DNA from: a phage | Length of the DNA: 64,000 nt | Sequence record: PX092659.1 | Reading direction: 5' to 3' (one strand) | Part shown: positions 1 to 64,000 of the stretch, one piece after another | How the letters are laid out: every line of letters starts with the position of its first letter | How positions within the stretch are numbered: position 1 is the stretch's first letter | Program-made: the position numbers and the translations under genes | The notes under the pieces: model-generated | The model's input: only the letters and a program-made list of their open reading frames with translations | Told to the model about the DNA's origin: nothing | Database searches by the model: none

Positions 1-628
1 TTTAGGACTATTCAGAAAGAATAGAACAACTGTTACTGTCAATTTCTCAACAAATTAATTGCAAATACTGAAGTGGGGTGGCAACTTCCACTTTCACGCT
101 GCGCTGCTGCCTCATTATACCGCACAAATCCTTGAGGATGGCCGCTAAGCCAGATTTGCTCACCTAATGCTTCATATACTAGCTCATACTAGATGCAATA
201 TAACTTACAGAATCACGTCTCGGTAGTTTTTCACTCCTCCCATCTCACTTCACAACCACCTCATACTAGGTTGCTTCGAGGCCTTACCAGGGTTCCTATG
301 GGACGCAGATCGCTAAGTATTCTATTAACTATTTGCTTAAAAACTAACACGTAACAGTTAAAACAACCCTTAATGGGGCAGCCTAACTGTTCCGTATCGC
401 GGATTGTAAACAAGAAAAAACTTTTTCGTAAAGCTCTAGCAACGTACCTTATGCAGCTATTTACGGGTCATCGATTCCTCTCGCCGTAAATCTCTTGTCA
501 GCTTCACTAAGAAAAATTAGTAAAAGATCAATTTTTACTAATGTCTCTCAATTCAATATAAATATTATAGCAAGATTTTGAGCATCATGCAAGTAGATTT
601 TTAAAGAGAATGCTATCAGTGTCTTTGA

Positions 629-661
629 GCACAGAGAAAACCGAGCCAAAATGACTCGGTT
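629..661 (-). terminator. intrinsic terminator closing minus-strand operon
   Basis: On minus strand: hairpin aaccgag/ctcggtt (9-nt loop) followed by TTTTCTCTG, just downstream of the stop of ORF 669..863. Confidence 0.5.
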
Positions 662-668
662 ATACGGA

Positions 669-863
669 TTAATCATAAAAAAGACCACGAATAGTATTAG
701 CAAATTTAAGTATAATAGCGCGGTTTGAGCTACTTAACTTTTTAATATCGAAAGTGGGATCAGTCAAATATCTCGCCATAAATTTTACTTGTTTAGCTGA
801 AAGTTGACCCTTATTCCACTTTTTAATTTTACCATAACATACCCAATATTCTTTATTCATCAT
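669..863 (-). CDS. hypothetical protein (64 aa)
   Basis: ORF in co-directional minus-strand array, start overlaps upstream gene stop. Confidence 0.4.
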   Translation of the reverse strand: MMNKEYWVCYGKIKKWNKGQLSAKQVKFMARYLTDPTFDIKKLSSSNRAIILKFANTIRGLFYD

Positions 864-1245
864 TTAGTCCCGGAACATAGATCCCAACACGATTTAATTG
901 TTCTTTAGCTTCTTTGAGAATATCTGGAGTGTACTCCCAAATATCATCTTCCACCTGTAAAAGATGTGGCGAACAACCGTCATCAGGCACACGACATATG
1001 GCCAAACCACGTGGATGGAACAAAGAGAAATTTAGGGCAACAATCAAGCCCATAGCAGACAATTCATTCCAATCCAATTCCCATTCCCTGGCATATCCAG
1101 ACAGGAAAATGCCAATGCATGGATCATCTATTTGCTGCTCCGGAAAAGTGAAGGAGGCTTGTCTTACCCCCAACCAACGTTGTAGCAGCTTCTCCGCACG
1201 CTTCACCAAACTAGGATCAATCTGACGCCAGTATACTTGTTCCAT
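853..1245 (-). CDS. hypothetical protein, paralog of 1255..1683
   Basis: 130 aa; shares motifs D(D/E)xPCIG, ELxxMGLxxALN, GWxYxP, PGL with adjacent ORF (tandem paralogs). Confidence 0.5.
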   Translation of the reverse strand: MEQVYWRQIDPSLVKRAEKLLQRWLGVRQASFTFPEQQIDDPCIGIFLSGYAREWELDWNELSAMGLIVALNFSLFHPRGLAICRVPDDGCSPHLLQVEDDIWEYTPDILKEAKEQLNRVGIYVPGLNDE

Positions 1246-1254
1246 TATGCCTCC

Positions 1255-1683
1255 TTAGGCAGTTAAACCCGGAATTTGATAACCAAAACGGCGAAGTTTT
1301 TGGATACCATCATTTACTTCTTCCGGTGAGTAAGACCAACCATAACGTTCATTAACCTGAAAACCAGGAGATTCACTAGTTTTATAGTTAACAACGAGGC
1401 GATGCTTAGCAGGCATAAACAGCTTATAGTTTAACGCAAAAACTAAGCCCATTTCATCTAACTCTTTCCAGCCGACAATTTCTTCAAGACCATCCTCTAC
1501 CTGCACAATTAAACCAATACAGGGAGCCTCATCAATATCATCTTTAAAAGCAAAGGAGATTTCGTTATTCTCACACCATATTTTCAAAGAGTTAATAGCC
1601 TCATTATACAGGCTAGCTGGGAGAGTACGCCAAAAGTTAACCAAAATTGGGTTAGCTTCTTTAGAGAGTACATTATTGAACAT
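1255..1683 (-). CDS. hypothetical protein, paralog of 853..1245
   Basis: 142 aa; same conserved motifs as downstream paralog. Confidence 0.5.
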   Translation of the reverse strand: MFNNVLSKEANPILVNFWRTLPASLYNEAINSLKIWCENNEISFAFKDDIDEAPCIGLIVQVEDGLEEIVGWKELDEMGLVFALNYKLFMPAKHRLVVNYKTSESPGFQVNERYGWSYSPEEVNDGIQKLRRFGYQIPGLTA

Positions 1684-1685
1684 AT

Positions 1686-2192
1686 TTACACCTTAAATTG
1701 TTGTAAGGATTTACACATTTCAAGATCTGGGCTAAATTCTAGCATATAGCTAACAGCTTTTAAATCTTGAAGATTTATCCCAGTCCTACCGTTGACTATA
1801 ACTGTTGGATACTGATACATCATAGCACCCGCATCATCAAGTACACACCAATGTTTGAGCTTATACTTTTCAACGAAACGAAGAACAGAATTACCCCTAG
1901 ATAATCCACCTCCAGTAAAATCCGTTGTACCAAGAAAACGATCGATAAGACCTAATCTGGTCATAATCTGAACGTTCTCCATCTCATTTCTAACAGAGAA
2001 CCAAGATGATACTCCAACAATCATTATCGGAGAAGGACGAATAAAGTCCTGAAAAGCCTTGAGAAGCGGTTTGAAAACCCAGTCACTTCCAAAGAAAATC
2101 TTTTCATCATCAGGTGCATGATGGTGGGAGATGCTCGAATTGAGCACCCCATCAATGTCTAGAAAAATAATCGGAGTATTACTTATTTCCAC
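1686..2192 (-). CDS. HAD-superfamily hydrolase-like protein
   Basis: N-terminal HAD motif I FLDIDGVLN; 168 aa. Confidence 0.55.
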   Translation of the reverse strand: MEISNTPIIFLDIDGVLNSSISHHHAPDDEKIFFGSDWVFKPLLKAFQDFIRPSPIMIVGVSSWFSVRNEMENVQIMTRLGLIDRFLGTTDFTGGGLSRGNSVLRFVEKYKLKHWCVLDDAGAMMYQYPTVIVNGRTGINLQDLKAVSYMLEFSPDLEMCKSLQQFKV

Positions 2193-2361
2193 TTTTGTCC
2201 CTTTCTAAGAACGTATCATACTCAACCGTATCAACATATATGACACCATAGTCATCGGATTTATAGTCCATTTCCCACAGCTCACAGCGATAGCACCAAC
2301 TACCGTCCGCCCATACAAATATATCATCAGGGTGTGCATACACAGATTTAATTATGGACAT
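2179..2361 (-). CDS. small hypothetical protein (60 aa)
   Basis: ORF overlapping neighbours by a few codons in operon. Confidence 0.35.
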   Translation of the reverse strand: MSIIKSVYAHPDDIFVWADGSWCYRCELWEMDYKSDDYGVIYVDTVEYDTFLERDKSGNK

Positions 2362-3175
2362 ATTTGTTCCCCGGCATATAAGGCCTACCCTCTAGATGAG
2401 CTTCTACACGAGCAATAAAATCAGGGTCACTGAAGGCATCTACAGCCCCTTTACCCCAGTAAGGGATACCGCGTTCTTCCAACTGGTACATCTCACTACG
2501 AGTCATGCCTTGATAGCCAGGTTCCGCTGCTAGGGCATTATCATAGTAGTTAACAACCATTAGCTTGGCAGCAGTAAGGTTAAGAATAGGAAATAATTCC
2601 CAGTAGAAGTTAATTACTTGGTTAGAGCAACCAACCACAATGATCATATCTTGACTGGTAATACCATCAAAAACATTGTACATTTCTGTATATGCTGGAG
2701 CATGCTCACCAAAGAAGATGACATTAGGTTTAACCCATTTATAGTCATCTGGGTCAATAGAGTTATACCCAACATCAATAATTCGTTTATTACTACTATT
2801 GTAGCTATCAGCTACAACAACCTCCTTTAAGTATCCATGAATGTGGAGAATATCATTATGGGGAACACCAGCACGCTCAATAAGGTCATCAACGTTAGTA
2901 GTCAAATTTACTACTTGACCTGGGTATTGTTTATACCACTCACCAATACGAAGATGCGCAAGGTTAGGTTCAACAGTTTTTAGCTCTTCACGACGCTTGT
3001 TGTAAAACATATGGGTTTTATGATAAAAATTACCACGAAAGGCATGAATATTACATACTTCTTCTAGATCATAATCATCCCACAATGCTTTACCACTAGC
3101 AGTATCAGTACGAAAGGCTCGTACACCACTTTCAACGCTCAAACCCGCACCGCTAATAATAATTAATCTACGCAT
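2348..3175 (-). CDS. Sir2-like NAD-dependent protein (no zinc-ribbon cysteines)
   Basis: Motifs GAGLSVESGVRAFR, TTNVDDL, HIHG, KPNVIFFGE match the Sir2 catalytic core; no CxxC...CxxC Zn module seen. Confidence 0.7.
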   Translation of the reverse strand: MRRLIIISGAGLSVESGVRAFRTDTASGKALWDDYDLEEVCNIHAFRGNFYHKTHMFYNKRREELKTVEPNLAHLRIGEWYKQYPGQVVNLTTNVDDLIERAGVPHNDILHIHGYLKEVVVADSYNSSNKRIIDVGYNSIDPDDYKWVKPNVIFFGEHAPAYTEMYNVFDGITSQDMIIVVGCSNQVINFYWELFPILNLTAAKLMVVNYYDNALAAEPGYQGMTRSEMYQLEERGIPYWGKGAVDAFSDPDFIARVEAHLEGRPYMPGNKYVHN

Positions 3176-3389
3176 TTTTCACCTGTTCTCTGAAGTTTTG
3201 CCCAATACTGTCTAATAGCTCAGCTAATTCTTTATTGCCTTTCTCCATTAAGGTATTAGCAATAACTTCTAGCATAGTAGCGCAGGATTCAACACCATCC
3301 TTATAGCCAGTTTCCCAGTGCTGCATTAATGCGTTTTCCAAAGCGGCGTTTAAACCCTTATCTGGTAGTATCGGCTTCAAGAATGCCAT
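3168..3389 (-). CDS. hypothetical protein (73 aa)
   Basis: ORF in minus-strand array. Confidence 0.4.
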   Translation of the reverse strand: MAFLKPILPDKGLNAALENALMQHWETGYKDGVESCATMLEVIANTLMEKGNKELAELLDSIGQNFREQVKNA

Positions 3390-3561
3390 AAAGTTTCTCC
3401 TCTAATTCCATAACACGATTTTCATAAGAGGCACGCAACTTTTCAATTGCCAGTGCACGCACCGTAACCTCATTAGAATTAATAGCTAATTGGGCCAGAT
3501 CTTCTGTTTCCATACGTCCGTTGTAAATTAAGCGATATTTAAGATGTTTTACGTTTTTCAT
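3358..3561 (-). CDS. hypothetical protein (67 aa)
   Basis: ORF in minus-strand array. Confidence 0.4.
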   Translation of the reverse strand: MKNVKHLKYRLIYNGRMETEDLAQLAINSNEVTVRALAIEKLRASYENRVMELEEKLYGILEADTTR

Positions 3562-3570
3562 TCTTGTTCC

Positions 3571-3852
3571 TTAGTTCTGTACTGTAAATTCATTCTTATC
3601 ACAGTGAGCATAATAATACCCATACATACGATAAATCTTCACAGCCTTAGTAGACCCCTTCGATTCTTCGTAATCAATCCAGAGCCACTTGTCTTTACCT
3701 ACATAATGTACCCGAAACTTCTTAACTTTCTTATCATTCCATGTTGCAACAACACGACGATAATCAAATCCGCCCAACCAATCCAGAGCTTTACGTTCTT
3801 CACTAGGCTCTCCAAGATGGGAGACATCTACTTTAGGAAGCAACTCGCTCAT
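3571..3852 (-). CDS. hypothetical protein (93 aa)
   Basis: ORF in minus-strand array. Confidence 0.45.
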   Translation of the reverse strand: MSELLPKVDVSHLGEPSEERKALDWLGGFDYRRVVATWNDKKVKKFRVHYVGKDKWLWIDYEESKGSTKAVKIYRMYGYYYAHCDKNEFTVQN

Positions 3853-3951
3853 AACTTTCTCCTCTCAAATTTATAAATCTATTATATATAAATTTTTGGC
3901 TGAAAGCAAATAAAATAAAAGCCAGGTCGACTAGCAACCCGGCTGATTAGC

Positions 3952-5778
3952 TTACTTAAGATTTAAGTGTTTTACTCTACCAAGAACTTCTTTTTGTTTC
4001 CCAGAATTGAAAGGCCTACTGCCAGGAGATCCCAGGTACCCGCAAACCCTACGTGTAACCTCTATTTCTTCAGACCCACAACTCGGACATACAAACCCAC
4101 GTTCAGAGGCAACAGATTCACCCATATACCCACAGTTGAAGCACTCATCAATTGGTATATTAACACCAATATAATGGCTACATTCTAGCCCCTTATCCAC
4201 CACATACTCAAGAGCTTTGTGGAACTTTTTCATTTGAGGTAGTTCCACAAATGATATATTACCACCATTAGCTATTTTGGTAAAATGAGCCTCGTACTCA
4301 AATTTAGTATCTGGAGCTACCTTCTCTCTTACGTCCAAATGGTGACTATTAGTAAGATAGCCTTTGTCTGTTAACCAAGAATACTCTGGGAATCTACGTT
4401 CTAGTAATTTATTAAAACGATTACATAGAGACTCACTAGGAGTAGCATACAAGCTAAACCCAAGATTAGTCTCATTAGCTTTAACTTCGCAACGATTTTT
4501 TAGGTGAGTGAGAACTTCCTCTGTAAATTCAATACAGTCCCTATGGGTCTGTGGTAAACTAAACATTATTTGGCACATCTCATAGACCCCAATATACCCA
4601 AGAGATACAGAGGATCTACCCTCAAAAATAGGCCATACATATTCTTCCCCTTCTAAACGTGCACCAAACCCACCGTGCATATAAAGAATAGGGGCTTGTT
4701 TAGCCTTAACTTTCTTCAGTCTGTTTAAGAAGAAGTCATGCGCTTCAAAAGCCTCATCCACATATTTGTCTAGAATACCCCAGAAATCTTCAAAAACTCC
4801 ATCTGCCTCAGCAGCAACCATAGGTAGATTGATAGACACAACACCTAAATTATTACGTCCTGCAATTTCTCCAGAGGGGATAGCAGATAAAAAACTACGA
4901 CAACCCATAGGGGCTTTAAAATCACCAGTAACAGCTACAACTCTCTCGTAACTTAAATAGTCTGGATACATACGAGTAGCAGAACACTCAAGTGCTAGCT
5001 GTTTTATATCATAGTTAGGATCACCTGGGTTTTTATTTAACCCTTCTTTAACTGAGAATACTAGTTTAGGGAAGATAGGGGTTGACTCAGCAGCACCTAA
5101 ACCTTTAATGCGATTTTGGAGGATGGCTTTCTGAATCATCCTTTCCTCCCACTCCTGCCCTAATCCAAAGCCAAGCGTAACAAAAGGGGTCTGCCCATTA
5201 GAGTTAAATAATGAATTAGTTTCATACTCTAGAGCTTGGAATGCATCATAACACTCTTTTTCAGTAAGCTCAGTAGCATACACAGCAGCTTTTCTTTCAT
5301 CCTTGAGCCAACGTAGCCCACGACCCAGATGTTTATTGTAAGACTTTCTGACATACGGGGCTAGAACCTCGTCGATACGATCAATAGAGGTGCCACCATA
5401 CTGAGCACCAGATACTTGGGCAATAATCTGAGCAGTGATTGCACATGCAGTAGTTATGGATTTAGGAGTTTCAATATTTGCATTACCAATTTTAGTACCA
5501 TTCTTCAGCATGCCACCAAGGTCTACTAAGCAACAGTTAGTGTACCCCTGCGCCCTGTAATCCATATCATGAATGTGTATCTTACCTAGATTATGTGCGT
5601 CTAATAGATGTTTGGGTAATTCCTGCGATACTAAATACTTGTTGATTTCTCCGGCTAATAAGTCTCTTTGAGTATGGAACATCTCACTAGGCTTATTAGC
5701 ATTATTATGTTGTAAGTCCTTGTCAGCAGTTAGAGTGAGCAGGCCTTTGCAATTCTCAATTAATTCATTCTCTGTCAT
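3952..5778 (-). CDS. nrdD: anaerobic ribonucleoside-triphosphate reductase (class III)
   Basis: 608 aa; C-terminal zinc-ribbon cysteines and glycyl-radical motif RRVCGYLG. Confidence 0.85.
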   Translation of the reverse strand: MTENELIENCKGLLTLTADKDLQHNNANKPSEMFHTQRDLLAGEINKYLVSQELPKHLLDAHNLGKIHIHDMDYRAQGYTNCCLVDLGGMLKNGTKIGNANIETPKSITTACAITAQIIAQVSGAQYGGTSIDRIDEVLAPYVRKSYNKHLGRGLRWLKDERKAAVYATELTEKECYDAFQALEYETNSLFNSNGQTPFVTLGFGLGQEWEERMIQKAILQNRIKGLGAAESTPIFPKLVFSVKEGLNKNPGDPNYDIKQLALECSATRMYPDYLSYERVVAVTGDFKAPMGCRSFLSAIPSGEIAGRNNLGVVSINLPMVAAEADGVFEDFWGILDKYVDEAFEAHDFFLNRLKKVKAKQAPILYMHGGFGARLEGEEYVWPIFEGRSSVSLGYIGVYEMCQIMFSLPQTHRDCIEFTEEVLTHLKNRCEVKANETNLGFSLYATPSESLCNRFNKLLERRFPEYSWLTDKGYLTNSHHLDVREKVAPDTKFEYEAHFTKIANGGNISFVELPQMKKFHKALEYVVDKGLECSHYIGVNIPIDECFNCGYMGESVASERGFVCPSCGSEEIEVTRRVCGYLGSPGSRPFNSGKQKEVLGRVKHLNLK

Positions 5779-6628
5779 TGATTATTTCCTCGATAAACTT
5801 TATAGCTACTTTTGGTTCAATATTGAAGAATTCCGTAGCGCCATCAAAATCTTTGTAATGGCAATTCTGTTCTTTAAAGTAGTTATGAGCTAATTTTTCG
5901 ATTCGAACTGCACTACTATATTCGCCAATTTCAAATACTTTAAGTATTTCCAAATCAATAAGGTGGCCACTAGATTTAATATGTAGAAGCCTACGCTCTG
6001 GATTGTTAGACCTACCTATTTTAACTCCATGTGTGGGGCTATGCATAACATATATCTTAGTACTTTCTAAATCTCTATAGCTACAGTAAGGACAACCGTT
6101 CCCTCTTAATACAGATCCTGGAGTAGCTCCCCACCTATGCCCTGCGCCACAGAGAAAGGTAGTCTTAGTATTCGCATTAACATATTCACCTACTATTCTG
6201 ATATTTCTGGCAGTAAGACGATCATTTATAACACTAATACTAAGTTTCTGCTTATTAATAGCACAAGACGGACAGCCACTCCCCCTATTAATTATGCTAT
6301 TAAGCGTAGTAGTCCACTCATGACCACAAATACACCTAAATTTAGTGTTTATATCAACACTATTTTTATATCCCCCCAACAATGTAATACCTCTGTCCTG
6401 TAATACAGAACTAATTTTATCAATATCTAGTTTACGGCTATTAGTAGAGCAAGTAGGACAATTGGTCTTTCCATTCCTAATAGCGTCAAATTTAGCTGTC
6501 CATTGATGGCCATATTCACACTGATACGTATGCCTATACCTAGAATTTTGATACGGCTTATCCACCATAGTAAAACCACGCTCGGCTAGGCATTTATCTA
6601 CTTCTTCTTGGGTTAATTTTTTCGGCAT
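5765..6628 (-). CDS. zinc-finger repeat protein with T5orf172/GIY-YIG-like domain (putative homing endonuclease)
   Basis: Repeated CPxC motifs; C-terminal YVMHSPTHGVKIGRSNNPERR matches the T5orf172 signature; start moved to internal Met MPKK with GGAG-type RBS. Confidence 0.55.
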   Translation of the reverse strand: MPKKLTQEEVDKCLAERGFTMVDKPYQNSRYRHTYQCEYGHQWTAKFDAIRNGKTNCPTCSTNSRKLDIDKISSVLQDRGITLLGGYKNSVDINTKFRCICGHEWTTTLNSIINRGSGCPSCAINKQKLSISVINDRLTARNIRIVGEYVNANTKTTFLCGAGHRWGATPGSVLRGNGCPYCSYRDLESTKIYVMHSPTHGVKIGRSNNPERRLLHIKSSGHLIDLEILKVFEIGEYSSAVRIEKLAHNYFKEQNCHYKDFDGATEFFNIEPKVAIKFIEEIINDRE

Positions 6629-6822
6629 TACTCTTCTCCATAGAATTTTTACATTTATTATACTAAACATTATCCACCATGTCAATTAAAATTTTCTTTC
6701 GCCATCTAATACTGTAATATTTCGCGTATAAATAGTTGAGTATCTAGTATCACACATCCCACGTTAAAAGCAAGCAAATTTTTTATTTAAATGCAATATC
6801 ATAGGCTTATTTAAAATTGTAG

Positions 6823-6851
6823 TTGCTTTTTACTGTATATATTGGTATAAT
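6823..6851 (+). promoter_or_regulatory. T5-type sigma70 promoter
   Basis: TTGCTT-17 nt-TATAAT in divergent intergenic region upstream of phoH. Confidence 0.6.
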
Positions 6852-6924
6852 ATATTTGTAAGTTGATAAACAAGATCTTTTTGTTGATCCTCTGTTAGCG
6901 AAGTACACTATAGGAGTGTTATTT

Positions 6925-7677
6925 ATGGGAAAAGCACGTCAAAAAAGAGAGAACCGCAACGGTTCAAGAAAGCGTGGCAACAAATATGAGAATAACGTAA
7001 TTCAGGCGGATTTTTCTAATGATTACGCTAACCCAGTTGCTAAATCCCTAGTAGGTAAAAACCGCGAGCAAAAATCATATATCAATATGATCAAGAACAA
7101 CACAGTGACTGTGGGTATTGGTGAGCCGGGTACAGGTAAAACCTTTATTCCGTCTGTTCTTGCAGCTCAGGAACTCGTAGACATTCACTCAGATATTGAG
7201 CAAGTGATCCTCGTACGTCCTAATGAACCTCTAGGTAAGTCTCTTGGTATGCTTCCTGGTGATCTAGCGGAAAAGCTAGAGCCTTGGTTGGAGCCAATAG
7301 CTGATGGTATGAAATGGGCCATCGGCGATCATGCGTATAAAGGATATGTCGAACGTCAGAAAATTAAATTTTTGGCTGTCGAACATGCTCGTGGCAGAAC
7401 TTTCAACAACTCCTATGTAATTGTCGATGAAGCTCAGAATATTTCCGTTGAGGCAATGATTTGTCTCCTAACTCGTGTAGGACAAGACTGCCGTTTAATT
7501 ATCTGCGGAGATATAGCTCAGAAAGACATTAAAGGTGACTCAGGTCTAGCACTCCTTATGGAAGTCTATGAGAAATACGAAAATGCCCCATTCTCAATGA
7601 TCGAATTGATTGATAACGTTCGTTCTGTCGAGTCTAAAGCATTCTATGATATTTTTAAAGACATGGGGAAGGTGTAA
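6925..7677 (+). CDS. phoH: PhoH-like ATPase
   Basis: Walker A GEPGTGKT; RBS taggag 6 nt upstream of ATG 6925 (ORF track starts at GTG 6916). Confidence 0.8.
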   Translation: MGKARQKRENRNGSRKRGNKYENNVIQADFSNDYANPVAKSLVGKNREQKSYINMIKNNTVTVGIGEPGTGKTFIPSVLAAQELVDIHSDIEQVILVRPNEPLGKSLGMLPGDLAEKLEPWLEPIADGMKWAIGDHAYKGYVERQKIKFLAVEHARGRTFNNSYVIVDEAQNISVEAMICLLTRVGQDCRLIICGDIAQKDIKGDSGLALLMEVYEKYENAPFSMIELIDNVRSVESKAFYDIFKDMGKV

Positions 7678-7678
7678 T

Positions 7679-7900
7679 ATGGGAAACGTCGTTCATCTGA
7701 GCCGTAAAACTAAAATACATCGTACTTCACTGAGTGCTGCTAATATTATTACACGTAAAGAAGGAGAAGAAAGTCCTAAGACAACCCTAGCGTGGAAAAT
7801 TGTAACCTCAAACCCAAATAAACCCTTCAATTATAACGAGCTGAGCACCTCCATAGATATTCTATTAAAAGAAGTAGCTAGAGCTAAAGTAATTGAATAA
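7679..7900 (+). CDS. hypothetical protein (73 aa)
   Basis: ATG immediately after phoH stop; listed ORF 7610..7900 trimmed to this start. Confidence 0.45.
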   Translation: MGNVVHLSRKTKIHRTSLSAANIITRKEGEESPKTTLAWKIVTSNPNKPFNYNELSTSIDILLKEVARAKVIE

Positions 7901-8042
7901 GCTAAAAAGCTAGACTGGTAATATACAGGGCCTGGGTATGAAAATACTCGGGCCTTTTCTATCAGAAAATTTTATTTGCCTAATGACCAATAATAATGTA
8001 GAATATTCCTTAAATCCTGATAACTATAAAAAGGAAAGCCAA

Positions 8043-10373
8043 ATGAGCCATCGCATTGAAAAAGTAATTAAACGTGACGGTACTGTAGAAGACTTTGCTC
8101 CTGAAAAACTCAATGGTTGGGCAGAGTATGGTTGCAAAACAGTTGATGTAAGTTGGTCAGCCATTACTATGGCTGCTCAAAAAACTCTACCTAAAGGGGT
8201 TGTAGATTCCGACACTCTGATGGACGCATTAATTAAAGCTGCTGAAAGTCTTATCAAAGATAACCCAGCATACGATGTGCCAGCAAAGGAATTACGTCTT
8301 GCGCAAATGCGTAAGCGCCTTTATGACTCTTTCGAACCACCTTCTCTACGTTTCTTCCATGACCATATGGTTAGCGTAGGTGCATGGGAAGACATGAGTG
8401 CATGGATTACCGATGAGCAATTTGAAGCTCTGAATCAGGTTATCGATCATGATCGTGACCGTCTTTTTACTAGTGGTGGACTGAAACAGTTCTTTGATAA
8501 GTATTCCCGTCGTAACATAGCCACTGGTGAAATTTATGAAACCCCGCAGTTTGCCTACATGGGTATGGCAATGGCGATGTTATCTCAACCTAACTGGACA
8601 ATTCTAGATGCAATCGACCTCTACAACGCAATGTCGCTCCACAAAATCAACGTTCCTACGCCGCCACTGGTTGGTCTGCGCTCTAGTGACCGTGGATTTG
8701 CTAGTTGCTGCCTCGTGGATTCCACTGACACGTTGGATTCAATCGACACCGCCGAGCACATCGTCTTCAAAATGGTCGCAGCCAGAGCGGGAATCGGGTA
8801 TCATCTTGAAAGCCGATCAATTGCTGATCCGGTGCGAAATGGGGCATTCCCGCATTCCGGAAAACTGCCATATTATAGACACATTGACCGCTCAGTAAAG
8901 GCCAATACTCAGCAAACTCGTGGGGGTTCTGCCACAGTGTCTTATCCATACTTCGACCCTGAAATCATTCAATTGATGCAGGTTAAGCAACAACGTGCTA
9001 CAGATGAGAATAAAATCGATAAGATGGATTATTCTCTGAGCTTCAACAATCTTTTGTTAAAACGTTATCTGAAAAATGAAGATATTACGCTAATGTCATA
9101 CTTCTATGCTCCAGAAGTTCATGAAGCGTTTTATAGTGATGACGAGGCTAAATTTGAAGAAATCTACGTGGCAGCGGAGAAACGTGTGGCATCTCTTACA
9201 AAGATCGACCACGAAGGAAAAACAGTTCCTGCAGCTCCTAAAGTCTCTGCAAAAGAAATCCTAGATACTTGGCTACGTATCCGAATGGAAACAGGACGTA
9301 TGTATGCTCATCACATCGGGGAATCTAATCGTCACGGTAACTTCCTTGATCCGATCCGTATGACAAACCTTTGTGTTGAGATTACTCAGCCTACGCGCCC
9401 GTTCCATCATATCACAGAACTGTATAAGACAAAAGAGCAGCTTGATCAAATGAAGCCGGAGGATATTGGTGAAGTATCTCTGTGTAACTTAGGTGGTGTT
9501 GTACTTGGGCGCATGGAATCTCTGGCTGAGTGGGAAAAAACTTGCTACATCCTTCTGAAATTCGTTGATACAATTATCGAAATTCAGGATTATCCGTTCC
9601 CAACTATGGAATATACGGCTAAGAAACGTCGTAATGTTGGTATTGGTCTAATGAACGCAGCAGGTGCAATGGCAGCAGAAGGTCTGGCTTATGAAGGTAT
9701 TGAAGCCCGTAACTGGATTCACCGTGAGGCTGAAAAACTGTCTTACTTCCTGCATAAAGCCTCTGTACGCCTAGCTAGAGAACAGGGCGCATGTGAGTGG
9801 TTTGATCGTACTAAACCATCTAAAGGAATTCTGGTAATCGACACGTACAAGAAAACTGTTGATGAACTGGTATCCGTAGGTCTAGAAATGGATTGGGAGT
9901 CTCTGCGTGCAGATATTCTGAAATACGGTATGCGTAACTCTGTTCTGACTGCTCAGATGCCGGGGGAAAGTTCCTCTGTTCTGTTAGGTGTTACTAACTC
10001 TATCGAACCGCCTCGTAAGATTGTATCTATCAAGGGTAGTGCAGTAAATAAAGTAATTGCAATTGCTCCAGGTGCAACCGATTGGGAAACGTTAATGAGC
10101 TATAAATTGGCTTATGATGTAGATCGTATCGAGTGGATCAAATGGGTAGCAACTATGCAGAAATTCTTCAGTCAGTCTATCAGTACGAATATGTACTATG
10201 ACTACACTAAGTTTGAGAATGAAATCATTCCTGGCCCAGTAGTAGTTCGTGATTTCATGACTGCTGTTAAGTATGGGTGGAAAACTTGGTATTATGCTAA
10301 CTTCAATACCGCAAATGGTGGAGGTGCTGGAGAAGAAGCAGCCGGTTGTGCATCAGGTGGTTGTACTATTTAA
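8043..10373 (+). CDS. nrdA: ribonucleoside-diphosphate reductase large subunit (class Ia)
   Basis: ATP-cone start MSHRIEKVIKRDGTVEDF after RBS; motifs NLCVEI and CNLG; C-terminal CASGGC tail. Confidence 0.9.
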   Translation: MSHRIEKVIKRDGTVEDFAPEKLNGWAEYGCKTVDVSWSAITMAAQKTLPKGVVDSDTLMDALIKAAESLIKDNPAYDVPAKELRLAQMRKRLYDSFEPPSLRFFHDHMVSVGAWEDMSAWITDEQFEALNQVIDHDRDRLFTSGGLKQFFDKYSRRNIATGEIYETPQFAYMGMAMAMLSQPNWTILDAIDLYNAMSLHKINVPTPPLVGLRSSDRGFASCCLVDSTDTLDSIDTAEHIVFKMVAARAGIGYHLESRSIADPVRNGAFPHSGKLPYYRHIDRSVKANTQQTRGGSATVSYPYFDPEIIQLMQVKQQRATDENKIDKMDYSLSFNNLLLKRYLKNEDITLMSYFYAPEVHEAFYSDDEAKFEEIYVAAEKRVASLTKIDHEGKTVPAAPKVSAKEILDTWLRIRMETGRMYAHHIGESNRHGNFLDPIRMTNLCVEITQPTRPFHHITELYKTKEQLDQMKPEDIGEVSLCNLGGVVLGRMESLAEWEKTCYILLKFVDTIIEIQDYPFPTMEYTAKKRRNVGIGLMNAAGAMAAEGLAYEGIEARNWIHREAEKLSYFLHKASVRLAREQGACEWFDRTKPSKGILVIDTYKKTVDELVSVGLEMDWESLRADILKYGMRNSVLTAQMPGESSSVLLGVTNSIEPPRKIVSIKGSAVNKVIAIAPGATDWETLMSYKLAYDVDRIEWIKWVATMQKFFSQSISTNMYYDYTKFENEIIPGPVVVRDFMTAVKYGWKTWYYANFNTANGGGAGEEAAGCASGGCTI

Positions 10374-10382
10374 TAAAAACAA

Positions 10383-10410
10383 GGAGATCTTCGGGTCTCC
10401 TTTTTCTTTG
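10383..10410 (+). terminator. intrinsic terminator after nrdA
   Basis: Hairpin ggagatc-ttcg-ggtctcc followed by TTTTTCTTT. Confidence 0.65.
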
Positions 10411-10419
10411 AAATTTTAC

Positions 10420-10448
10420 TTGCTAATCGCTACCAGATTTGCTATAAT
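10420..10448 (+). promoter_or_regulatory. T5-type promoter
   Basis: TTGCTA-17-TATAAT. Confidence 0.65.
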
Positions 10449-10474
10449 ATCTCCATTAGTTAAGGAGATTAGTT

Positions 10475-10990
10475 TTGATAACACAAGATGAATTAAAAAG
10501 GATTCTGGAGTATAATCCAGATGAAGGAACATTTACTTGGTTAAATAACCAAGAAGTACACAATAAAGTAAGAGGATTACCTGCTGGCTGTTTAAAACCA
10601 CACTCAGTAGACCCTAACCGAAAAGACTTAGTGATACAAATCAAGGGCAAGAAGTACCCTGCACAAAATATTGCCTTCCTGTACATGACAGGAAACTTAC
10701 CTAAAGTTATGGTTGACCATATAGATGGAGATTCACTAAACTATAAGTGGACTAATCTAAGAGAAGCAGACTGGCAATTAAATAGTCAAAATAGAAAAAC
10801 CAGTAAAAACAATATATTGGGTACTAAGAATATTCGGAAGAAAGGGTCTGGATTTCAAGTTAGAAAATCCATTAACGGAAAAGAATATGTGAAAACTCTT
10901 CCAACTCTAGAAGAGGCAATAGAGTATCGAGATTCTTTAATCCTCTCTATAACCAAAGATCCAACACTACTTAGAAACACAGATAAATAG
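10475..10990 (+). CDS. HNH homing endonuclease (HNH plus AP2-like DNA-binding region)
   Basis: TTG start after AAGGAG; motifs HIDGDSLN, NLREA, KKGSGFQVRKSINGKEY; sits between nrdA and nrdB. Confidence 0.75.
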   Translation: MITQDELKRILEYNPDEGTFTWLNNQEVHNKVRGLPAGCLKPHSVDPNRKDLVIQIKGKKYPAQNIAFLYMTGNLPKVMVDHIDGDSLNYKWTNLREADWQLNSQNRKTSKNNILGTKNIRKKGSGFQVRKSINGKEYVKTLPTLEEAIEYRDSLILSITKDPTLLRNTDK

Positions 10991-10998
10991 GAGAACTA

Positions 10999-12144
10999 AT
11001 GACAACTTTACTTAACTTAAACTGGGATCATACCAATAAAGATCTATTTCTCGGTGATTCTCTTGGTATTGCAGATTATGTACGAGTAGCCCATCCAGAG
11101 CTGGAAAGGCTGGCGTTATTAGCTCGCTCTCAATTTTGGACTGAAACTGAAATCAGTCTGGAAGCAGATAAGAAACAATGGCCTAATCTCCCACGAGAAA
11201 TTCAGGAAATTACACTCCTGAACTTAGCATGGCAGACTCAAACTGATTCCTTTATCAGTCGTGCCCCTGAAGCAGCTATTATGCCACTTGTAAGTCGTCC
11301 AGAATTGGAAGGTATGCTCAAACAGTGGAGCTATTTTGAAGACTTGCATAGTCGTGCTTATAGCAATATTATTCGTAATGTGCTGACTGATCCAGCAGAA
11401 TTTATTGATTCTGTAACCAAAAACCAAGAAGCATTCGCGCGCATCGCTGATTCTGTTGAACTATTCGATGAACTGTACCAGTTAGGTCAGTATTTCATCG
11501 CAGTACGCGATCATCGTGGCGACAATACATACCCAGAAACGGAGTTTCCTGAAGTTAAACGTGAAACTCAGGCTAAACTATTAGATGCTTACTTTGCTAT
11601 CTATGGTCTGGAAGCAATGCAGTTTTACGCATCCTTTGCATGTACCTTTGCATTAGCAGAGAACGATATTCTGCAAGGTATTGCTAAAAATCTGCAATTA
11701 ATCGCTAAAGATGAAGCTCTGCACACTCAGATGTCCAAAGCAATCATCCAGATTATGTTCCAGCAGTTTGACAAAGACCTAGTAGATGAAGCAGTGGCTA
11801 AAGCACCAGCACAGCTCCTGAAAACCCTGAAAACTGAAATTGAATGGGGTCATTTCATTTTCAAAGGTCGTAGTCTGATTGGCTTGAATGCAGAACTTCT
11901 AGAAGAATATCTGTACTTTGTGGGGCGTAATGCATTTATGCACATCGGTGTAGAATGGCCTAGTCATTTACCAGTAATCACCAAAAACCCTATTCCGTGG
12001 ATTATGAACTGGTTGGATACTACTTCTCTACAGCCTGCTCCACAAGAAATTCAGATTGGTGCAGCCTACCGTGTAGGTCAGGTAACTGAGACCTCTACTG
12101 ATACTCTGAAAGATCTGGGTAATGAATTTGGAGATTTCTTATGA
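10999..12144 (+). CDS. nrdB: ribonucleoside-diphosphate reductase small subunit
   Basis: 381 aa with di-iron ligand pattern typical of NrdB (e.g. EAMQFYASF, DEALHT); follows nrdA. Confidence 0.85.
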   Translation: MTTLLNLNWDHTNKDLFLGDSLGIADYVRVAHPELERLALLARSQFWTETEISLEADKKQWPNLPREIQEITLLNLAWQTQTDSFISRAPEAAIMPLVSRPELEGMLKQWSYFEDLHSRAYSNIIRNVLTDPAEFIDSVTKNQEAFARIADSVELFDELYQLGQYFIAVRDHRGDNTYPETEFPEVKRETQAKLLDAYFAIYGLEAMQFYASFACTFALAENDILQGIAKNLQLIAKDEALHTQMSKAIIQIMFQQFDKDLVDEAVAKAPAQLLKTLKTEIEWGHFIFKGRSLIGLNAELLEEYLYFVGRNAFMHIGVEWPSHLPVITKNPIPWIMNWLDTTSLQPAPQEIQIGAAYRVGQVTETSTDTLKDLGNEFGDFL

Positions 12145-12674
12145 TTACAGCAATGTATGCAGTTGGGCCGAATGGGGAGTTCGGCCTCCGAGGTAAACTT
12201 CCCTGGGGTTCCTTCAAAGAAGAACTAGATGCTTTCTATTCTCAACTGGACGTGTTGAATCCAGATAACATCATCATTGGTGCGGGTACTTATTTAGCTC
12301 TTCCATACGCCGTTAGAGAACGTATGATTGGAGCTTCTGACCTATTTATTCGTGCTGATCGTCCACTGCCAGACGATATTACACATGATATTTACACTCC
12401 AATTTCTAAGATTGGGGATGCTTTACCTACATTTCTGAAAGATCAGCAGACAGTAGTTCTAGGTGGGGCTAACCTTCTTCTAGAAATGTATATTCATGGA
12501 CATATTGAAAGTGCTTTTGTATCTACAATCTTTAGTGATCAAAAACTAGAGGCAGATACACACCTAGATAGTATGATACTGGATTATAACTATGAATCCA
12601 CTCGATTAGTCTATGCAGTTGGCGCAAACAGTGATAACAGCCTGCGATTTGTACAGGAATTGGTTACTTATTAA
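12141..12674 (+). CDS. frd: dihydrofolate reductase
   Basis: N-terminal GPNGEFGLRGKLPW resembles DHFR motif; overlaps nrdB stop and td start (ATGA coupling). Confidence 0.75.
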   Translation: MITAMYAVGPNGEFGLRGKLPWGSFKEELDAFYSQLDVLNPDNIIIGAGTYLALPYAVRERMIGASDLFIRADRPLPDDITHDIYTPISKIGDALPTFLKDQQTVVLGGANLLLEMYIHGHIESAFVSTIFSDQKLEADTHLDSMILDYNYESTRLVYAVGANSDNSLRFVQELVTY

Positions 12675-13513
12675 TGCAACAATACTTAAAAATTTTGACA
12701 GATGTAATTTTACTAGGTGAACCCCGTAATGACCGTACAGGAACAGGCACAGTTTCAATTTTTGATTCTTACGCTAAATTCGATCTACGTGACGGGTTTC
12801 CTGCTGTCACTACCAAACGTCTAGCTTGGAAATCAGTAGTAGGAGAACTTTTATGGTTCTTGTCTGGTTCTACAAATCTTCATGATCTACGTGTATTCAC
12901 ATTTGGTCGTGACGAAGGACAGTGGACCATCTGGACTCCAAATTATGAAGACCAAGCTATAAGTATGGGTTATGATAAGGGTAATCTAGGACCAGTATAT
13001 GGTAAACAGTGGCGTAACTTTGGTGGGCGAGATCAGATTCTAGAACTCATTGAGGGACTCAAAAATAACCCGCATGGCCGTAGACACCTAGTATCTGCAT
13101 GGAACGTAGCTGAACTGGACAAGATGGCATTACCACCATGTCACTATGGTTTCCAATGTTACATAAGTAATGATGGATACTTAGATCTTAAATGGACACA
13201 ACGCTCTGTGGATTGTTTCCTCGGTTTACCTTTCAATATTGCTAGTTATGCTTTATTAACGCATATATTAGCAAAACTGACAGGATTAAAACCTCGTTAT
13301 CTTATCTTTAGTGGCGGTGATACTCATATCTATAATGACCACATGGAACAGGTAGAAGAACAGGTAAAACGTAAACCTCGTCCTTTACCGACTCTAGTAA
13401 TGCCAGAATTTGTAGATCTTTACGACTTACTAGAAAATAATACGGCAGCTTGGTCATTCCATTTAGAGGGGTACGATCCTCATCCAGCTCTTAAAGCTAA
13501 AATGTCCTCTTAA
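12674..13513 (+). CDS. td: thymidylate synthase
   Basis: NDRTGTGT, TTKR, GPVYGKQWR and active-site PPCH motifs; uninterrupted 279 aa. Confidence 0.9.
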   Translation: MQQYLKILTDVILLGEPRNDRTGTGTVSIFDSYAKFDLRDGFPAVTTKRLAWKSVVGELLWFLSGSTNLHDLRVFTFGRDEGQWTIWTPNYEDQAISMGYDKGNLGPVYGKQWRNFGGRDQILELIEGLKNNPHGRRHLVSAWNVAELDKMALPPCHYGFQCYISNDGYLDLKWTQRSVDCFLGLPFNIASYALLTHILAKLTGLKPRYLIFSGGDTHIYNDHMEQVEEQVKRKPRPLPTLVMPEFVDLYDLLENNTAAWSFHLEGYDPHPALKAKMSS

Positions 13514-13518
13514 ATTAA

Positions 13519-13545
13519 ATAGCCCTTCGGGGCTATTATATTTAA
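13519..13545 (+). terminator. intrinsic terminator after td
   Basis: Hairpin atagccc-ttcg-gggctat then TATATTT. Confidence 0.6.
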
Positions 13546-13552
13546 ATTTCAT

Positions 13553-13581
13553 TTGCTTATTTAGTGAAATTTAAATATAAT
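13553..13581 (+). promoter_or_regulatory. T5-type promoter
   Basis: TTGCTT-17-TATAAT. Confidence 0.65.
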
Positions 13582-13606
13582 ATATTTTATAAATTGGAGG
13601 TATACA

Positions 13607-13888
13607 ATGATTTCAGCCAAAGAAGCCCAAGAACTTGCAGGATTAACAGAAGTACCCGCATTTCTAAAGTTTATAGAAGAAAAGATTGTAGAAGCTGCTA
13701 AGTCTGGAAATACAGAAGTAATTATTCGAGATAATCCTTACGCTAGGTGGCTATATAATCCTAGAGAAATGCCAGGAGCCGCTAAATCGGTACTAAAAAC
13801 CTTATCGGATAAGGGGTATCATCACTCACAATACTACCGAGAAGCCGCCTTTGTAGACATGGGTCTTAAAATTAGTTGGGGGGTATAA
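13607..13888 (+). CDS. hypothetical protein (93 aa)
   Basis: ORF after promoter with GGAGG RBS; stop overlaps rnh start. Confidence 0.5.
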   Translation: MISAKEAQELAGLTEVPAFLKFIEEKIVEAAKSGNTEVIIRDNPYARWLYNPREMPGAAKSVLKTLSDKGYHHSQYYREAAFVDMGLKISWGV

Positions 13889-14364
13889 TGTCGGTTTTCC
13901 ACATTTACACAGATGGTGCTTGTAAGTCTAATCCGGGTCCAGGTGCTTGGGGTTTTATTGTCTATGATGATAACGACGATCGTTTAGGTTCTAAATCTGG
14001 TTATAATCCTAAAACTACAAATAATGAGATGGAACTCACAGCTATTGTAGAAGCTCTACGTTGGTCTGTTAAAAAAGATAATAGACCAATTGCTATCTAT
14101 ACTGACTCTGCTTATTGCAAAAATGGTATGGAAAGTTGGATGTTTTCTTGGCAAAGGAAAGGCTGGAAGAAAGCAGATGGTGAAGTTCCTCTTAATCTAG
14201 AACTTTGGCAGGAAGCATTTAAATTAACACAGCAGTATATCAACTTTCATAATACTAACCCTACTTTTATTAAGGTTAAAGGACATTCTGGTATTAGTGG
14301 TAATGAAGCTGTAGACGCCTTATGTAACACAGTTATTACTGAAGCTGAAATGGCTGAGATGTAA
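13888..14364 (+). CDS. rnh: ribonuclease H
   Basis: RNase HI motifs HIYTDGACKSNPGPGAWG, TNNEMEL, YTDS, KGHSG; start set to ATG 13888. Confidence 0.8.
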   Translation: MSVFHIYTDGACKSNPGPGAWGFIVYDDNDDRLGSKSGYNPKTTNNEMELTAIVEALRWSVKKDNRPIAIYTDSAYCKNGMESWMFSWQRKGWKKADGEVPLNLELWQEAFKLTQQYINFHNTNPTFIKVKGHSGISGNEAVDALCNTVITEAEMAEM

Positions 14365-14384
14365 TAAATAAATTAAAAATTCTC

Positions 14385-14413
14385 TTGCTTAAAGCCCTCT
14401 AATTTAGTATAAT
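14385..14413 (+). promoter_or_regulatory. T5-type promoter
   Basis: TTGCTT-17-TATAAT. Confidence 0.65.
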
Positions 14414-14440
14414 ATTCGTATTGAAAGTGAGGAGGGCTTT

Positions 14441-14719
14441 ATGCGGATTTATAACTTAAATTCATTAGGATTTAAACCATTGAGAAAACGTGCACAATCA
14501 CCTCGTCAAATAAGAAAGGCTAATATTGGTGAGCCAGAAACACGTCTTCCACCTCCTCCAGAACAACGTTTAGTTTATCTGGATGAAGAATTAGCCGAAC
14601 GCGAAAGAAAAGCTCAAGAAGAGATTGAGCGTAAGAAAATGTGTACTGCTCCAGCATATAATAAAGGAGCGTATCAATATGTTTCCGATGCAGAACAAGC
14701 CAAGATGGTTGGTAGATAA
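14441..14719 (+). CDS. hypothetical protein (92 aa)
   Basis: ORF after promoter and GGAGG RBS. Confidence 0.45.
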   Translation: MRIYNLNSLGFKPLRKRAQSPRQIRKANIGEPETRLPPPPEQRLVYLDEELAERERKAQEEIERKKMCTAPAYNKGAYQYVSDAEQAKMVGR

Positions 14720-14735
14720 TTTTTAAAAAATTCAT

Positions 14736-14764
14736 TTGCTAAACGCTTCAAATTCTTGTATAAT
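14736..14764 (+). promoter_or_regulatory. T5-type promoter
   Basis: aaaaaattcaTTTGCTA-17-TATAAT, near-consensus copy of the repeated promoter. Confidence 0.7.
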
Positions 14765-14802
14765 ATACTTCATAAATTGATAAACAAAAAGGAAAACAAA
14801 TA

Positions 14803-15318
14803 ATGGCTAAGCAGAAAAACGCAAAAACTCAAGCAGCTACTACAGTTAAAACTTTCCCGCAGACTGAGGCTAACCGCAAAGCTCGTCTGGAACGCCACCT
14901 GCGCAAGCACCCTACTGATGCTCAAGCTGCACAGGCACTGAATCGTCCGGCTCCGATTCGTCAAAAGCCGAAGGCTAAGAACGCTACTCGTTCTGTAGCC
15001 CGCCTTGTGACCTATGTACAAGGTTATGGTCACAAATCTGTCCCAGTAACACTGAGTTTCAATGCTGGAGCAGAATTGTTCCCTCGTAATGGCATGGCCA
15101 TGAAAGATTACGAGAAAGCAGTTAACCAGAAACGCAAACCAACGGCAGATGTACTGCGTGATGCTCGTGGACAGTTTGGTTCTGTTAAGCCAAATATCTT
15201 CGGTGTAGAGTATAGCAAAGATAACGTTCGTGCTCTGTGTTACGGTGTAGGCATTAAGTTCACGGGTGATTCTGCTCGTAAATCTGCTAAACCAGCTCGT
15301 AAACGTAAAGCGAAGTAA
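14803..15318 (+). CDS. basic protein of unknown function (171 aa)
   Basis: K/R-rich; visibly different, GC-richer codon choice than neighbours. Confidence 0.5.
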   Translation: MAKQKNAKTQAATTVKTFPQTEANRKARLERHLRKHPTDAQAAQALNRPAPIRQKPKAKNATRSVARLVTYVQGYGHKSVPVTLSFNAGAELFPRNGMAMKDYEKAVNQKRKPTADVLRDARGQFGSVKPNIFGVEYSKDNVRALCYGVGIKFTGDSARKSAKPARKRKAK

Positions 15319-15325
15319 TAGATAA

Positions 15326-15350
15326 GAGGGGCTTTCGCCCCTCATATTTT
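15326..15350 (+). terminator. intrinsic terminator
   Basis: Hairpin gaggggc-tttc-gcccctc then ATATTTT. Confidence 0.65.
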
Positions 15351-15359
15351 GGAGAAACT

Positions 15360-15596
15360 ATGCGTAATTTTGTAGCAAAGAATGATTTTAACCGTGCTAG
15401 CACCCATAAGTCAGCTAGGGATTATACACGACTTTCTAGTCATGAGGTAATGGATGCCTGTTATGAAGAGCTGGAAGGTAGCTGGAATGAATGGCCCGAC
15501 TTCTCTATGGAAGAAAACTGGGATGTCAGTGAGGATATGCTTCCTGGTTTTAAAGACCCCAAGAAGTGGGAGTCTATTAAAGAGACAGCTCTTTAA
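15360..15596 (+). CDS. hypothetical protein (78 aa)
   Basis: ORF in plus-strand array. Confidence 0.45.
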   Translation: MRNFVAKNDFNRASTHKSARDYTRLSSHEVMDACYEELEGSWNEWPDFSMEENWDVSEDMLPGFKDPKKWESIKETAL

Positions 15597-15624
15597 TAGT
15601 TTTCTACACAATAAAGGATAAGTT

Positions 15625-16326
15625 ATGAAAGTAAAACCATTTGGTATGCTAGATATTGAATCTCTAGGAACTCCAGGAGATTGTGGTACTACTCATATCG
15701 CAATGCCTTCTTTCGCTTTTGTGGCTATGCATGGGATTGACAAAGACCCTGACTTAGTATTTGTTACTTTGGATGTGCAGGATCAGCTTAATTCTGGTGC
15801 CAAAGTTACAGCATCTACTCTAGCATTCTGGATGGATCAAGCTAAAAATAGCCCGTCTGCTATTCACATTATGGAAGCTATGAAGGAACGTAATCCAAAA
15901 CTGATTGCCTTCCAGAATGGTAAACATCATTGCACTAATAAATTAGGCTCAAACTATGCTGCCTTCTCTATGGCACAAAATATTATGGAGTTGGCTCTAG
16001 GCGAAAATGCTTTGTATTATGGCAATGGCCCAGAGTTTGATATGACTATCTACTCTGCAAACACGTTCCATGCTGGAACCAATGAAGAGGTAGTTCCGTG
16101 GAAATTCTGGAATTTGGGTAATGTTCGATCTCTTCGTAATCTCTGGATGCAAGCTGGATACAGTTATAAGGCTCTAGAGACCGAAGCTATTAGCTGGGCA
16201 ATAGCTAAAATGGAGAAGATGGACACCATTCGTTATGGGATCTATCCGGTTAAGCACGACCCAGCATTCGATGCCCTAGTTGAGAGCTATTGTGTTGCAG
16301 CTATGATCGAAAAAATGAAAATTTGA
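15625..16326 (+). CDS. DEDDh-type 3'-5' exonuclease-like protein
   Basis: Exo motif I GMLDIESLG and C-terminal YPVKHDPAFDALVESY (H-x4-D). Confidence 0.55.
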   Translation: MKVKPFGMLDIESLGTPGDCGTTHIAMPSFAFVAMHGIDKDPDLVFVTLDVQDQLNSGAKVTASTLAFWMDQAKNSPSAIHIMEAMKERNPKLIAFQNGKHHCTNKLGSNYAAFSMAQNIMELALGENALYYGNGPEFDMTIYSANTFHAGTNEEVVPWKFWNLGNVRSLRNLWMQAGYSYKALETEAISWAIAKMEKMDTIRYGIYPVKHDPAFDALVESYCVAAMIEKMKI

Positions 16327-16336
16327 TTTGCTTCCG

Positions 16337-16365
16337 GCTCCAAAATTCTGTATAATATATTCATA
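16337..16365 (+). promoter_or_regulatory. T5-type promoter
   Basis: TTGCTT-17-TATAAT. Confidence 0.65.
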
Positions 16366-16396
16366 AATTTGAGAAAACAATAAAAGGAAAACAAAT

Positions 16397-16579
16397 ATGC
16401 CAGTATCTAAAAATGTTCGTAAAAACGGTAAGAAAGCTACTCGTAATCTGGGTATCCGTCGTATGGCTGAACGTCAATCAGGTATCCAGAAAATCTTTGA
16501 TCTGCTAAATCGTGCTAATCCTAAAATTGGTAACAGTAATGATACTGTTCTGCGCACTCTGCTGGCAATTGGTCTGTAA
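16397..16579 (+). CDS. hypothetical basic protein (60 aa)
   Basis: ORF after promoter. Confidence 0.45.
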   Translation: MPVSKNVRKNGKKATRNLGIRRMAERQSGIQKIFDLLNRANPKIGNSNDTVLRTLLAIGL

Positions 16580-16632
16580 TAGACCAAATTTAAACAAATT
16601 CAAATCTCAAACTTCATATAAGGAAGCAAATA

Positions 16633-17271
16633 ATGACTACTCGTATCTCTAAAACTCGCGCTCTGGCAACTATCAAATCTCTGGAAGCTAAAATCCGTAA
16701 AGCTACTGAACAACAGCTTCTGATCGCTGTTGGTGAAGGTAAGGATAAAAATAAGGTTGTAGTTGGCGCTGCAATCGAAGTAGACGATCTGTCTGCTCGT
16801 ATTAAGGCAGATTTCCAATCTCTCCTGGATATGATGTCCCAGCGTGATCGTATCAAAGCTGCTCTTATTAAGAGCAATGCGGAAACAGTGGTTGAGATTG
16901 GTTCTCGTAAGATGACTGTTGCGGAAGCAATTGAAGCTAAGCGTTCTATGGAGCTTAAAGCCCAACTGCTGGCTAACATGCGTAAGCAGTTCCATGCCGC
17001 TACGGTTAAGTTTAATACGCAGAAAGCACAGTTTGATGCTAAATATGAGCGTTTGCAGGATAGCATGGCTACCCGCGATAAGAAAACTTCCGAAGATGAA
17101 GTTAAAATGCAGCTCAACCTGCTGGAACTCAAGAATACTCCATTCTTGATTGATCCGCTGGAACTGGAAAAGCTGATTAAGCAGCACGACGAGGAATATC
17201 AGGACTTTGCAACAAATGTTGACTTTGTTCTGTCCGAGTCTAACGCCTCTACCTTCATTGAAGTAGAGTAA
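16633..17271 (+). CDS. hypothetical protein (212 aa), predicted helical
   Basis: ORF with AGGAAG RBS; antisense ORFs in same interval rejected. Confidence 0.55.
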   Translation: MTTRISKTRALATIKSLEAKIRKATEQQLLIAVGEGKDKNKVVVGAAIEVDDLSARIKADFQSLLDMMSQRDRIKAALIKSNAETVVEIGSRKMTVAEAIEAKRSMELKAQLLANMRKQFHAATVKFNTQKAQFDAKYERLQDSMATRDKKTSEDEVKMQLNLLELKNTPFLIDPLELEKLIKQHDEEYQDFATNVDFVLSESNASTFIEVE

Positions 17272-17654
17272 TAATTTAAAAGCTAGTAAATCGGTAGACG
17301 AAAGCCCAAGCATCTTACCTCGCAGCAGCGGTTGAAATACGAGGTTAAATAAGACCGCTGACCATACTATAAAGTATAATCTATTGGAGATTATGTTTAT
17401 TACACCAGCCTCTTAAGCTGACACGTAAGAACAAAGCGTCGTTGATATTACCGACACAACTTCAAAGATCAACATTTAAGTATGAAAGCTGAAAAGTTTA
17501 AAGAACTCAAACTTCTAAACTTCTAAAGCTAAAAGATGCAAAGTATTCGTTGATGATTCAAACCCTAGATCAAAGGTACATGGCTCGTAAGATATGGCCT
17601 GTGGCGCCTCTAGGCTGTTTATCGGTTTACTAGTTTCACAATTTAAAAATGTAT

Positions 17655-17683
17655 TTGCTAATTTACTAAGTTATCTGTATAAT
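17655..17683 (+). promoter_or_regulatory. T5-type promoter
   Basis: TTGCTA-17-TATAAT. Confidence 0.65.
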
Positions 17684-17713
17684 ATATTTTTAAATTGATG
17701 AAACGAGGCTATT

Positions 17714-18031
17714 ATGACTTTTCATATTTTGATTGATGATGTGCGTAATCTTCACGGAATGGACATTATCATTCGAACCCCAGAAGCCGCTGTAGAGTTT
17801 CTGAATAAAACTGATACCACAGGCCATTTCGTTTATATGGATAATGACTTGGCTGTAGATGGTATGGAAGGTTATCAAATTCTCCGTTTACTCTTAGAAT
17901 TTGGGCAGAGACCAAAGAAAGTGGTACTAGTAACCTCGAACCCAGTAGCTAAGCAAAATATGCGCAATGATTTGCTTGACTTAGGGTATAAAGAAAATCC
18001 CAATCGTGTTGAATATGATTGGCAGGAGTAA
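17714..18031 (+). CDS. hypothetical protein (105 aa), weak receiver-fold-like pattern
   Basis: ILIDDV...YMDNDL...LVTSN pattern; tentative. Confidence 0.45.
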   Translation: MTFHILIDDVRNLHGMDIIIRTPEAAVEFLNKTDTTGHFVYMDNDLAVDGMEGYQILRLLLEFGQRPKKVVLVTSNPVAKQNMRNDLLDLGYKENPNRVEYDWQE

Positions 18032-18036
18032 AAAGA

Positions 18037-18486
18037 ATGAAGGCAGCTTTGCTTTTAGTAGCTGCCCTTACCTTCAGCTTTAGTAGTCAGGCATCGCACG
18101 ATGCAAAAGAAATAGATTGCATTGCTAAAAATATCTATTTCGAAAGTCGTGGTGAGGGCATAAAGGGAATGACGGCGATTGCACATGTTACTAAAAACCG
18201 TGTAAACTCCGGTAAATTCCCAGATTCCTACTGTAAAGTAGTATATCAGTCTAACCAGTTCTCTTGGGTATCTAAGAAACCAAAAGTTGATAAAACTGAT
18301 GAGGCTTGGCAAACCGCTAAGAATTTAGCTAGAGTGATATACTACGTTGATTTACCACAAGATCCTACATATGGAGCACTATACTTCCATAGTGGTAAAG
18401 ATAAACCTTACTGGACAAAGAAGTTTAAGAAAACAACTAAGATTAAGGGACATACGTTTTATAAACCTGTTGTCACTAAAACTTAA
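18037..18486 (+). CDS. secreted SleB-like cell-wall hydrolase
   Basis: Signal peptide MKAALLLVAALTFSFSSQA; motifs NIYFESRGE, AIAHVTKNRV, YCKVVYQSNQFSW typical of the SleB/Hydrolase_2 family. Confidence 0.6.
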   Translation: MKAALLLVAALTFSFSSQASHDAKEIDCIAKNIYFESRGEGIKGMTAIAHVTKNRVNSGKFPDSYCKVVYQSNQFSWVSKKPKVDKTDEAWQTAKNLARVIYYVDLPQDPTYGALYFHSGKDKPYWTKKFKKTTKIKGHTFYKPVVTKT

Positions 18487-18496
18487 AAAAATTTAC

Positions 18497-18525
18497 TTGC
18501 TTAGCTACTTAAATTTCTGTATAAT
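18497..18525 (+). promoter_or_regulatory. T5-type promoter
   Basis: TTGCTT-17-TATAAT. Confidence 0.65.
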
Positions 18526-18556
18526 ACTTTCATAAATTAATGAGAGGAAGCGAAAT

Positions 18557-18727
18557 ATGAAATCAGTTGTAATTATTGGTGTTAACACTCGCGGTATTCG
18601 TACTACGAAAACTGTTAAAACTTCTAACATTGCTGAAATCACTACGAACCCTAAAAAGTTTGATTTCGCCAAAGTCTCAGCAGTTATGACAGAACAATCT
18701 TTTAACCAAGCATTGGGGATGAAATAA
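18557..18727 (+). CDS. small hypothetical protein (56 aa)
   Basis: ATG after GAGGAAG RBS; stop overlaps next start; below the ORF-track length cutoff. Confidence 0.35.
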   Translation: MKSVVIIGVNTRGIRTTKTVKTSNIAEITTNPKKFDFAKVSAVMTEQSFNQALGMK

Positions 18728-19185
18728 TGGGTGAAAATATTCTAATGACCCTTCGTGGACTGCTTAGTCTAGCACGTACTCACGGTGATAAGGAACGGGC
18801 ACTTAATCTTCAGACCATGATTGGTGATCTGCAACGTATTGATAAAGACATTGTTACTCGAACCGAGTTCGTAGCCTATCTGAAAGCTCAGATTAAGGCT
18901 CTAGAAAATGCAAAACAACGCGCTATTAAAGTTGGTACGGAAGTTCCTACCGATGTAGACTATGAGCAACTGCTTTATTCCATGCTGCAAGAGTATCAGC
19001 CAAGTCAACTTACTGAAACTGAAATTCGTGAGTATTTTGCAGAACTGGTTAAATTAAACCCAGGTATTACCAAAGCTCTATTAATGAAAACCATTAAGGC
19101 AGAATTTCCTGGACGTTATGACGGTAAAACAACTGCTTTGATTGCTAGTGAATTTTTTAAAAATTCATTTGCTAAATGCTTATAA
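18727..19185 (+). CDS. hypothetical protein (152 aa)
   Basis: ORF in plus-strand array. Confidence 0.5.
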   Translation: MGENILMTLRGLLSLARTHGDKERALNLQTMIGDLQRIDKDIVTRTEFVAYLKAQIKALENAKQRAIKVGTEVPTDVDYEQLLYSMLQEYQPSQLTETEIREYFAELVKLNPGITKALLMKTIKAEFPGRYDGKTTALIASEFFKNSFAKCL

Positions 19186-19197
19186 ATTCTGTATAAT
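19169..19197 (+). promoter_or_regulatory. T5-type promoter at the start of the tRNA island
   Basis: aaaaattcaTTTGCTA-17-TATAAT; overlaps the 3' end of the upstream CDS. Confidence 0.7.
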
Positions 19198-19435
19198 ATA
19201 TTCATAAATTAGGGAACAGCGAGCCGATTACGCTGAACTTGTCTTAATGTAAGATGCGTCGAGCACTAAGATTCGTTGAATAGAGTCGGTGGGTTAGTTG
19301 TAAAACTAGTACACAGGGGGCGGCAATCCCGGTTAGTGGCTAGAACGTGTAAAATGAGGCGTCTGAAACCTCTCCCCTAAACTCTTCTCTAATTTATAAA
19401 TAGTGGGGTGTGGAAATCACTTATGTAGTAGCACT

Positions 19436-19510
19436 GCCGTCCTAGTATAATTGGTATTATCAAGCCGTAACTGGTGGAAGATGTAGGTTCGAATCTTACG
19501 GTCGGTAAGA
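19436..19510 (+). ncRNA. degenerate tRNA-like element
   Basis: Canonical T-arm gtagg-ttcgaat-cttac and 6/7 acceptor pairing, but no acceptable anticodon stem and no CCA. Confidence 0.25.
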
Positions 19511-20009
19511 ACTGGATAACTGATGCTTTTAACGTAAAAGCTTCCGAGGTTAGTTGCGCACTGCCTAAACCACGCGGTAGTTGGTTCCAGGCTAACCAAC
19601 CAGTCTGCTGAATAGTTTTATTACGATTTAACTATGTCCAGACTAAAGAAGAACTTTAGAAGGTATTCTAGGATAGTGAAGTTCTTTCTCCATATCGGAG
19701 TAGTTTTTCAAGCTATCCACAAAGTGGGAAATGCTGACATGAGAGATGTCACTAATGGTGCACAATAGCACAGGTAATTCGCGATAACTCCTGTTGAGTA
19801 GCAGCAAAAGGCGGGAAGTCATGACCCCAAGCCTAACCGAGTCCTCAATATACCGCAGGACATAACCACTAAGTCACCCTGACTTAAACTGGAAAATAAT
19901 AGACGTTACTGTATTTTGTCTTGAAATACTTAATGAGTGAGACTTATGACTCTCCCGGTATCGTCTGTATTTTTAAGAGTTTTTACGAGAGTTCTTAAAA
20001 ATACTTAAA

Positions 20010-20084
20010 CGGGGTGTAGTCTAAGGGAGAGGCAGGAGTCTTCTAAATTCCTTTATGCAGGTTCGAATCCTGTCACCTCGGCCA
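20010..20084 (+). tRNA. tRNA-Arg (anticodon TCT)
   Basis: Manual cloverleaf: acceptor cggggtg/cacctcg, anticodon loop cttctaa, T-arm gcagg-ttcgaat-cctgt, encoded CCA. Confidence 0.75.
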
Positions 20085-20118
20085 ATTTTATTAACTGTAA
20101 CTAAAACAAAGGAAATAT

Positions 20119-21066
20119 ATGTTTAATACTAAAAATATGAAAGAACTGACTTCTGAGCAGAAAGTAATTCGTACTATTAAACGTTGGGGTATTGGTGCTG
20201 TAGTTGGTTTAGCAGGCTTGATTCTAGCCTTTAATTCATATACTATTGTTTCTGATGGTACGGTTAAAACTCAAACATTTCTGGGTAAAGTAGATCCTAA
20301 CCCAGTATTACCAGGTTTCCATCTTGTAAACCCCTTTGCATCTTTCGACACTTTTAGTACAAAAGATATTGCTGTAAAATTAGATAAACTTCAAGTTCCT
20401 AGTCAGGATAAATTTAAATCCACTGTTGACCTGACTGTTATGTTGCAGTTTGATGGTTCTAAGGCACCGATTAACCGTATTAATGCGGGTACTCAGGATC
20501 AAGCGTTAGACAAATATGTAACTGAAAAATTACTGTCTACTATTCGTGAGTTTGGTAAGTCTGTACCTAAAGCACAAGATTTGTTTGATGCTAAAATTCA
20601 GGCTCAATTGCAAACTGCAATTCAACAGGAAGTTGAAGAGTATGCACGCCCATATGGTTATACAGTTAAGCAGGTATTCCTTCAGGATATTACTTTGCCA
20701 CCGGTAATCATGGAACAGGTACAGAATACCAAAGTTCGTGAAGAACAGGTTAATGCTGCTAAAGCTGAATTAGCTCGTGTTGAACAGGAAGCACAGCAAA
20801 AAGTTAAACAAGCAGAAGCAGATCGCGAAGCTCGTAATAACCAAGCTATTGCCAATGAGCGTGACGCAGATGCCAAACTGTACGCAGCTAAGAAAGAAGC
20901 TGAAGCTAACGCCGCGTTGCAACGTACCATTACTCCTGAGATGATTCGCTGGAAGCAACTGGAAGTTGAAATGATTCGTGCTCAGAAATACCAAGGTGGT
21001 GTACCGCAGACTGTGGTTGGCACTGGCTATGATGGCCAAATGATTATGGATATGCGTAATAAATAA
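20119..21066 (+). CDS. SPFH/band-7 (stomatin/HflC-like) membrane protein
   Basis: N-terminal TM helix, SPFH-like core, C-terminal coiled coil rich in A/E/K/Q (AKAELARVEQEAQQKVKQAEADREA). Confidence 0.65.
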   Translation: MFNTKNMKELTSEQKVIRTIKRWGIGAVVGLAGLILAFNSYTIVSDGTVKTQTFLGKVDPNPVLPGFHLVNPFASFDTFSTKDIAVKLDKLQVPSQDKFKSTVDLTVMLQFDGSKAPINRINAGTQDQALDKYVTEKLLSTIREFGKSVPKAQDLFDAKIQAQLQTAIQQEVEEYARPYGYTVKQVFLQDITLPPVIMEQVQNTKVREEQVNAAKAELARVEQEAQQKVKQAEADREARNNQAIANERDADAKLYAAKKEAEANAALQRTITPEMIRWKQLEVEMIRAQKYQGGVPQTVVGTGYDGQMIMDMRNK

Positions 21067-21090
21067 TACCCGCATGTAACATCTGAAATA

Positions 21091-21126
21091 AGCCCTGCGT
21101 TTCCTGGAGAGCGCAGGGCTTTTCTG
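21091..21126 (+). terminator. intrinsic terminator after SPFH gene
   Basis: 9-bp stem agccctgcg/cgcagggct followed by TTTTCTG. Confidence 0.7.
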
Positions 21127-21141
21127 TATTTAAGATAAAAG

Positions 21142-21180
21142 AAAAGCCCCTAAGTCTTTCGACTAGGGGCTTTATTGTTT
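21142..21180. terminator. bidirectional terminator-like hairpin
   Basis: GC-rich stem gcccctaagtc/gactaggggc flanked by A-run upstream and T-run downstream, between convergent genes. Confidence 0.55.
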
Positions 21181-21390
21181 GGTTCTTTAGAACCATATAC
21201 TCTTGTTACAGCAACCACCCATACGGGAGGCCAATCTTGACTGAAAATCTACTCTAGGGGGCAGGATAAGAGTAGGCTTAAAGGCAAACGGATTGAACGC
21301 CGGTATTTGTGTAAACATTGCTGGAGAGCAACAACGTGCTACAGGCATTGGGCAGCACGAAATAGATTTTCTGCAACACATAATTTCTCC

Positions 21391-21807
21391 TTAGGAGTTA
21401 TTACCACCATTTTGAGCTTTTGCAACTTGGCTTTGGCAGAAGCTATTAAACTTACCCATAAGTGATACAAGCTGTTTCCCATCCTCTGTCTTTGCGAAGT
21501 CTTCGAAAAGGGCTAGTACTGCCTGTCCTTCCGCAGAAACCTGCGGTTGTTGGGTTTGTTGCTGAACTTGCTGCTGAGGCACCTGTTGCTGCATTTGTTG
21601 AGGCATTTGCGACTGCCCGCTCATTTGCTGCATCATTTGCATAGGACTCACACTTCCAGGGTTTTGCTGGAGTTGTTGCTGCATCTGTTGCGCTTCTGCT
21701 AAACGCTGTTGCAATTGTTGTAAGTAGGGGTTATCCAGACCCGGAATGGGCTGCTGGGAGCCCATACTTTGATTAAGTCCGTTATTTACAAAACCATATT
21801 TACTCAT
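21391..21807 (-). CDS. Q-rich low-complexity protein (138 aa)
   Basis: Long Gln/Met-rich stretches; convergent with SPFH gene. Confidence 0.5.
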   Translation of the reverse strand: MSKYGFVNNGLNQSMGSQQPIPGLDNPYLQQLQQRLAEAQQMQQQLQQNPGSVSPMQMMQQMSGQSQMPQQMQQQVPQQQVQQQTQQPQVSAEGQAVLALFEDFAKTEDGKQLVSLMGKFNSFCQSQVAKAQNGGNNS

Positions 21808-21828
21808 AATGGGCTCCTCCCCTTAATA

Positions 21829-22821
21829 TTAAGCCGGCAGTTTAGCCTGCAGACCAGCCAGAGTCTGAGTGATAGCACCAAGACTTACAGCGATTTGATT
21901 AATTACCTGACCGTTAGCACCGTTACCCGCAGCGATTGCTTCACGTAGGCGACATGCATCTAACTCATCCTGAATACGAGCAGTAGTTACACCAGCGATA
22001 GCAGTCTGAAGTTCACAGCAACATTCAGCGATCTGACGTTCCAGAGAGTTCTGGTTAGCACACATCTGAGCCTGAACAGCGGCAAACTGGTTATTAGTTT
22101 GTAAAGTCTGCTGGAAAGCGATCTGTGCAGAATCAAACTTATCTTGTGCACGAGCTATCTGATTAGCTGCGAAAGATTGATCAATCTGGCGAGAAAGATC
22201 GAACTGACCCTGAATAACGTTGCGAGTTTCCTGACAGATCTGATTAGACAGATTAGCACCTGTACCATAGATCGTAGTTAGTACAGACTGAGTATCACGG
22301 CTCTGGTTTTGGGATGTCTGGCTAAACCCATTGTTAACTGCGCTTAAAACAGCTCCAGTACCCTGGTTAGCTTCTGTACGAGTAGTGTTAATAGCTGCTA
22401 GAATACTAGCGGTATCTTGGTTCTGAAGTACTGCATCAACTGCGGTACCATCACCAACTACACCACGTCCACCGAATCCACCGAAACCACCGAATCCGCC
22501 TGTTAATAGAGCACCGATTAGGATAGCTCCGAATAGTCCCATACCTTCACCACCGAAAGCACCTGCGTTTGCTGGGTAACCACCCAGTAGGCCAGGGAAG
22601 CCACTAGTAAATACGTTTACTGGTTCTTGCATTTTATGTTTTCCATATTTATGACAATGTTCATCGTCATCTTCTTCATCATCGTGTTCACGATGTTTTT
22701 CTTCGTAGGCTCTGACCTTCTCCCACTTTTTCTTATCTGATTCCTCGTGACGGTGCAGTTCTGCTGCAACGCTAGCGACGGTCTCAGGACTCTTAGCTAC
22801 TTCTTCTGTCATTTTTGACAC
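21829..22821 (-). CDS. membrane protein with His/acidic N-terminus and glycine-zipper TM segment (330 aa)
   Basis: GAILIGALLTGGFGGFGGFGG segment then Q/N/A/T-rich domain with CCC motif; RBS AGGAGG upstream on minus strand. Confidence 0.55.
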   Translation of the reverse strand: MSKMTEEVAKSPETVASVAAELHRHEESDKKKWEKVRAYEEKHREHDDEEDDDEHCHKYGKHKMQEPVNVFTSGFPGLLGGYPANAGAFGGEGMGLFGAILIGALLTGGFGGFGGFGGRGVVGDGTAVDAVLQNQDTASILAAINTTRTEANQGTGAVLSAVNNGFSQTSQNQSRDTQSVLTTIYGTGANLSNQICQETRNVIQGQFDLSRQIDQSFAANQIARAQDKFDSAQIAFQQTLQTNNQFAAVQAQMCANQNSLERQIAECCCELQTAIAGVTTARIQDELDACRLREAIAAGNGANGQVINQIAVSLGAITQTLAGLQAKLPA

Positions 22822-23018
22822 CTCCTAGTATATAGAAAATGTGTGTCTCTTTGATCACTCATCCATAACATATACTTTACACTACCCCAGCGAAAATGTC
22901 AAGGGGTCTTTAAAAATTGCCCCTGAATTTTTAGTGGGGTCACAAATTTTGGTCCTCACCATTTATCTGCTATCCTTAAGTGCCCTATGATTTTCCTCTA
23001 AAAAGTTAAAAAATTTGA

Positions 23019-23047
23019 TTGCTTGAATGCTAAATTCTCTGTATAAT
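23019..23047 (+). promoter_or_regulatory. T5-type promoter
   Basis: TTGCTT-17-TATAAT. Confidence 0.65.
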
Positions 23048-23077
23048 ATATCTATAAATTTGAAAGAGGAACCAAAT

Positions 23078-23596
23078 ATGAATGTTGATGAGCTAACACA
23101 GCACCTCTTATCTAGAGGATTTGATACAGATAAATATCATTGCTGGTTAAGTCCGGAAGGATGGCTAACAGTCCCGTTGTATGACTTCTCTGGGATGTTG
23201 AGGGGCTATCAAACTTATAATCCTTCTGCTCCAAAAGGTCATGGTAAGTGCCCCTTTGAAGCTAAATACTTTACTTATTCTACTACCCAGTGTGTATGGG
23301 GACTAGAAACTCTCAATGGAGATGAAAAAGTAGTATTGATTGCTGAATCTGTATTTAAGGCAGTTGCGTTACATAATGCTGGTTATCCAGCCCTAGCAAT
23401 GTTGGGTTCTTCTCCAGGAAAAGCGTTATTAAAGCAACTGAAATTACTACCTTTTAAATTGGTAGCTGTCGGAGATAATGATCCTGCGGGTGAAAAATTT
23501 GCTAGAAAATTAAACGGCTTTGTTTCTCCCGTAGATGTGGATGAGATGTCTACCGAAAACTTGAAAAATTTTCTTGCTATGAAGCTAAATTTCTAA
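23078..23596 (+). CDS. small Toprim-domain-like protein
   Basis: Start MNVDELTQ after GAGG RBS; VVLIAESVFKA...LVAVGDNDPAGEKF resembles Toprim E...DxD. Confidence 0.5.
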   Translation: MNVDELTQHLLSRGFDTDKYHCWLSPEGWLTVPLYDFSGMLRGYQTYNPSAPKGHGKCPFEAKYFTYSTTQCVWGLETLNGDEKVVLIAESVFKAVALHNAGYPALAMLGSSPGKALLKQLKLLPFKLVAVGDNDPAGEKFARKLNGFVSPVDVDEMSTENLKNFLAMKLNF

Positions 23597-23602
23597 TATA
23601 AT
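23574..23602 (+). promoter_or_regulatory. T5-type promoter embedded in the 3' end of the upstream CDS
   Basis: TTGCTA-17-TATAAT directly upstream of tRNA-Ser/tRNA-Met. Confidence 0.6.
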
Positions 23603-23617
23603 ATATCTTATAAATTC

Positions 23618-23706
23618 GGAAGAATAGCATAACGGTATTGCAGCAGATTGCTAATCTGTCGGCTTGAAATATAGCCTTGTGGGTTCGATTCCCACTTCTT
23701 CCGCCA
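23618..23706 (+). tRNA. tRNA-Ser (anticodon GCT), class II
   Basis: Acceptor ggaagaa/ttcttcc, anticodon loop ttgctaa, long variable arm, T-arm gtggg-ttcgatt-cccac, CCA. Confidence 0.75.
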
Positions 23707-23712
23707 AACATA

Positions 23713-23787
23713 GGGTCGGTAGCTTAAAGTTAAAGCGGTGGCCTCATAAGCTAACGAGTAGGAGTTAGATTCTCCTCCGACCCACCA
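23713..23787 (+). tRNA. tRNA with CAT anticodon (Met, fMet or Ile-lysidine)
   Basis: Acceptor gggtcgg/ccgaccc, anticodon loop ctcataa, T-loop ttagatt, CCA. Confidence 0.65.
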
Positions 23788-23801
23788 ATTAGGTACTGCG
23801 T

Positions 23802-24203
23802 ATGGAAAAGGTTGAATTTGAGTACTTTGGAGTTATTTTAATTGTACACTTAAATGGTACAATAGAAACTAAAGATAGAATAATAACACAACGAAATCAA
23901 TATGGCGAGTATACTAGAACTATAAAAGGAAAGGTACTGTCTCCACGTTGCAATGGTAAATCTGGGTATTTTCAGGTGAAGATTTGCAATAAGGGATTAG
24001 GTAAAAATGAGTATGTGCACAGACTCGTATGGATGGCTTTCAACGGTGAAATACCGGAAGGCTATGAAATAGAGCACAAAGATGATGATAAGTCTAATAA
24101 TGCTTTACCTAACCTAGAATTATTCACAAGAAAGCAGAATATGGACAAAGTCTTAAATAAGATGACTAGAGATTCTCTAGGTCGTTTTGAAAAACTTAAC
24201 TAG
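23802..24203 (+). CDS. HNH homing endonuclease
   Basis: VHRLVWMAFNGEIPEGYEIEHKDDDKSNN...NLELFTRKQN (HNH_3-type). Confidence 0.7.
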   Translation: MEKVEFEYFGVILIVHLNGTIETKDRIITQRNQYGEYTRTIKGKVLSPRCNGKSGYFQVKICNKGLGKNEYVHRLVWMAFNGEIPEGYEIEHKDDDKSNNALPNLELFTRKQNMDKVLNKMTRDSLGRFEKLN

Positions 24204-24211
24204 GAGACTAT

Positions 24212-24397
24212 ATGTCTAAGTTTCAAGAACTCAAGCAAGAGCTAGAAGAATGTGCCTGCCCTGAGTGTAGAGGAATTGGTGAAAGTTCTGATGCAGAAGC
24301 AGGAGATACTTTTTGCAATATCTGGGTTTGCCCAACTTGCAATGGTACAGGTATTAATCCTAACTGCGGTATTTCCCTAGATATTGAGCGAGGATAA
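24212..24397 (+). CDS. small zinc-ribbon protein (61 aa)
   Basis: CxxC...CxxC (CPEC...CPTC). Confidence 0.45.
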   Translation: MSKFQELKQELEECACPECRGIGESSDAEAGDTFCNIWVCPTCNGTGINPNCGISLDIERG

Positions 24398-24498
24398 TAC
24401 CTGTGAAACTAAAAGATTATTATATTGGTTGGTTTGTGGGACTAGTAGTAGTATTTTCACTAGGCTATAATATGTATCAACTAATAAACTGATTACAT

Positions 24499-24575
24499 GG
24501 GGGTGTAATCGAATTGGCATAGGTACTGGACTTAAAATTCAGGTTTTGTGGGTTCGAATCCCACCACCCCTACCA
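24499..24575 (+). tRNA. tRNA with TAA anticodon (Leu by anticodon) but class I architecture
   Basis: Acceptor gggggtg/cacccct, anticodon arm ctgga-cttaaaa-ttcag, 5-nt variable loop, T-arm gtggg-ttcgaat-cccac, CCA. Confidence 0.55.
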
Positions 24576-24590
24576 AATTAAGGAAATAAG

Positions 24591-24758
24591 ATGTATAGAC
24601 ATCCACCTCCGCCAACACGTCGTTCCAGAGAAGTTATCCTCATGGAGTTGACTAAAAACTTCAAGGCAACTCTTGAAGATAGAGATTTAGGCACGGATGA
24701 AGACATTGATTTTATTTGTAGACTATTAAAGATGAAACTGGAGAAACAACATGGCTAA
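24591..24758 (+). CDS. small hypothetical protein (55 aa)
   Basis: ATG after AAGGAAA; below ORF-track cutoff. Confidence 0.3.
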   Translation: MYRHPPPPTRRSREVILMELTKNFKATLEDRDLGTDEDIDFICRLLKMKLEKQHG

Positions 24759-24957
24759 TCCTGAAATTACCGCACAACGTTTCATGCTTAAAGGCATGAT
24801 TGCTGAAGCAGGTATGACTCAAGAGGTTGCAGACTTTCATAAGCAATTTCTTGATATTATAACTCTAGCTAAAGAGACTGGAGAAAAAGAACACGGAGCA
24901 GCAATTATGGCTATATCTCTTATTAGTCTAGACTTGGCTGAAGAATCTGGAGTTTAG
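24751..24957 (+). CDS. hypothetical protein (68 aa)
   Basis: ORF in plus-strand array. Confidence 0.45.
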   Translation: MANPEITAQRFMLKGMIAEAGMTQEVADFHKQFLDIITLAKETGEKEHGAAIMAISLISLDLAEESGV

Positions 24958-24977
24958 CTCCTCCAAACAGAATTTTT

Positions 24978-25007
24978 AAAAATGTACTTGCCTTTTGCTT
25001 TAAATTT
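24978..25007 (+). promoter_or_regulatory. T5-type promoter
   Basis: TTGCCT-18-TATAAT. Confidence 0.55.
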
Positions 25008-25047
25008 CTGATATAATAGTTATATAAATTGATGAAGGAGTTAACGA

Positions 25048-25323
25048 ATGCAAAATCGTGTTATAGCAGCTGGTATTGAAAGTGCAATCTGTAAATCCTG
25101 GGAAGGCTGGGAAGGTGAGATTGAATGGCTTTATTTCTATGATGTAGAACTTCTGCCGGAAGTTAAAGCTAAATGTGTTGAAGCTGGCATGGCTCCAGAT
25201 GCAAAAGCTGATATTGATATTTCAATGTCTGAACTTAAAGGTCGTGTAATTACTGTTAGTGATGAGGGCGAAGAAGTCTTCGAACTTCCATTCTCCTTAA
25301 TTGTCACTCCTAAGTTCGACTAA
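25048..25323 (+). CDS. hypothetical acidic protein (91 aa)
   Basis: ORF with GGAG RBS. Confidence 0.5.
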   Translation: MQNRVIAAGIESAICKSWEGWEGEIEWLYFYDVELLPEVKAKCVEAGMAPDAKADIDISMSELKGRVITVSDEGEEVFELPFSLIVTPKFD

Positions 25324-25359
25324 CTAATACAGCACTGAGCAAGTTCTTTAAAATTTGAC

Positions 25360-25389
25360 TTGCTCAGTGCTATAAAACTTGATATAATA
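25360..25389 (+). promoter_or_regulatory. T5-type promoter overlapping a terminator-like inverted repeat
   Basis: TTGCTC-18-TATAAT; 13-bp inverted repeat agcactgagcaag/cttgctcagtgct (25331-25370) spans the -35. Confidence 0.55.
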
Positions 25390-25520
25390 GTTATCTAATT
25401 TGGAAAGTTCTTTTTAAGGTAGTTCCTACTTTAGTAGAGTAAATTTTTGGCAGATGGCCCCACCATTTTACCGATAACTCCTAGTCAGTGCGGCAACACT
25501 GGCTACCTTAAAGAGAATTT

Positions 25521-25608
25521 GGGCGTTTATTCCGTAAGTGGTAGCGGAGGGGATTGTAAATCCCTGGTCATTGCGACTCGAGTGGTTCGACTCCATTAAC
25601 GCCCACCA
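25521..25608 (+). tRNA. tRNA-Tyr (anticodon GTA), class II
   Basis: Acceptor gggcgtt/aacgccc, anticodon arm gggga-ttgtaaa-tccct, long variable arm, CCA. Confidence 0.75.
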
Positions 25609-25615
25609 AATTTAA

Positions 25616-25692
25616 GTCCTGTTAGACAAACGGGTAAAGTCACTACCCTTTCAAGGTAGGATTTGCGGGTTCGATCCCCGCACAGGACGCCA
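25616..25692 (+). tRNA. tRNA-Glu (anticodon TTC)
   Basis: Acceptor gtcctgt/acaggac, anticodon arm ctacc-ctttcaa-ggtag, T-arm gcggg-ttcgatc-cccgc, CCA. Confidence 0.75.
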
Positions 25693-25701
25693 ATTTCTGC
25701 A

Positions 25702-25777
25702 TTCCTAGAGTGTTACTGGACAGCATGTCGGTCTCCAAAACCGTACGGTCTAGGTTCGAGTCCTAGTAGGTTTGCCA
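25702..25777 (+). ncRNA. tRNA-like element (anticodon arm compatible with CCA/Trp; acceptor stem defective)
   Basis: T-arm ctagg-ttcgagt-cctag plus encoded GCCA end, but only 3-5 of 7 acceptor pairs. Confidence 0.3.
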
Positions 25778-25783
25778 AAATTT

Positions 25784-25858
25784 GCACCTTTAGCTGAGAT
25801 GGATTAGCGCTTGCCTGAAGAGCTTGAGAGGTTCGTTCGATACGAACAGGGTGCACCA
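25784..25858 (+). tRNA. tRNA with GAA anticodon (Phe?), weak anticodon stem
   Basis: Acceptor gcacctt/agggtgc, T-arm gttcg-ttcgata-cgaac, CCA; anticodon stem has two U-U mismatches. Confidence 0.45.
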
Positions 25859-25875
25859 AATTGAAGGAGCTGCTG

Positions 25876-26148
25876 ATGCATCCTGAAAACTTCTTTATTT
25901 ACTGCGCGGATAAGTCGCTGAAACGTAGAATTAACAAAGTCTATCATTATCGTGCTAGTCAACAGCCTTATGTATATGCTTTTGACGGTGATCACATTCC
26001 ACTAGAACAATTATCTTGTGATTACATGATATTGAAGAACTTTGACGAGACGAAGATCTCAAGCGTTCATAATCGACAGAATCCCTTAACGTGGAAATAT
26101 AAGAAGAAAAAGAAAGGCATCAAATTCTTAAAAAATGTAGTTGCTTAG
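25876..26148 (+). CDS. hypothetical protein (about 90 aa)
   Basis: Listed ORF 25861..26148 trimmed to first ATG; ends inside next promoter. Confidence 0.4.
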   Translation: MHPENFFIYCADKSLKRRINKVYHYRASQQPYVYAFDGDHIPLEQLSCDYMILKNFDETKISSVHNRQNPLTWKYKKKKKGIKFLKNVVA

Positions 26149-26169
26149 TTTCTAAAAGTTCTGTATAAT
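26141..26169 (+). promoter_or_regulatory. T5-type promoter
   Basis: TTGCTT-17-TATAAT. Confidence 0.65.
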
Positions 26170-26217
26170 AATTACATAAATTGAACTGGAGAAGCAACAT
26201 GACAGAACAAGATAAAC

Positions 26218-26293
26218 CGACCGTTGGCTGAATGGCTTAGGCGAAGGATTGCAAATCCTTTTTATGTGAGTTCAAATCTCATGCGGTCGTCCA
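26218..26293 (+). tRNA. tRNA-Cys (anticodon GCA)
   Basis: Acceptor cgaccgt/gcggtcg, anticodon arm aagga-ttgcaaa-tcctt, T-arm gtgag-ttcaaat-ctcat, CCA. Confidence 0.75.
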
Positions 26294-26300
26294 AATTTTA

Positions 26301-26383
26301 GGGTCGTTAGCCAAGCGGTTTGGCGGCGGATTGTTAATCCGTGTCGAAAGACAACGTAGGTTCGAATCCTACACGGCCCGCCA
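26301..26383 (+). tRNA. tRNA with GTT anticodon (Asn by anticodon) and a 13-nt variable arm
   Basis: Acceptor gggtcgt/acggccc, D-stem gcca/tggc, anticodon arm gcgga-ttgttaa-tccgt, variable arm gtcgaaagacaac, CCA. Confidence 0.6.
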
Positions 26384-26485
26384 AATTCTGTGTAGAGTTA
26401 AGTAAACCGGTAGCCAACCAGCTATCATTGCTGACATCGAATTCAGCCACAGATACCATTTTCATTAATAACTGAGGAAACAAGC

Positions 26486-26671
26486 ATGTCCAAGAATGTA
26501 ATTGCGCAGCTAGAAGTTCATCGTGATAGCACTATTAACAATATTGAAGTTGAAAAGAAATACATCGAAGAACTTAAACACGATATACTAGTAAGTCTCA
26601 ATCGTCTTAATGTACGAAAAGAGTTTCTTAAAGAACTTAATGCAGCTATTGAAAAACTCAAAGCTGAGTAA
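26486..26671 (+). CDS. hypothetical protein (61 aa)
   Basis: ORF with GAGGAAA RBS. Confidence 0.45.
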   Translation: MSKNVIAQLEVHRDSTINNIEVEKKYIEELKHDILVSLNRLNVRKEFLKELNAAIEKLKAE

Positions 26672-26680
26672 ATGAATTAT

Positions 26681-26757
26681 GCGACCGGGGCTGGCTTGGT
26701 AATGGTACTCCCCTGTCACGGGAGAGAATGTGGGTTCGAATCCCATCGGTCGCGCCA
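26681..26757 (+). tRNA. tRNA-Asp (anticodon GTC)
   Basis: Acceptor gcgaccg/cggtcgc, anticodon arm ctccc-ctgtcac-gggag, T-arm gtggg-ttcgaat-cccat, CCA. Confidence 0.8.
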
Positions 26758-26774
26758 AATAAGGTAGGTTAGCT

Positions 26775-26927
26775 ATGGAATGTAGGGAGTTTACTCCAGA
26801 AGAGATAGAGCAGATAAAAGAATCTGCTATGAAAAATGCTAGAATATCTCTGTCACTGGAAGGTATCATTATTAGTGATGTAAACTTTGAAAAAATCAAA
26901 GCCATAGCTGATGAACTGGAAAAGTAA
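26775..26927 (+). CDS. small hypothetical protein (50 aa)
   Basis: ATG after AAGGTAGG; below ORF-track cutoff. Confidence 0.3.
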   Translation: MECREFTPEEIEQIKESAMKNARISLSLEGIIISDVNFEKIKAIADELEK

Positions 26928-26933
26928 TTTAAT

Positions 26934-27009
26934 ACATCCATAGCTCAATGGTTAGAGCTACCGCCTCTTAAGCGGAGGGTTCTAGGTTCAAGTCCTAGTG
27001 GGTGTACCA
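26934..27009 (+). tRNA. tRNA-Lys (anticodon CTT)
   Basis: Acceptor acatcca/tgggtgt, D-stem gctc/gagc, anticodon loop ctcttaa (one A-A mismatch at stem base), T-arm ctagg-ttcaagt-cctag, CCA. Confidence 0.55.
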
Positions 27010-27034
27010 AATTAATTTAGTATGAGAATATACT

Positions 27035-27382
27035 ATGCGTAATGCTAAAGAAGAGCTGTTACTCGCCTTAAAAAATACCAATTCTAAAGTTAAGTGTATT
27101 AAAATAGAATTTGGGTATTATGGGGACAAAAAAGTCTGGGTATTACCTTTAGGTTATACAGAAGAAGACATTGAGGGGTTTCTTAATAACCTAGACTTTG
27201 AATATGATTCTGGATACGGTGGACAATTACTTTATGGTAATGTATGGTTTGCCGATGGAACTTGGCTAGAACGTGGGGAATATGATGGTGCTGAGTGGTG
27301 GGAATACAAGGCTACACCAGCAATCCCAGAGGAATGCCGAACAATTAATGGTGAAGTAGATAATACTTTACGGTTAAACTAA
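27035..27382 (+). CDS. hypothetical protein (115 aa)
   Basis: ORF in plus-strand array. Confidence 0.5.
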   Translation: MRNAKEELLLALKNTNSKVKCIKIEFGYYGDKKVWVLPLGYTEEDIEGFLNNLDFEYDSGYGGQLLYGNVWFADGTWLERGEYDGAEWWEYKATPAIPEECRTINGEVDNTLRLN

Positions 27383-27504
27383 TAAAATTTCAGTGCAGAA
27401 CACGGAGCTAGCAATTCGGAAGTGCTGACTCATGATAAGCTGCCTATGTACTTGCAAAGCGGTCGTGTCCAAGACTCGGACTCTTGCACTGAAAACAATC
27501 AAAC

Positions 27505-27623
27505 ATTCTAGCGTGGTTGATGGGGAAACCAGCTTGGCTAGGGCAGAAGCTCGTTCGATTCGAGTGAAAGAATGGTTCTCGTAAGTCCGCACAAGTGATA
27601 GCAGGTTCGAGTCCTGTCTAGAA
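27505..27623 (+). ncRNA. tRNA-like RNA with a ~105-nt body
   Basis: 7-bp acceptor-like helix attctag/ctagaat closing a region that ends with canonical T-arm gcagg-ttcgagt-cctgt. Confidence 0.3.
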
Positions 27624-27774
27624 TGATACTATAAAGTTTACTTATTGAGTAGGTTCCGATAGATCGGCGGGTCTATTCTGGCAGTTAAGAGAGGTCTCGC
27701 AAACTTCTTTGTCAGCCGTGGGGTTGGTAGCCTCCAGGTGGCCTACACAATAAGTAAATTTATTAAAAATTCAT

Positions 27775-27803
27775 TTGCTATTTCGCTTAATTCTCGGTAT
27801 AAT
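27775..27803 (+). promoter_or_regulatory. T5-type promoter
   Basis: aaaaattcaTTTGCTA-17-TATAAT. Confidence 0.7.
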
Positions 27804-27835
27804 ATATCTTATAAAGTGTTGAGAAGGAAAGCAAA

Positions 27836-28033
27836 ATGAAAAAAGTTTTACTGCTGTCTGTATTCCTACTTACTGGTTGTTTTAAACTTGACTCAACCAT
27901 TAATAAAGAGTATGAATTTGCTAAAAATTTCTGTGGCGGAGAGAGTAATATAAAGAATTTCTACATATATAGTACAATTCCTAGTACCGTTTATTGTGTA
28001 GACGGACGAATTATTAATATTCCTCCACAATAA
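27836..28033 (+). CDS. small lipoprotein (65 aa)
   Basis: Signal peptide with lipobox LLTGC. Confidence 0.5.
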   Translation: MKKVLLLSVFLLTGCFKLDSTINKEYEFAKNFCGGESNIKNFYIYSTIPSTVYCVDGRIINIPPQ

Positions 28034-28042
28034 AAGAATTAA

Positions 28043-28118
28043 CAGTGCGTAGCGCAGTTGGTAGCGTGGGAGCCTTGGATGCTTCGGGTCGCAGGTTCGA
28101 GTCCTGCCGCACTGACCA
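28043..28118 (+). tRNA. tRNA-Pro (anticodon TGG)
   Basis: Acceptor cagtgcg/cgcactg, anticodon arm ggagc-cttggat-gcttc, T-arm gcagg-ttcgagt-cctgc, CCA. Confidence 0.8.
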
Positions 28119-28124
28119 AACAAT

Positions 28125-28202
28125 TGCGGGTTAGATCTCTGGTAGAGATCGCTAGTCTCATAAGCTAGAAAGAGGTAGGTTCGATTCCTGCACCCGCTTC
28201 CA
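28125..28202 (+). tRNA. tRNA with CAT anticodon (Met, fMet or Ile-lysidine), U-U mismatch at 1:72
   Basis: Acceptor tgcgggt/acccgct, D-stem gatc/gatc, anticodon arm ctagt-ctcataa-gctag, T-arm gtagg-ttcgatt-cctgc, CCA. Confidence 0.6.
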
Positions 28203-28222
28203 TTTTAATAGAGGGTTTCGAA

Positions 28223-28390
28223 ATGAAAGTATTTCGATTAGTAGTAAGTGACAAACGTTTAGGTAAGAATACCTCAAAATCCTTACTTGCTCATTATGGA
28301 AAAGATGAGAAAGAAGTAATGGCGGAGTTTGGGATTAATCACCCTTACTTGAAAGTTCACTCTATTAAAGAAGTATATAATGGTTACTAA
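28223..28390 (+). CDS. small hypothetical protein (55 aa)
   Basis: ATG after GAGGG; between tRNA genes; below ORF-track cutoff. Confidence 0.3.
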   Translation: MKVFRLVVSDKRLGKNTSKSLLAHYGKDEKEVMAEFGINHPYLKVHSIKEVYNGY

Positions 28391-28391
28391 T

Positions 28392-28470
28392 AGATCGCTA
28401 GCTCAATAGGTTTAGTAGCATCCGACTTTTAATCGGAAGGTTCTGGGTTCGAGTCCCAGGCGATCTACCA
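28392..28470 (+). tRNA. tRNA-Lys (anticodon TTT)
   Basis: Acceptor agatcgc/gcgatct, anticodon arm tccga-cttttaa-tcgga, T-arm ctggg-ttcgagt-cccag, CCA. Confidence 0.75.
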
Positions 28471-28488
28471 ATTTCAAGAAAAACGCAG

Positions 28489-28517
28489 TTGCTTAATGCG
28501 TAATTTCTTGTTACAAT
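28489..28517 (+). promoter_or_regulatory. T5-type promoter
   Basis: TTGCTT-17-TACAAT; drives a non-coding transcript. Confidence 0.6.
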
Positions 28518-28745
28518 ATTTATATAAATTGATGAGGAGAAATCCTCGTCATAGTTCACTAAGGTATTAGCTCGACCTAGGACTGGCTGCCAAAAAGCAC
28601 GATCCCTACGATTCGGGAGAAGTTCTAGATTAGTCCACTAGATTCAGCGGCAACTGAATAGTGTATCGGGTTTGCGAGATGACGCGGTTCCTTCCGCTCG
28701 AAGCGAAGGTGCTGTAGTTACGCCGAGCTAATAGCCTTAGTAAAC

Positions 28746-28820
28746 TAAAGAATTTGGGCGAATAGTGTCAGCGGGAGCACACCAGACTTGCAATCTGGTA
28801 GGGAGGGTTCGAGTCCCTCT
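28746..28820 (+). tRNA. tRNA-Ala (anticodon TGC)
   Basis: Acceptor gggcgaa/tttgtcc (G-U pairs), anticodon arm ccaga-cttgcaa-tctgg, T-arm gaggg-ttcgagt-ccctc, CCA. Confidence 0.75.
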
Positions 28821-28825
28821 TTGTC

Positions 28826-28902
28826 CACCAAATACGCGTGATTGATGGAATTGGCATACATACCGTCCTTAGAAGTCGGGTTTTGAGGGTTCGAATCCCT
28901 TG
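28826..28902 (+). tRNA. tRNA with TAG anticodon (Leu by anticodon) but class I architecture
   Basis: Acceptor gcgtgat/gtcacgc, anticodon arm ccgtc-cttagaa-gtcgg (one mismatch), 5-nt variable loop, T-arm gaggg-ttcgaat-ccctt, CCA. Confidence 0.55.
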
Positions 28903-29014
28903 TCACGCACCAAATTTGATGGTCAGAGTAAATTAAACCTACTATCTCGGTTGAGCTGTTTTAATGGGTTCGAATCCCAGCGAGGCGTAACTGCCTGGCG
29001 TGATAGAGGCATCA

Positions 29015-29105
29015 TCTTATTACTGGAAGAGCAAATCGAATTGGCGACGAAAACCGCTTGGAAAGTGGCTGACTGGTAAAACGGCTTGAGAGTTCAAATC
29101 TCTCC
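29015..29105 (+). tRNA. tRNA-Ser (anticodon GGA), class II
   Basis: Acceptor ggaagag/ctcttcc, anticodon loop ttggaaa, ~18-nt variable arm, T-arm gagag-ttcaaat-ctctc, CCA. Confidence 0.65.
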
Positions 29106-29134
29106 TCTTCCGCCAAACACTTGAGGTAATAATA

Positions 29135-29482
29135 ATGTTAGCAAAAGATAAAGCTCTAGAGTTTTTAGCATCTTTAGATGAAGATAAGATTATAGATGCT
29201 GCTGAAAAAGCTGGAATGCCCGATTTAACATATCTGGAACGTGCTATTATTGCTCGTGATAAACTACAGAAAGAGTTTGCTATTGCCCAGGAGGAGTTTT
29301 ATACTCGCTATAACGCTCTTACTAAGCAAATTGAAAATGAGTGTTCCCATACTTGGGGAGTAACAGAAAACCTAGGTAATGATCACGATGGCTGGTCTAA
29401 AGTAAAAATTACCTACTATCATCGTAGGACTTGTAAAATTTGTGGAAAAGTAGAAGATTTCACTAGTACGAGTGACTATTAG
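29135..29482 (+). CDS. hypothetical protein (115 aa), C-terminal zinc-ribbon-like
   Basis: CSHTW...CKIC motif; RBS TGAGGTAA. Confidence 0.5.
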   Translation: MLAKDKALEFLASLDEDKIIDAAEKAGMPDLTYLERAIIARDKLQKEFAIAQEEFYTRYNALTKQIENECSHTWGVTENLGNDHDGWSKVKITYYHRRTCKICGKVEDFTSTSDY

Positions 29483-29495
29483 TATAATAAATACT

Positions 29496-29585
29496 AGAAG
29501 ATAGGACGTAGTGGTACGTAACTGGTCTTGAAAACCAGCCCGCTGTAGCGATACGGTGATGGTTCGACTCCATTATCTTCTGCCA
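29496..29585 (+). tRNA. tRNA-Ser (anticodon TGA), class II
   Basis: Acceptor agaagat/atcttct, anticodon arm ctggt-cttgaaa-accag, long variable arm, T-arm gatgg-ttcgact-ccatt, CCA. Confidence 0.8.
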
Positions 29586-29605
29586 ATTAACTATAAGGAA
29601 GTCTT

Positions 29606-29779
29606 ATGAGCAAAACAGTTACTGTAACAATGAAGGACGGTAAAAAATTTAAAGCATGTCTTCATGAAACAGATAAGGGGTGGATGGCTTATTTGCCACA
29701 CCTAGATTCCACCGGGTACGGAATGACCCAACGTGAAGCTATTGTTGATGCTTTAAATGAGGCTTCTGCTGGTTTATAA
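29606..29779 (+). CDS. small HicB/UPF0150-like protein (57 aa)
   Basis: GWMAYLPHLDSTGYGMTQREAIVDALNEA resembles HicB-fold antitoxins; RBS AAGGAAG; no HicA partner seen. Confidence 0.4.
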   Translation: MSKTVTVTMKDGKKFKACLHETDKGWMAYLPHLDSTGYGMTQREAIVDALNEASAGL

Positions 29780-30148
29780 AAAATTCTTGAAGTATGCCGG
29801 AATCGGTAGACGGGGCTGCCTAAAAGGTTTATAGGGAACATCCACTCCCTGCAACATACCTCATAAAGCGGCTGAGATAAATGGTCTATCTCGTGAAGGT
29901 TCAAGTCCTTCTGCTTCTTGATACATCTATGGCTCAAAGTGTAACGGTGCTATTTGATGCTCTTGGTAAGACTTCCCCGACATGCGTTCGGGAGTAAGCT
30001 GCTAAGACTAGAGTAGAAGAGTTTCTGAGAGCCGCCACAATTGAAAATTCGTACTCGTCTTGAGCTGCGTGCAATAGGAGATAACTTGATTAGTATTCTA
30101 GAACATGCTAATTGAGGATGGTTTCGCTAACCCTGCGAGTTTTCAATT

Positions 30149-30225
30149 GTGGCTATATCATAATTGGTTAATGATCCTGATTGTGAATCAGGCCTATGTG
30201 GATTCGAATTCCACTAGCCACCCCA
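30149..30225 (+). tRNA. tRNA-His (anticodon GTG)
   Basis: Acceptor gtggcta/tagccac, D-stem tcat/atga, anticodon arm cctga-ttgtgaa-tcagg, T-arm gtgga-ttcgaat-tccac, discriminator C, CCA; position -1 is T not G. Confidence 0.7.
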
Positions 30226-30250
30226 AATTAACTTAAATAGGAAATAAAAT

Positions 30251-30448
30251 ATGGCTGATTTCTGCAAACAATGCTCCATTGATATGTGGGGCAGAGATAC
30301 TGGTGATCTTTCTGGTTTGATTACAGAAGCTGAGGTCAAAGAAGGTTATGGTGCAGTTGTGATTTGCGAAGGATGCGGAGTTATTCGAGTAGATCATGAA
30401 GGCAAACGTTTAAAAGAACCGGAAAACTTAGGAGAAACAAATGAGTAA
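30251..30448 (+). CDS. small zinc-ribbon protein (65 aa)
   Basis: CKQC...CEGC motif. Confidence 0.45.
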   Translation: MADFCKQCSIDMWGRDTGDLSGLITEAEVKEGYGAVVICEGCGVIRVDHEGKRLKEPENLGETNE

Positions 30449-30677
30449 TGCTTTAATTAGTGAAATTATGTTAACACGTCTTGCAGAACTGCAAACTCTT
30501 CGAGATGAATCTCAGAATAACTTAGCCTATCATAAACAGATGGTAGATACTCTTACTACTCGTATTGAAACTTACGAGCGTGATATTGCAGCATTACAGG
30601 CTCTTTTCTCAGTATCAGCACCAGATACTTTAGAGCAGCCTGTTGTATCTCAGCCAGTAGAAACAGCATCTAGTTAA
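30441..30677 (+). CDS. hypothetical protein (78 aa)
   Basis: Start overlaps upstream stop. Confidence 0.45.
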   Translation: MSNALISEIMLTRLAELQTLRDESQNNLAYHKQMVDTLTTRIETYERDIAALQALFSVSAPDTLEQPVVSQPVETASS

Positions 30678-30686
30678 TAGCATTTT

Positions 30687-30762
30687 TGGAGTGTAGATCA
30701 ATTGGCAGATCGTCGGCCTCTGACTCCGAAGGTTCCTGGTTCGATCCCAGGCACTCCAGCCA
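30687..30762 (+). tRNA. tRNA-Gln (anticodon CTG)
   Basis: Acceptor tggagtg/cactcca, anticodon loop ctctgac, T-arm cctgg-ttcgatc-ccagg, CCA. Confidence 0.7.
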
Positions 30763-30768
30763 AATAAT

Positions 30769-30844
30769 TGGAGAGTAGTGTAACGGTTAGCACAACGGCC
30801 TTTGACTCCGTTAATGGTAGGTTCGATTCCTCCTTCTCCAGCCA
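30769..30844 (+). tRNA. tRNA-Gln (anticodon TTG)
   Basis: Acceptor tggagag/ttctcca, anticodon loop ctttgac, T-loop ttcgatt, CCA; near-duplicate of the previous gene. Confidence 0.7.
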
Positions 30845-30852
30845 AGTAATAA

Positions 30853-30928
30853 GCGGTTAAGCACACGGGTTGTGTCGCAGGCCTTCCAAGCCTCGCTGAG
30901 TAGGGTTCGATTCCCTCTAGCCGCTCCA
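30853..30928 (+). tRNA. tRNA-Gly (anticodon TCC)
   Basis: Acceptor gcggtta/tagccgc, D-stem caca/tgtg, anticodon loop cttccaa, T-loop ttcgatt, CCA; some stem mismatches. Confidence 0.6.
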
Positions 30929-30944
30929 ACTTTAAGGAAACGTT

Positions 30945-31196
30945 ATGCACGTTTTTGAGTTTCGTAATAAAAGTACCGATAAACGAGTTATTGTTATTGG
31001 AGAAACATACCGAGCATACGAACAAACTGACGGCTCTGTCATCCTGAATGATGAGAAAGGAGGTTTTAGCTTTTATCCAGAAGAACCTTATGAAGAGTTT
31101 CGAAAACAATTTAACCTAGACTGGAGAAAGCATTTAAACACTGTTGCTTCATCTGTAGTATTGCCAACTACCAGTACTGTACTATCTAATGGCTGA
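30945..31196 (+). CDS. hypothetical protein (83 aa)
   Basis: ORF with AAGGAAA RBS. Confidence 0.45.
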   Translation: MHVFEFRNKSTDKRVIVIGETYRAYEQTDGSVILNDEKGGFSFYPEEPYEEFRKQFNLDWRKHLNTVASSVVLPTTSTVLSNG

Positions 31197-31353
31197 TAAC
31201 CTAAAAGTCAAGATCGACAAACAAAAGAAACGTGTAGAAGTAGAGATTGGTGAAGAACGTGTAGCCTTCACCTTTGAATTCCTACAACAAATGGCAATGG
31301 TAGTTATGACTGATAAGTCTCCTGTTATTGAAAAAGAAATCCCGTTGAAATAA
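31189..31353 (+). CDS. small hypothetical protein (54 aa)
   Basis: ATG overlapping upstream stop; followed by hairpin cccgtt-gaaata-acggg. Confidence 0.35.
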   Translation: MADNLKVKIDKQKKRVEVEIGEERVAFTFEFLQQMAMVVMTDKSPVIEKEIPLK

Positions 31354-31363
31354 CGGGATCATC

Positions 31364-31438
31364 GCTCCTAAAGCATTGCTGGCGATGCAGTTGCCTTGTA
31401 AGCATCTGAACCGGGTTCGATTCCTGGTGGGAGCACCA
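31364..31438 (+). tRNA. tRNA-Thr (anticodon TGT)
   Basis: Acceptor gctccta/tgggagc, D-stem gcat/atgc, anticodon loop cttgtaa, T-arm ccggg-ttcgatt-cctgg, CCA. Confidence 0.65.
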
Positions 31439-31453
31439 AATTTAAAAATTCAT

Positions 31454-31482
31454 TTGCTTTCTCTCTTATTTATTGTTATAAT
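31454..31482 (+). promoter_or_regulatory. T5-type promoter
   Basis: aaaaattcaTTTGCTT-17-TATAAT. Confidence 0.7.
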
Positions 31483-31512
31483 ATTTATATAAATTAATGA
31501 GAGGGAAACCAA

Positions 31513-31803
31513 ATGAAACGTTATCTTTCTGTTGTGTTCCAAACTGGTGGTCAACGCTATACCTATGAATTTCCTAGCTCTTGGAAGATCAAAGAAGGTG
31601 ATCAAGTAGTAGTGTTAACACCGCGAGATGGATATAAAGTAGTAACGGTTAAACAAGTATTCCCAAAAGATCATGAACCAGCTAAAGGCATTCGCTATAA
31701 GATGATTCATGGTGTGGTTCGTCAAGTACCACGAACTGAGGTAGAAGTAGATAAGACTGGAGAAGCTAAATTCCGTTATACTTCTTACCTAGATAGTGTG
31801 TGA
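31513..31803 (+). CDS. hypothetical protein (96 aa)
   Basis: ORF with GAGGGAAA RBS. Confidence 0.5.
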   Translation: MKRYLSVVFQTGGQRYTYEFPSSWKIKEGDQVVVLTPRDGYKVVTVKQVFPKDHEPAKGIRYKMIHGVVRQVPRTEVEVDKTGEAKFRYTSYLDSV

Positions 31804-31818
31804 TGTAAATATTTTAAT

Positions 31819-31895
31819 GCTTCGGTAGCTTAGCGATCTAAAGCACTCGGCTGATAACCGAGAGATCGGGGGTTTAAATCCCTCCCGGAGTACCA
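31819..31895 (+). tRNA. tRNA-Ile (anticodon GAT)
   Basis: Acceptor gcttcgg/ccggagt, D-stem gctt/aagc, anticodon arm ctcgg-ctgataa-ccgag, T-arm ggggg-tttaaat-ccctc, CCA. Confidence 0.8.
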
Positions 31896-31991
31896 AATTT
31901 AGGAATTAAGACTATGCGTCCAGGAAAGTTTAAAAAAGCTAGTTGGTCTAAAGAGTATAAAGAATACTTACTTAGTCTAATAAAACATAAT

Positions 31992-32067
31992 AGTTAGTTG
32001 GCAGAGTGGTTATGCACCTCCTTCATACGGAGCGACTACAGTGGTTCAAATCCACTACTAACTACCA
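31992..32067 (+). tRNA. tRNA with CAT anticodon (third copy; Met, fMet or Ile-lysidine)
   Basis: Acceptor agttagt/actaact, anticodon loop ttcatac, T-arm agtgg-ttcaaat-ccact, CCA. Confidence 0.65.
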
Positions 32068-32090
32068 AATTCTAACATCGGGGAGATCTA

Positions 32091-32459
32091 ATGAAAGCAT
32101 ATCAAAACCTTAAATCTGGCGTAATTAACCTTGTTCATGAAAATCAGATTATTCAGCTATACTCCGACAACGGTGAACTTAAACAGAAAGTTCTAGTTGA
32201 AGATCTAGAAGGTATCACACCACAATTCGATCCTGAATCCTTCCGTGAAGTTAAGGTGGAAGTCGCCCCTCAAATCGAAGGTGGTCAGCACCTAAATGTC
32301 AATGTATTAAGCCGTGATCAGCTTTTGGATGCACAGAAACATCCTGAAAAATATCCTCAGTTGACCATCCGTGTCTCTGGCTACGCTGTTCGATTTAATG
32401 CACTGACTCGTGAACAACAGAACGACGTTATTAGTCGTACATTTACTCAGGCGATGTAA
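32091..32459 (+). CDS. grcA: autonomous glycyl-radical cofactor (GrcA/YfiD-like)
   Basis: C-terminal [10 protein letters not shown]...[37 protein letters not shown] matches the PFL-type glycyl-radical domain (RVSGY). Confidence 0.8.
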
Positions 32460-32540
32460 TGGGGTTTGGGTACGATTTCTCCGAACTACGTGGGGTAGTC
32501 GAGCAAACTCCATTTATCTCCCAAGTTTTAGGAGAAATGT

Positions 32541-32855
32541 GTGGATCGAGCATTAAGACGCCATCACCGGCAACGTGTGAAGAACAACCGCAGGAAGTAT
32601 TGGACAGTCTTCCCACATGAAGAAAGCCCTAAGCGGTTAGGTATTATCACTACTACTCCTTGCATCTGTTCTTGTTGGATGTGTGGGAACCCTCGCAAAT
32701 ACTATAAGAATAGTAAAGCAGGCATGAAAATTTCGGAGATTAGGAAAATGGAAGCAATGATTATGGGCATCTCAAATGATGAATTTGATGACTTTGTAGG
32801 ATTCGGAGAAGGAATCAGCTCAGGCTGTTTCGAAGATGAGCGCCCCGATCTGTAA
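32541..32855 (+). CDS. hypothetical Cys-rich protein (104 aa)
   Basis: GTG start after AGGAG; CxCxxC and CG motifs. Confidence 0.45.
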   Translation: MDRALRRHHRQRVKNNRRKYWTVFPHEESPKRLGIITTTPCICSCWMCGNPRKYYKNSKAGMKISEIRKMEAMIMGISNDEFDDFVGFGEGISSGCFEDERPDL

Positions 32856-32867
32856 TTAATAATAAAC

Positions 32868-32900
32868 CCCAGCTATTGAATAAGTAGTCTGGGGTTTTTC
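32868..32900 (+). terminator. intrinsic terminator
   Basis: Stem ccccag/ctgggg then TTTTTC. Confidence 0.65.
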
Positions 32901-32976
32901 TGTATAAAGGTACATAATATATGTATAACAAAATTCATCCACATTAGGTTAATTTAAAAGACTTAATGGAGGTAAT

Positions 32977-33324
32977 ATGAGCCGTACTTATCGTAAACAA
33001 TCTGGTGATCAGTGGTGGAAGTCTAAAGAACAATTCTCTCAAGAATATTCTTTCTTCAAAGAAAATGGCTACTGGATTCGTGTTATTTATGCTAAATCCT
33101 GGGATGATATAAAACAGGAAATGAAGGAAGCAACCATTCGTAATGAGAAAAAGGATGGTTATAACTGGAATTCTATTAGTAAGAATGTTAAGTGGCATTC
33201 TAATAAAATGGTTCGTCAAGGGAATCGTCAAGAACTCCACCGCGTGATGAAAGATCCAGAAAATTACGACTATAATCGCGATCATGACATGCGTAAGCGT
33301 GGATTATGGTGGTGCTATGACTAA
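32977..33324 (+). CDS. hypothetical protein (115 aa), Trp/Lys-rich
   Basis: ORF with GGAGG RBS. Confidence 0.5.
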   Translation: MSRTYRKQSGDQWWKSKEQFSQEYSFFKENGYWIRVIYAKSWDDIKQEMKEATIRNEKKDGYNWNSISKNVKWHSNKMVRQGNRQELHRVMKDPENYDYNRDHDMRKRGLWWCYD

Positions 33325-33341
33325 ATTCTGAAATAATTCAT

Positions 33342-33370
33342 TTGCTAAACCTCTCTTTTCTTGCTATAAT
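33342..33370 (+). promoter_or_regulatory. T5-type promoter
   Basis: aaataattcaTTTGCTA-17-TATAAT. Confidence 0.7.
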
Positions 33371-33400
33371 ATATTTATAAATTGATGAGAGAGGTTTGAA

Positions 33401-33682
33401 ATGAAAACTCGTCTAGACTGTGCTGTTCATGTTCTTGAACACGATGTTGTGGGAACCTGTATGTCTTACCATGAAGCAGGTCGTTTAATTAAAGAACGTG
33501 TGGCAGATGTGTGCGGATTGAAGATTGCTGCTGAGGAAGCTGATGATCTTTTAGGTCAAGCACTAGAGAAAACCGAAATGTTTCTCTGCGATTCTTGTTC
33601 TTGGTGGTGTGAAGCTCACGAACGTTCTTTCAACGATTATGATGTATGTCGTGATTGTAGTGGGGAGGATGAAGATGAATAA
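33401..33682 (+). CDS. hypothetical Cys-rich acidic-tail protein (93 aa)
   Basis: CDSCSWWC...CRDCSGEDEDE tail; stop overlaps next ATG. Confidence 0.5.
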   Translation: MKTRLDCAVHVLEHDVVGTCMSYHEAGRLIKERVADVCGLKIAAEEADDLLGQALEKTEMFLCDSCSWWCEAHERSFNDYDVCRDCSGEDEDE

Positions 33683-33974
33683 GTTTATTATTGCACTGAT
33701 GATCTCCGCAGTTAGTTTCGGTTCTTTGGCATCTACCAAAGTTTCTATGAAAAATGGTAATGTTAAAGTCCAACAGAACGGCATTATTACCGAGTATGGT
33801 AAAGTTCGTGATGTTAGGGAACGTAATGGTAAAGTAGAAATATATACTAATAAAAACTTCTCTACTCCAGCCGTTACTATTAGCAAACGCGGTGAAATAA
33901 CCACTCAACGTACTAATAGCTCCAGTTCTTTTACTTGTCGTTATGATTGCGACTTTGAAGGTGAAGATGAATAA
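33675..33974 (+). CDS. secreted hypothetical protein
   Basis: Signal peptide MNKFIIALMISAVSFGSLAS; ends ...CRYDCDFEGEDE; listed ORF 33609.. trimmed to this ATG. Confidence 0.5.
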   Translation: MNKFIIALMISAVSFGSLASTKVSMKNGNVKVQQNGIITEYGKVRDVRERNGKVEIYTNKNFSTPAVTISKRGEITTQRTNSSSSFTCRYDCDFEGEDE

Positions 33975-34386
33975 TTTAGACCCTAGAATTAAATTTGCAA
34001 TTACAGAAATCCAAGATCAAATTGACGAGGACTTCACCGTTTGGTCAAGGTCTGGTAATGGGGAATACTGCCAGCTTTACAGCATGAAAATGGGTATCTC
34101 AATTGAGCTTAATATCAACTCTGAAGGTAGAGTAGAAGCCCAACCCATGTTCAGTGTTCCAGGCTTCTCTGGGTTTGTTGCGGGTATGAAATTATGCCTA
34201 CCAAATAACCATCTTCATCGAGTTATTTGTCAGCTAGAGACTATTAAGCATTTCTTGCCAGAAGATAATATCAATGACTACTACCATGAAGTCGTAGCAG
34301 CTCATATGATGAGAGAATGTAAACGTCGGAGAGAAGAACGTGAAAAGACTAAACATCAACAGCACAGTGCAGATTCCAGCAACTAA
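33967..34386 (+). CDS. hypothetical protein (about 139 aa)
   Basis: ATG within GATGAATAA overlap; listed ORF 33943.. trimmed. Confidence 0.5.
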   Translation: MNNLDPRIKFAITEIQDQIDEDFTVWSRSGNGEYCQLYSMKMGISIELNINSEGRVEAQPMFSVPGFSGFVAGMKLCLPNNHLHRVICQLETIKHFLPEDNINDYYHEVVAAHMMRECKRRREEREKTKHQQHSADSSN

Positions 34387-34636
34387 GGATGTTTTAACAT
34401 TCCTACGTAGTGAGAATACCCAGTTTTGGCATGACTATATTCAGGAAAATAAAAATAATCCAGACATAGTTGCTTTTGCCAAAAAACGTATTGGGGAATA
34501 TAAAGATCCAGAGATTAAAGATGGGATGATTACTATGCAGTTATGGATAGCTATGAAAACCTTTGGACCTACTATGAGTTTAGGATTTACTCCACTGTTT
34601 ACTGATATTCTAATTAATGAAAGGGATCTGAAATGA
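34340..34636 (+). CDS. hypothetical protein (98 aa)
   Basis: ORF overlapping upstream gene end. Confidence 0.4.
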   Translation: MKRLNINSTVQIPATKDVLTFLRSENTQFWHDYIQENKNNPDIVAFAKKRIGEYKDPEIKDGMITMQLWIAMKTFGPTMSLGFTPLFTDILINERDLK

Positions 34637-34917
34637 TTATCTCCCCATTTGCTCTTTGGTTCGTCATTGGATCTATAGTTGCTATTTATAGCCTGGTTGA
34701 TGATCTGTATATTTCTAAGAATAAAGATGTAATATTATACGTTATACATAAAACACGTCCACTAGATCTAGCACCTCTTGATGATACAACACTATTAAGA
34801 TGTGGTATGTCTGTGATATTTATTATGGATATTCTGCTAGGACCAGCATCTGTATTTTTCTATTACCGAAAAACTCGTAATATGAAAAAATTTAAAGCAG
34901 AAATGCAGAATAATTAA
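34633..34917 (+). CDS. small membrane protein (94 aa)
   Basis: Two hydrophobic helices. Confidence 0.45.
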   Translation: MIISPFALWFVIGSIVAIYSLVDDLYISKNKDVILYVIHKTRPLDLAPLDDTTLLRCGMSVIFIMDILLGPASVFFYYRKTRNMKKFKAEMQNN

Positions 34918-35026
34918 AGAACTCGCGTAGGACCGAGTTGCGTCACCTGCAACTGTTACGGATAAGGGAGTCGTGCCCCTTAGTGCGGTAAGTGGTGAGT
35001 TGGTCGCTGACCTTAACTGGAGATTA

Positions 35027-35372
35027 TATGACTATAGTACTAATTCTTGTTACCACTTGGTTTTTAATCGGCGCTGGGTATGCAGTAGCTATACTTAGAC
35101 ACTTAGATGAATATTCTGCTGAATGGTTCATTAAACACCTTCGTATAGACAACAAGGAGCACGAGTTTGAAAACGAAAAACAAAGAAAAGCAGTTGAAGA
35201 AATGACAGGCGAAGAATGCTTATTCTATATGCGTGCAATAGGATTCTTAGGATTATTTAGTGCTGGCCCACTAGGTTTTACCATAGCTCCTTATAAAGAA
35301 ACAGTAGACGATATTAAGTTATGGAGAAATGCAGGGGTACTGCACAAAGCTAGAAAAACTAATATTACATAA
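35027..35372 (+). CDS. membrane protein (about 115 aa)
   Basis: Start MTIVLILVTTWFLIGAGYAVAIL; listed ORF 34992.. trimmed. Confidence 0.5.
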
Positions 35373-35416
35373 GATTGACACTAAGTCAGCTTACTAGCAA
35401 AAGCAAATAATGACAA

Positions 35417-35451
35417 AGCCCAGCCTGCAAAGTTGCGACTGGGCTATTTTT
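35417..35451 (+). terminator. intrinsic terminator
   Basis: Stem agcccag/ctgggct then TTTTTAT. Confidence 0.7.
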
Positions 35452-35466
35452 ATAATAAAATTTTAG

Positions 35467-35495
35467 TTGCTTAGATGCCCAAACTTTTGTATAAT
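35467..35495 (+). promoter_or_regulatory. T5-type promoter
   Basis: TTGCTT-17-TATAAT. Confidence 0.65.
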
Positions 35496-35526
35496 ATGTT
35501 TATAGATTGAGGCAAGAGGATTAAAT

Positions 35527-36225
35527 ATGAGGATTATTTCTAAGTTCGCCGATGTTTATGATTTGCAGAACAGTTTGTTCGACCCAGATCGTGTTTGGGA
35601 ACGTAAAACTGAAGAGTTGCTGGTTAAAGTAACCGATGATGCAGAAAAGAACATTGTGCATACTCGCCAGGTATTTCGTGATGGCTCGCTATCTTTTCGT
35701 GGTGATTTCGAATATTTTGTAAACCCACTATTTGTTGCAGGTGAAGTTTACTGGTTGCACGAGCTGTACTGCTGGCATCCGGCATTTAGCTTCAAAACGT
35801 TCAACCTCGACACTATGTTCGATAAAATGGAAGAGATGGGATTGCATGCCCGCTCTTACTTAATGGATAAGAGTCGTGGAGATGTTCGTGAAACAATGCG
35901 TGATTTGCTCATTGAAGCAAAACCTAAAGCAGAACGTATCTTGTCCGAACTGCGTGTACCGATTGCATATGTGAAAGGTATTAAAAAGAACGATAATGAT
36001 GATGTTCGTAACTTCGTGATTCAGACTAACATTCGTTTCCATCAGTCAGGTATTCCGTGGCAGGAAATTGAAAGTAACTTATATCGTTTACACCAGATGA
36101 TCGAGCAATATATCTGGGGCGTGTTAGGAACCGGTGAGCCTGATATGATTACCACTTCCGATAAGGATCGCTTAACCGCACATGGATTTGATACTGTTAC
36201 TTCTTTTAGGAATATGAAAAGATGA
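35527..36225 (+). CDS. hypothetical protein (232 aa)
   Basis: ORF with GAGG RBS. Confidence 0.55.
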   Translation: MRIISKFADVYDLQNSLFDPDRVWERKTEELLVKVTDDAEKNIVHTRQVFRDGSLSFRGDFEYFVNPLFVAGEVYWLHELYCWHPAFSFKTFNLDTMFDKMEEMGLHARSYLMDKSRGDVRETMRDLLIEAKPKAERILSELRVPIAYVKGIKKNDNDDVRNFVIQTNIRFHQSGIPWQEIESNLYRLHQMIEQYIWGVLGTGEPDMITTSDKDRLTAHGFDTVTSFRNMKR

Positions 36226-36719
36226 TCAGTAAGGAAGAGCTAAGAAGAATGTTCGATTACCAAGAAGATGGTAATCTTATCTGGAAACCCAGGGAAGGGG
36301 ACGAACATTTTAATAAGATATTCGCCGGAACAGTAGCAGGATCTAGACAAAGTACAGGGCATAGAGTAGTTGAACTATATAATGGTTCCATAGCTATAGG
36401 GGCACATAGATTAATCTATGCATGGCATACTGGAGAATGGCCTGAAATAGTTGATCACAAGGATAAAGACCCAACTAATGATAGATTTGAGAATCTAAGA
36501 CCTGCTACAAGATCTGATAATGCTTGTAACCAAAAAGTAAGAAGCGATAACCATTTAGGCGTTAAAAATATCCATAGAAAAACAAATGGGACTTACCAAG
36601 TAAGAATTACCAAACACGGTAAGCAAGTTTCGAAAACACTTAAGAGTTTGGAAGAGGCTATAAAATGGCGGGATACCAAACTCAAAGAACTCCACGGTGA
36701 GTTTGCGAGTACAGGCTAA
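36222..36719 (+). CDS. HNH homing endonuclease
   Basis: HRLIYAWHTGEWPEIVDHKDKDPTNDRFENLRPATRSDN...GTYQVRITKHGKQV (HNH_3 plus AP2-like). Confidence 0.75.
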   Translation: MISKEELRRMFDYQEDGNLIWKPREGDEHFNKIFAGTVAGSRQSTGHRVVELYNGSIAIGAHRLIYAWHTGEWPEIVDHKDKDPTNDRFENLRPATRSDNACNQKVRSDNHLGVKNIHRKTNGTYQVRITKHGKQVSKTLKSLEEAIKWRDTKLKELHGEFASTG

Positions 36720-37162
36720 TGCGGAAATGGTTTGTAGACTTAGTTTGGAATAACAAGATATACATCCTGGGAGCAGGTCTAGCGATAGGCATCGGGTTCG
36801 GTGCTTATCACTTAGTAGATAAAGTGGAGACTTTAGCAGGAGATCTTGCGGTAGCTACTAAAAAGATTTCTTCTCTAGAAACCTCCCTTAATAAGGTGAA
36901 AGCTGAAAGCGAACTTCGTGAGACTAGAATGAATCAGTATTTCACGATGAATAATATTTCTCAAGCAGACTTAGATAAGAAAATTGGTCAGCTTGATAAG
37001 GCACTTAGCCGCCAAGATATTATAGCTGCAAAGCCCGGATTGGTAACATTAATTGCTAAAAAGCAGAGTAAAGAGTTCGAGGAAAGATTAGCGTGTTTAA
37101 CTGGAAACTTGGAATACTGCTCGCAGCCGCAATCACAATCACAGGCTGTGCACAAGAAATAG
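36719..37162 (+). CDS. membrane-anchored coiled-coil protein (147 aa)
   Basis: N-terminal TM helix; overlaps next ORF by ~70 nt, so one boundary is uncertain. Confidence 0.45.
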   Translation: MRKWFVDLVWNNKIYILGAGLAIGIGFGAYHLVDKVETLAGDLAVATKKISSLETSLNKVKAESELRETRMNQYFTMNNISQADLDKKIGQLDKALSRQDIIAAKPGLVTLIAKKQSKEFEERLACLTGNLEYCSQPQSQSQAVHKK

Positions 37163-37446
37163 AGTCAGAACCCACACACGAGCTACCAACAGCTCATGTA
37201 GACTGGCCTAAAGGACTTCAACCTTGTAGCTTTGACTTTAAGTTTGAAAAGAAATTAGCTACAAATGGAGAAGATGGCGTAGTAGTTGTTGTACCATATA
37301 AAGATTGGAATGCAAAAGCAAAATGTGAGGAAGCAGTTTACTCTTACATTTCACGACTGACTGGTATGGTTTGCTTCTATCGTCAAGATTTACAAGAAAA
37401 ACGTTGCTTAGTTTACTATCCACCCATTACAAATAGGAAAGATTAA
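37093..37446 (+). CDS. lipoprotein (117 aa)
   Basis: Signal peptide with lipobox ITGC. Confidence 0.45.
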   Translation: MFNWKLGILLAAAITITGCAQEIESEPTHELPTAHVDWPKGLQPCSFDFKFEKKLATNGEDGVVVVVPYKDWNAKAKCEEAVYSYISRLTGMVCFYRQDLQEKRCLVYYPPITNRKD

Positions 37447-38198
37447 TGTCAGTATTAGTCGGTTTACATGGTGAAGCTGGTTCGGGAAAAGATACCGTTG
37501 CAAAATTAATTATCGATTGGTGTAATGACACGTATCCAACGTGTTTATCCCGTCGTTACCGTTTTGCTAAGCCCGTTTATGAACTTGCATCCGTAATCCT
37601 CGGTGTAACTCCAGAGTTTCTAGGAGAGCGCAGAGGAAAAGAGATTGACCAATGGTTTACGGTCACACAATCTCAATTGGAGCGAGCCAGAGATGTGTGG
37701 TTTAAGTACGGTATCGATAAGTTTGAAGACTTCTCGTACGTTTGGCCTATTTTTGAGGAAAAATATCTTAATCCTCAACAACTTATCTCAGAGAATAAAG
37801 AAGACGGACTTTATAGTTTATTTATTTCTCCGAGAAAAATGTTACAGCTCATAGGGACAGAGCTAGGAAGGCAGCTGGTGCATGAACGCATTTGGCTCAT
37901 AATTCTGGAGCAATCCATCGCTAAAGACGACCCAGATGTCGCCGTAATAACAGATGTTAGATTCCCCAATGAAGGAGAGTTACTCAGAGAAACAAACCAT
38001 TTAGATATGGATTCTTTGATAGTAAATGTAGTACCCGCTGAGCAGAAGTTCACTATTAAATCAGATCATCCATCTGAAAGTGGTATTCCTGCAAAATATA
38101 TTACTCACGAATTAGTTAATAAATTCGATGGTATCAATAACCTTAAACTAGAAGTTTATAACTTCTGTGACTTAGAGCTAGAACCACTAGTTGGATAA
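37446..38198 (+). CDS. dnk: P-loop kinase, dNMP-kinase-like
   Basis: Walker A GEAGSGKDT at N-terminus; 250 aa. Confidence 0.65.
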   Translation: MSVLVGLHGEAGSGKDTVAKLIIDWCNDTYPTCLSRRYRFAKPVYELASVILGVTPEFLGERRGKEIDQWFTVTQSQLERARDVWFKYGIDKFEDFSYVWPIFEEKYLNPQQLISENKEDGLYSLFISPRKMLQLIGTELGRQLVHERIWLIILEQSIAKDDPDVAVITDVRFPNEGELLRETNHLDMDSLIVNVVPAEQKFTIKSDHPSESGIPAKYITHELVNKFDGINNLKLEVYNFCDLELEPLVG

Positions 38199-38210
38199 TC
38201 AAGGATCGCT

Positions 38211-38810
38211 ATGACTAATAAAAAAGAAGAAAAGACTAACCTGTTTCACTCCATTCGCCAATCTAATGAGTATACCTTTTTCTTTGATGAAGAATTAGGC
38301 CCGCCGGATGAATACCGTGATTTATCAATGGTACTTATGCAGGCAAATGAGGACGACGAAATTAATCTGATGATTAATGGCCCTGGTGGTTATGTTGATA
38401 CTGCTGCACAGTTATCTAACTTAATTGCTAATTGCCGTGGAACAGTTATAGGACACCTGATTGGTCCTAGTGCTTCTGCTTACTGCACAATTTTCCTATC
38501 CTGTCATGGATGGGTAGTACATCCACATGCTACGCTAATGGGACACACGTTCTCTGGCGGATTCTGTGAGAAGGGTCAAGAAATCAAGAAAGCCTATGAA
38601 TCTTACAACAAGTTCGTAGAAGATATGATGCTAGATGTCTACTATCCGTTCTTCTCAATAGACGAAATCGACGAGATGGTAAAAGACAACAAAAATATCT
38701 ATCTAGATAGCAAAGAAATCCATAAGCGTATTGAAATCTTGGCAAAATATCGATCTGAGCAATATAATAAAGCCCAGTTACCTCAATCCGAGGAGCATAA
38801 CGAAGAGTAA
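38211..38810 (+). CDS. ClpP-like serine protease
   Basis: MINGPGGYV and GPSASAY motifs resemble ClpP INSPGG / catalytic Ser region. Confidence 0.55.
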   Translation: MTNKKEEKTNLFHSIRQSNEYTFFFDEELGPPDEYRDLSMVLMQANEDDEINLMINGPGGYVDTAAQLSNLIANCRGTVIGHLIGPSASAYCTIFLSCHGWVVHPHATLMGHTFSGGFCEKGQEIKKAYESYNKFVEDMMLDVYYPFFSIDEIDEMVKDNKNIYLDSKEIHKRIEILAKYRSEQYNKAQLPQSEEHNEE

Positions 38811-38820
38811 GTAATTTTAA

Positions 38821-38850
38821 GCCAGGGTTTAACGACCCTGGCTTTTCTTT
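38821..38850 (+). terminator. intrinsic terminator
   Basis: Stem gccagggt/accctggc then TTTTCTTTT. Confidence 0.7.
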
Positions 38851-38913
38851 TATCTAAAATTCTTCTTGACAACGACAAAATTTTATGCTCCAGAAGTGAT
38901 CTTTAAAAACACA

Positions 38914-38942
38914 TTGTAATTTTCCTCCAAAATTAGTATAAT
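38914..38942 (+). promoter_or_regulatory. sigma70-type promoter upstream of the lysis genes
   Basis: TTGTAA-17-TATAAT; differs from the TTGCTA early family. Confidence 0.55.
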
Positions 38943-38966
38943 GGTACTGGTTAGAGGAGGTTACAA

Positions 38967-39623
38967 TTGGAAAAGTTCTTACAATTATTAACGGTACTGC
39001 TCCAAGAAGCGAAAGATCCAGCATCGCTTCTTAAACGTCTGCTAACTATCTTAGTTGCTGTCATTATTTTCTTATTTGTTAGTAATACTAGTGAGGTGAT
39101 GTCGTTCTTAAAGACTTTCTCCACGTCTGCGGTTCTACAGGATGTTCAAACTCAAAGGATAAGTAATTTTCCTAACGTAGCTAGAGAAAAGAGCATGGTG
39201 CTTTTTTCCCAAACGGGTGCGGATGCTGTTTTTGTAGTCAAGTATAAACCCGATGCCATTAATGATTATTCTAACATTATTGCATGGGAAAGCAATGCGC
39301 AATTAGATAGGGCTGACTTGGCCGATAAAGCGGTAAATAAGACGTCTGAGCTATATAGACGTCACTTAGACGGCTTTAACTACGCATCGGATTTAAGTGT
39401 AAAAGTAAATAAATACATGGGGTTAAATATACCTGCGTTTAAGAACGTTACTTTTAATTACATATACACTTGTCCGTACTTCAATCTAAACAATATCTAT
39501 GCTGGATATATTGGTATTGCTTGGAAAGATAATCCTGTAGATGCAGCCGATTCTGAGAAATTTAACGAGTATTTAACAAAGCTCTGTTCCCCACAACAGA
39601 GATCTTTAGGTAGATCAATATGA
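38967..39623 (+). CDS. hol: putative holin
   Basis: TTG start after GAGGAGG; single N-terminal TM helix; overlaps endolysin start. Confidence 0.55.
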   Translation: MEKFLQLLTVLLQEAKDPASLLKRLLTILVAVIIFLFVSNTSEVMSFLKTFSTSAVLQDVQTQRISNFPNVAREKSMVLFSQTGADAVFVVKYKPDAINDYSNIIAWESNAQLDRADLADKAVNKTSELYRRHLDGFNYASDLSVKVNKYMGLNIPAFKNVTFNYIYTCPYFNLNNIYAGYIGIAWKDNPVDAADSEKFNEYLTKLCSPQQRSLGRSI

Positions 39624-40033
39624 GTTTTAAATTTGGTAAAAATAGCGAAAAACAATTAGCTACCGTTAAGCCAGAGCTACAAAAAGTAGCTCGTAGAGCT
39701 TTAGAATTATCTCCTTATGATTTCACGATCGTACAGGGTATTCGTACAGTAGCACAAAGTGCCCAGAATATTGCTAATGGTACTTCATTCTTAAAAGATC
39801 CTAGTAAAAGCAAGCATATTACTGGGGATGCTCTTGATTTTGCTCCATACATTAATGGTAAGATTGATTGGAATGATTTAGAAGCATTTTGGGCAGTTAA
39901 AAAGGCTTTTGAACAAGCAGGTAAAGAACTAGGCATTAAACTTCGTTTTGGTGCTGATTGGAATGCTTCTGGAGACTATCACGATGAAATAAAACGTGGT
40001 ACCTATGATGGCGGTCATGTCGAACTAGTTTAA
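39620..40033 (+). CDS. lys: endolysin, zinc-dependent L-alanyl-D-glutamate peptidase (M15-type)
   Basis: 137 aa; zinc ligands in SKHITGDALD and DGGHVEL. Confidence 0.8.
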   Translation: MSFKFGKNSEKQLATVKPELQKVARRALELSPYDFTIVQGIRTVAQSAQNIANGTSFLKDPSKSKHITGDALDFAPYINGKIDWNDLEAFWAVKKAFEQAGKELGIKLRFGADWNASGDYHDEIKRGTYDGGHVELV

Positions 40034-40044
40034 TTAATAACTTA

Positions 40045-40067
40045 GGCGGGAGTATTCCCGCCTTTTT
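40045..40067 (+). terminator. intrinsic terminator after lys
   Basis: Stem ggcggga/tcccgcc then TTTTT. Confidence 0.7.
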
Positions 40068-40110
40068 AGGCAAAGGGGGCTTTAATAATTTTTGAAGATA
40101 GGAGAAAGCC

Positions 40111-40527
40111 ATGTTTGCAGAACTATTCACTATGATGCTGCTAGGTATCTGGAAAATAAGTCTAGTAGTATTCGTTTTAATGATAGTCTTTACTATCATT
40201 GCATTAACTACCAGAAATAGCTTATTAATAAAGGTTATTCACGGACTAGAGTATATAATTATGGGTTCATTCGGCGTTTGTAAATGCAATTGCCATAGAG
40301 ATACGAAATATTGTTGGTTATGGATGGAACTAGAGAATCCCATATCCATAGCTTTGGCTGTTTCATTCGGTATGATTCTTATGGCCCTTACTCTAGCATT
40401 AATACCTTTGATGTTAGCTGGGGGAGTTACAGCGTATTTCACCCTTTTCTCCCCGATACTTATGTACTCAATTTACCCAATAACTATGTATCTAGTTAGG
40501 AAAAGATTTATACATGTAGTAGATTAA
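40111..40527 (+). CDS. polytopic membrane protein (138 aa)
   Basis: Four predicted hydrophobic helices. Confidence 0.5.
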   Translation: MFAELFTMMLLGIWKISLVVFVLMIVFTIIALTTRNSLLIKVIHGLEYIIMGSFGVCKCNCHRDTKYCWLWMELENPISIALAVSFGMILMALTLALIPLMLAGGVTAYFTLFSPILMYSIYPITMYLVRKRFIHVVD

Positions 40528-40540
40528 GATAAAAAAGTAG

Positions 40541-40569
40541 TTGACTTTTAGCCCTAGTTATTATATAAT
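40541..40569 (+). promoter_or_regulatory. T5-type promoter
   Basis: TTGACT-17-TATAAT. Confidence 0.65.
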
Positions 40570-40602
40570 ATATACATAAATTAGTTAAGAGAGGTATATA
40601 TT

Positions 40603-41034
40603 ATGTCTGATCGTTTCTATACTCAAATGGCGGAACATTTTCGTATACCACATTACGAGCTAAACATTGCACTCCGTGATCATGACTCTCCTGAGTACAA
40701 AAAGCTCGAAAAGAAAGCGGAAAAATCTATTGATACAAAGGTAGGTGCATCTATGTCTAAGGGCAAAAAGTTAACTCGTCTTGATCTTAATAAAATTTTA
40801 ACTGAACTTTTGGGTACTGATATTGAAGGTGCTAAATTACCACTTCTTGTACTAGAGACTATGATTAAAAAGGTCAAAAATAAAGAATATAAGAAGGTAG
40901 AAGTCCCGGAAGGCAGATTAAAGGCTCCTTATCAGGAAGCATTAACTGAGTGTTTGGGTGTAAATCTTGATCTGAGCACCGCAACCGTAAAAACTATGAA
41001 AAACTTCTTAGAGGCCATTAATAACTATGAGTAA
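40603..41034 (+). CDS. hypothetical protein (143 aa)
   Basis: ORF with GAGAGG RBS. Confidence 0.5.
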   Translation: MSDRFYTQMAEHFRIPHYELNIALRDHDSPEYKKLEKKAEKSIDTKVGASMSKGKKLTRLDLNKILTELLGTDIEGAKLPLLVLETMIKKVKNKEYKKVEVPEGRLKAPYQEALTECLGVNLDLSTATVKTMKNFLEAINNYE

Positions 41035-41317
41035 ATTAGTATATCTATTAAAAGGTTCCACCTGTAACCCGTGTAAACTTTTCGAGCCAGTATTTGATAA
41101 AGTAGTCAATGACTATAATTTGGAAGTCCATAAAGAGACTGATAATACAGAATTAATGCAGAAATTTGGTGTACGCCAAGTTCCTGTAGTAGTTCTAGCG
41201 GATCGCTTACCTAATGGTCGAGTAGAAGCTAATCATATTTTGATTGGACGTCAGCTTCGTAAAGAAACTATGCACGAAGCTATTAAAAACTTCCTGGAGG
41301 ATAATCCAGAAGATTAA
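41027..41317 (+). CDS. thioredoxin/glutaredoxin-like protein
   Basis: CNPC redox motif near N-terminus. Confidence 0.55.
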   Translation: MSKLVYLLKGSTCNPCKLFEPVFDKVVNDYNLEVHKETDNTELMQKFGVRQVPVVVLADRLPNGRVEANHILIGRQLRKETMHEAIKNFLEDNPED

Positions 41318-41324
41318 TAAACCA

Positions 41325-41356
41325 AGCCTGATCTTAGCGGATCAGGCTTTTATTTT
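41325..41356 (+). terminator. intrinsic terminator
   Basis: Stem agcctgatc/gatcaggct then TTTTATTTT. Confidence 0.7.
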
Positions 41357-41358
41357 AC

Positions 41359-41387
41359 TTGCTTTTTGCTAAAAATTTTGGTATAAT
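41359..41387 (+). promoter_or_regulatory. T5-type promoter
   Basis: TTGCTT-17-TATAAT. Confidence 0.65.
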
Positions 41388-41420
41388 ACTTATATAAATT
41401 GATGAGAAGGCTATCTTCGT

Positions 41421-41855
41421 ATGGGTTCTAGTCATACTAAGGGCTATCTACGCACTACAAGAAATAGGAGTATTCCAATGAACTATGCATATCTTATTAT
41501 TAATAATAACGTAGTTTGTGGTACTCGCGCTGTTGAGATGGGTATTACAGAAGAAAAGTATAAGTCACTTCCAGAAAAGGAACAACAATATTATGTTGAA
41601 GAAGCTGCTTGGGAGTATGCTGAGGTTTATCCCGAAGAACGTGAAGATCGTCTTACTCTTGTTGTGTCTCTGGGTTTGGTTGGCTGTGATACCGAAGTTG
41701 ATACAGACCTAGAGACTTTAGAGGAGTGGGAAGAGTTAGATATTTCAGCTAAAAACTCCTTAATCCGTGAAGCCTTTTGGGAAGCTGTAGATTGCCATGT
41801 AGTATTTGAGCCTAATGATGAAGAGGCTGAAAAACATACTAACCATTGGAGATAA
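41421..41855 (+). CDS. hypothetical acidic protein (144 aa or shorter)
   Basis: ORF; internal Met at MNYAYLI may be the true start. Confidence 0.45.
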   Translation: MGSSHTKGYLRTTRNRSIPMNYAYLIINNNVVCGTRAVEMGITEEKYKSLPEKEQQYYVEEAAWEYAEVYPEEREDRLTLVVSLGLVGCDTEVDTDLETLEEWEELDISAKNSLIREAFWEAVDCHVVFEPNDEEAEKHTNHWR

Positions 41856-41859
41856 TTAA

Positions 41860-42105
41860 ATGTTAGCGGAACAAGCAAAACGTTTAGCTAGAATAAATAG
41901 AGCCGCGTCCCTTAAGAGCCGAAAGAAAACGTATAGATGGGTTAAGCGAAGGATAGTATCTTCTGTCGAGATTGGAGGTTCTTTTGTACAGCTTAATCGT
42001 GACGAAATTAGTTATGAAGCTATAAAAGCCCTCTATAAAGATGGTTATACTCTAAAACTATCAAATAATTATGGTACAACTATTTTAAATGTTATTTGGG
42101 AATAA
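41860..42105 (+). CDS. hypothetical protein (81 aa)
   Basis: ORF in array. Confidence 0.45.
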   Translation: MLAEQAKRLARINRAASLKSRKKTYRWVKRRIVSSVEIGGSFVQLNRDEISYEAIKALYKDGYTLKLSNNYGTTILNVIWE

Positions 42106-42107
42106 TT

Positions 42108-42971
42108 ATGAAAAAAGAATTTAATGTGCATAAAACACTAGTAGTACCTGATGATGTTAACTTATTCTTTGTTGGTGATATTCATGGATGCAACGATTTA
42201 CTAGAAGATGCATTACAATTAGCTGGCTATAACGGCAAGAAAGACTGCGTTGTATGCGTTGGGGATTTAATTGATCGAGGCACGCAGAACCTACAAGTTT
42301 TAGCCAAATTCCTGTATAATCCACGCTTTATCAGTGTCCGTGGTAATCATGACCAATTTATGATTGTGGGAGATTGGGCTAACTGGATGTATAACGGTGG
42401 TATGTGGGCCATGAATGAACTAGATGCAGATACCATTAAAAATATTGCTGAAGACATGGCTGAAAAAATGCCAGTATTTCTGACTGTATTGCATCGTGGT
42501 AAAAAGTATGGTGTTGTTCATGGTGGTGTACCTTTTACGTACAAAGAATGCGGTAACGAAGTAGAAACCCCAGTATGGGATAGCCTTATTGCACAAGTAG
42601 AAGCAGCTAAGGAAGATCCACATGACCATCCTGGATACCATGTTGAGCCATACTTATGGGATCGAGATGTAATCCAAGAAATAGGTTTTCACTTAGCTAA
42701 AAATGGTGAAGAACACTCACATTTCCAGCGTTATGCAGGGTTTAAAGAGAAATACATGGTAGAAGTACCTCCGGTTAATGGAGTAGACTTTGTATTTCAT
42801 GGGCATACCGGAGTACCTTACCCGATTTTATACCAGAACCGTGTTTACCTAGATACCGGCGGTGTTTTCAACGGGCAGTTGACGGTTGCGCAGGTTAACG
42901 ATGAAACTGGCAAAATCACCACATTTACCACAGACAAAAATGATAGCTGCGGTGTACAGAGGATCCTTTAA
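42108..42971 (+). CDS. Ser/Thr protein phosphatase (PPP/lambda-PPase-like)
   Basis: GDIHGC, GDLIDRG, RGNHD metallophosphatase motifs. Confidence 0.8.
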   Translation: MKKEFNVHKTLVVPDDVNLFFVGDIHGCNDLLEDALQLAGYNGKKDCVVCVGDLIDRGTQNLQVLAKFLYNPRFISVRGNHDQFMIVGDWANWMYNGGMWAMNELDADTIKNIAEDMAEKMPVFLTVLHRGKKYGVVHGGVPFTYKECGNEVETPVWDSLIAQVEAAKEDPHDHPGYHVEPYLWDRDVIQEIGFHLAKNGEEHSHFQRYAGFKEKYMVEVPPVNGVDFVFHGHTGVPYPILYQNRVYLDTGGVFNGQLTVAQVNDETGKITTFTTDKNDSCGVQRIL

Positions 42972-43258
42972 TGAATGATAGAATGAAAGAAGTACAAGAA
43001 GAATTACGAGCAATGCGTATTGATGCCCTTCGTTGGAGGGCATTAGTTAATGCTTTCGTCAAAGGAGACACCGGAGTAATATATTCTGGAATAGCAGTCA
43101 ATTTTTGTTTTAATTCTCCTGCTGAAATAGAGATAGAAACAAGGCTTACTACCTACCTTAATGAGGTAGACCTTAAGGAAGGAGAGACTCCCGAGGAGTT
43201 TAAAACTAGAGTATTAACTACCTGGGTTGATAACTTAATACAAAAAAGGAGTAAGTGA
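42971..43258 (+). CDS. hypothetical protein (95 aa)
   Basis: ORF, ATGA overlap. Confidence 0.45.
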   Translation: MNDRMKEVQEELRAMRIDALRWRALVNAFVKGDTGVIYSGIAVNFCFNSPAEIEIETRLTTYLNEVDLKEGETPEEFKTRVLTTWVDNLIQKRSK

Positions 43259-43848
43259 TGAAGGTTAAATTCTGGTCAGACTTGCACTTAGACCACCCTG
43301 GAGCACTACGTTTCCGTCCGTGGTTTAAGAACATGAAAGAGCACGATGAGTATATTCTAGATACTTTGTCCAAGCATATTGGTAAACGAACAAAACTTAT
43401 TTTGCTAGGAGATATTGCAGTAGGTCGTGAAGGTCTGGACAAATTAAAGTCGGTTATCCACAATGTCCCTAATCAACTCATTATGGGTAATCATGATGCG
43501 GAGCGTCAAGGACTGAGTATTAGGGACTTAGCGGAAGTTTATGATGATATTCAGGCTCTAGGTAAACAGACTGGAGGTGGCAAAAAGTTTTGGCTATCTC
43601 ACTGCCCTTTGCATCCCAATGAACTTCGTGGTAAACTAAATATTCACGGACACGTACATACTACTTCTTTACGTGATCCACGTTATATTAATGTCTCATT
43701 TGAAATGAGTAAAATTCCAATTCCGCTAGAGGATATTGTATCTGGTAAGTTTACTAGCTATGATAGGGTAGTTAATTGTACTACCGGCGAGGTATTACAA
43801 ATAGGAGAAGACGTAGCTGCTGTATTACGTGGTGATATAAATGTCTAA
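43255..43848 (+). CDS. calcineurin-like metallophosphoesterase
   Basis: SDLHLD, LGDIAVG, GNHD, GHVH motifs. Confidence 0.7.
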   Translation: MMKVKFWSDLHLDHPGALRFRPWFKNMKEHDEYILDTLSKHIGKRTKLILLGDIAVGREGLDKLKSVIHNVPNQLIMGNHDAERQGLSIRDLAEVYDDIQALGKQTGGGKKFWLSHCPLHPNELRGKLNIHGHVHTTSLRDPRYINVSFEMSKIPIPLEDIVSGKFTSYDRVVNCTTGEVLQIGEDVAAVLRGDINV

Positions 43849-43956
43849 GTATATAGCTGAGGCTATTATTAAACGAATCATACAAGCGATAGCAATACTT
43901 ATAATTATTTGTATTGCTATTGGCACAGGATTAGGCATTTTAACTAAAAGTTTTAT

Positions 43957-43985
43957 TTGCTAAAATGCTTAAGTTTCTGTATAAT
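43957..43985 (+). promoter_or_regulatory. T5-type promoter
   Basis: TTGCTA-17-TATAAT. Confidence 0.65.
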
Positions 43986-44015
43986 TACTTTATAAATTGA
44001 TGAGAAGGAATCAAA

Positions 44016-44447
44016 ATGAACAAAGTTGATAAAGCTCTAGTTTTCGCAGCAGCAGATAAGTTTGAACAAGTTAAGGCAACTTTCCGAACCTTGTTCCAGT
44101 CTTACGTTCAGGATAAGTCTAATCCTATTTCTGAACGCTTGATGGTTTGGGAGTGTCATGCTTGCAATGCCCTGCTAATTGCTGATTACCGTAGTGATAT
44201 AGATAAAGATCTTTGTGAAATCCTTATCCCCGAGGAAGCAGAACGTTATCAGTTAATCTCTTTCCAAGATTTGGCGGAGCATATCATTCCTGATGATCTT
44301 TGGGACAAATATTACGGTGATCCTGAAGATGAAGGAATGACTCCAGAAGCCTGTATTGAGCTGATCTGCAAAGATCATCCTGAAATTGCAGAGAAATTTG
44401 AAAAAGTTTTTGCTTCTGAGTTCTCCGGCGTTGTTAACGATTGGTAA
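44016..44447 (+). CDS. hypothetical protein (143 aa)
   Basis: ORF with AGGAA RBS. Confidence 0.5.
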   Translation: MNKVDKALVFAAADKFEQVKATFRTLFQSYVQDKSNPISERLMVWECHACNALLIADYRSDIDKDLCEILIPEEAERYQLISFQDLAEHIIPDDLWDKYYGDPEDEGMTPEACIELICKDHPEIAEKFEKVFASEFSGVVNDW

Positions 44448-44464
44448 GTAATTAAAAAATTCAG

Positions 44465-44493
44465 TTGCTTTAAGCCTTAAAATTCTGTATAAT
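44465..44493 (+). promoter_or_regulatory. T5-type promoter
   Basis: TTGCTT-17-TATAAT. Confidence 0.65.
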
Positions 44494-44525
44494 AAGTTCA
44501 TAAATTAATGAGAGAGGAAATTCTA

Positions 44526-44804
44526 ATGGAAAACATGACTAAAGACTTCGACGCCTCTAACCTTACCAAGACTGAAATGGCCAATGTATTAGCAATTCTC
44601 CTCGACATGCAAGGATTTGAGGGGCAACTGATGAAAATGTCTATTCCGGCGATGAAGAAGATGTATGATTCTCTTAACAAGAACGCTATGGCCTTTAACT
44701 TAGCAAAACAAGAGGCACGCTTTGCTAAGGAGCATCAAGCAGTGGCAGAACGCCGAGCAGCTAGCTTTGAGCGTGAAGTCAAGCAATTAAAGAAAAAATG
44801 CTAA
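44526..44804 (+). CDS. hypothetical protein (92 aa)
   Basis: Listed ORF 44508.. trimmed to ATG after GAGGAAA. Confidence 0.45.
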   Translation: MENMTKDFDASNLTKTEMANVLAILLDMQGFEGQLMKMSIPAMKKMYDSLNKNAMAFNLAKQEARFAKEHQAVAERRAASFEREVKQLKKKC

Positions 44805-45334
44805 CACAAGAAAGATTAAAAGAGTTATTTGAATACCGCCCGGAAACGGGCGAGTTTATAAGGAAAGTCAGTAGAGGACGAGGTAAAGCAGGTAGTATTG
44901 CTGGTAGTCCTGATAAGGATGGTTATATATTTATTGGGATAAATAGAAGAAGATATGCAGCCCATAGGTTAGCCTTTTTGTACATGGAGGGGTATATTCC
45001 AAATCTAGTACACCACTTAAATAATATAAGAAAAGATAATAGATGGTGTAATTTAAAAGATTGTACGTCCCAAGAAAATAATCGTAGCAAAATCGCTCAA
45101 TCTAATTCGGGGTACTTAGGAGTTACCTGGAAAAAAGATCGACAACAATGGAGAGTCCAGGCCAGAAGCGCCGAAAGCATTACAGTACACGGAGGCTACT
45201 TTAGGTATCTAGATTTAGAGTTGGCAGTTCAAAGAGCTAATGAACTACGTTTAGAACTACATGGGCCTAATGCTGTTATAGAAACTTTTGATCATACAAA
45301 ACCCTTACCTACTTTAGAGGACTTAAATAAATGA
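44798..45334 (+). CDS. HNH homing endonuclease
   Basis: AAHRLAFLYMEGYIPNLVHHLNNIRKDNRWCNL...QEN and AP2-like GVTWKKDRQQWRVQ. Confidence 0.7.
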   Translation: MLTQERLKELFEYRPETGEFIRKVSRGRGKAGSIAGSPDKDGYIFIGINRRRYAAHRLAFLYMEGYIPNLVHHLNNIRKDNRWCNLKDCTSQENNRSKIAQSNSGYLGVTWKKDRQQWRVQARSAESITVHGGYFRYLDLELAVQRANELRLELHGPNAVIETFDHTKPLPTLEDLNK

Positions 45335-45612
45335 TTACAGAAATTCTCATTGGATTGCTAGTGCTTATGACACTAGCAGCGATTGGTGGGATTATTGGTA
45401 TTGTAAGCATACGAAAAAATATGGAGGGTATGATTATTACTAATAGTGGACTTCACTGTCGTTTGATAGAACAAGAACAAGATATTGAACTAGCACAGAG
45501 ACGCTCAGATATTCTAAAAGAAAAACTAAACAATATTGAAGCAATAGCTGGAAATACCAAATTACCTGCCAAAGTAATGCGTGCACAGATAATCACGGAG
45601 ATTAAAAAATGA
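45331..45612 (+). CDS. small membrane protein (93 aa)
   Basis: N-terminal TM helix. Confidence 0.45.
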   Translation: MITEILIGLLVLMTLAAIGGIIGIVSIRKNMEGMIITNSGLHCRLIEQEQDIELAQRRSDILKEKLNNIEAIAGNTKLPAKVMRAQIITEIKK

Positions 45613-45854
45613 TGATGTTTATTCTAGCATTTTATTTGATTGTGGTAGGGGTTCTAGTTACTAAGTACCATACATGGGCACCAAAGAATGTAGGTAAGGT
45701 AGCACTGTTTGTTATCCCAGTTCCACTTATTATACTTTCTATGCTACTGGTGATGTTAATAGGTAAAGTAACAAAAACAGATGTTAAGCGCATTGCTGAC
45801 GAATTGCAACAGTCCTGTGATATGGTTGAGGATATTCTTAAAGATGAAGCTTAA
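45609..45854 (+). CDS. small membrane protein (81 aa)
   Basis: Two hydrophobic helices. Confidence 0.45.
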   Translation: MMMFILAFYLIVVGVLVTKYHTWAPKNVGKVALFVIPVPLIILSMLLVMLIGKVTKTDVKRIADELQQSCDMVEDILKDEA

Positions 45855-46170
45855 TTTTAATGAATTAAATACCTTACATGAGATATTACAGTTTGTGAAT
45901 AATAATATTAGTATTCCAGATGATACACTAGAAGTTCTCAGGGTAATCGAGAAAAAGGTAGGAATTGAAATTGAGGACTCTTGGAAACCACTTTCTGTAT
46001 TAACACCTCTTAATATGAAAGTGATAGTTAAAAATATCGATACTGGTGAAGAATGTAAGATGATTCGTAAAGAACTAGCTGATAGTTATTCACCAAAGTC
46101 TGTAGTAATGTATCATGATGACACACCTAAGATCCTACAGACAGCTAATTACGTATGGCGTCTCCCATGA
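45844..46170 (+). CDS. hypothetical protein (108 aa)
   Basis: Listed ORF 45781.. trimmed to ATG overlapping upstream stop. Confidence 0.45.
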   Translation: MKLNFNELNTLHEILQFVNNNISIPDDTLEVLRVIEKKVGIEIEDSWKPLSVLTPLNMKVIVKNIDTGEECKMIRKELADSYSPKSVVMYHDDTPKILQTANYVWRLP

Positions 46171-46314
46171 TTGATTTAGTACCAATTACTGCGGGGCTAC
46201 TGGCACTATTAGTGCTCGCAGTTTTTATTATTGTGGAGCAGGCCAAAGTAATAAGGAGACTTAAAAACAATGATAAAACGTCTTGTTTATCAGGCACCAA
46301 AGATTGTAACTGAG
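46168..46314 (+). CDS. small membrane protein (48 aa)
   Basis: Plus-strand ATG overlapping upstream stop; preferred over antisense ORF 46145..46354. Confidence 0.3.
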
Positions 46315-46470
46315 TATTTTGTATTACTGCCTCAGATTGTATTTCTAACAGCATTATTTAATATACTTTTTCGACATCTAGGAATAACGGAAAATATTTT
46401 CTACACTTCTGAACTACTTCCTTTTATGTACGAAGGCATCCTCGTGGCAATTAACGGAGTTCGTAAATGA
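46270..46470 (+). CDS. small membrane protein (66 aa)
   Basis: ORF in array. Confidence 0.4.
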   Translation: MIKRLVYQAPKIVTEYFVLLPQIVFLTALFNILFRHLGITENIFYTSELLPFMYEGILVAINGVRK

Positions 46471-46928
46471 CAGCACTACAACAACTACAGAATTACTGGT
46501 TTGATAACCAATTTAACGATCTCTTTATCCAGTTATTTGTCGAAACGAACGGACGCTTCAACTACCGATTCTTTAATAAGTTTCACGAAACAAAATTCTC
46601 GCATACAGAAATTAATGCAGCGATCCAAGACCTAACTGGTTCTAAAGTAATTCAGTATCGTGAAGTAGACTTCACACCGGATTGCTTTGGGTTTAAATTG
46701 TTTAAGAAAGCGTATAAATTTGGTAAGTTTGAAGATGCTCGTCAATGGGTTTACGATTTCTGGTACAACACTGATATTGTTCCTAGTCGTGTACTGATTC
46801 TTAACTGGATTGCTAAACAACATCCACCTAAAGCTCAATCGTCCTTCTTACCAACAGACACAGGAAACCTTTACCATGACAGAAAAGAAAAATCCATTGC
46901 TGGAGCAGATGAAGGAATGGGAGAGTAA
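46467..46928 (+). CDS. hypothetical protein (153 aa)
   Basis: ORF, ATGA overlap. Confidence 0.5.
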   Translation: MTALQQLQNYWFDNQFNDLFIQLFVETNGRFNYRFFNKFHETKFSHTEINAAIQDLTGSKVIQYREVDFTPDCFGFKLFKKAYKFGKFEDARQWVYDFWYNTDIVPSRVLILNWIAKQHPPKAQSSFLPTDTGNLYHDRKEKSIAGADEGMGE

Positions 46929-47247
46929 TATTGAATCTGGCCTAATAGACGGTGAAGATATTGTTAACTCTATGCTAGAAGTAACAATAGATAATATTAA
47001 TCCTATTTTGGCCAGTGAAACCTCAGATCTTATAGGACTTTCTAGTACTTTCGATTCTTTAGCTAAATTAGCTTTAGATAATGAAGAGATAACCAAAGAA
47101 GATCTCGCCTCATCTATGAATATGGCTATTAACGCTTACATCGGCAAACGTACCGATGAACTTGGTAAACAGATCAATAAGCGTGATACTACGCTAGGTC
47201 TTATGGAAACGGCCACTATGTTACGAAGTGGTAAACAACTTCATTAA
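46876..47247 (+). CDS. hypothetical protein (about 123 aa)
   Basis: Listed ORF 46810.. trimmed to internal ATG (MTEKKNP). Confidence 0.45.
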   Translation: MTEKKNPLLEQMKEWESNIESGLIDGEDIVNSMLEVTIDNINPILASETSDLIGLSSTFDSLAKLALDNEEITKEDLASSMNMAINAYIGKRTDELGKQINKRDTTLGLMETATMLRSGKQLH

Positions 47248-47253
47248 TTCTAG

Positions 47254-47284
47254 AGGCCAGGACTTAATTGTTCTGGCCTTTTGT
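47254..47284 (+). terminator. intrinsic terminator
   Basis: Stem aggccag/ctggcct then TTTTGTGTTT. Confidence 0.7.
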
Positions 47285-47302
47285 GTTTCAAGGAACTTCA
47301 AA

Positions 47303-47506
47303 ATGCAAGTATATGTCCTTACCAGAGATATAAATGAGTATAATCAGGATGGTGAGTATTTTGTAAAAGTATTCGCTGAAAAGCCAAGTAAACAACAATT
47401 ATTAGATGCTGGAGTACCGGAAGACCAAGCTAAGTGTTTACTACAAGATAAAGAATTTACTGGAGATGCTTACGAATGTTTCTACCTTAACTGTGAGACT
47501 ATTTAA
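47303..47506 (+). CDS. hypothetical protein (67 aa)
   Basis: Listed ORF 47228.. trimmed to ATG after the terminator. Confidence 0.45.
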   Translation: MQVYVLTRDINEYNQDGEYFVKVFAEKPSKQQLLDAGVPEDQAKCLLQDKEFTGDAYECFYLNCETI

Positions 47507-47507
47507 T

Positions 47508-47948
47508 ATGAGAGAGAAAGTAAATGAATTATTAATCGAGGAAGCTAACAACTTTCCAATAAATAGGTTCATTAAATCGGATGGTTCTATTAATAGAACT
47601 AAGATTAAGCAGCTACATTCCGACTTCCAGCAAGAAGCACTAAACCTTATATTTATCAAGAAAGCCGTTGCAGCTCACGGGGCTTTCTTCGGATATGAGC
47701 GTGTAAATTATAAAACAATGCAACAGCAAGTAGAGATCTATTGTCCAGATCACGATGATTATTACTGGCAAACTGCTAGATCTCATTTAGAAGGGCATGG
47801 TTGTCGACTGTGTGCACACAAGGTTGTGCAGCGTGTCACGGATTATGGAACCTATACCGTACCAGCATGTTATCATAAATTTGTAATTGACGATAACCAT
47901 ATAGTTTGGTATAATAAGTTTTCAAAGTTAAGAATGGAGATAAAATAA
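47508..47948 (+). CDS. hypothetical protein (146 aa), Cys/His cluster
   Basis: Listed ORF 47406.. trimmed to ATG; HGCRLCAH motif. Confidence 0.45.
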   Translation: MREKVNELLIEEANNFPINRFIKSDGSINRTKIKQLHSDFQQEALNLIFIKKAVAAHGAFFGYERVNYKTMQQQVEIYCPDHDDYYWQTARSHLEGHGCRLCAHKVVQRVTDYGTYTVPACYHKFVIDDNHIVWYNKFSKLRMEIK

Positions 47949-48133
47949 TGGAAACTCTTTTTATTTTAATGCTAGTAGGTTCCTTGCTAGTTATACTAGC
48001 ACTTCTATTTATTTGCAATCTTCTTAATAAAGAGAACCTAGAGTTAAAGTGTGAGAACCAAATCCTTAACCGTGAGATTAAACAATATAATCTAGCAGCT
48101 CATAATCTGCTAGACAAACTGGAGAATAAGTAA
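47948..48133 (+). CDS. small membrane protein (61 aa)
   Basis: N-terminal TM helix then coiled coil. Confidence 0.45.
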   Translation: METLFILMLVGSLLVILALLFICNLLNKENLELKCENQILNREIKQYNLAAHNLLDKLENK

Positions 48134-48744
48134 TGACTTTTAATACACAACAATCTATTCAAGTAGTACCAGACCATGAACTGAATACGTGGGATTATAG
48201 CTTTAAAGATTTAACTGCTACTGTACAATTCAAATCTATGAAGCTAACATTTGCACACACTGACCTTAAAGCCTGTAAGGATTTTGAAGGTAAGCTCGGA
48301 GATGCTCGTAAGATCTTTGGCAAGGCTCGTATTCCAGCGGATAACCTTATTAATGCATTAATAGATGCTGGTTATAAACTCATGAAGGCTGAGGTAAACC
48401 GTCCTAGTGCTCCAGTAACTATTCGAAATCCGTGGCCGTCAGGGCCAATTACAGTGCGGAACAGTCCTAAAGTAACGTCGGATTTGCACAATGTTCCGTG
48501 CGGTGGCATTATAGAAAATAGTTCCTCATATCGAGTTGGTGAAGATTACGGCCCTTCTGTACAGCTGAAACATACTCAAGAAGCTTTTGAATCTGATATG
48601 CGAAGCGTAGCACCTGCGGATGCTGGAGTTTCTAGGGATTCTGTTTATACTATTCATTTTAATAATCCTGGTAAGCATGGAAGTCTAAATGATGCAATTA
48701 TGGAGGCACTGGGAGCTGTTATTAACGAAAGTAAAAAGGATTAA
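48133..48744 (+). CDS. hypothetical protein (203 aa)
   Basis: ORF, ATGA overlap. Confidence 0.5.
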   Translation: MTFNTQQSIQVVPDHELNTWDYSFKDLTATVQFKSMKLTFAHTDLKACKDFEGKLGDARKIFGKARIPADNLINALIDAGYKLMKAEVNRPSAPVTIRNPWPSGPITVRNSPKVTSDLHNVPCGGIIENSSSYRVGEDYGPSVQLKHTQEAFESDMRSVAPADAGVSRDSVYTIHFNNPGKHGSLNDAIMEALGAVINESKKD

Positions 48745-48823
48745 TAATTCCTAACACACGAGCCTCTACGGAGGCTCTAAAATAAAAAGAAGGTCATCCA
48801 GACCTTAAAAATGGGAGATAATA

Positions 48824-49708
48824 ATGTATAACTTTAAAGATAAACTAAGACAAAATGCTGGTAAAACAAAACCTAAAGAGAACAATAATATTCCTAATGC
48901 CAAAGTATTACCATTTCCAGAACTATCTCAAGAAGAAAAAGATAAATTAGCATTTATGTTTGATGCCCTTCTAGGGCTAAATGGACGTTTATATTCCTCA
49001 CTCAATATTAATGAGAAACGTTTAGTAGAGATGTTTTGTAAACGTTATCAAGTTACTTCAAAGGGCAATTCTTATAAAGAAGGCGAGAAAGCATTCACAG
49101 TCTTAAAAATCAGTGCATATGCACATCGTTTCTTAGTTTATGGGTTACAGATGGAATACTTCACCATCCCATCATTTAGCTCTTTCCATATCTTTGAAGA
49201 TGAACGAATGAATATTGATGATCTCTATGGGGATACGTACAAATATTCAGGAAGTCCATTCCATGATGCATTAAGAAGCTATCCTACTAGTTATCTGCCA
49301 GTTAGGGCATCACAAGGTAAAGCTAGCGTCTTCGCTGTGTACTCAGGATCTAAAGCATCGGATCTAGAAACTTATATATTTAAAGAGCGTAAATCTGTGC
49401 TTCCAGATGAAGCATTGTATAACAATCCGTTGCTTCCAGAAAAAGAACCAGAAAAAACTGATGTAACCCAACCAATCCCATCTGATTCTCAGTATTTAAT
49501 TTATGAGAAACAAGTTAAGTTATCTCTAGAAATTGGGTTAGTTACACCGCTTGCTGCAGCGTTCATAAATAGATATCTAGAAATTCCTGACGAGTTCCAC
49601 ACACGTTATAATACGAATATTCAGATAACAGATGAACTAATTGCGTTAGCAAAAGATACACCTACAGATACTGAGGCGTATCAAAAAGCATACCAAGAGT
49701 TACTGTAA
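48824..49708 (+). CDS. hypothetical protein (294 aa)
   Basis: ORF with GGAGA RBS; last plus-strand gene before the repeat region. Confidence 0.55.
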   Translation: MYNFKDKLRQNAGKTKPKENNNIPNAKVLPFPELSQEEKDKLAFMFDALLGLNGRLYSSLNINEKRLVEMFCKRYQVTSKGNSYKEGEKAFTVLKISAYAHRFLVYGLQMEYFTIPSFSSFHIFEDERMNIDDLYGDTYKYSGSPFHDALRSYPTSYLPVRASQGKASVFAVYSGSKASDLETYIFKERKSVLPDEALYNNPLLPEKEPEKTDVTQPIPSDSQYLIYEKQVKLSLEIGLVTPLAAAFINRYLEIPDEFHTRYNTNIQITDELIALAKDTPTDTEAYQKAYQELL

Positions 49709-50225
49709 GATCCTGCATGTCTCGGTGCACAATACCTGTACCGAGACAGAAATACAAACTCTCGTTGACAGATAGCTAAATGTATGTTATCATAACTCTA
49801 TGAGTTAATAGAATTAACCATTTAGAGTTGCCACACAGAAGGTGTGGTGGTTCAGTAATTTAAAATTACTAACTTGTAGCGTAGGATACGGAGCGACAGG
49901 ACAAGTTAATAAGTAATTTAATATAAATTGCTAGAAACATCACAAGACCTTCTGGCGGGGGCAAAGCTCTATATGAGAACCCTGGGGGATCTTATATTTA
50001 AAATAAAAGTAAAACTTTTGACCACATAATTTACATTCAAGATGATACACCTGTTGCCGCTCATCTGCTAGGATGGTACAACACTTTCTTCTAGACTCCT
50101 AAGTTTCTAGGGCAGTTTTCATTGTTCCTAGAAACTCCAGCAATAGGCGGTTAATACAGGGCGGTTATAGGGAGGGCGGTTATTTCTAGAAGACATTTTT
50201 TGAAAACACATTTCCAGAAATTACT

Positions 50226-50825
50226 GTCGGATTTGCACATTGTGTTTCTAGAAATTTATGGTCGGATTTGCACAAACGCCTAAGTTTTTAGGAACATATA
50301 ATCTCCTGAAAATAGCAGCATTATTTCGGGCCGAAGGCCCATGATTGCCTGAGTTTTTAGAGCCACAAGAATTTTCACTTGTCAAGCTATTTTGCCCCAT
50401 TTAGCTAATAAAATTTTACTTTTTCTGCACCTATCTCAAATTTCCCCAAATTATCTCAACTCTTCCCCAAAATCCCCGCAAATCAGGTGCTTCGCACCAA
50501 TCCTGCGCCCACATCCTTCTAGCTCCCAAATTTTTCTCGCTCTCTCATCTTCTCCTCAAACCTATACAATCACACACCCTCCAATCGAAGTCACAAAAAT
50601 CTTGTCGGATTCGCACATCTTAATCCTAGAAAAACCGTGTCGGATTTGCACATACCCCACAGGATTCGAACGCAGTTCGTGATTGCTGGAGTTTTTGGGA
50701 AAATTCGTCGTCGGATTCGCACATCACAAAAGTTTTTAGGGTCGGATTTGCACACTACCAAAAATTGTCGGATTCGCACATACACGCCAGCACGTAACCC
50801 TTGGAGCAAATGTCGGATTTGCACA
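50226..50825 (+). repeat. eight direct copies of GTCGGATT(T/C)GCACA
   Basis: Copies at 50226, 50261, 50604, 50639, 50710, 50741, 50767, 50812, all in the same orientation with irregular spacing. Confidence 0.85.
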
Positions 50826-50864
50826 AAAGCGCAGGGCAATTGCCCTGCTCGCCTGAATGCGAAT

Positions 50865-50957
50865 GATAATAAGAATCATTATCATTTAAAAAGCGAAATG
50901 AGAATGATAATAATTCGCATTTAAAAAGTGAAATGCGAATGATAATAATTCGCATTT
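50865..50957. promoter_or_regulatory. cluster of three AT-rich operator-like palindromes (Fur-box-like)
   Basis: 50865-50883 gataataagaatcattatc is 17/19 to GATAATGATAATCATTATC; 50896-50922 and 50931-50957 are 27-bp palindromes aaatg(a/c)gaatgataataattcgcattt. Confidence 0.45.
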
Positions 50958-50967
50958 AAGAATGGAA

Positions 50968-51099
50968 GTGAGAAACACTATTATTTAAGTTATCCACAGA
51001 CTTATTAACAGCACGATTTGACTTGACAGAATCCTAGCCATTTTGAGGCGTTATTAACAGACTTATCCACAGCTTATCCTACTGTATAAATATACAGTA
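50968..51099. repeat. left arm of ~130-bp imperfect inverted repeat carrying DnaA boxes and a LexA box
   Basis: Starts gtgagaaacact; TTATCCACA at 50990-50998 and 51063-51071, TTATTAACA variants at 51003 and 51050; about 80% identical to the reverse complement of 53916-54045. Confidence 0.8.
51080..51099. promoter_or_regulatory. LexA (SOS) box-like site
   Basis: TACTGTATAAATATACAGTA fits CTGT-N8-ACAG with AT spacer and TA flanks. Confidence 0.55.
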
Positions 51100-51293
51100 T
51101 TCCTATGTAGTGAATAATTCTAATATACCGCTAAAACGTCCTAGATCGCATTCTAACGCGTTTAATTTTGGTGGGGATACTAAAACAAGGGCAAAATTGG
51201 AGGAGGCTTAAAAATTAGTTAGCCCGCTAACGATCACACAAGGCGACACGTAACACCCTAATCATTAGCAGGCTAACCATCGCGGGCGCAGTC

Positions 51294-51314
51294 AAATGAG
51301 AATCATTCTCATTT
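51294..51314. promoter_or_regulatory. perfect 21-bp palindrome AAATGAGAATCATTCTCATTT
   Basis: Core TGAGAATCATTCTCA is 13/15 to Fur core TGATAATCATTATCA; same half-site as the palindromes at 50896-50957. Confidence 0.4.
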
Positions 51315-51355
51315 GAGAATTGGGGGTACTCCCTGGTAGTTGCGCCCCGTGATTA

Positions 51356-51550
51356 TTAGTCCGGTAATTGATGCGTGATCTTCTCCTCCTCCCCGTAGGA
51401 ATCGACCAAATGCTGATAATAACCATCGTGATCATAAATCACTTTATCATACTCGCCCCGCTCGACCGCTTGCCGGTTTTCCGGCGTATCGGGCACGTAA
51501 AAAACATCAACCATTGTACTGATTTTGGTTACAACAATTTTATTGCTCAT
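51356..51550 (-). CDS. hypothetical protein (64 aa)
   Basis: Last ORF of the minus-strand cassette. Confidence 0.45.
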   Translation of the reverse strand: MSNKIVVTKISTMVDVFYVPDTPENRQAVERGEYDKVIYDHDGYYQHLVDSYGEEEKITHQLPD

Positions 51551-51891
51551 TGCGCCACCTTTCGAAACGCTGTTTCAATACTATCCGCAGTGGATTGAAT
51601 ATATGCGCCTTTCATTATCAGGCGCTCGGTGCATATCTTGCGGAAAATATTAATAAAATCATCTTCATTTTCTGCAATTAACGCTTCACCCATAACCTGA
51701 ACGTCACAAGATGCAAAGGTCAAAAATTGAAACGCTAGTTCACGGGCAACGACCGCATTGATTTTATAATGCGCCGTGCCCTCATAAATATTAATAACGC
51801 CCTTATAAGCTGGTGAAAGCTGGTTTAAATAGTTTGCTAATAATGCCGGACGGCAATTAGCAACAAAGCGGTTGCCCTCATAAATAACCAT
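51547..51891 (-). CDS. hypothetical protein (about 114 aa)
   Basis: Listed ORF 51547..51930 trimmed to internal ATG (MVIYEGN). Confidence 0.45.
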   Translation of the reverse strand: MVIYEGNRFVANCRPALLANYLNQLSPAYKGVINIYEGTAHYKINAVVARELAFQFLTFASCDVQVMGEALIAENEDDFINIFRKICTERLIMKGAYIQSTADSIETAFRKVAQ

Positions 51892-51892
51892 T

Positions 51893-52105
51893 TTATAACA
51901 CTCCCCGAAACGCAGCGTAAAAGGTGGCAAAGTGTTTAACCGTTTCAGCGATCACGTTGCCGCGCTTGTCGAATTTTTTCTCGGTAACACGAAAGGCATT
52001 TTTGTTACGTGCTACATATTCGATTTTACAATCTTCCCGCTCGAACGTGCTAACATCCACCAGCTTAAAGCCTTTCGAACGAGCAAGAGAAACGTTGCGG
52101 ATCAT
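51893..52105 (-). CDS. hypothetical protein (70 aa)
   Basis: ORF; AGGAG RBS on minus strand. Confidence 0.45.
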   Translation of the reverse strand: MIRNVSLARSKGFKLVDVSTFEREDCKIEYVARNKNAFRVTEKKFDKRGNVIAETVKHFATFYAAFRGVL

Positions 52106-52107
52106 TT

Positions 52108-52257
52108 TTATTCTCCTTTACTAGTCATGCAGCCCAGCAGATAAGAAAATACAGCAATGCCAGCACCAACAATAACGGCGTGAACACCGAAAGCTATTGC
52201 AAACAACGATAAAATAGCGCCCAAGATACCTGCCAGAATAGCTCGAAAAATAACCAT
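52108..52257 (-). CDS. small membrane protein (49 aa)
   Basis: Hand-translated minus-strand ORF MVIFRAILAGILG...; stop abuts next start; below ORF-track cutoff. Confidence 0.3.
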   Translation of the reverse strand: MVIFRAILAGILGAILSLFAIAFGVHAVIVGAGIAVFSYLLGCMTSKGE

Positions 52258-52306
52258 TTGTAATACTCCCCTAGTTAGTGGGGCGAAAGTAACGCCCCGT
52301 TATTAA

Positions 52307-52570
52307 TTACATTAAAACAATTTTTGCCGCTTGTTTTTTGGTACAGTGTTCCGCTTTCAGGGTATCCAGCAAAAAGCCAGCCGTTTGCTGATCAATCTTA
52401 TCAGCGTTATACAATTCTTGGATGGTGTTATAAGTTTTAGCAATGCCGTATTCTTGCACCATTTCGTGAATAATAACGCGATTAGACACCCAGCCTTGAG
52501 CGGTAAACAGATGACTAGCAGAAGAGTATGCAACCATTTTAAGCCTCCAAATTTTTGGGAAAATTTTCAA
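52307..52570 (-). CDS. hypothetical protein (87 aa)
   Basis: ORF in cassette. Confidence 0.45.
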   Translation of the reverse strand: MKIFPKIWRLKMVAYSSASHLFTAQGWVSNRVIIHEMVQEYGIAKTYNTIQELYNADKIDQQTAGFLLDTLKAEHCTKKQAAKIVLM

Positions 52571-52600
52571 CCGTCCTCAAACGGTGTAAAGGCATTATAA

Positions 52601-52629
52601 CAAAAAAGGCCGCTGATTATGGCGGCCTT
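52601..52629 (-). terminator. intrinsic terminator (minus strand)
   Basis: Stem aaggccgc/gcggcctt; on minus strand followed by TTTTTTG; downstream of the 330-aa gene. Confidence 0.65.
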
Positions 52630-52655
52630 TACAAAACTTTACACTAGGTTAATTA

Positions 52656-53648
52656 TTACTCGCTTTCGGTGCTAGTGGTAAAAGTAGAAATATCAATACC
52701 TTTCACCATTTCATCAATCATCTCAGCGATGTTAAAACTTTGCACCATTTCTAACATAGCCGCTTCCATAGCTGCACCCGCTACCGCTTTCGCCTTTTGG
52801 TTAGCAGGGGCGTACTGGTCAACCGCTACGCTCAGCAGGTTGGCAATCACTACTCGACCAATCGGCGTATCAATATAACCTTTGATCATGAATGGTGCTT
52901 TTTTAGCCGCTACTTTCGTGATTTGGGTTAATGCAATTTTACCCGCTTCCAGTTTTGCAGCATTTACAATAGCGGATTTATTAGCGGCAACGATGTTAGC
53001 AATCTTGGTCATGGTGTTTTTTCCTTTGTTTTCAGTAGTTTGAATTTTAACGCTTTGAGTGTTAGAATTTACAGCATGGTTTTCCGTATTGTCAATAGGC
53101 TGATTTTCATCTTTCCAGAAAGTAAAACCGGCTTCCTGTATCAGATCATTATAAACATACGGGTATAACTCCGACGGTAACAAAAAATTACCGTTATCAT
53201 CAAAAGCCATTACAGCCGCAAAACGATACCCGTCATAATCTGATCGATTCCATCCAACTGATAAATAACGCCAAAATGAATCGAGAAAATTTTCTACGTC
53301 ATAAAGATCCTTATCATAAGGCTCATAATTTTCTATCGTGAAAACTTCTAAGCTCGCCCCCGCATCATAGGCTTTTACTGTATTGCCTTTTACTACGATA
53401 AAATCAGTATCTGGCCCTCGACTAGTAAGCAAGTGAGATTCCTGATTATATAAAACAAGCGTTGCCCCTTGCTTATATAACGGTAGAAAACTATTCATAT
53501 TATAAGCATCATAATCATCAAAAAAGTTATGATGAATAGTTTCAATATTGAAAACAAAATGTTTGATGCTGGTTGTTCTGCTACCGTCCAGCAGGTTACG
53601 CAGCGCACCTTTTAAGATGGTTGCGTTATCTGGTTTATATAGCCTCAT
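52656..53648 (-). CDS. hypothetical two-domain protein (330 aa)
   Basis: N-terminal ~180-aa domain, polar linker, Ala/Lys-rich helical C-terminus; first gene of the cassette. Confidence 0.55.
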   Translation of the reverse strand: MRLYKPDNATILKGALRNLLDGSRTTSIKHFVFNIETIHHNFFDDYDAYNMNSFLPLYKQGATLVLYNQESHLLTSRGPDTDFIVVKGNTVKAYDAGASLEVFTIENYEPYDKDLYDVENFLDSFWRYLSVGWNRSDYDGYRFAAVMAFDDNGNFLLPSELYPYVYNDLIQEAGFTFWKDENQPIDNTENHAVNSNTQSVKIQTTENKGKNTMTKIANIVAANKSAIVNAAKLEAGKIALTQITKVAAKKAPFMIKGYIDTPIGRVVIANLLSVAVDQYAPANQKAKAVAGAAMEAAMLEMVQSFNIAEMIDEMVKGIDISTFTTSTESE

Positions 53649-53915
53649 TTGTTCGGCCTCCCTCGTTAATCGGTGAGTGAATGATAAAGGTAATTTTCTA
53701 ACATAGGCAAATATTATTTTACCTTTTTATTTTCCTTGCCTAGCGCCTAGTTTTATGCTAACCGCGCAGCGGTGCAATAAAGAGCAAAACACGGCGAAGC
53801 CACCAGGGCGACGGGTGAAGGCTTTACTTTAATATTGCCCCACCGCATTTAGCTCGTTAGAAAGCGTTTTAGGCCGCTTAAAATTGATTGCAGTTGTTAA
53901 CACTACCTTTCTACC

Positions 53916-54045
53916 CTGTATATTTATACAGTAGGATAACCTGTGGATAAGTCTGTGGATAAGCCCTTATATCGCCGCCTATCGTGTCAAATCAAAAAGT
54001 GCTGTGGATAACGTTGTGGATAACTTAAATAACAGTGTTTCTCAC
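53916..54045. repeat. right arm of inverted repeat carrying a LexA box and four DnaA boxes
   Basis: CTGTATATTTATACAG at 53916-53931; TGTGGATAA (reverse complement of TTATCCACA) at 53942, 53954, 54003, 54015; ends agtgtttctcac. Confidence 0.8.
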
Positions 54046-54213
54046 TAACTAATTTATAAAGTTATTATATCGTAAAACATAGTTAGTTGGCTAATAGGAT
54101 TTTACCGTGATTATGAGTCTGCTAACTAATCCTGAAAAACTCATTAGCTCGCTTGCTAACTATTTTGATATAATATAATAGAGATTAAATTAATAACATA
54201 AGGAAACAATTAG

Positions 54214-54732
54214 ATGCCTAAATATAAAGATATAGATTATGACCTTTTTAATAGTTACTTTTATTATGATGAAACAGCGTTATCATTTTTACGTTGGCGG
54301 GAGGATCACGCCGTCGCAGGTGGTTTAAATGGTAATTATTGGCAAGTTGAATTATTAGACATGGGGCAATTCAAAGTACATAGAATTATCTTTTGTATAA
54401 TGAATGGCGGTATAGATAGCGAGCTAATGATTGACCATATTGATCGTAACACACGTAACAATAACATCTGGAATCTTCGCGCGGTTGATAGTTCGCAGAA
54501 TAATTATAATCGTACTCCTAGTGAGTATGAAAACTGTAAGCGTGCTAATGGTATCCCTAGAAACATTTACGTTAATAAAGTTCGCCCCCGTGATAGTTTC
54601 GGGCGTGATTATTTAACTGCTCAAATTAAGAATCCTATTACTAACAAGCGTGTTAGTAAGCCTGGTTATGATTTACAAGAGTTATTATTATGGCTTGAAG
54701 CTAAAAAAGCTGAATTTGGAATTGTCAATTAA
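54214..54732 (+). CDS. HNH endonuclease
   Basis: VHRIIFCIMNGGIDSELMIDHIDRNTRNNNIWNLRAV...QNN. Confidence 0.65.
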   Translation: MPKYKDIDYDLFNSYFYYDETALSFLRWREDHAVAGGLNGNYWQVELLDMGQFKVHRIIFCIMNGGIDSELMIDHIDRNTRNNNIWNLRAVDSSQNNYNRTPSEYENCKRANGIPRNIYVNKVRPRDSFGRDYLTAQIKNPITNKRVSKPGYDLQELLLWLEAKKAEFGIVN

Positions 54733-55121
54733 TTAATTTTATAAAATAACTCGTTTAGTCTTGATTTTTAAAAGTCAAGACCTTTTTCAACTATTTTTCA
54801 ATTTTGCGGTTGTTAAATATTTGTTAAGTCAAAAATAAGCGGCCTAAAACGCCCTAGAACGCGATGAAAGTTTTAGCCATGCCATTGCATTGCCTACCCT
54901 CGTTTATCGCTACCACGAGCTTTTTAGATTTTGTCAAGTAGGGCAAGGCAAATAAAACTGAAAAAATTACTTGCCAACCTGCTGGGTTTTATGGTATTCG
55001 CGCGCCCGTTTCCTTTAAACTTAGGTGAGCGCCGGACGCGGTGCGGTGAAACTGTGTTAGCCATATTGCTAATAATTTTGGTATAATATAATAACCAAAT
55101 GAAACTAATAGGAGAATATTA

Positions 55122-55463
55122 ATGATTGAGCTAACAAAAGATATTGATTTAGAAACTGTACTAGATAATCTTTACTATGATGAAACTAGTCCCAGTTGCC
55201 TACGGTGGAAAGTATCCCGCCCCGGTTGCGCCCTTCATGGGGTAGCAGGTACTAAAAGAAAGGATGGTTACTGGTCTGTACAGCTCAATAAAGAGCGTTA
55301 CTTAGCGCATCGTATTGTGTGGTTATTATTTAATTATAAAATAGATAGCAAACTAGTAATTGATCATATTGATCGTAACCCTAGTAATAATTTTATTGAT
55401 AACTTACGGTTAGTAACTCAAGCCGAAAACAACCAAAATAAGGGAGGCTATAGAAAGGCGTAA
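55122..55463 (+). CDS. HNH endonuclease-like protein (paralog of 54214..54732)
   Basis: AHRIVWLLFNYKIDSKLVIDHIDRNPSNNFIDNLRLV...ENN. Confidence 0.6.
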   Translation: MIELTKDIDLETVLDNLYYDETSPSCLRWKVSRPGCALHGVAGTKRKDGYWSVQLNKERYLAHRIVWLLFNYKIDSKLVIDHIDRNPSNNFIDNLRLVTQAENNQNKGGYRKA

Positions 55464-55595
55464 AACTTACGTTTCTTTACAAAAATAAGGTTGCGCCATT
55501 TTCGGGAATCTCTTACTATTTATCACGTAGGGCGGCAATGACGAACTACACGGCGGGAAGTTTACCGCCACGCTCTTTAAAAATTGGGTACATCT

Positions 55596-55880
55596 TAAAG
55601 CCTATCGGCGGTAAACTTATTCATTATAAGGAATCGACGATATGAAACAAACTCTTTTGATCACTGGCAAGCCTAGCAAGGCACTAGATAGCAAAACAAA
55701 AAATTTGTTGACAGTAGCGCAAAGATCGATAAAATATCGATTTAAGCAGTACAAGAAAGGCCGCCAGCAAGGTCTAGAAATGATCTGGCGAAATATTATG
55801 ATTGACTTAAAAGAAAATCATAAAAAATTGCAAAAAACCGTTTGACAACCTAGCCGATAGGTTTTAAGATGTACCCAGTT
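55596..55880. repeat. 24-bp inverted repeat pair flanking a 67-aa ORF
   Basis: 55596-55619 gggtacatcttaaagcctatcggc versus 55857-55880 gccgataggttttaagatgtaccc (23/24 complementary). Confidence 0.8.
55642..55845 (+). CDS. small basic hypothetical protein (67 aa)
   Basis: ORF bracketed by the 24-bp inverted repeats. Confidence 0.4.
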   Translation: MKQTLLITGKPSKALDSKTKNLLTVAQRSIKYRFKQYKKGRQQGLEMIWRNIMIDLKENHKKLQKTV

Positions 55881-56076
55881 CGATAAGAGCGATAACTTGA
55901 TAAAATTTGACGGTCGGTGCTTACCATAATGCATCCCGCCCCCTAACTGGGATATAGCGGCCTACGTGGAGTTCTTTAAATCGATTATATTGGCGAGCGG
56001 ATTGTTACTTATTACCTGCTGTTACTTTCTAGCAGGTAATGCGGAACAATCCACCAAATAACTCGGAGTTTATATT

Positions 56077-56328
56077 ATGCAAAACGTTATTACCGCGCCT
56101 AAAATTGGTCAATCCGTCTTCATTCCTTTCGTTACTAAAACGGATGAATTAACCGGAAAGGCCGAACGCATTAAAGGTGCGGCGCTTATGCCGTTCGATA
56201 CAATCGACGCGGTATATGCTGAAACTGAACGCAGTAACAACGGCAAGCCTGTTTTTAGCGTTCGCGTTAAATCCGGTGACGTTGTAAAGGTTGTTCAACG
56301 TAACGAAAAATGGGAAGCTGTTTTATAA
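56077..56328 (+). CDS. hypothetical protein (83 aa)
   Basis: ORF with RBS; followed by hairpin atatccccc/gggggatat. Confidence 0.45.
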   Translation: MQNVITAPKIGQSVFIPFVTKTDELTGKAERIKGAALMPFDTIDAVYAETERSNNGKPVFSVRVKSGDVVKVVQRNEKWEAVL

Positions 56329-56427
56329 TTTAGTGTTAACTTTATATCCCCCTAGTAGTTCGGGGGATATAACGATTAACATTATGTTAATCTTATCCCT
56401 TAAATTAAACTAATAGGAGTTTTTACC

Positions 56428-56835
56428 ATGACTAACGTTAAAACCGCAAAATTTTCTTGGAATGAAGAAAACACCCAGCAGGCTGTTACCATGTATCAGC
56501 AGTTAATTAACGAAAACGGTTTAGATTTCGCAAATAGCGACGGTTTAAAAGAAATTGCGAAAGCAGTTGGCGCGGCTTCTCCCGTGTCCGTTCGCTCAAA
56601 ATTGACCAGTGCAAAAGCGTATCAGAAAAGCGATAAGCCGCGCAAAGTTGGCGGCGGTAGCTCAATCCGCAAAGCGCATTATGTGCGCGTTATTGCAAAA
56701 CATGCCATCGATTCCGGCATTATCAAAGACGCTGACGATCTGGCATCACTGGAAAGCGCAAAATTGGAAACGCTGGACGCCGTGGCGCAACTGTTAGGCG
56801 TTGCCGATGAAGTGAAACAAGCCGCAGGCGAATAA
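56428..56835 (+). CDS. hypothetical protein (135 aa)
   Basis: ORF with AGGAG RBS; followed by palindrome agtggggaatattccccact. Confidence 0.5.
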   Translation: MTNVKTAKFSWNEENTQQAVTMYQQLINENGLDFANSDGLKEIAKAVGAASPVSVRSKLTSAKAYQKSDKPRKVGGGSSIRKAHYVRVIAKHAIDSGIIKDADDLASLESAKLETLDAVAQLLGVADEVKQAAGE

Positions 56836-56891
56836 ATTTAATTAGTGGGGAATATTCCCCACTATAATTTCCCTTTGACTGGAGTTTTAAA

Positions 56892-57089
56892 ATGATCCTT
56901 TACCCCACTGAATCCCTCATTCTAGGCTTATTTATTATGGCGGCCTCATTATTATTCGCTTATTTTCAAAATGATTTAGATTCATATTATTTTAAGCGTA
57001 AATCTAAATTGGCAAAACGTTTAGGCTTACTTTGCTTTATTGCCGCCGTTGTTTGTGGTGTTAGTTCTAGTCTAATGCCGATTAGTTAA
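56892..57089 (+). CDS. small membrane protein (65 aa)
   Basis: Two hydrophobic helices. Confidence 0.4.
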   Translation: MILYPTESLILGLFIMAASLLFAYFQNDLDSYYFKRKSKLAKRLGLLCFIAAVVCGVSSSLMPIS

Positions 57090-57187
57090 ATGTTGCAAAT
57101 TATAACGCTGTAAATAAACGGCGTTATATTTGGCAATATTTGCCAATAACAAACGTTTTTTAATCCCTTTAATGGAGTTTTATTAAT

Positions 57188-58852
57188 ATGATTATTTCCG
57201 CAGAAAAACAAACCGTTATCCTGAAAATGGCCGCTGACTTTAATTTCTATGGTAAACGTCTGCGCGCCACTAAACTGGAGGTCTGCGACGATATATCAAA
57301 AGCGGTCTATGATACTACAAAACACTCGACCGCGATTTGTGATTGGTTGGAAGCAAATAAACCAGCGAAACCAAAAGCGGCGAAAGTAGCAAAAGCCATT
57401 AAAAACGACGAGCGCCCAGAAGCGGCGGGGATTGTTTCTAGTACCGTGGAACAATGGGAAGTAAAACAAGGTAAACGCTTTATTATTACGTCGATTCAGA
57501 ATAATACTTTCCCGCATAAAAACTTTTTAGCCTCGTTGGAGCAATTTGCTAAATATATCGGCGCTGATTTGCTGGTTAGCAAGTATATTTATAATAAAAA
57601 CGGATTCCAAAATGGCGAGGGTGCAGATGGAATAAAATATGATTCCGCGTTCGATAAATATATTTGCAGCAAAAACGTGTTTTTGAATAATCGCCGTTTT
57701 GCTTTCATGGCTGAAATTAACGTTTTGCCCACCGCAGATTATCCGCTTTCTGGATTCGCTGAAACTGCAACCGCGCTTAATCTGGAAGGTCTGGCAATTG
57801 GAGCGGCTAAAATCACCGCCGAAAGCGTGCCAGCTTTAAAAGGTGAAATTGTGCGCCGCATGTATTCAACCGGAACGGCAACGCTCAAAAACTACATTCA
57901 GCAGAAAGCAGGGCAAAAAGCCGAAGCATTGCATAATTACGGTGCGCTTATTGTCGAGTTTGATGAGGACGGTGAATTTTTTGTTCGCCAGCTTGAAACG
58001 ATGGACGAAAGCGGCATGTTTTATGATCTGAATATCTGCGCGACCCCCGCCGGATGTTTTGAAACGTCCGATCATGTTTTAGGCTTGCAATATGGCGATA
58101 TTCACGCCGAAAAATTAGATGATGATTGTGCCGTTGCGTCATGGGCTGGCGAAAATAGCTTGCTTGATATTCTCAAGCCTAAATATCAGTTTATCCATGA
58201 CGTGCATGATTTCACATCACGCAACCATCATAACCGTGCGTCAGGTGTATTCCTAGCGAAACAGTATGCAGCCGGACGTGATAAAGTTCTGGATGATCTT
58301 ATCGATACCGGTCGCGTGCTGGAATCAATGGAACGCGATTTTAGCCAAACAATCATTGTTGAATCGAATCACGATTTGGCGCTATCCCGTTGGCTTGATG
58401 ATCGTAATGCTAACATTAAAGACGATCCAGCCAATGCGGAACTATATCACCGCCTAAATGCTGCGATTTATGGAGCTATTGCAAAGCAGGATGATACTTT
58501 CAACGTGCTAGATTATGCGCTGCGTAAGGTTGCAGGTTGTGAGTTTAACGCCATTTTCCTAACGACTGACCAATCTTTCAAGATTGCAGGCATTGAATGC
58601 GGCGTACACGGTCACAACGGCATAAACGGCAGCCGTGGCAATCCGAAACAGTTTAAGAAATTGGGTAAACTGAACACGGGGCACACTCACACCGCCAGCA
58701 TTTACGGCGGGGTATACACCGCTGGCGTGGCTGGTAGTCTGGATATGGGTTACAACGTTGGCGCGTCAAGCTGGACGCAAACGCATTTAATTACATATGC
58801 AAACGGTCAGCGCACTTTGATCGACTTTAAAAACGGTAAATTCTTTGCCTAA
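57188..58852 (+). CDS. A1: pre-early A1-like protein, predicted metallophosphatase/nuclease
   Basis: 554 aa; GDIH, HDVHD, ESNHD, GVHGHNG, GHTH phosphoesterase motifs; position and size match phage T5 A1. Confidence 0.65.
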   Translation: MIISAEKQTVILKMAADFNFYGKRLRATKLEVCDDISKAVYDTTKHSTAICDWLEANKPAKPKAAKVAKAIKNDERPEAAGIVSSTVEQWEVKQGKRFIITSIQNNTFPHKNFLASLEQFAKYIGADLLVSKYIYNKNGFQNGEGADGIKYDSAFDKYICSKNVFLNNRRFAFMAEINVLPTADYPLSGFAETATALNLEGLAIGAAKITAESVPALKGEIVRRMYSTGTATLKNYIQQKAGQKAEALHNYGALIVEFDEDGEFFVRQLETMDESGMFYDLNICATPAGCFETSDHVLGLQYGDIHAEKLDDDCAVASWAGENSLLDILKPKYQFIHDVHDFTSRNHHNRASGVFLAKQYAAGRDKVLDDLIDTGRVLESMERDFSQTIIVESNHDLALSRWLDDRNANIKDDPANAELYHRLNAAIYGAIAKQDDTFNVLDYALRKVAGCEFNAIFLTTDQSFKIAGIECGVHGHNGINGSRGNPKQFKKLGKLNTGHTHTASIYGGVYTAGVAGSLDMGYNVGASSWTQTHLITYANGQRTLIDFKNGKFFA

Positions 58853-58919
58853 TTAAATTTATAAGCTGGGAATATTCCCAGCTTAAACGCCTTATTAAAT
58901 TAATTGGAGTTATATAAGT

Positions 58920-59312
58920 ATGAAAAAGCAAAATATTCCATTCGATCGCGCTCAATCTTCCATTGTTCTGGTTTATTCTAATGGCGAACGTTACCACGTC
59001 GAGGCGGGGCACGTTATTGATGAGCTATTGGACTTTAACGACGCCTTGCAGGTTACTACCTTTGCATATATGCAAGGTAAACTAACCAGCCATATTAAGG
59101 CAAAAGGCGTTTATGTTGACACGGTGAAACAAGAAACGATTATCATCGACTCCGTAAAATCCGGCCTAGCCTTTGCAGTTGTCGCGCCTTGCCCCGCTTG
59201 CCCCGATGATCAATTGACCAGCGCAAAGGTATATACCTGCGCGGGCATTCGTTCCGGTGTATCTGGTGAAGATATTAGTTTTATTGCTGATGCGTTGGCG
59301 TATGGTCTTTAA
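58920..59312 (+). CDS. A2: pre-early A2-like protein
   Basis: 130 aa immediately downstream of the A1-like gene; assigned by position and size only. Confidence 0.45.
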   Translation: MKKQNIPFDRAQSSIVLVYSNGERYHVEAGHVIDELLDFNDALQVTTFAYMQGKLTSHIKAKGVYVDTVKQETIIIDSVKSGLAFAVVAPCPACPDDQLTSAKVYTCAGIRSGVSGEDISFIADALAYGL

Positions 59313-59392
59313 TAGTTGATTTATTATTGCCCGCTATTTATAAGCGGGCAATGCTGGATAAACTAAATCCCTTAAATGGAGAACGTAACAAA

Positions 59393-60127
59393 ATGAATCA
59401 AGTTAAAACGAATATTACCCGTAATTTCCCGCATATTTCCCGCGTCATGATTTGGGATCTGGACGGCACTATCATTAATTCTTTCCATCGCGTAGCGCCT
59501 TGCTTTGATAGCGAGGGCAATTTAGATTTAAATAAGTATAAAAATGAAGCCTGCAAACATGATTTAATAATGCAAGATACACTATTGCCCCTTGTTACAT
59601 ATATGCGCCAGTGCATGAATGACGCAAATACTTTAAACATTATTTGCACCGCTCGACTAATGAGCAAGTCGGACTATTATTATTTGCGCAAACAAGGCTT
59701 GCGCGGTCGTGGTAATAGTAATATCCGCGTGTTTTCCCGTGATACACTGCATAAATATTTTGAGGCTGATAAAGTTAGCGAGATATACCACAGCAAAGAC
59801 GCAGTTTATAAAAGTTACTATTTTGGGCTATTCAAACAATTATATCCGAACGCTGATTTTACAATGATTGATGATCATAAAGGCGTGCTATCAGCGGCAG
59901 CGTCATACGGATTTAAAACGCTGGACGCGCAAGCCGTTAATGATATTCTATCGATCGGCGTTACATTGATAGGTGAAACCTTTATTGATGAATCTCTTGA
60001 GGATGATAATGATTATCAGTTCCTAGCCGATCGCTTGCAATTATGTTGGGAAAGTATGACCGAAGAAGAACGCGCAGAATATAGTTGCAGCCCGCAACAA
60101 TATATTGAGAAATTAAAAGTTGCGTAA
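59393..60127 (+). CDS. dmp: HAD-family 5'-deoxyribonucleotidase-like protein
   Basis: HAD motif I WDLDGTIIN; 244 aa from ATG 59393 (listed ORF starts further upstream at 59327). Confidence 0.65.
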   Translation: MNQVKTNITRNFPHISRVMIWDLDGTIINSFHRVAPCFDSEGNLDLNKYKNEACKHDLIMQDTLLPLVTYMRQCMNDANTLNIICTARLMSKSDYYYLRKQGLRGRGNSNIRVFSRDTLHKYFEADKVSEIYHSKDAVYKSYYFGLFKQLYPNADFTMIDDHKGVLSAAASYGFKTLDAQAVNDILSIGVTLIGETFIDESLEDDNDYQFLADRLQLCWESMTEEERAEYSCSPQQYIEKLKVA

Positions 60128-60144
60128 TAATTAAAGTTGAAATT

Positions 60145-60181
60145 GTTTCACCCTGCAATTAAAATGGTTGCAGGGTGAAAC
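60145..60181 (+). terminator. strong hairpin (possible terminator) after the dmp-like gene
   Basis: Perfect 14-bp stem gtttcaccctgcaa/ttgcagggtgaaac with 9-nt loop; no clear T-run. Confidence 0.45.
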
Positions 60182-60291
60182 AGTTAGCATGGTAATAGTA
60201 ACGGGGGTGGCGGTTAGCAGACTAAGTATTTTCGCCGGAGGCAGTGAGCACACCCTCATGTGTAATCTTATGAAATTTGGCAAAAGTCAAA

Positions 60292-60537
60292 TTAGCGCAT
60301 AGAAGGGTCATCAAACCTGTGTTCTGGTCTGAACTCACGGAATCTCTTCCGCGACGCCCGAGAACCATCCGACCACTCCCGTTCAAACTCCGCACGTTTC
60401 TCCGAGAATCTCCGCTCTCTTTCCGCAATCTCCCGCGATACTTCCGCAATATATTTACGATGCTTGTTAATAGCCGCAGTCATTCCGAAAACTCCCGCGA
60501 TTATCCCGATAATAAAAGCAACTATAATACTAAACAT
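60292..60537 (-). CDS. small membrane protein (81 aa), last of tandem array
   Basis: N-terminal TM helix MFSIIVAFIIGIIAGVFGM then R/E-rich tail. Confidence 0.45.
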   Translation of the reverse strand: MFSIIVAFIIGIIAGVFGMTAAINKHRKYIAEVSREIAERERRFSEKRAEFEREWSDGSRASRKRFREFRPEHRFDDPSMR

Positions 60538-60724
60538 CTAATTCCCTCTCAATTTGCAGAATACGGGTACTATCACAACGTTGAAGTTCTACTAATTTTT
60601 CTATAGCAAATTGTTGCTGCTTTACCTGGGCCTCTAGAGTTTTTAGACGAACATACGCGGTATAAGAAACAATGAAAATTGCCCAGACTAGTATTACTAT
60701 TAGTGTAGCTGCCACTTCCATCAT
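60530..60724 (-). CDS. small membrane protein (64 aa)
   Basis: N-terminal TM helix then coiled-coil tail; ATG overlaps upstream stop. Confidence 0.45.
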   Translation of the reverse strand: MMEVAATLIVILVWAIFIVSYTAYVRLKTLEAQVKQQQFAIEKLVELQRCDSTRILQIERELDV

Positions 60725-60828
60725 TTACGTTTCTCCAGTAATAAGGTTTCAACTCTAGCTAAGTGATTATCTAAAATACATTGCCCGATAATCACAATCC
60801 CTAGTAATGCAATAATTACCCATTCCAT
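60721..60828 (-). CDS. small membrane protein (35 aa)
   Basis: Hand-translated MEWVIIALLGIVIIGQCILDNHLARVETLLLEKRK; ATG overlaps stop of upstream ORF. Confidence 0.3.
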   Translation of the reverse strand: MEWVIIALLGIVIIGQCILDNHLARVETLLLEKRK

Positions 60829-60983
60829 TATTTACGCTCCTCTAATAAAATTTCAATCCTAGATAATCTGTTACTCAACTGTACTAATTTAACTTCTACT
60901 TGTGTTATAGAGGTATCTATTACACGTAAGCCTACAAAGAGAAGTATCAGTAAGACGAATATGCCAATAATTACCCATTCCAT
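60828..60983 (-). CDS. small membrane protein (51 aa)
   Basis: Listed ORF 60828..61013 trimmed to MEWVIIGIFVLLILLFVGL..., paralogous to 60721..60828. Confidence 0.4.
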   Translation of the reverse strand: MEWVIIGIFVLLILLFVGLRVIDTSITQVEVKLVQLSNRLSRIEILLEERK

Positions 60984-61111
60984 TAAATCCACCCCGCCAT
61001 AGCTGCTAACCAAAAACCTACGAAAATAAAGAATAGGATAGTTCCGAATCCAAAGCTATTAATCCAACTATCGTACACTTCTCCGCGTCTATTCTTTCTT
61101 TTATTTGACAT
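60983..61111 (-). CDS. small membrane protein (42 aa), first of tandem array
   Basis: Hand-translated MSNKRKNRRGEVYDSWINSFGFGTILFFIFVGFWLAAMAGWI; GGAG RBS upstream on minus strand. Confidence 0.3.
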   Translation of the reverse strand: MSNKRKNRRGEVYDSWINSFGFGTILFFIFVGFWLAAMAGWI

Positions 61112-61272
61112 GTCTTTCATACTCCTGTAAATGTTGTATTTGGAATATTCTAGCAATTGCACGAGTCATAACATTTTATCTTATATGGTGTTCTGAATGA
61201 CCTCAATTGCATTGTGAACTAGTTTTGACCTAGGATCCACCCCGGTACACATTCCTGGAAAGATTTTTCCTG

Positions 61273-61506
61273 TTAGAAAGCCCCTTCGCATGTATTTCCT
61301 TCGGTAAAGTAGCTTACCGGAGCCCAGAAAGACCCGTAGGCCATGATTGGTGCCACTAAGAACATATCCCCTTTCCTATCAAAAACATTGGCCTTATATT
61401 TCACATGATCCTGCATATAGTAGGCCTCACATTTAATATCTTTAGGCCCAAAAGTAGAGCAAGCCGAAAGAAGTACCACTGCCAGAGCTAAAAATAATTT
61501 TTTCAT
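61273..61506 (-). CDS. llp: Llp-like lipoprotein (lytic-conversion / receptor-blocking type)
   Basis: 77 aa; signal peptide with lipobox LLSAC; divergent from the adjacent receptor-binding gene, the arrangement known for T5 llp/oad. Confidence 0.65.
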   Translation of the reverse strand: MKKLFLALAVVLLSACSTFGPKDIKCEAYYMQDHVKYKANVFDRKGDMFLVAPIMAYGSFWAPVSYFTEGNTCEGAF

Positions 61507-61585
61507 TTACATTCTCCTCTATTTAATTTATAATACTATTATACAGAATTATGGCAGTATAAGCAACTAAATTTTTGGAGAACTT

Positions 61586-63508
61586 ATGAGTTTTTTCGCT
61601 GGTAAGCTAAATAACAAATCTATACTCTCACTGCGAAGGGGTAGTGGTGGGGATACTAACCAACATATCAACCCTGATTCCCAAACCATCTTTCACTCAG
61701 ATATGCCGCACGTAATTATAACGGAAACTCATTCTACTGGGTTAAGGTTGGATCAGGGTGCTGGTGACTATTACTGGTCTGAGATGCCTAGTAGAATTAC
61801 ACAGCTACATAATAATGACCCCAATAGAGTTGTGCTAACAGAAATTGAGTTTTCTGATGGCTCTAGACATATGTTATCTGGCATGTCTATGGGGGTAGGG
61901 GCTAAAGCGTATGGAATTATAAATCCGCAGGTCATGTCTCAAGGTGGTTTAAAAACACAAATAACAGCTAGTGCTGATCTATCTCTTGATGTGGGCTATT
62001 TTAATAGTGGTACTAGTGGAACTATCCCCCAGAAATTAAGAGACGGTACTGGATGTCAGCATATGTTTGGCGCCTTTAGTGGGCGTAGAGGGTTTGCATC
62101 TAGTGCAATGTATTTAGGGGGTGCCGCTCTTTATAAGTCTGCCTGGGATGGTTCAGGATATGTAGTGCCGGATTCAGGAACTCTAACTATCCCTAGCGAC
62201 TACGTTAGGCATCCCGGAGCTAGAAACTTTGGATTTAACGCCATATATGTTCGTGGTAGGTCTTGTAATAGAGTTCTTTATGGTATGGAAGGGCCCAACT
62301 ACACCACTGCTGGAGCTGTACATGGGGCGTCGAGTTCAGGGGCTCTTAACTTTATGTCTAATCCTAGCAATCCCTCGGCTCCTAAGTACTCTGTAGGTTT
62401 CGCACGTGCTGATCCCACTAACTATGCGTATTGGGAAAGTATGGGTGATCCGAATGATGCTGCTAATGGGCCCATAGGTATATATAGTGAGCACCTCGGT
62501 ATTTATCCATCTAAAATTACCTGGTATGTTACTAACTTAGTGTATAATGGTTCAGGTTATAGTATTGATGCTGGATTATTTACAGGTAATGATATAAAAT
62601 TAAGCCCCACTGAATTTATTATTAAAGGTATTAACGTTAATAATACATCTTGGAAGTTTATCAACTTTGTTGAGAAAAACTTTAATGTAGGGAGCAGAGC
62701 TGATTTTCGTGATGTTGGGTGTAACTTGAGTATGGGTGGCCCCTCTACTGGGATCTCTGGCATAGCAACATTTGGACTACCAACCACAGAAAGCAATAAC
62801 GCACCAAGTATTAAGGGTGGTAACGTTGGTGGTTTAAATACTAATGTAGTTAGTATTTATAACTTTTTACCTTCAGCATCTTGGTATGTTTCTAGTAATC
62901 CTCCAAAAATAGGGAGTAATTATGGGGACGTTTGGAGTGAAAATCTTCTACCTTTAAGACTTCTAGGTGGTAGCGGAAGTACTGTACTATCTGGTAACAT
63001 AGTATTTCAGGGTAATGGTTCCGTGCATGTTGGTACTGTGGGACTAGATCTTAATAGTAGTAGAAATGGTGCAATTGTATGTACTATGGAGTTCCTAGAT
63101 GACACATGGTTGTCTGCAGGAGGTATTGGCTGCTTTAATCCTACGGAAATGCTATCTAAAGGCGCTGAATATGGCGATAGTAGGTTTAGAATGGGTGGCA
63201 ATACTATTGATAAAAAACTTCACCAAATATTGTCCCTACCTGCAGGAGAATATGTACCATTTTTTACTATTAAAGGTACTGTAGTAAATGCTTGTAAATT
63301 ACAGGCTGCTGGGTATACTCCAACTCCGTACTGGGTATCTGGGTTGCCAGGATCCGTAGGTCAAACGGGTTACTATACTCTAACATACTATATGAGAAAT
63401 GATGGAAATAATAATATCTCTATTTGGTTAGAATCCTCTATGAGCAATATAATTGGCATGAAAGCATGCTTACCAAATATTAAACTTATAATTCAACGCC
63501 TTACCTAA
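61586..63508 (+). CDS. oad: receptor-binding tail protein pb5/Oad-like
   Basis: 640 aa, Gly/Ser/Asn-rich, divergent from llp; size and context match T5 pb5. Confidence 0.65.
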
Positions 63509-63518
63509 AGGAGGAAAT

Positions 63519-64000
63519 ATGGCAAATGATGTATTAGTACCAGATCTTATGTCCCCTGAAGGGATGGATGTAATTGAAGCTTATTTACAGTGCGGCAGCG
63601 ATGTGCCTTCTGCCGCACGTAGTCTTGGAATGTCCGAAATTGCTTTCCGAGATATTATGAATCGTAGTGAGGTTAAGAACTACTTAAATGATATTTTTAT
63701 GGAGAGTGGTTTCCGTAATAGGGATCGTTTATTTGGTGTTCTGGATGAAGTTATTAAGCGTAAGCTGGAGGAACTAGAAGAAACTGGCATGGGTTCTGAC
63801 CAGGATATTATGGATATTCTCTGGAAAGCACACAAAATGAAGATGGAAGAAATGAAGATGATGGTGGAGTTAGAAAAAGCTAAAGCTGCCGTCCGTACTC
63901 CAGCTAACCAGACCAACATCCAGAATAATATTATTGCTGGAGCTGGGGATCAAAACTACATGGACTTAATTACTTCCCTAGCTACTGGAGGTAAGAAGTA
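63519..64000 (+). CDS. hypothetical protein, partial (runs off window end)
   Basis: ATG after AGGAGG RBS, open to window end; starts [22 protein letters not shown]. Confidence 0.5.

What the first reader, a model, noticed from the sequence alone, without database searches (positions are those of the whole stretch)
60292..61111. Tandem, translationally coupled array of five small single-pass membrane ORFs next to llp
Five minus-strand ORFs (42, 51, 35, 64 and 81 aa) overlap start-to-stop. Two begin MEWVII, and all pair an N-terminal hydrophobic helix with a charged or coiled-coil tail. They lie between the dmp-like gene and the Llp-like lipoprotein, near where the genome terminus is expected.
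Basis: seen in the sequence. Interest (0 to 1): 0.45.

Follow-up and report, generated by a model that had tools for sequence, protein, structure and literature searches.

The report
T5 small membrane-protein operon beside llp
The five overlapping mini-genes are real, conserved genes for tiny membrane-anchored proteins found only in T5-like phages (T5.159–T5.162, sequenced in 1994, plus one extra copy); their function is still unknown and they are dispensable in the laboratory.

Summary
Window 60292-61111 (minus strand) carries five ORFs of 42, 51, 35, 64 and 81 aa joined by TAATG, TAATG, ATGA and ATGTTTAG overlaps. One detail is wrong: the 42-aa ORF has its hydrophobic helix at the C-terminus.

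The window is a T5-like phage. The ORFs are orthologues of T5.159-T5.162 (orf1-4 of GenBank X75922). The 51-aa ORF is an extra paralogue of T5.160, present in about 8% of relatives, including phage Bas33.

- **Coding:** dN/dS is 0.13-0.31 in frame and mostly about 1 out of frame. The overlap junctions are conserved.
- **Distribution:** about 445 phage records carry the cassette, whatever receptor module they use. No homologue was found outside T5-like phages.
- **Position:** the array lies in unique DNA, 42 nt before the position that aligns with T5's right terminal repeat. It follows llp with no terminator between them.
- **Published data:** RNA-seq shows the Bas33 cassette transcribed at 20 min. 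A CRISPRi-ART screen scores the T5 genes "Not Fit".

My best inference (about 0.35) is a cytoplasmic-membrane complex of small helical proteins expressed with Llp, acting in envelope conversion or superinfection exclusion. This is an already annotated, ordinary feature of unknown function, of low to moderate interest.

The parts
60983..61111 (-). O1, 42 aa. Orthologue of T5.159 (orf1). Basic N-terminus with a C-terminal transmembrane helix; predicted N-in, tail-anchored.
   Evidence: phrog_8596, E 3.6e-32. 95% identical to T5.159. dN/dS 0.13. Present in 448 phage records.
60828..60983 (-). O2, 51 aa (MEWVII...). An extra paralogue of O3/T5.160 with a 14-residue longer zipper-like tail. Absent from T5.
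   Evidence: phrog_6369, E 9e-14. Alignment to O3 gives z = 8.7, with 0 of 500 shuffles as good. Present in 35 phage records, including HildyBeyeler/Bas33 bas33_0190. dN/dS 0.31 from only 3 sequences.
60721..60828 (-). O3, 35 aa (MEWVII...). Orthologue of T5.160 (orf2). N-terminal transmembrane helix with a short basic tail ending EKRK.
   Evidence: phrog_6369, E 4e-25. 91% identical to T5.160. dN/dS 0.13.
60530..60724 (-). O4, 64 aa. Orthologue of T5.161 (orf3). N-terminal transmembrane helix with a heptad-patterned tail ending RILQIERELDV.
   Evidence: phrog_5851, E 3.4e-35. dN/dS is 0.16 in the tail and 0.55 in the transmembrane helix. Present in 307 phage records, 113 of them below 60% identity. 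Missing from 7 of 25 IMG/VR loci.
60292..60537 (-). O5, 81 aa. Orthologue of T5.162 (orf4). N-terminal transmembrane helix running into a long Arg/Glu-rich helix, then a variable last 14 residues.
   Evidence: phrog_6447 'membrane protein', E 3.6e-46. AlphaFold2 predicts one helix over residues 2-69, mean pLDDT 72.6. dN/dS is 0.17 for residues 23-66. Present in 444 phage records. Only T5-like clusters were found among 1.84 billion representatives.
61273..61506 (-). llp, the FhuA-blocking lytic-conversion lipoprotein (77 aa). It is the upstream gene on the same strand and the probable first gene of the transcription unit.
   Evidence: 96% identical to T5 Llp. phrog_1119, Cor superinfection exclusion protein. 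T5 annotation.
61538..61566 (-). llp promoter: TTGCTT, 17 nt, TATAAT.
   Evidence: Read from the sequence. It lies at the same distance from the llp ATG as the promoter annotated in X75922 and AY587007 ('putative early promoter T5P41').
61112..61272 (-). 161-nt llp-O1 spacer with no terminator-like structure. The last ~55 nt are conserved across relatives with different receptor/llp modules.
   Evidence: No terminator in the scan. RNA fold z-score -0.8. Alignment of 25 loci.
60250..60250 (.). Position that aligns with the first base of T5's right terminal repeat. The repeat runs towards lower window coordinates and is collapsed to one copy in this assembly.
   Evidence: T5 repeat annotation and pairwise alignment. 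Inferred by homology; not shown for this phage.
60144..60182 (.). 15-bp perfect hairpin inside the terminal repeat, between the converging O5 and dmp genes. Probable bidirectional terminator of the llp-O5 unit.
   Evidence: Annotated as a 'putative rho-independent terminator' in AY587007. RNA fold z-score -3.7, with 0 of 200 shuffles as stable.

Best explanation
The region is the five-gene form of a cassette specific to T5-like phages (T5.159-T5.162 plus a duplicated T5.160). It is an accessory operon for very small bitopic cytoplasmic-membrane proteins.

Shown:
- The five ORFs are conserved, selected coding sequences with conserved overlapping junctions.
- They sit in unique DNA between llp and the terminal repeat.
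- They are transcribed only after the whole genome has entered the cell.
- Knocking them down gives no measurable defect in the laboratory.

Inferred:
- They are read through from the early llp promoter and end at the hairpin in the repeat.
- Ribosomes pass from one ORF to the next, giving fixed ratios of the products.
- By the positive-inside rule, O2-O5 insert N-out/C-in and O1 inserts N-in. All the conserved helical tails then face the cytoplasm, where they probably bundle into a hetero-oligomer.

Most likely role (about 0.35): a receptor-independent partner of Llp in converting the envelope of the infected cell. It would block or seal the inner-membrane step of DNA entry by superinfecting T5-like phages, or otherwise protect the membrane. 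Identity as real small membrane-protein genes is about 0.9 certain; the function is a guess.
For: - Identity and synteny.
- Coding: in-frame dN/dS is 0.13 (O1), 0.13 (O3), 0.28 (O4), 0.23 (O5 residues 1-66) and 0.31 (O2). Shifted frames give 0.4-2.3.
- Junctions: TAATG/ATGA/ATGTTTAG overlaps are kept in all loci, including 3-gene variants where O3 is fused to O5 by TAATG.
- Tails: they are more constrained than the membrane helices (0.16-0.17 against 0.42-0.55 in O4 and O5). This points to a specific interaction of the soluble parts.
- Independence from the receptor module: the cassette is conserved in about 445 records whether the receptor-binding protein is FhuA-type or only about 30% identical. 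Homology resumes about 55 nt before O1.
- Transcription unit: same strand as llp, no terminator in the 161-nt spacer, and a strong hairpin after O5.
- Expression: in Bas33, which carries the same five genes, the cassette reads 137-462 TPM for bas33_0190 and bas33_0188, against 127-219 for llp. All are zero when only first-step-transfer DNA enters (PMC13250531 Dataset S1).
- Dispensability: T5.159-162 and llp are all 'Not Fit' in CRISPRi-ART (PMC11879866 source data), as expected for accessory genes.
- Structure: O5 is modelled as one continuous helix over residues 2-69.
- Background knowledge: known inner-membrane exclusion proteins such as T4 Imm and HK97 gp15 are likewise small membrane proteins, often placed next to tail or receptor genes.
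Against: - No experiment links these genes to exclusion.
- From memory of Decker et al. 1994, llp alone accounts for the receptor-blocking phenotype. I could not read that paper here.
- The predicted topology puts the conserved tails in the cytoplasm, away from an incoming tail tip.
- No sequence similarity to any known exclusion protein was found.
- Topology, membrane insertion, coupling and complex formation are all predictions.
- No peptide evidence was found.
- The per-gene RNA-seq counts are erratic (about 1 TPM for the O1 and O3 orthologues). This is probably a read-assignment artefact for overlapping genes of about 110-130 nt, but I could not verify that.
- The T5 CRISPRi-ART screen also scored some expected-important genes 'Not Fit', so it is only weak evidence of dispensability.
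Confidence: 0.35

Rival explanations
1. The same small membrane proteins act on a host process at the cytoplasmic face of the inner membrane. They would be host-takeover or anti-defence factors. Examples are binding a membrane protease or LPS-control complex (FtsH/LapB-type), the division machinery, a transporter such as the TonB-ExbBD energising complex, or a membrane-bound abortive-infection system.
For: The positive-inside rule places all conserved tails in the cytoplasm (sequences). The tails are under stronger constraint than the anchors. O5 gives weak but consistent sub-threshold matches to host 'transmembrane helix plus cytoplasmic helix' families: LapA_dom in 13 of 14 family members (best 22 bits) and ZapG-like at 15 bits. 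PHROGs files O5 under 'moron, auxiliary metabolic gene and host takeover'. Gene number varies between 3 and 5 across relatives, as is usual for accessory genes. The genes are dispensable on K-12.
Against: None of the Pfam matches reaches the gathering score. The profile comparison with E. coli LapA is null, at probability 0.3%. No partner is known. T5's known host-takeover genes lie in the pre-early terminal repeat, not here.
Confidence: 0.3
2. The cassette tunes lysis. Its proteins would be accessory holin modulators (antiholin-like) for the large single-transmembrane holin of T5-like phages.
For: The proteins are small, each with one transmembrane helix and a highly charged tail, which is the generic holin/antiholin look. 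The window's holin (38967-39623; phrog_860, 218 aa) and endolysin (39620-40033) have no recognised antiholin next to them. From background knowledge, the T4 antiholins RI and RIII are also small, non-essential proteins encoded away from the holin gene t.
Against: The cassette lies about 20 kb from the lysis genes and behind an early-type promoter. The predicted topology is opposite to RI, whose domain is periplasmic. I know of no lysis inhibition in T5. The knock-down gives no fitness phenotype. T5-like phages are reported to have their own holin, endolysin and spanins in the lysis cassette (PMC4342426).
Confidence: 0.12
3. O5, possibly with its partners, tethers phage DNA to the membrane near the genome end, or tethers the replication or packaging machinery. 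This would resemble phage phi29 p16.7, which has an N-terminal transmembrane helix, a coiled coil and a DNA-binding end.
For: O5 is a transmembrane helix followed by a roughly 45-residue charged helix and a basic segment (SRASRKRFR), with net charge +5. The genes sit 42 nt from the terminal-repeat boundary.
Against: Proximity of a gene to the terminus says nothing about where its protein acts. There is no recognisable DNA-binding domain. The last 14 residues are swapped for unrelated sequence in many relatives without loss of the gene. The knock-down gives no fitness phenotype.
Confidence: 0.08
4. The ORFs are not functional proteins. The reading frames would be by-products of DNA-level constraints next to the packaging or terminal-repeat site, or chance ORFs in AT-rich DNA.
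For: The ORFs are very short (35-81 aa). I found no peptide evidence. The knock-downs give no phenotype. AT-rich phage DNA readily yields hydrophobic ORFs: 24 such ORFs occur in the window.
Against: dN/dS is 0.13-0.31 in frame against about 1 in most shifted frames. A diverged O4 at 44% identity keeps its length, architecture and C-terminal motif. Start codons, Shine-Dalgarno sequences and overlap junctions are conserved in 25 loci. A chain of five coupled ORFs was never seen in shuffles. The region is transcribed.
Confidence: 0.03

Closest known systems
Phage T5 genes T5.159-T5.162 (orf1-orf4 of GenBank X75922; ORF148-151 of AY587007; PHROGs 8596, 6369, 5851 and 6447)
   Same: They are direct orthologues, 87-95% identical at the protein level. 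Order, strand, overlapping junctions and position between llp and the right terminal repeat are all the same.
   Different: The window has one additional gene, O2. It is a paralogue of T5.160 with a 14-residue longer tail, absent from T5 but present in 35 other records such as Bas33/HildyBeyeler.
Small inner-membrane superinfection-exclusion proteins (T4 Imm, HK97 gp15, P22 SieA) - from background knowledge
   Same: They are small membrane proteins, non-essential, and encoded beside tail, receptor or exclusion genes. The proposed action is at the inner-membrane step of DNA entry.
   Different: No sequence similarity was detected. The window has five separate one-helix proteins rather than one protein. 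The tails are predicted to be cytoplasmic. No phenotype has been shown.
Llp / Cor outer-membrane lipoproteins (phrog_1119)
   Same: llp is the neighbouring gene, on the same strand and probably on the same transcript. It is accessory and 'Not Fit' in the same screen.
   Different: O1-O5 have no signal peptide with a lipobox. They are unrelated in sequence. They are conserved independently of which Llp or receptor module a phage carries.
Host bitopic 'transmembrane helix plus cytoplasmic helix' proteins (LapA domain PF06305, ZapG/YhcB PF06295)
   Same: O5 has the same architecture: an N-terminal anchor followed by a long charged helix. It gives weak matches, with LapA_dom at 22 bits in 13 of 14 family members.
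   Different: The matches are below the gathering thresholds of 28 and 33.5 bits. hhalign against E. coli LapA gives a probability of 0.3%.
i-spanins (lambda Rz type)
   Same: Both have an N-terminal transmembrane helix with a helical or coiled-coil tail, and a small outer-membrane lipoprotein gene lies nearby.
   Different: The tails are 16-59 residues, too short to span the periplasm, and are predicted to be cytoplasmic. The cassette is about 20 kb from the holin and endolysin. T5-like phages are reported to have their own spanins (PMC4342426). Llp has a known, different function.

Membership tests
T5.159-T5.162 small membrane protein families (PHROGs 8596 / 6369 / 5851 / 6447) | Significant full-length profile match | tested here: met
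   E-values are 3.6e-32 (O1), 9e-14 (O2), 4e-25 (O3), 3.4e-35 (O4) and 3.6e-46 (O5), all full length.
T5.159-T5.162 small membrane protein families (PHROGs 8596 / 6369 / 5851 / 6447) | Synteny: same strand as llp, between the receptor-binding-protein/llp module and the right terminal repeat/dmp, with overlapping junctions | tested here: met
   T5 annotation. 25 IMG/VR loci. Junction sequences. Repeat boundary.
T5.159-T5.162 small membrane protein families (PHROGs 8596 / 6369 / 5851 / 6447) | One hydrophobic transmembrane-length segment per protein | tested here: met
   The best 19-residue Kyte-Doolittle windows score 2.1-3.1. The T5 record notes 'contains single transmembrane domain'. Actual membrane insertion was not tested.
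Cor/Llp superinfection-exclusion lipoproteins | Signal peptide with a lipobox cysteine, and a match to phrog_1119 | tested here: not met
   Only llp (61273-61506) matches phrog_1119 and has LLSAC. O1-O5 have neither feature.
Two-component spanin (i-spanin) | N-in/C-out topology with a periplasmic coiled-coil domain long enough to reach the outer membrane (typically about 100 residues or more) | tested here: not met
   The tails are 16-59 residues. Basic residues directly follow the transmembrane helix and the N-termini are acidic (ME-), which predicts C-in. The topology itself is a prediction.
Two-component spanin (i-spanin) | Placed in the lysis cassette, with an embedded, overlapping or adjacent o-spanin lipoprotein gene | tested here: not met
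   The holin and endolysin lie at 38967-40033. No lipobox ORF is embedded in the cassette.
Holin / antiholin | Membrane-lesion formation, or control of lysis timing | not testable with these tools
   Only the generic architecture fits (small, one transmembrane helix, charged tail). No holin family matched.
LapA domain (Pfam PF06305) | Score at or above the Pfam gathering threshold (28 bits) | tested here: not met
   The best score is 22 bits, E 1.6e-4. 13 of 14 family members match at E <= 0.1 and none reaches the threshold. hhalign against E. coli LapA gives probability 0.3%.
ZapG/YhcB-like (Pfam PF06295) | Score at or above the gathering threshold (33.5 bits) | tested here: not met
   15.3 bits, in 3 of 14 members.
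Inner-membrane superinfection-exclusion proteins (T4 Imm, HK97 gp15 type) | Sequence relationship to a described exclusion family | tested here: not met
   No exclusion family appears among the PHROG or Pfam matches of O1-O5. Family searches return only T5-like phage proteins.
Inner-membrane superinfection-exclusion proteins (T4 Imm, HK97 gp15 type) | Blocks DNA entry of a superinfecting phage after normal adsorption | not testable with these tools
   This needs plating and DNA-entry assays with the cloned cassette.

The most novel reading that the evidence does not exclude
The cassette encodes a previously unrecognised, multi-subunit inner-membrane device made of three to five one-helix proteins in fixed ratios. 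It would give T5-like phages a receptor-independent second layer of superinfection exclusion or membrane protection alongside Llp, for example by blocking or resealing the channel formed by the tape-measure protein pb2. That would explain why it is conserved whichever TonB-dependent receptor a phage uses.
Probability: 0.25. Interest if true: 0.55.

Novelty: already known. Interest (0 to 1): 0.25.

Why it matters
T5 is a classic model phage, and T5-like phages are widely used in therapy and biocontrol. This cassette is present in essentially every Tequintavirus and Epseptimavirus genome and has had no assigned function since it was sequenced in 1994. If it proves to be an envelope-conversion or exclusion module, it would add a new family of very small membrane effectors. 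It would also matter for phage cocktails, because related T5-like phages could exclude one another regardless of receptor. As it stands, the finding adds no new element. It confirms that already annotated hypothetical genes are real and under selection, and it clarifies their layout, variants and likely topology.

Tried and rejected
1. **Spanin idea** (Llp as o-spanin, O4/O5 as i-spanins). Rejected: the tails are too short and predicted cytoplasmic, the lysis genes are 20 kb away, and T5-like phages are reported to have their own spanins.
2. **LapA or ZapG membership.** The weak Pfam matches did not survive the gathering thresholds or the hhalign comparison with E. coli LapA.
3. **O4 as a paralogue of O2/O3.** The tails are not significantly similar (z = 0.5 and -0.7). 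Only O2 and O3 are paralogues.
4. **Remote homologues.** The O5 profile against 1.84 billion representatives found only 5 T5-like clusters. The word-indexed searches for O5 and O4 returned only T5-like phage proteins. The PDB sequence search gave only chance coiled-coil matches.
5. **Fold search.** Not run, because the O5 model is a single helix and any matches would be meaningless.
6. **A separate conserved promoter before O1.** Only a -10-like TAGAAT/TAAAAT element about 40 nt upstream is conserved, with no conserved -35. This is left open.
7. **Positional analogues in distant relatives.** A Klebsiella phage has two, though sequence similarity is limited to the membrane helix. Proteus PM135 and Vibrio D325 have none.
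8. **Paralogy with other small membrane ORFs of the window.** None beyond hydrophobic similarity.
9. **Literature.** No paper in the library names T5.159-162 in its text. The Davison 2015 review could not be retrieved, and I did not try to retrieve Decker et al. 1994. One keyword search on genome reduction was unproductive.
Full report
**What is there**

The window is a T5-like phage (Tequintavirus) read in the opposite orientation to the T5 reference. Its terminal repeat is collapsed to one copy. On the plus strand lie A1 (57188-58852), a 130-aa ORF that I take to be A2-like, by position only (58920-59312), and dmp (59327-60127). Five small ORFs and llp (61273-61506) follow on the minus strand, then the receptor-binding protein pb5 (61586-63508) on the plus strand.

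| ORF | Coordinates (minus strand) | Length | T5 orthologue |
|---|---|---|---|
| O1 | 60983-61111 | 42 aa | T5.159 |
| O2 | 60828-60983 | 51 aa | none (paralogue of T5.160) |
| O3 | 60721-60828 | 35 aa | T5.160 |
| O4 | 60530-60724 | 64 aa | T5.161 |
| O5 | 60292-60537 | 81 aa | T5.162 |

- The junctions overlap as TAATG, TAATG, ATGA and ATGTTTAG.
- Four ORFs have a good Shine-Dalgarno sequence. O2 has only a weak one (GGTGG) and probably depends on coupling.
- One detail is wrong. O1 has a basic N-terminus (MSNKRKNRRGE) and a C-terminal hydrophobic helix. It is anchored the other way round from the other four.
- A chain of five coupled hydrophobic ORFs occurs once in the window. The longest chain in 30 shuffles was 0-1.

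**Identity**

Megablast finds 242 T5-like phage records. T5 itself is 92.8% identical over 84% of the region.

- In T5, four of these genes are annotated as T5.159-T5.162, 'hypothetical protein, contains single transmembrane domain'. They are ORF148-151 in AY587007 and orf1-orf4 in the llp-oad-dmp record X75922.
- Each window ORF matches its own PHROG full length: 8596, 6369, 5851 and 6447. All are of unknown function.
- O2 is the extra gene. It falls in the same PHROG as O3. It aligns to O3 with z = 8.7, including the MEWVII start and the RIE-LL-E-K end, and has a 14-residue insertion in the tail.
- O2 is found in 35 phage records. One is HildyBeyeler/Bas33, which has the same five-gene array, bas33_0191 to bas33_0187.
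- O4 is not demonstrably related to O2/O3.

**Are they genes?**

In 25 IMG/VR loci plus T5 the ORFs are intact almost everywhere.

| ORF | In-frame dN/dS | Shifted frames |
|---|---|---|
| O1 | 0.13 | 1.15, 1.40 |
| O2 (3 sequences) | 0.31 | 0.52, 1.20 |
| O3 | 0.13 | 0.36, 2.34 |
| O4 | 0.28 | 0.83, 0.84 |
| O5 (residues 1-66) | 0.23 | about 0.9-1.1 (measured on the full-length gene) |

- In O4 and O5 the soluble tails are more constrained (0.16-0.17) than the membrane helices (0.42-0.55).
- The overlapping junctions are conserved in every locus. This includes three-gene variants, where O3 joins O5 directly by TAATG.
- A diverged Epseptimavirus O4 at 44% identity keeps its length, architecture and the C-terminal ERELDV.
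- Across 50,697 phage records, O1 occurs in 448, O5 in 444, O4 in 307 and O2 in 35.
- The core is therefore O1, an O3-type gene and O5. O4 and O2 are optional.
- The cassette is conserved whether the neighbouring receptor-binding protein and llp are FhuA-type or an unrelated type with about 30% identity. Homology resumes about 55 nt upstream of O1.
- Outside T5-like phages nothing was found. The O5 profile against 1.84 billion representative proteins returned five clusters, all T5-like. The two word-indexed searches returned only T5-like proteins.

**Position and transcription**

- In T5 the right terminal repeat starts 42 nt after the T5.162 stop. That base aligns to window 60250. The array is therefore the last unique DNA before the right repeat. 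It is not part of the first-step-transfer segment.
- llp has a TTGCTT-N17-TATAAT promoter at 61566-61538. This is where T5's llp promoter is annotated, as 'putative early' in AY587007.
- The 161-nt llp-O1 spacer has no terminator and no unusual structure (z = -0.8).
- A perfect 15-bp hairpin lies after O5 at 60144-60182. T5 annotates it as a putative terminator. It sits between the converging O5 and dmp genes (z = -3.7).
- I infer one transcription unit: llp, O1-O5, hairpin. A separate weak promoter before O1 is not excluded.

**Published data**

- Bas33 RNA-seq at 20 min (PMC13250531, Dataset S1; two replicates):

| Gene | TPM |
|---|---|
| llp homologue | 219 / 127 |
| O1 | 0.8 / 1.0 |
| O2 | 162 / 137 |
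| O3 | 0.5 / 1.2 |
| O4 | 462 / 408 |
| O5 | 22 / 13 |

- The O1 and O3 orthologues, of 129 and 108 nt, are the two near-zero values. This alternation most likely reflects read assignment among tiny overlapping features, but I could not check that.
- All these values are zero when daunorubicin confines the infection to first-step-transfer DNA.
- In the genome-wide CRISPRi-ART screen of T5 (PMC11879866), T5.159-162 and llp are all 'Not Fit'. They are therefore dispensable on laboratory E. coli. That screen also missed some important genes, so this is weak evidence.
- I found no peptide evidence.

**Anatomy and likely mechanism**

- O2-O5 start with M, ME or MME, then a hydrophobic helix of about 17-22 residues, then a cluster of basic residues (for example NKHRKY in O5 and VRLK in O4).
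- O1 has five basic residues before its helix and nothing after it.
- The positive-inside rule therefore predicts N-out/C-in for O2-O5 and N-in for O1. All conserved soluble parts would then face the cytoplasm.
- The O2, O3 and O4 tails show a/d heptad spacing of Leu, Ile and Val.
- O5 has Ile30, Ile37, Phe44 and Phe51 exactly seven residues apart on an Arg/Glu-rich helix.
- AlphaFold2 models O5 as one helix over residues 2-69, with mean pLDDT 72.6.
- Overlapping junctions, constrained tails and zipper-like patterns together suggest a bundle of small helices anchored in the membrane and made in fixed ratios. This is inference.

**Function**

- The spanin reading fails. The tails are too short, the predicted side is wrong, the cassette is 20 kb from the holin and endolysin at 38967-40033, and T5-like phages are reported to have their own spanins.
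- The LapA_dom and ZapG-like matches are below threshold. The direct comparison with E. coli LapA is null.
- What remains is context. This is an accessory set of small inner-membrane proteins, expressed early, co-oriented with the exclusion gene llp, and conserved independently of receptor type.
- I therefore commit, at about 0.35, to an envelope-conversion role: exclusion or protection at the inner membrane, complementing Llp at the outer membrane.
- The rivals are host takeover or anti-defence at the cytoplasmic face (0.30), lysis-timing control (0.12), a DNA or membrane tether (0.08), and non-functional ORFs (0.03).

**Novelty and verdict**

The array is real, selected and transcribed. It is also an already annotated feature of T5 and of hundreds of relatives, and the five-gene form is present in public genomes. 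Nothing in the sequence departs from that family. The open question is its function, which has stood for thirty years and which these tools cannot settle. Interest is low to moderate.

Noticed in passing
window 60292-60335 (O5 codons 67-81); relatives L012, L017, L018, L020-L022, L025-L027: The 3' end of O5 and the repeat boundary are a hot spot for insertion of HNH homing endonuclease genes. In many relatives an ORF of 157-184 aa sits right after O5 codon 67, or in L012 at the repeat boundary. It replaces the last 14 residues of O5 with unrelated tails (MSESGDKPVDRRSS, KINGKS, AKVSDEE). L019 and L024 carry the MSESGDKPVDRRSS tail followed by a 67-71 aa ORF instead of an endonuclease gene. The window has no insertion.
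   Followed up: partly
window 60256-60278: The 23-nt block AAATTTCATAAGATTACACATGA lies just before the position aligned with T5's terminal-repeat start. It is identical in T5 and recurs in most relatives, judging from its FHKITH translation. It may be a recognition or cutting site for the packaging enzyme.
   Followed up: no
window 45331-45612, 45609-45854, 46155-46313, 47948-48133 (plus strand): The early region holds a second group of small ORFs with an N-terminal membrane helix and a charged or coiled-coil tail. Two of them overlap by 4 nt. One (METLFILML..., 61 aa) has the same build as O2-O4. No sequence relationship to the cassette was detectable.
   Followed up: partly
L030 (Klebsiella phage vB_Kpn_K7_rec18) 3853-4308 and 4312-4536, minus strand: A more distant relative has two ORFs of the same architecture (74 aa starting MEVVIG..., and 151 aa) in the same place between the receptor-binding protein and dmp, with no llp. 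Similarity to O2/O4 is confined to the membrane helix. Proteus PM135 and Vibrio D325 have nothing comparable.
   Followed up: partly
public records of O4, O5 and llp orthologues: Database names look wrong. Many O4 orthologues are called 'tail assembly protein', some O5 orthologues 'tail fiber protein', and llp is called 'lysozyme' in the EC100-EC142 phage records. None of these names has support in the sequences.
   Followed up: no
window 61112-63508 compared with 60292-61111: The locus is mosaic. The window's pb5 is 100% identical in protein to that of phage FFH_1 (L006), yet O1 is only 81% identical to FFH_1's. Homology between loci with different receptor modules resumes about 55 nt before O1. 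This suggests a recombination junction in the llp-O1 spacer.
   Followed up: partly
Bas33 RNA-seq, PMC13250531 Dataset S1 (bas33_0187-0192): Read counts alternate between hundreds (O2 and O4 orthologues) and 1-2 reads (O1 and O3 orthologues) within one overlapping gene array. This is probably a counting artefact for genes of about 110-130 nt, and would mislead anyone reading per-gene expression values.
   Followed up: no
window 60131-60283, minus strand: A 42-50 aa ORF (MRVCSLPPAKILSLLTATPV...) spans the repeat boundary and the terminator hairpin and recurs in several relatives. It is most likely kept open by DNA-level conservation rather than being a gene.
   Followed up: no
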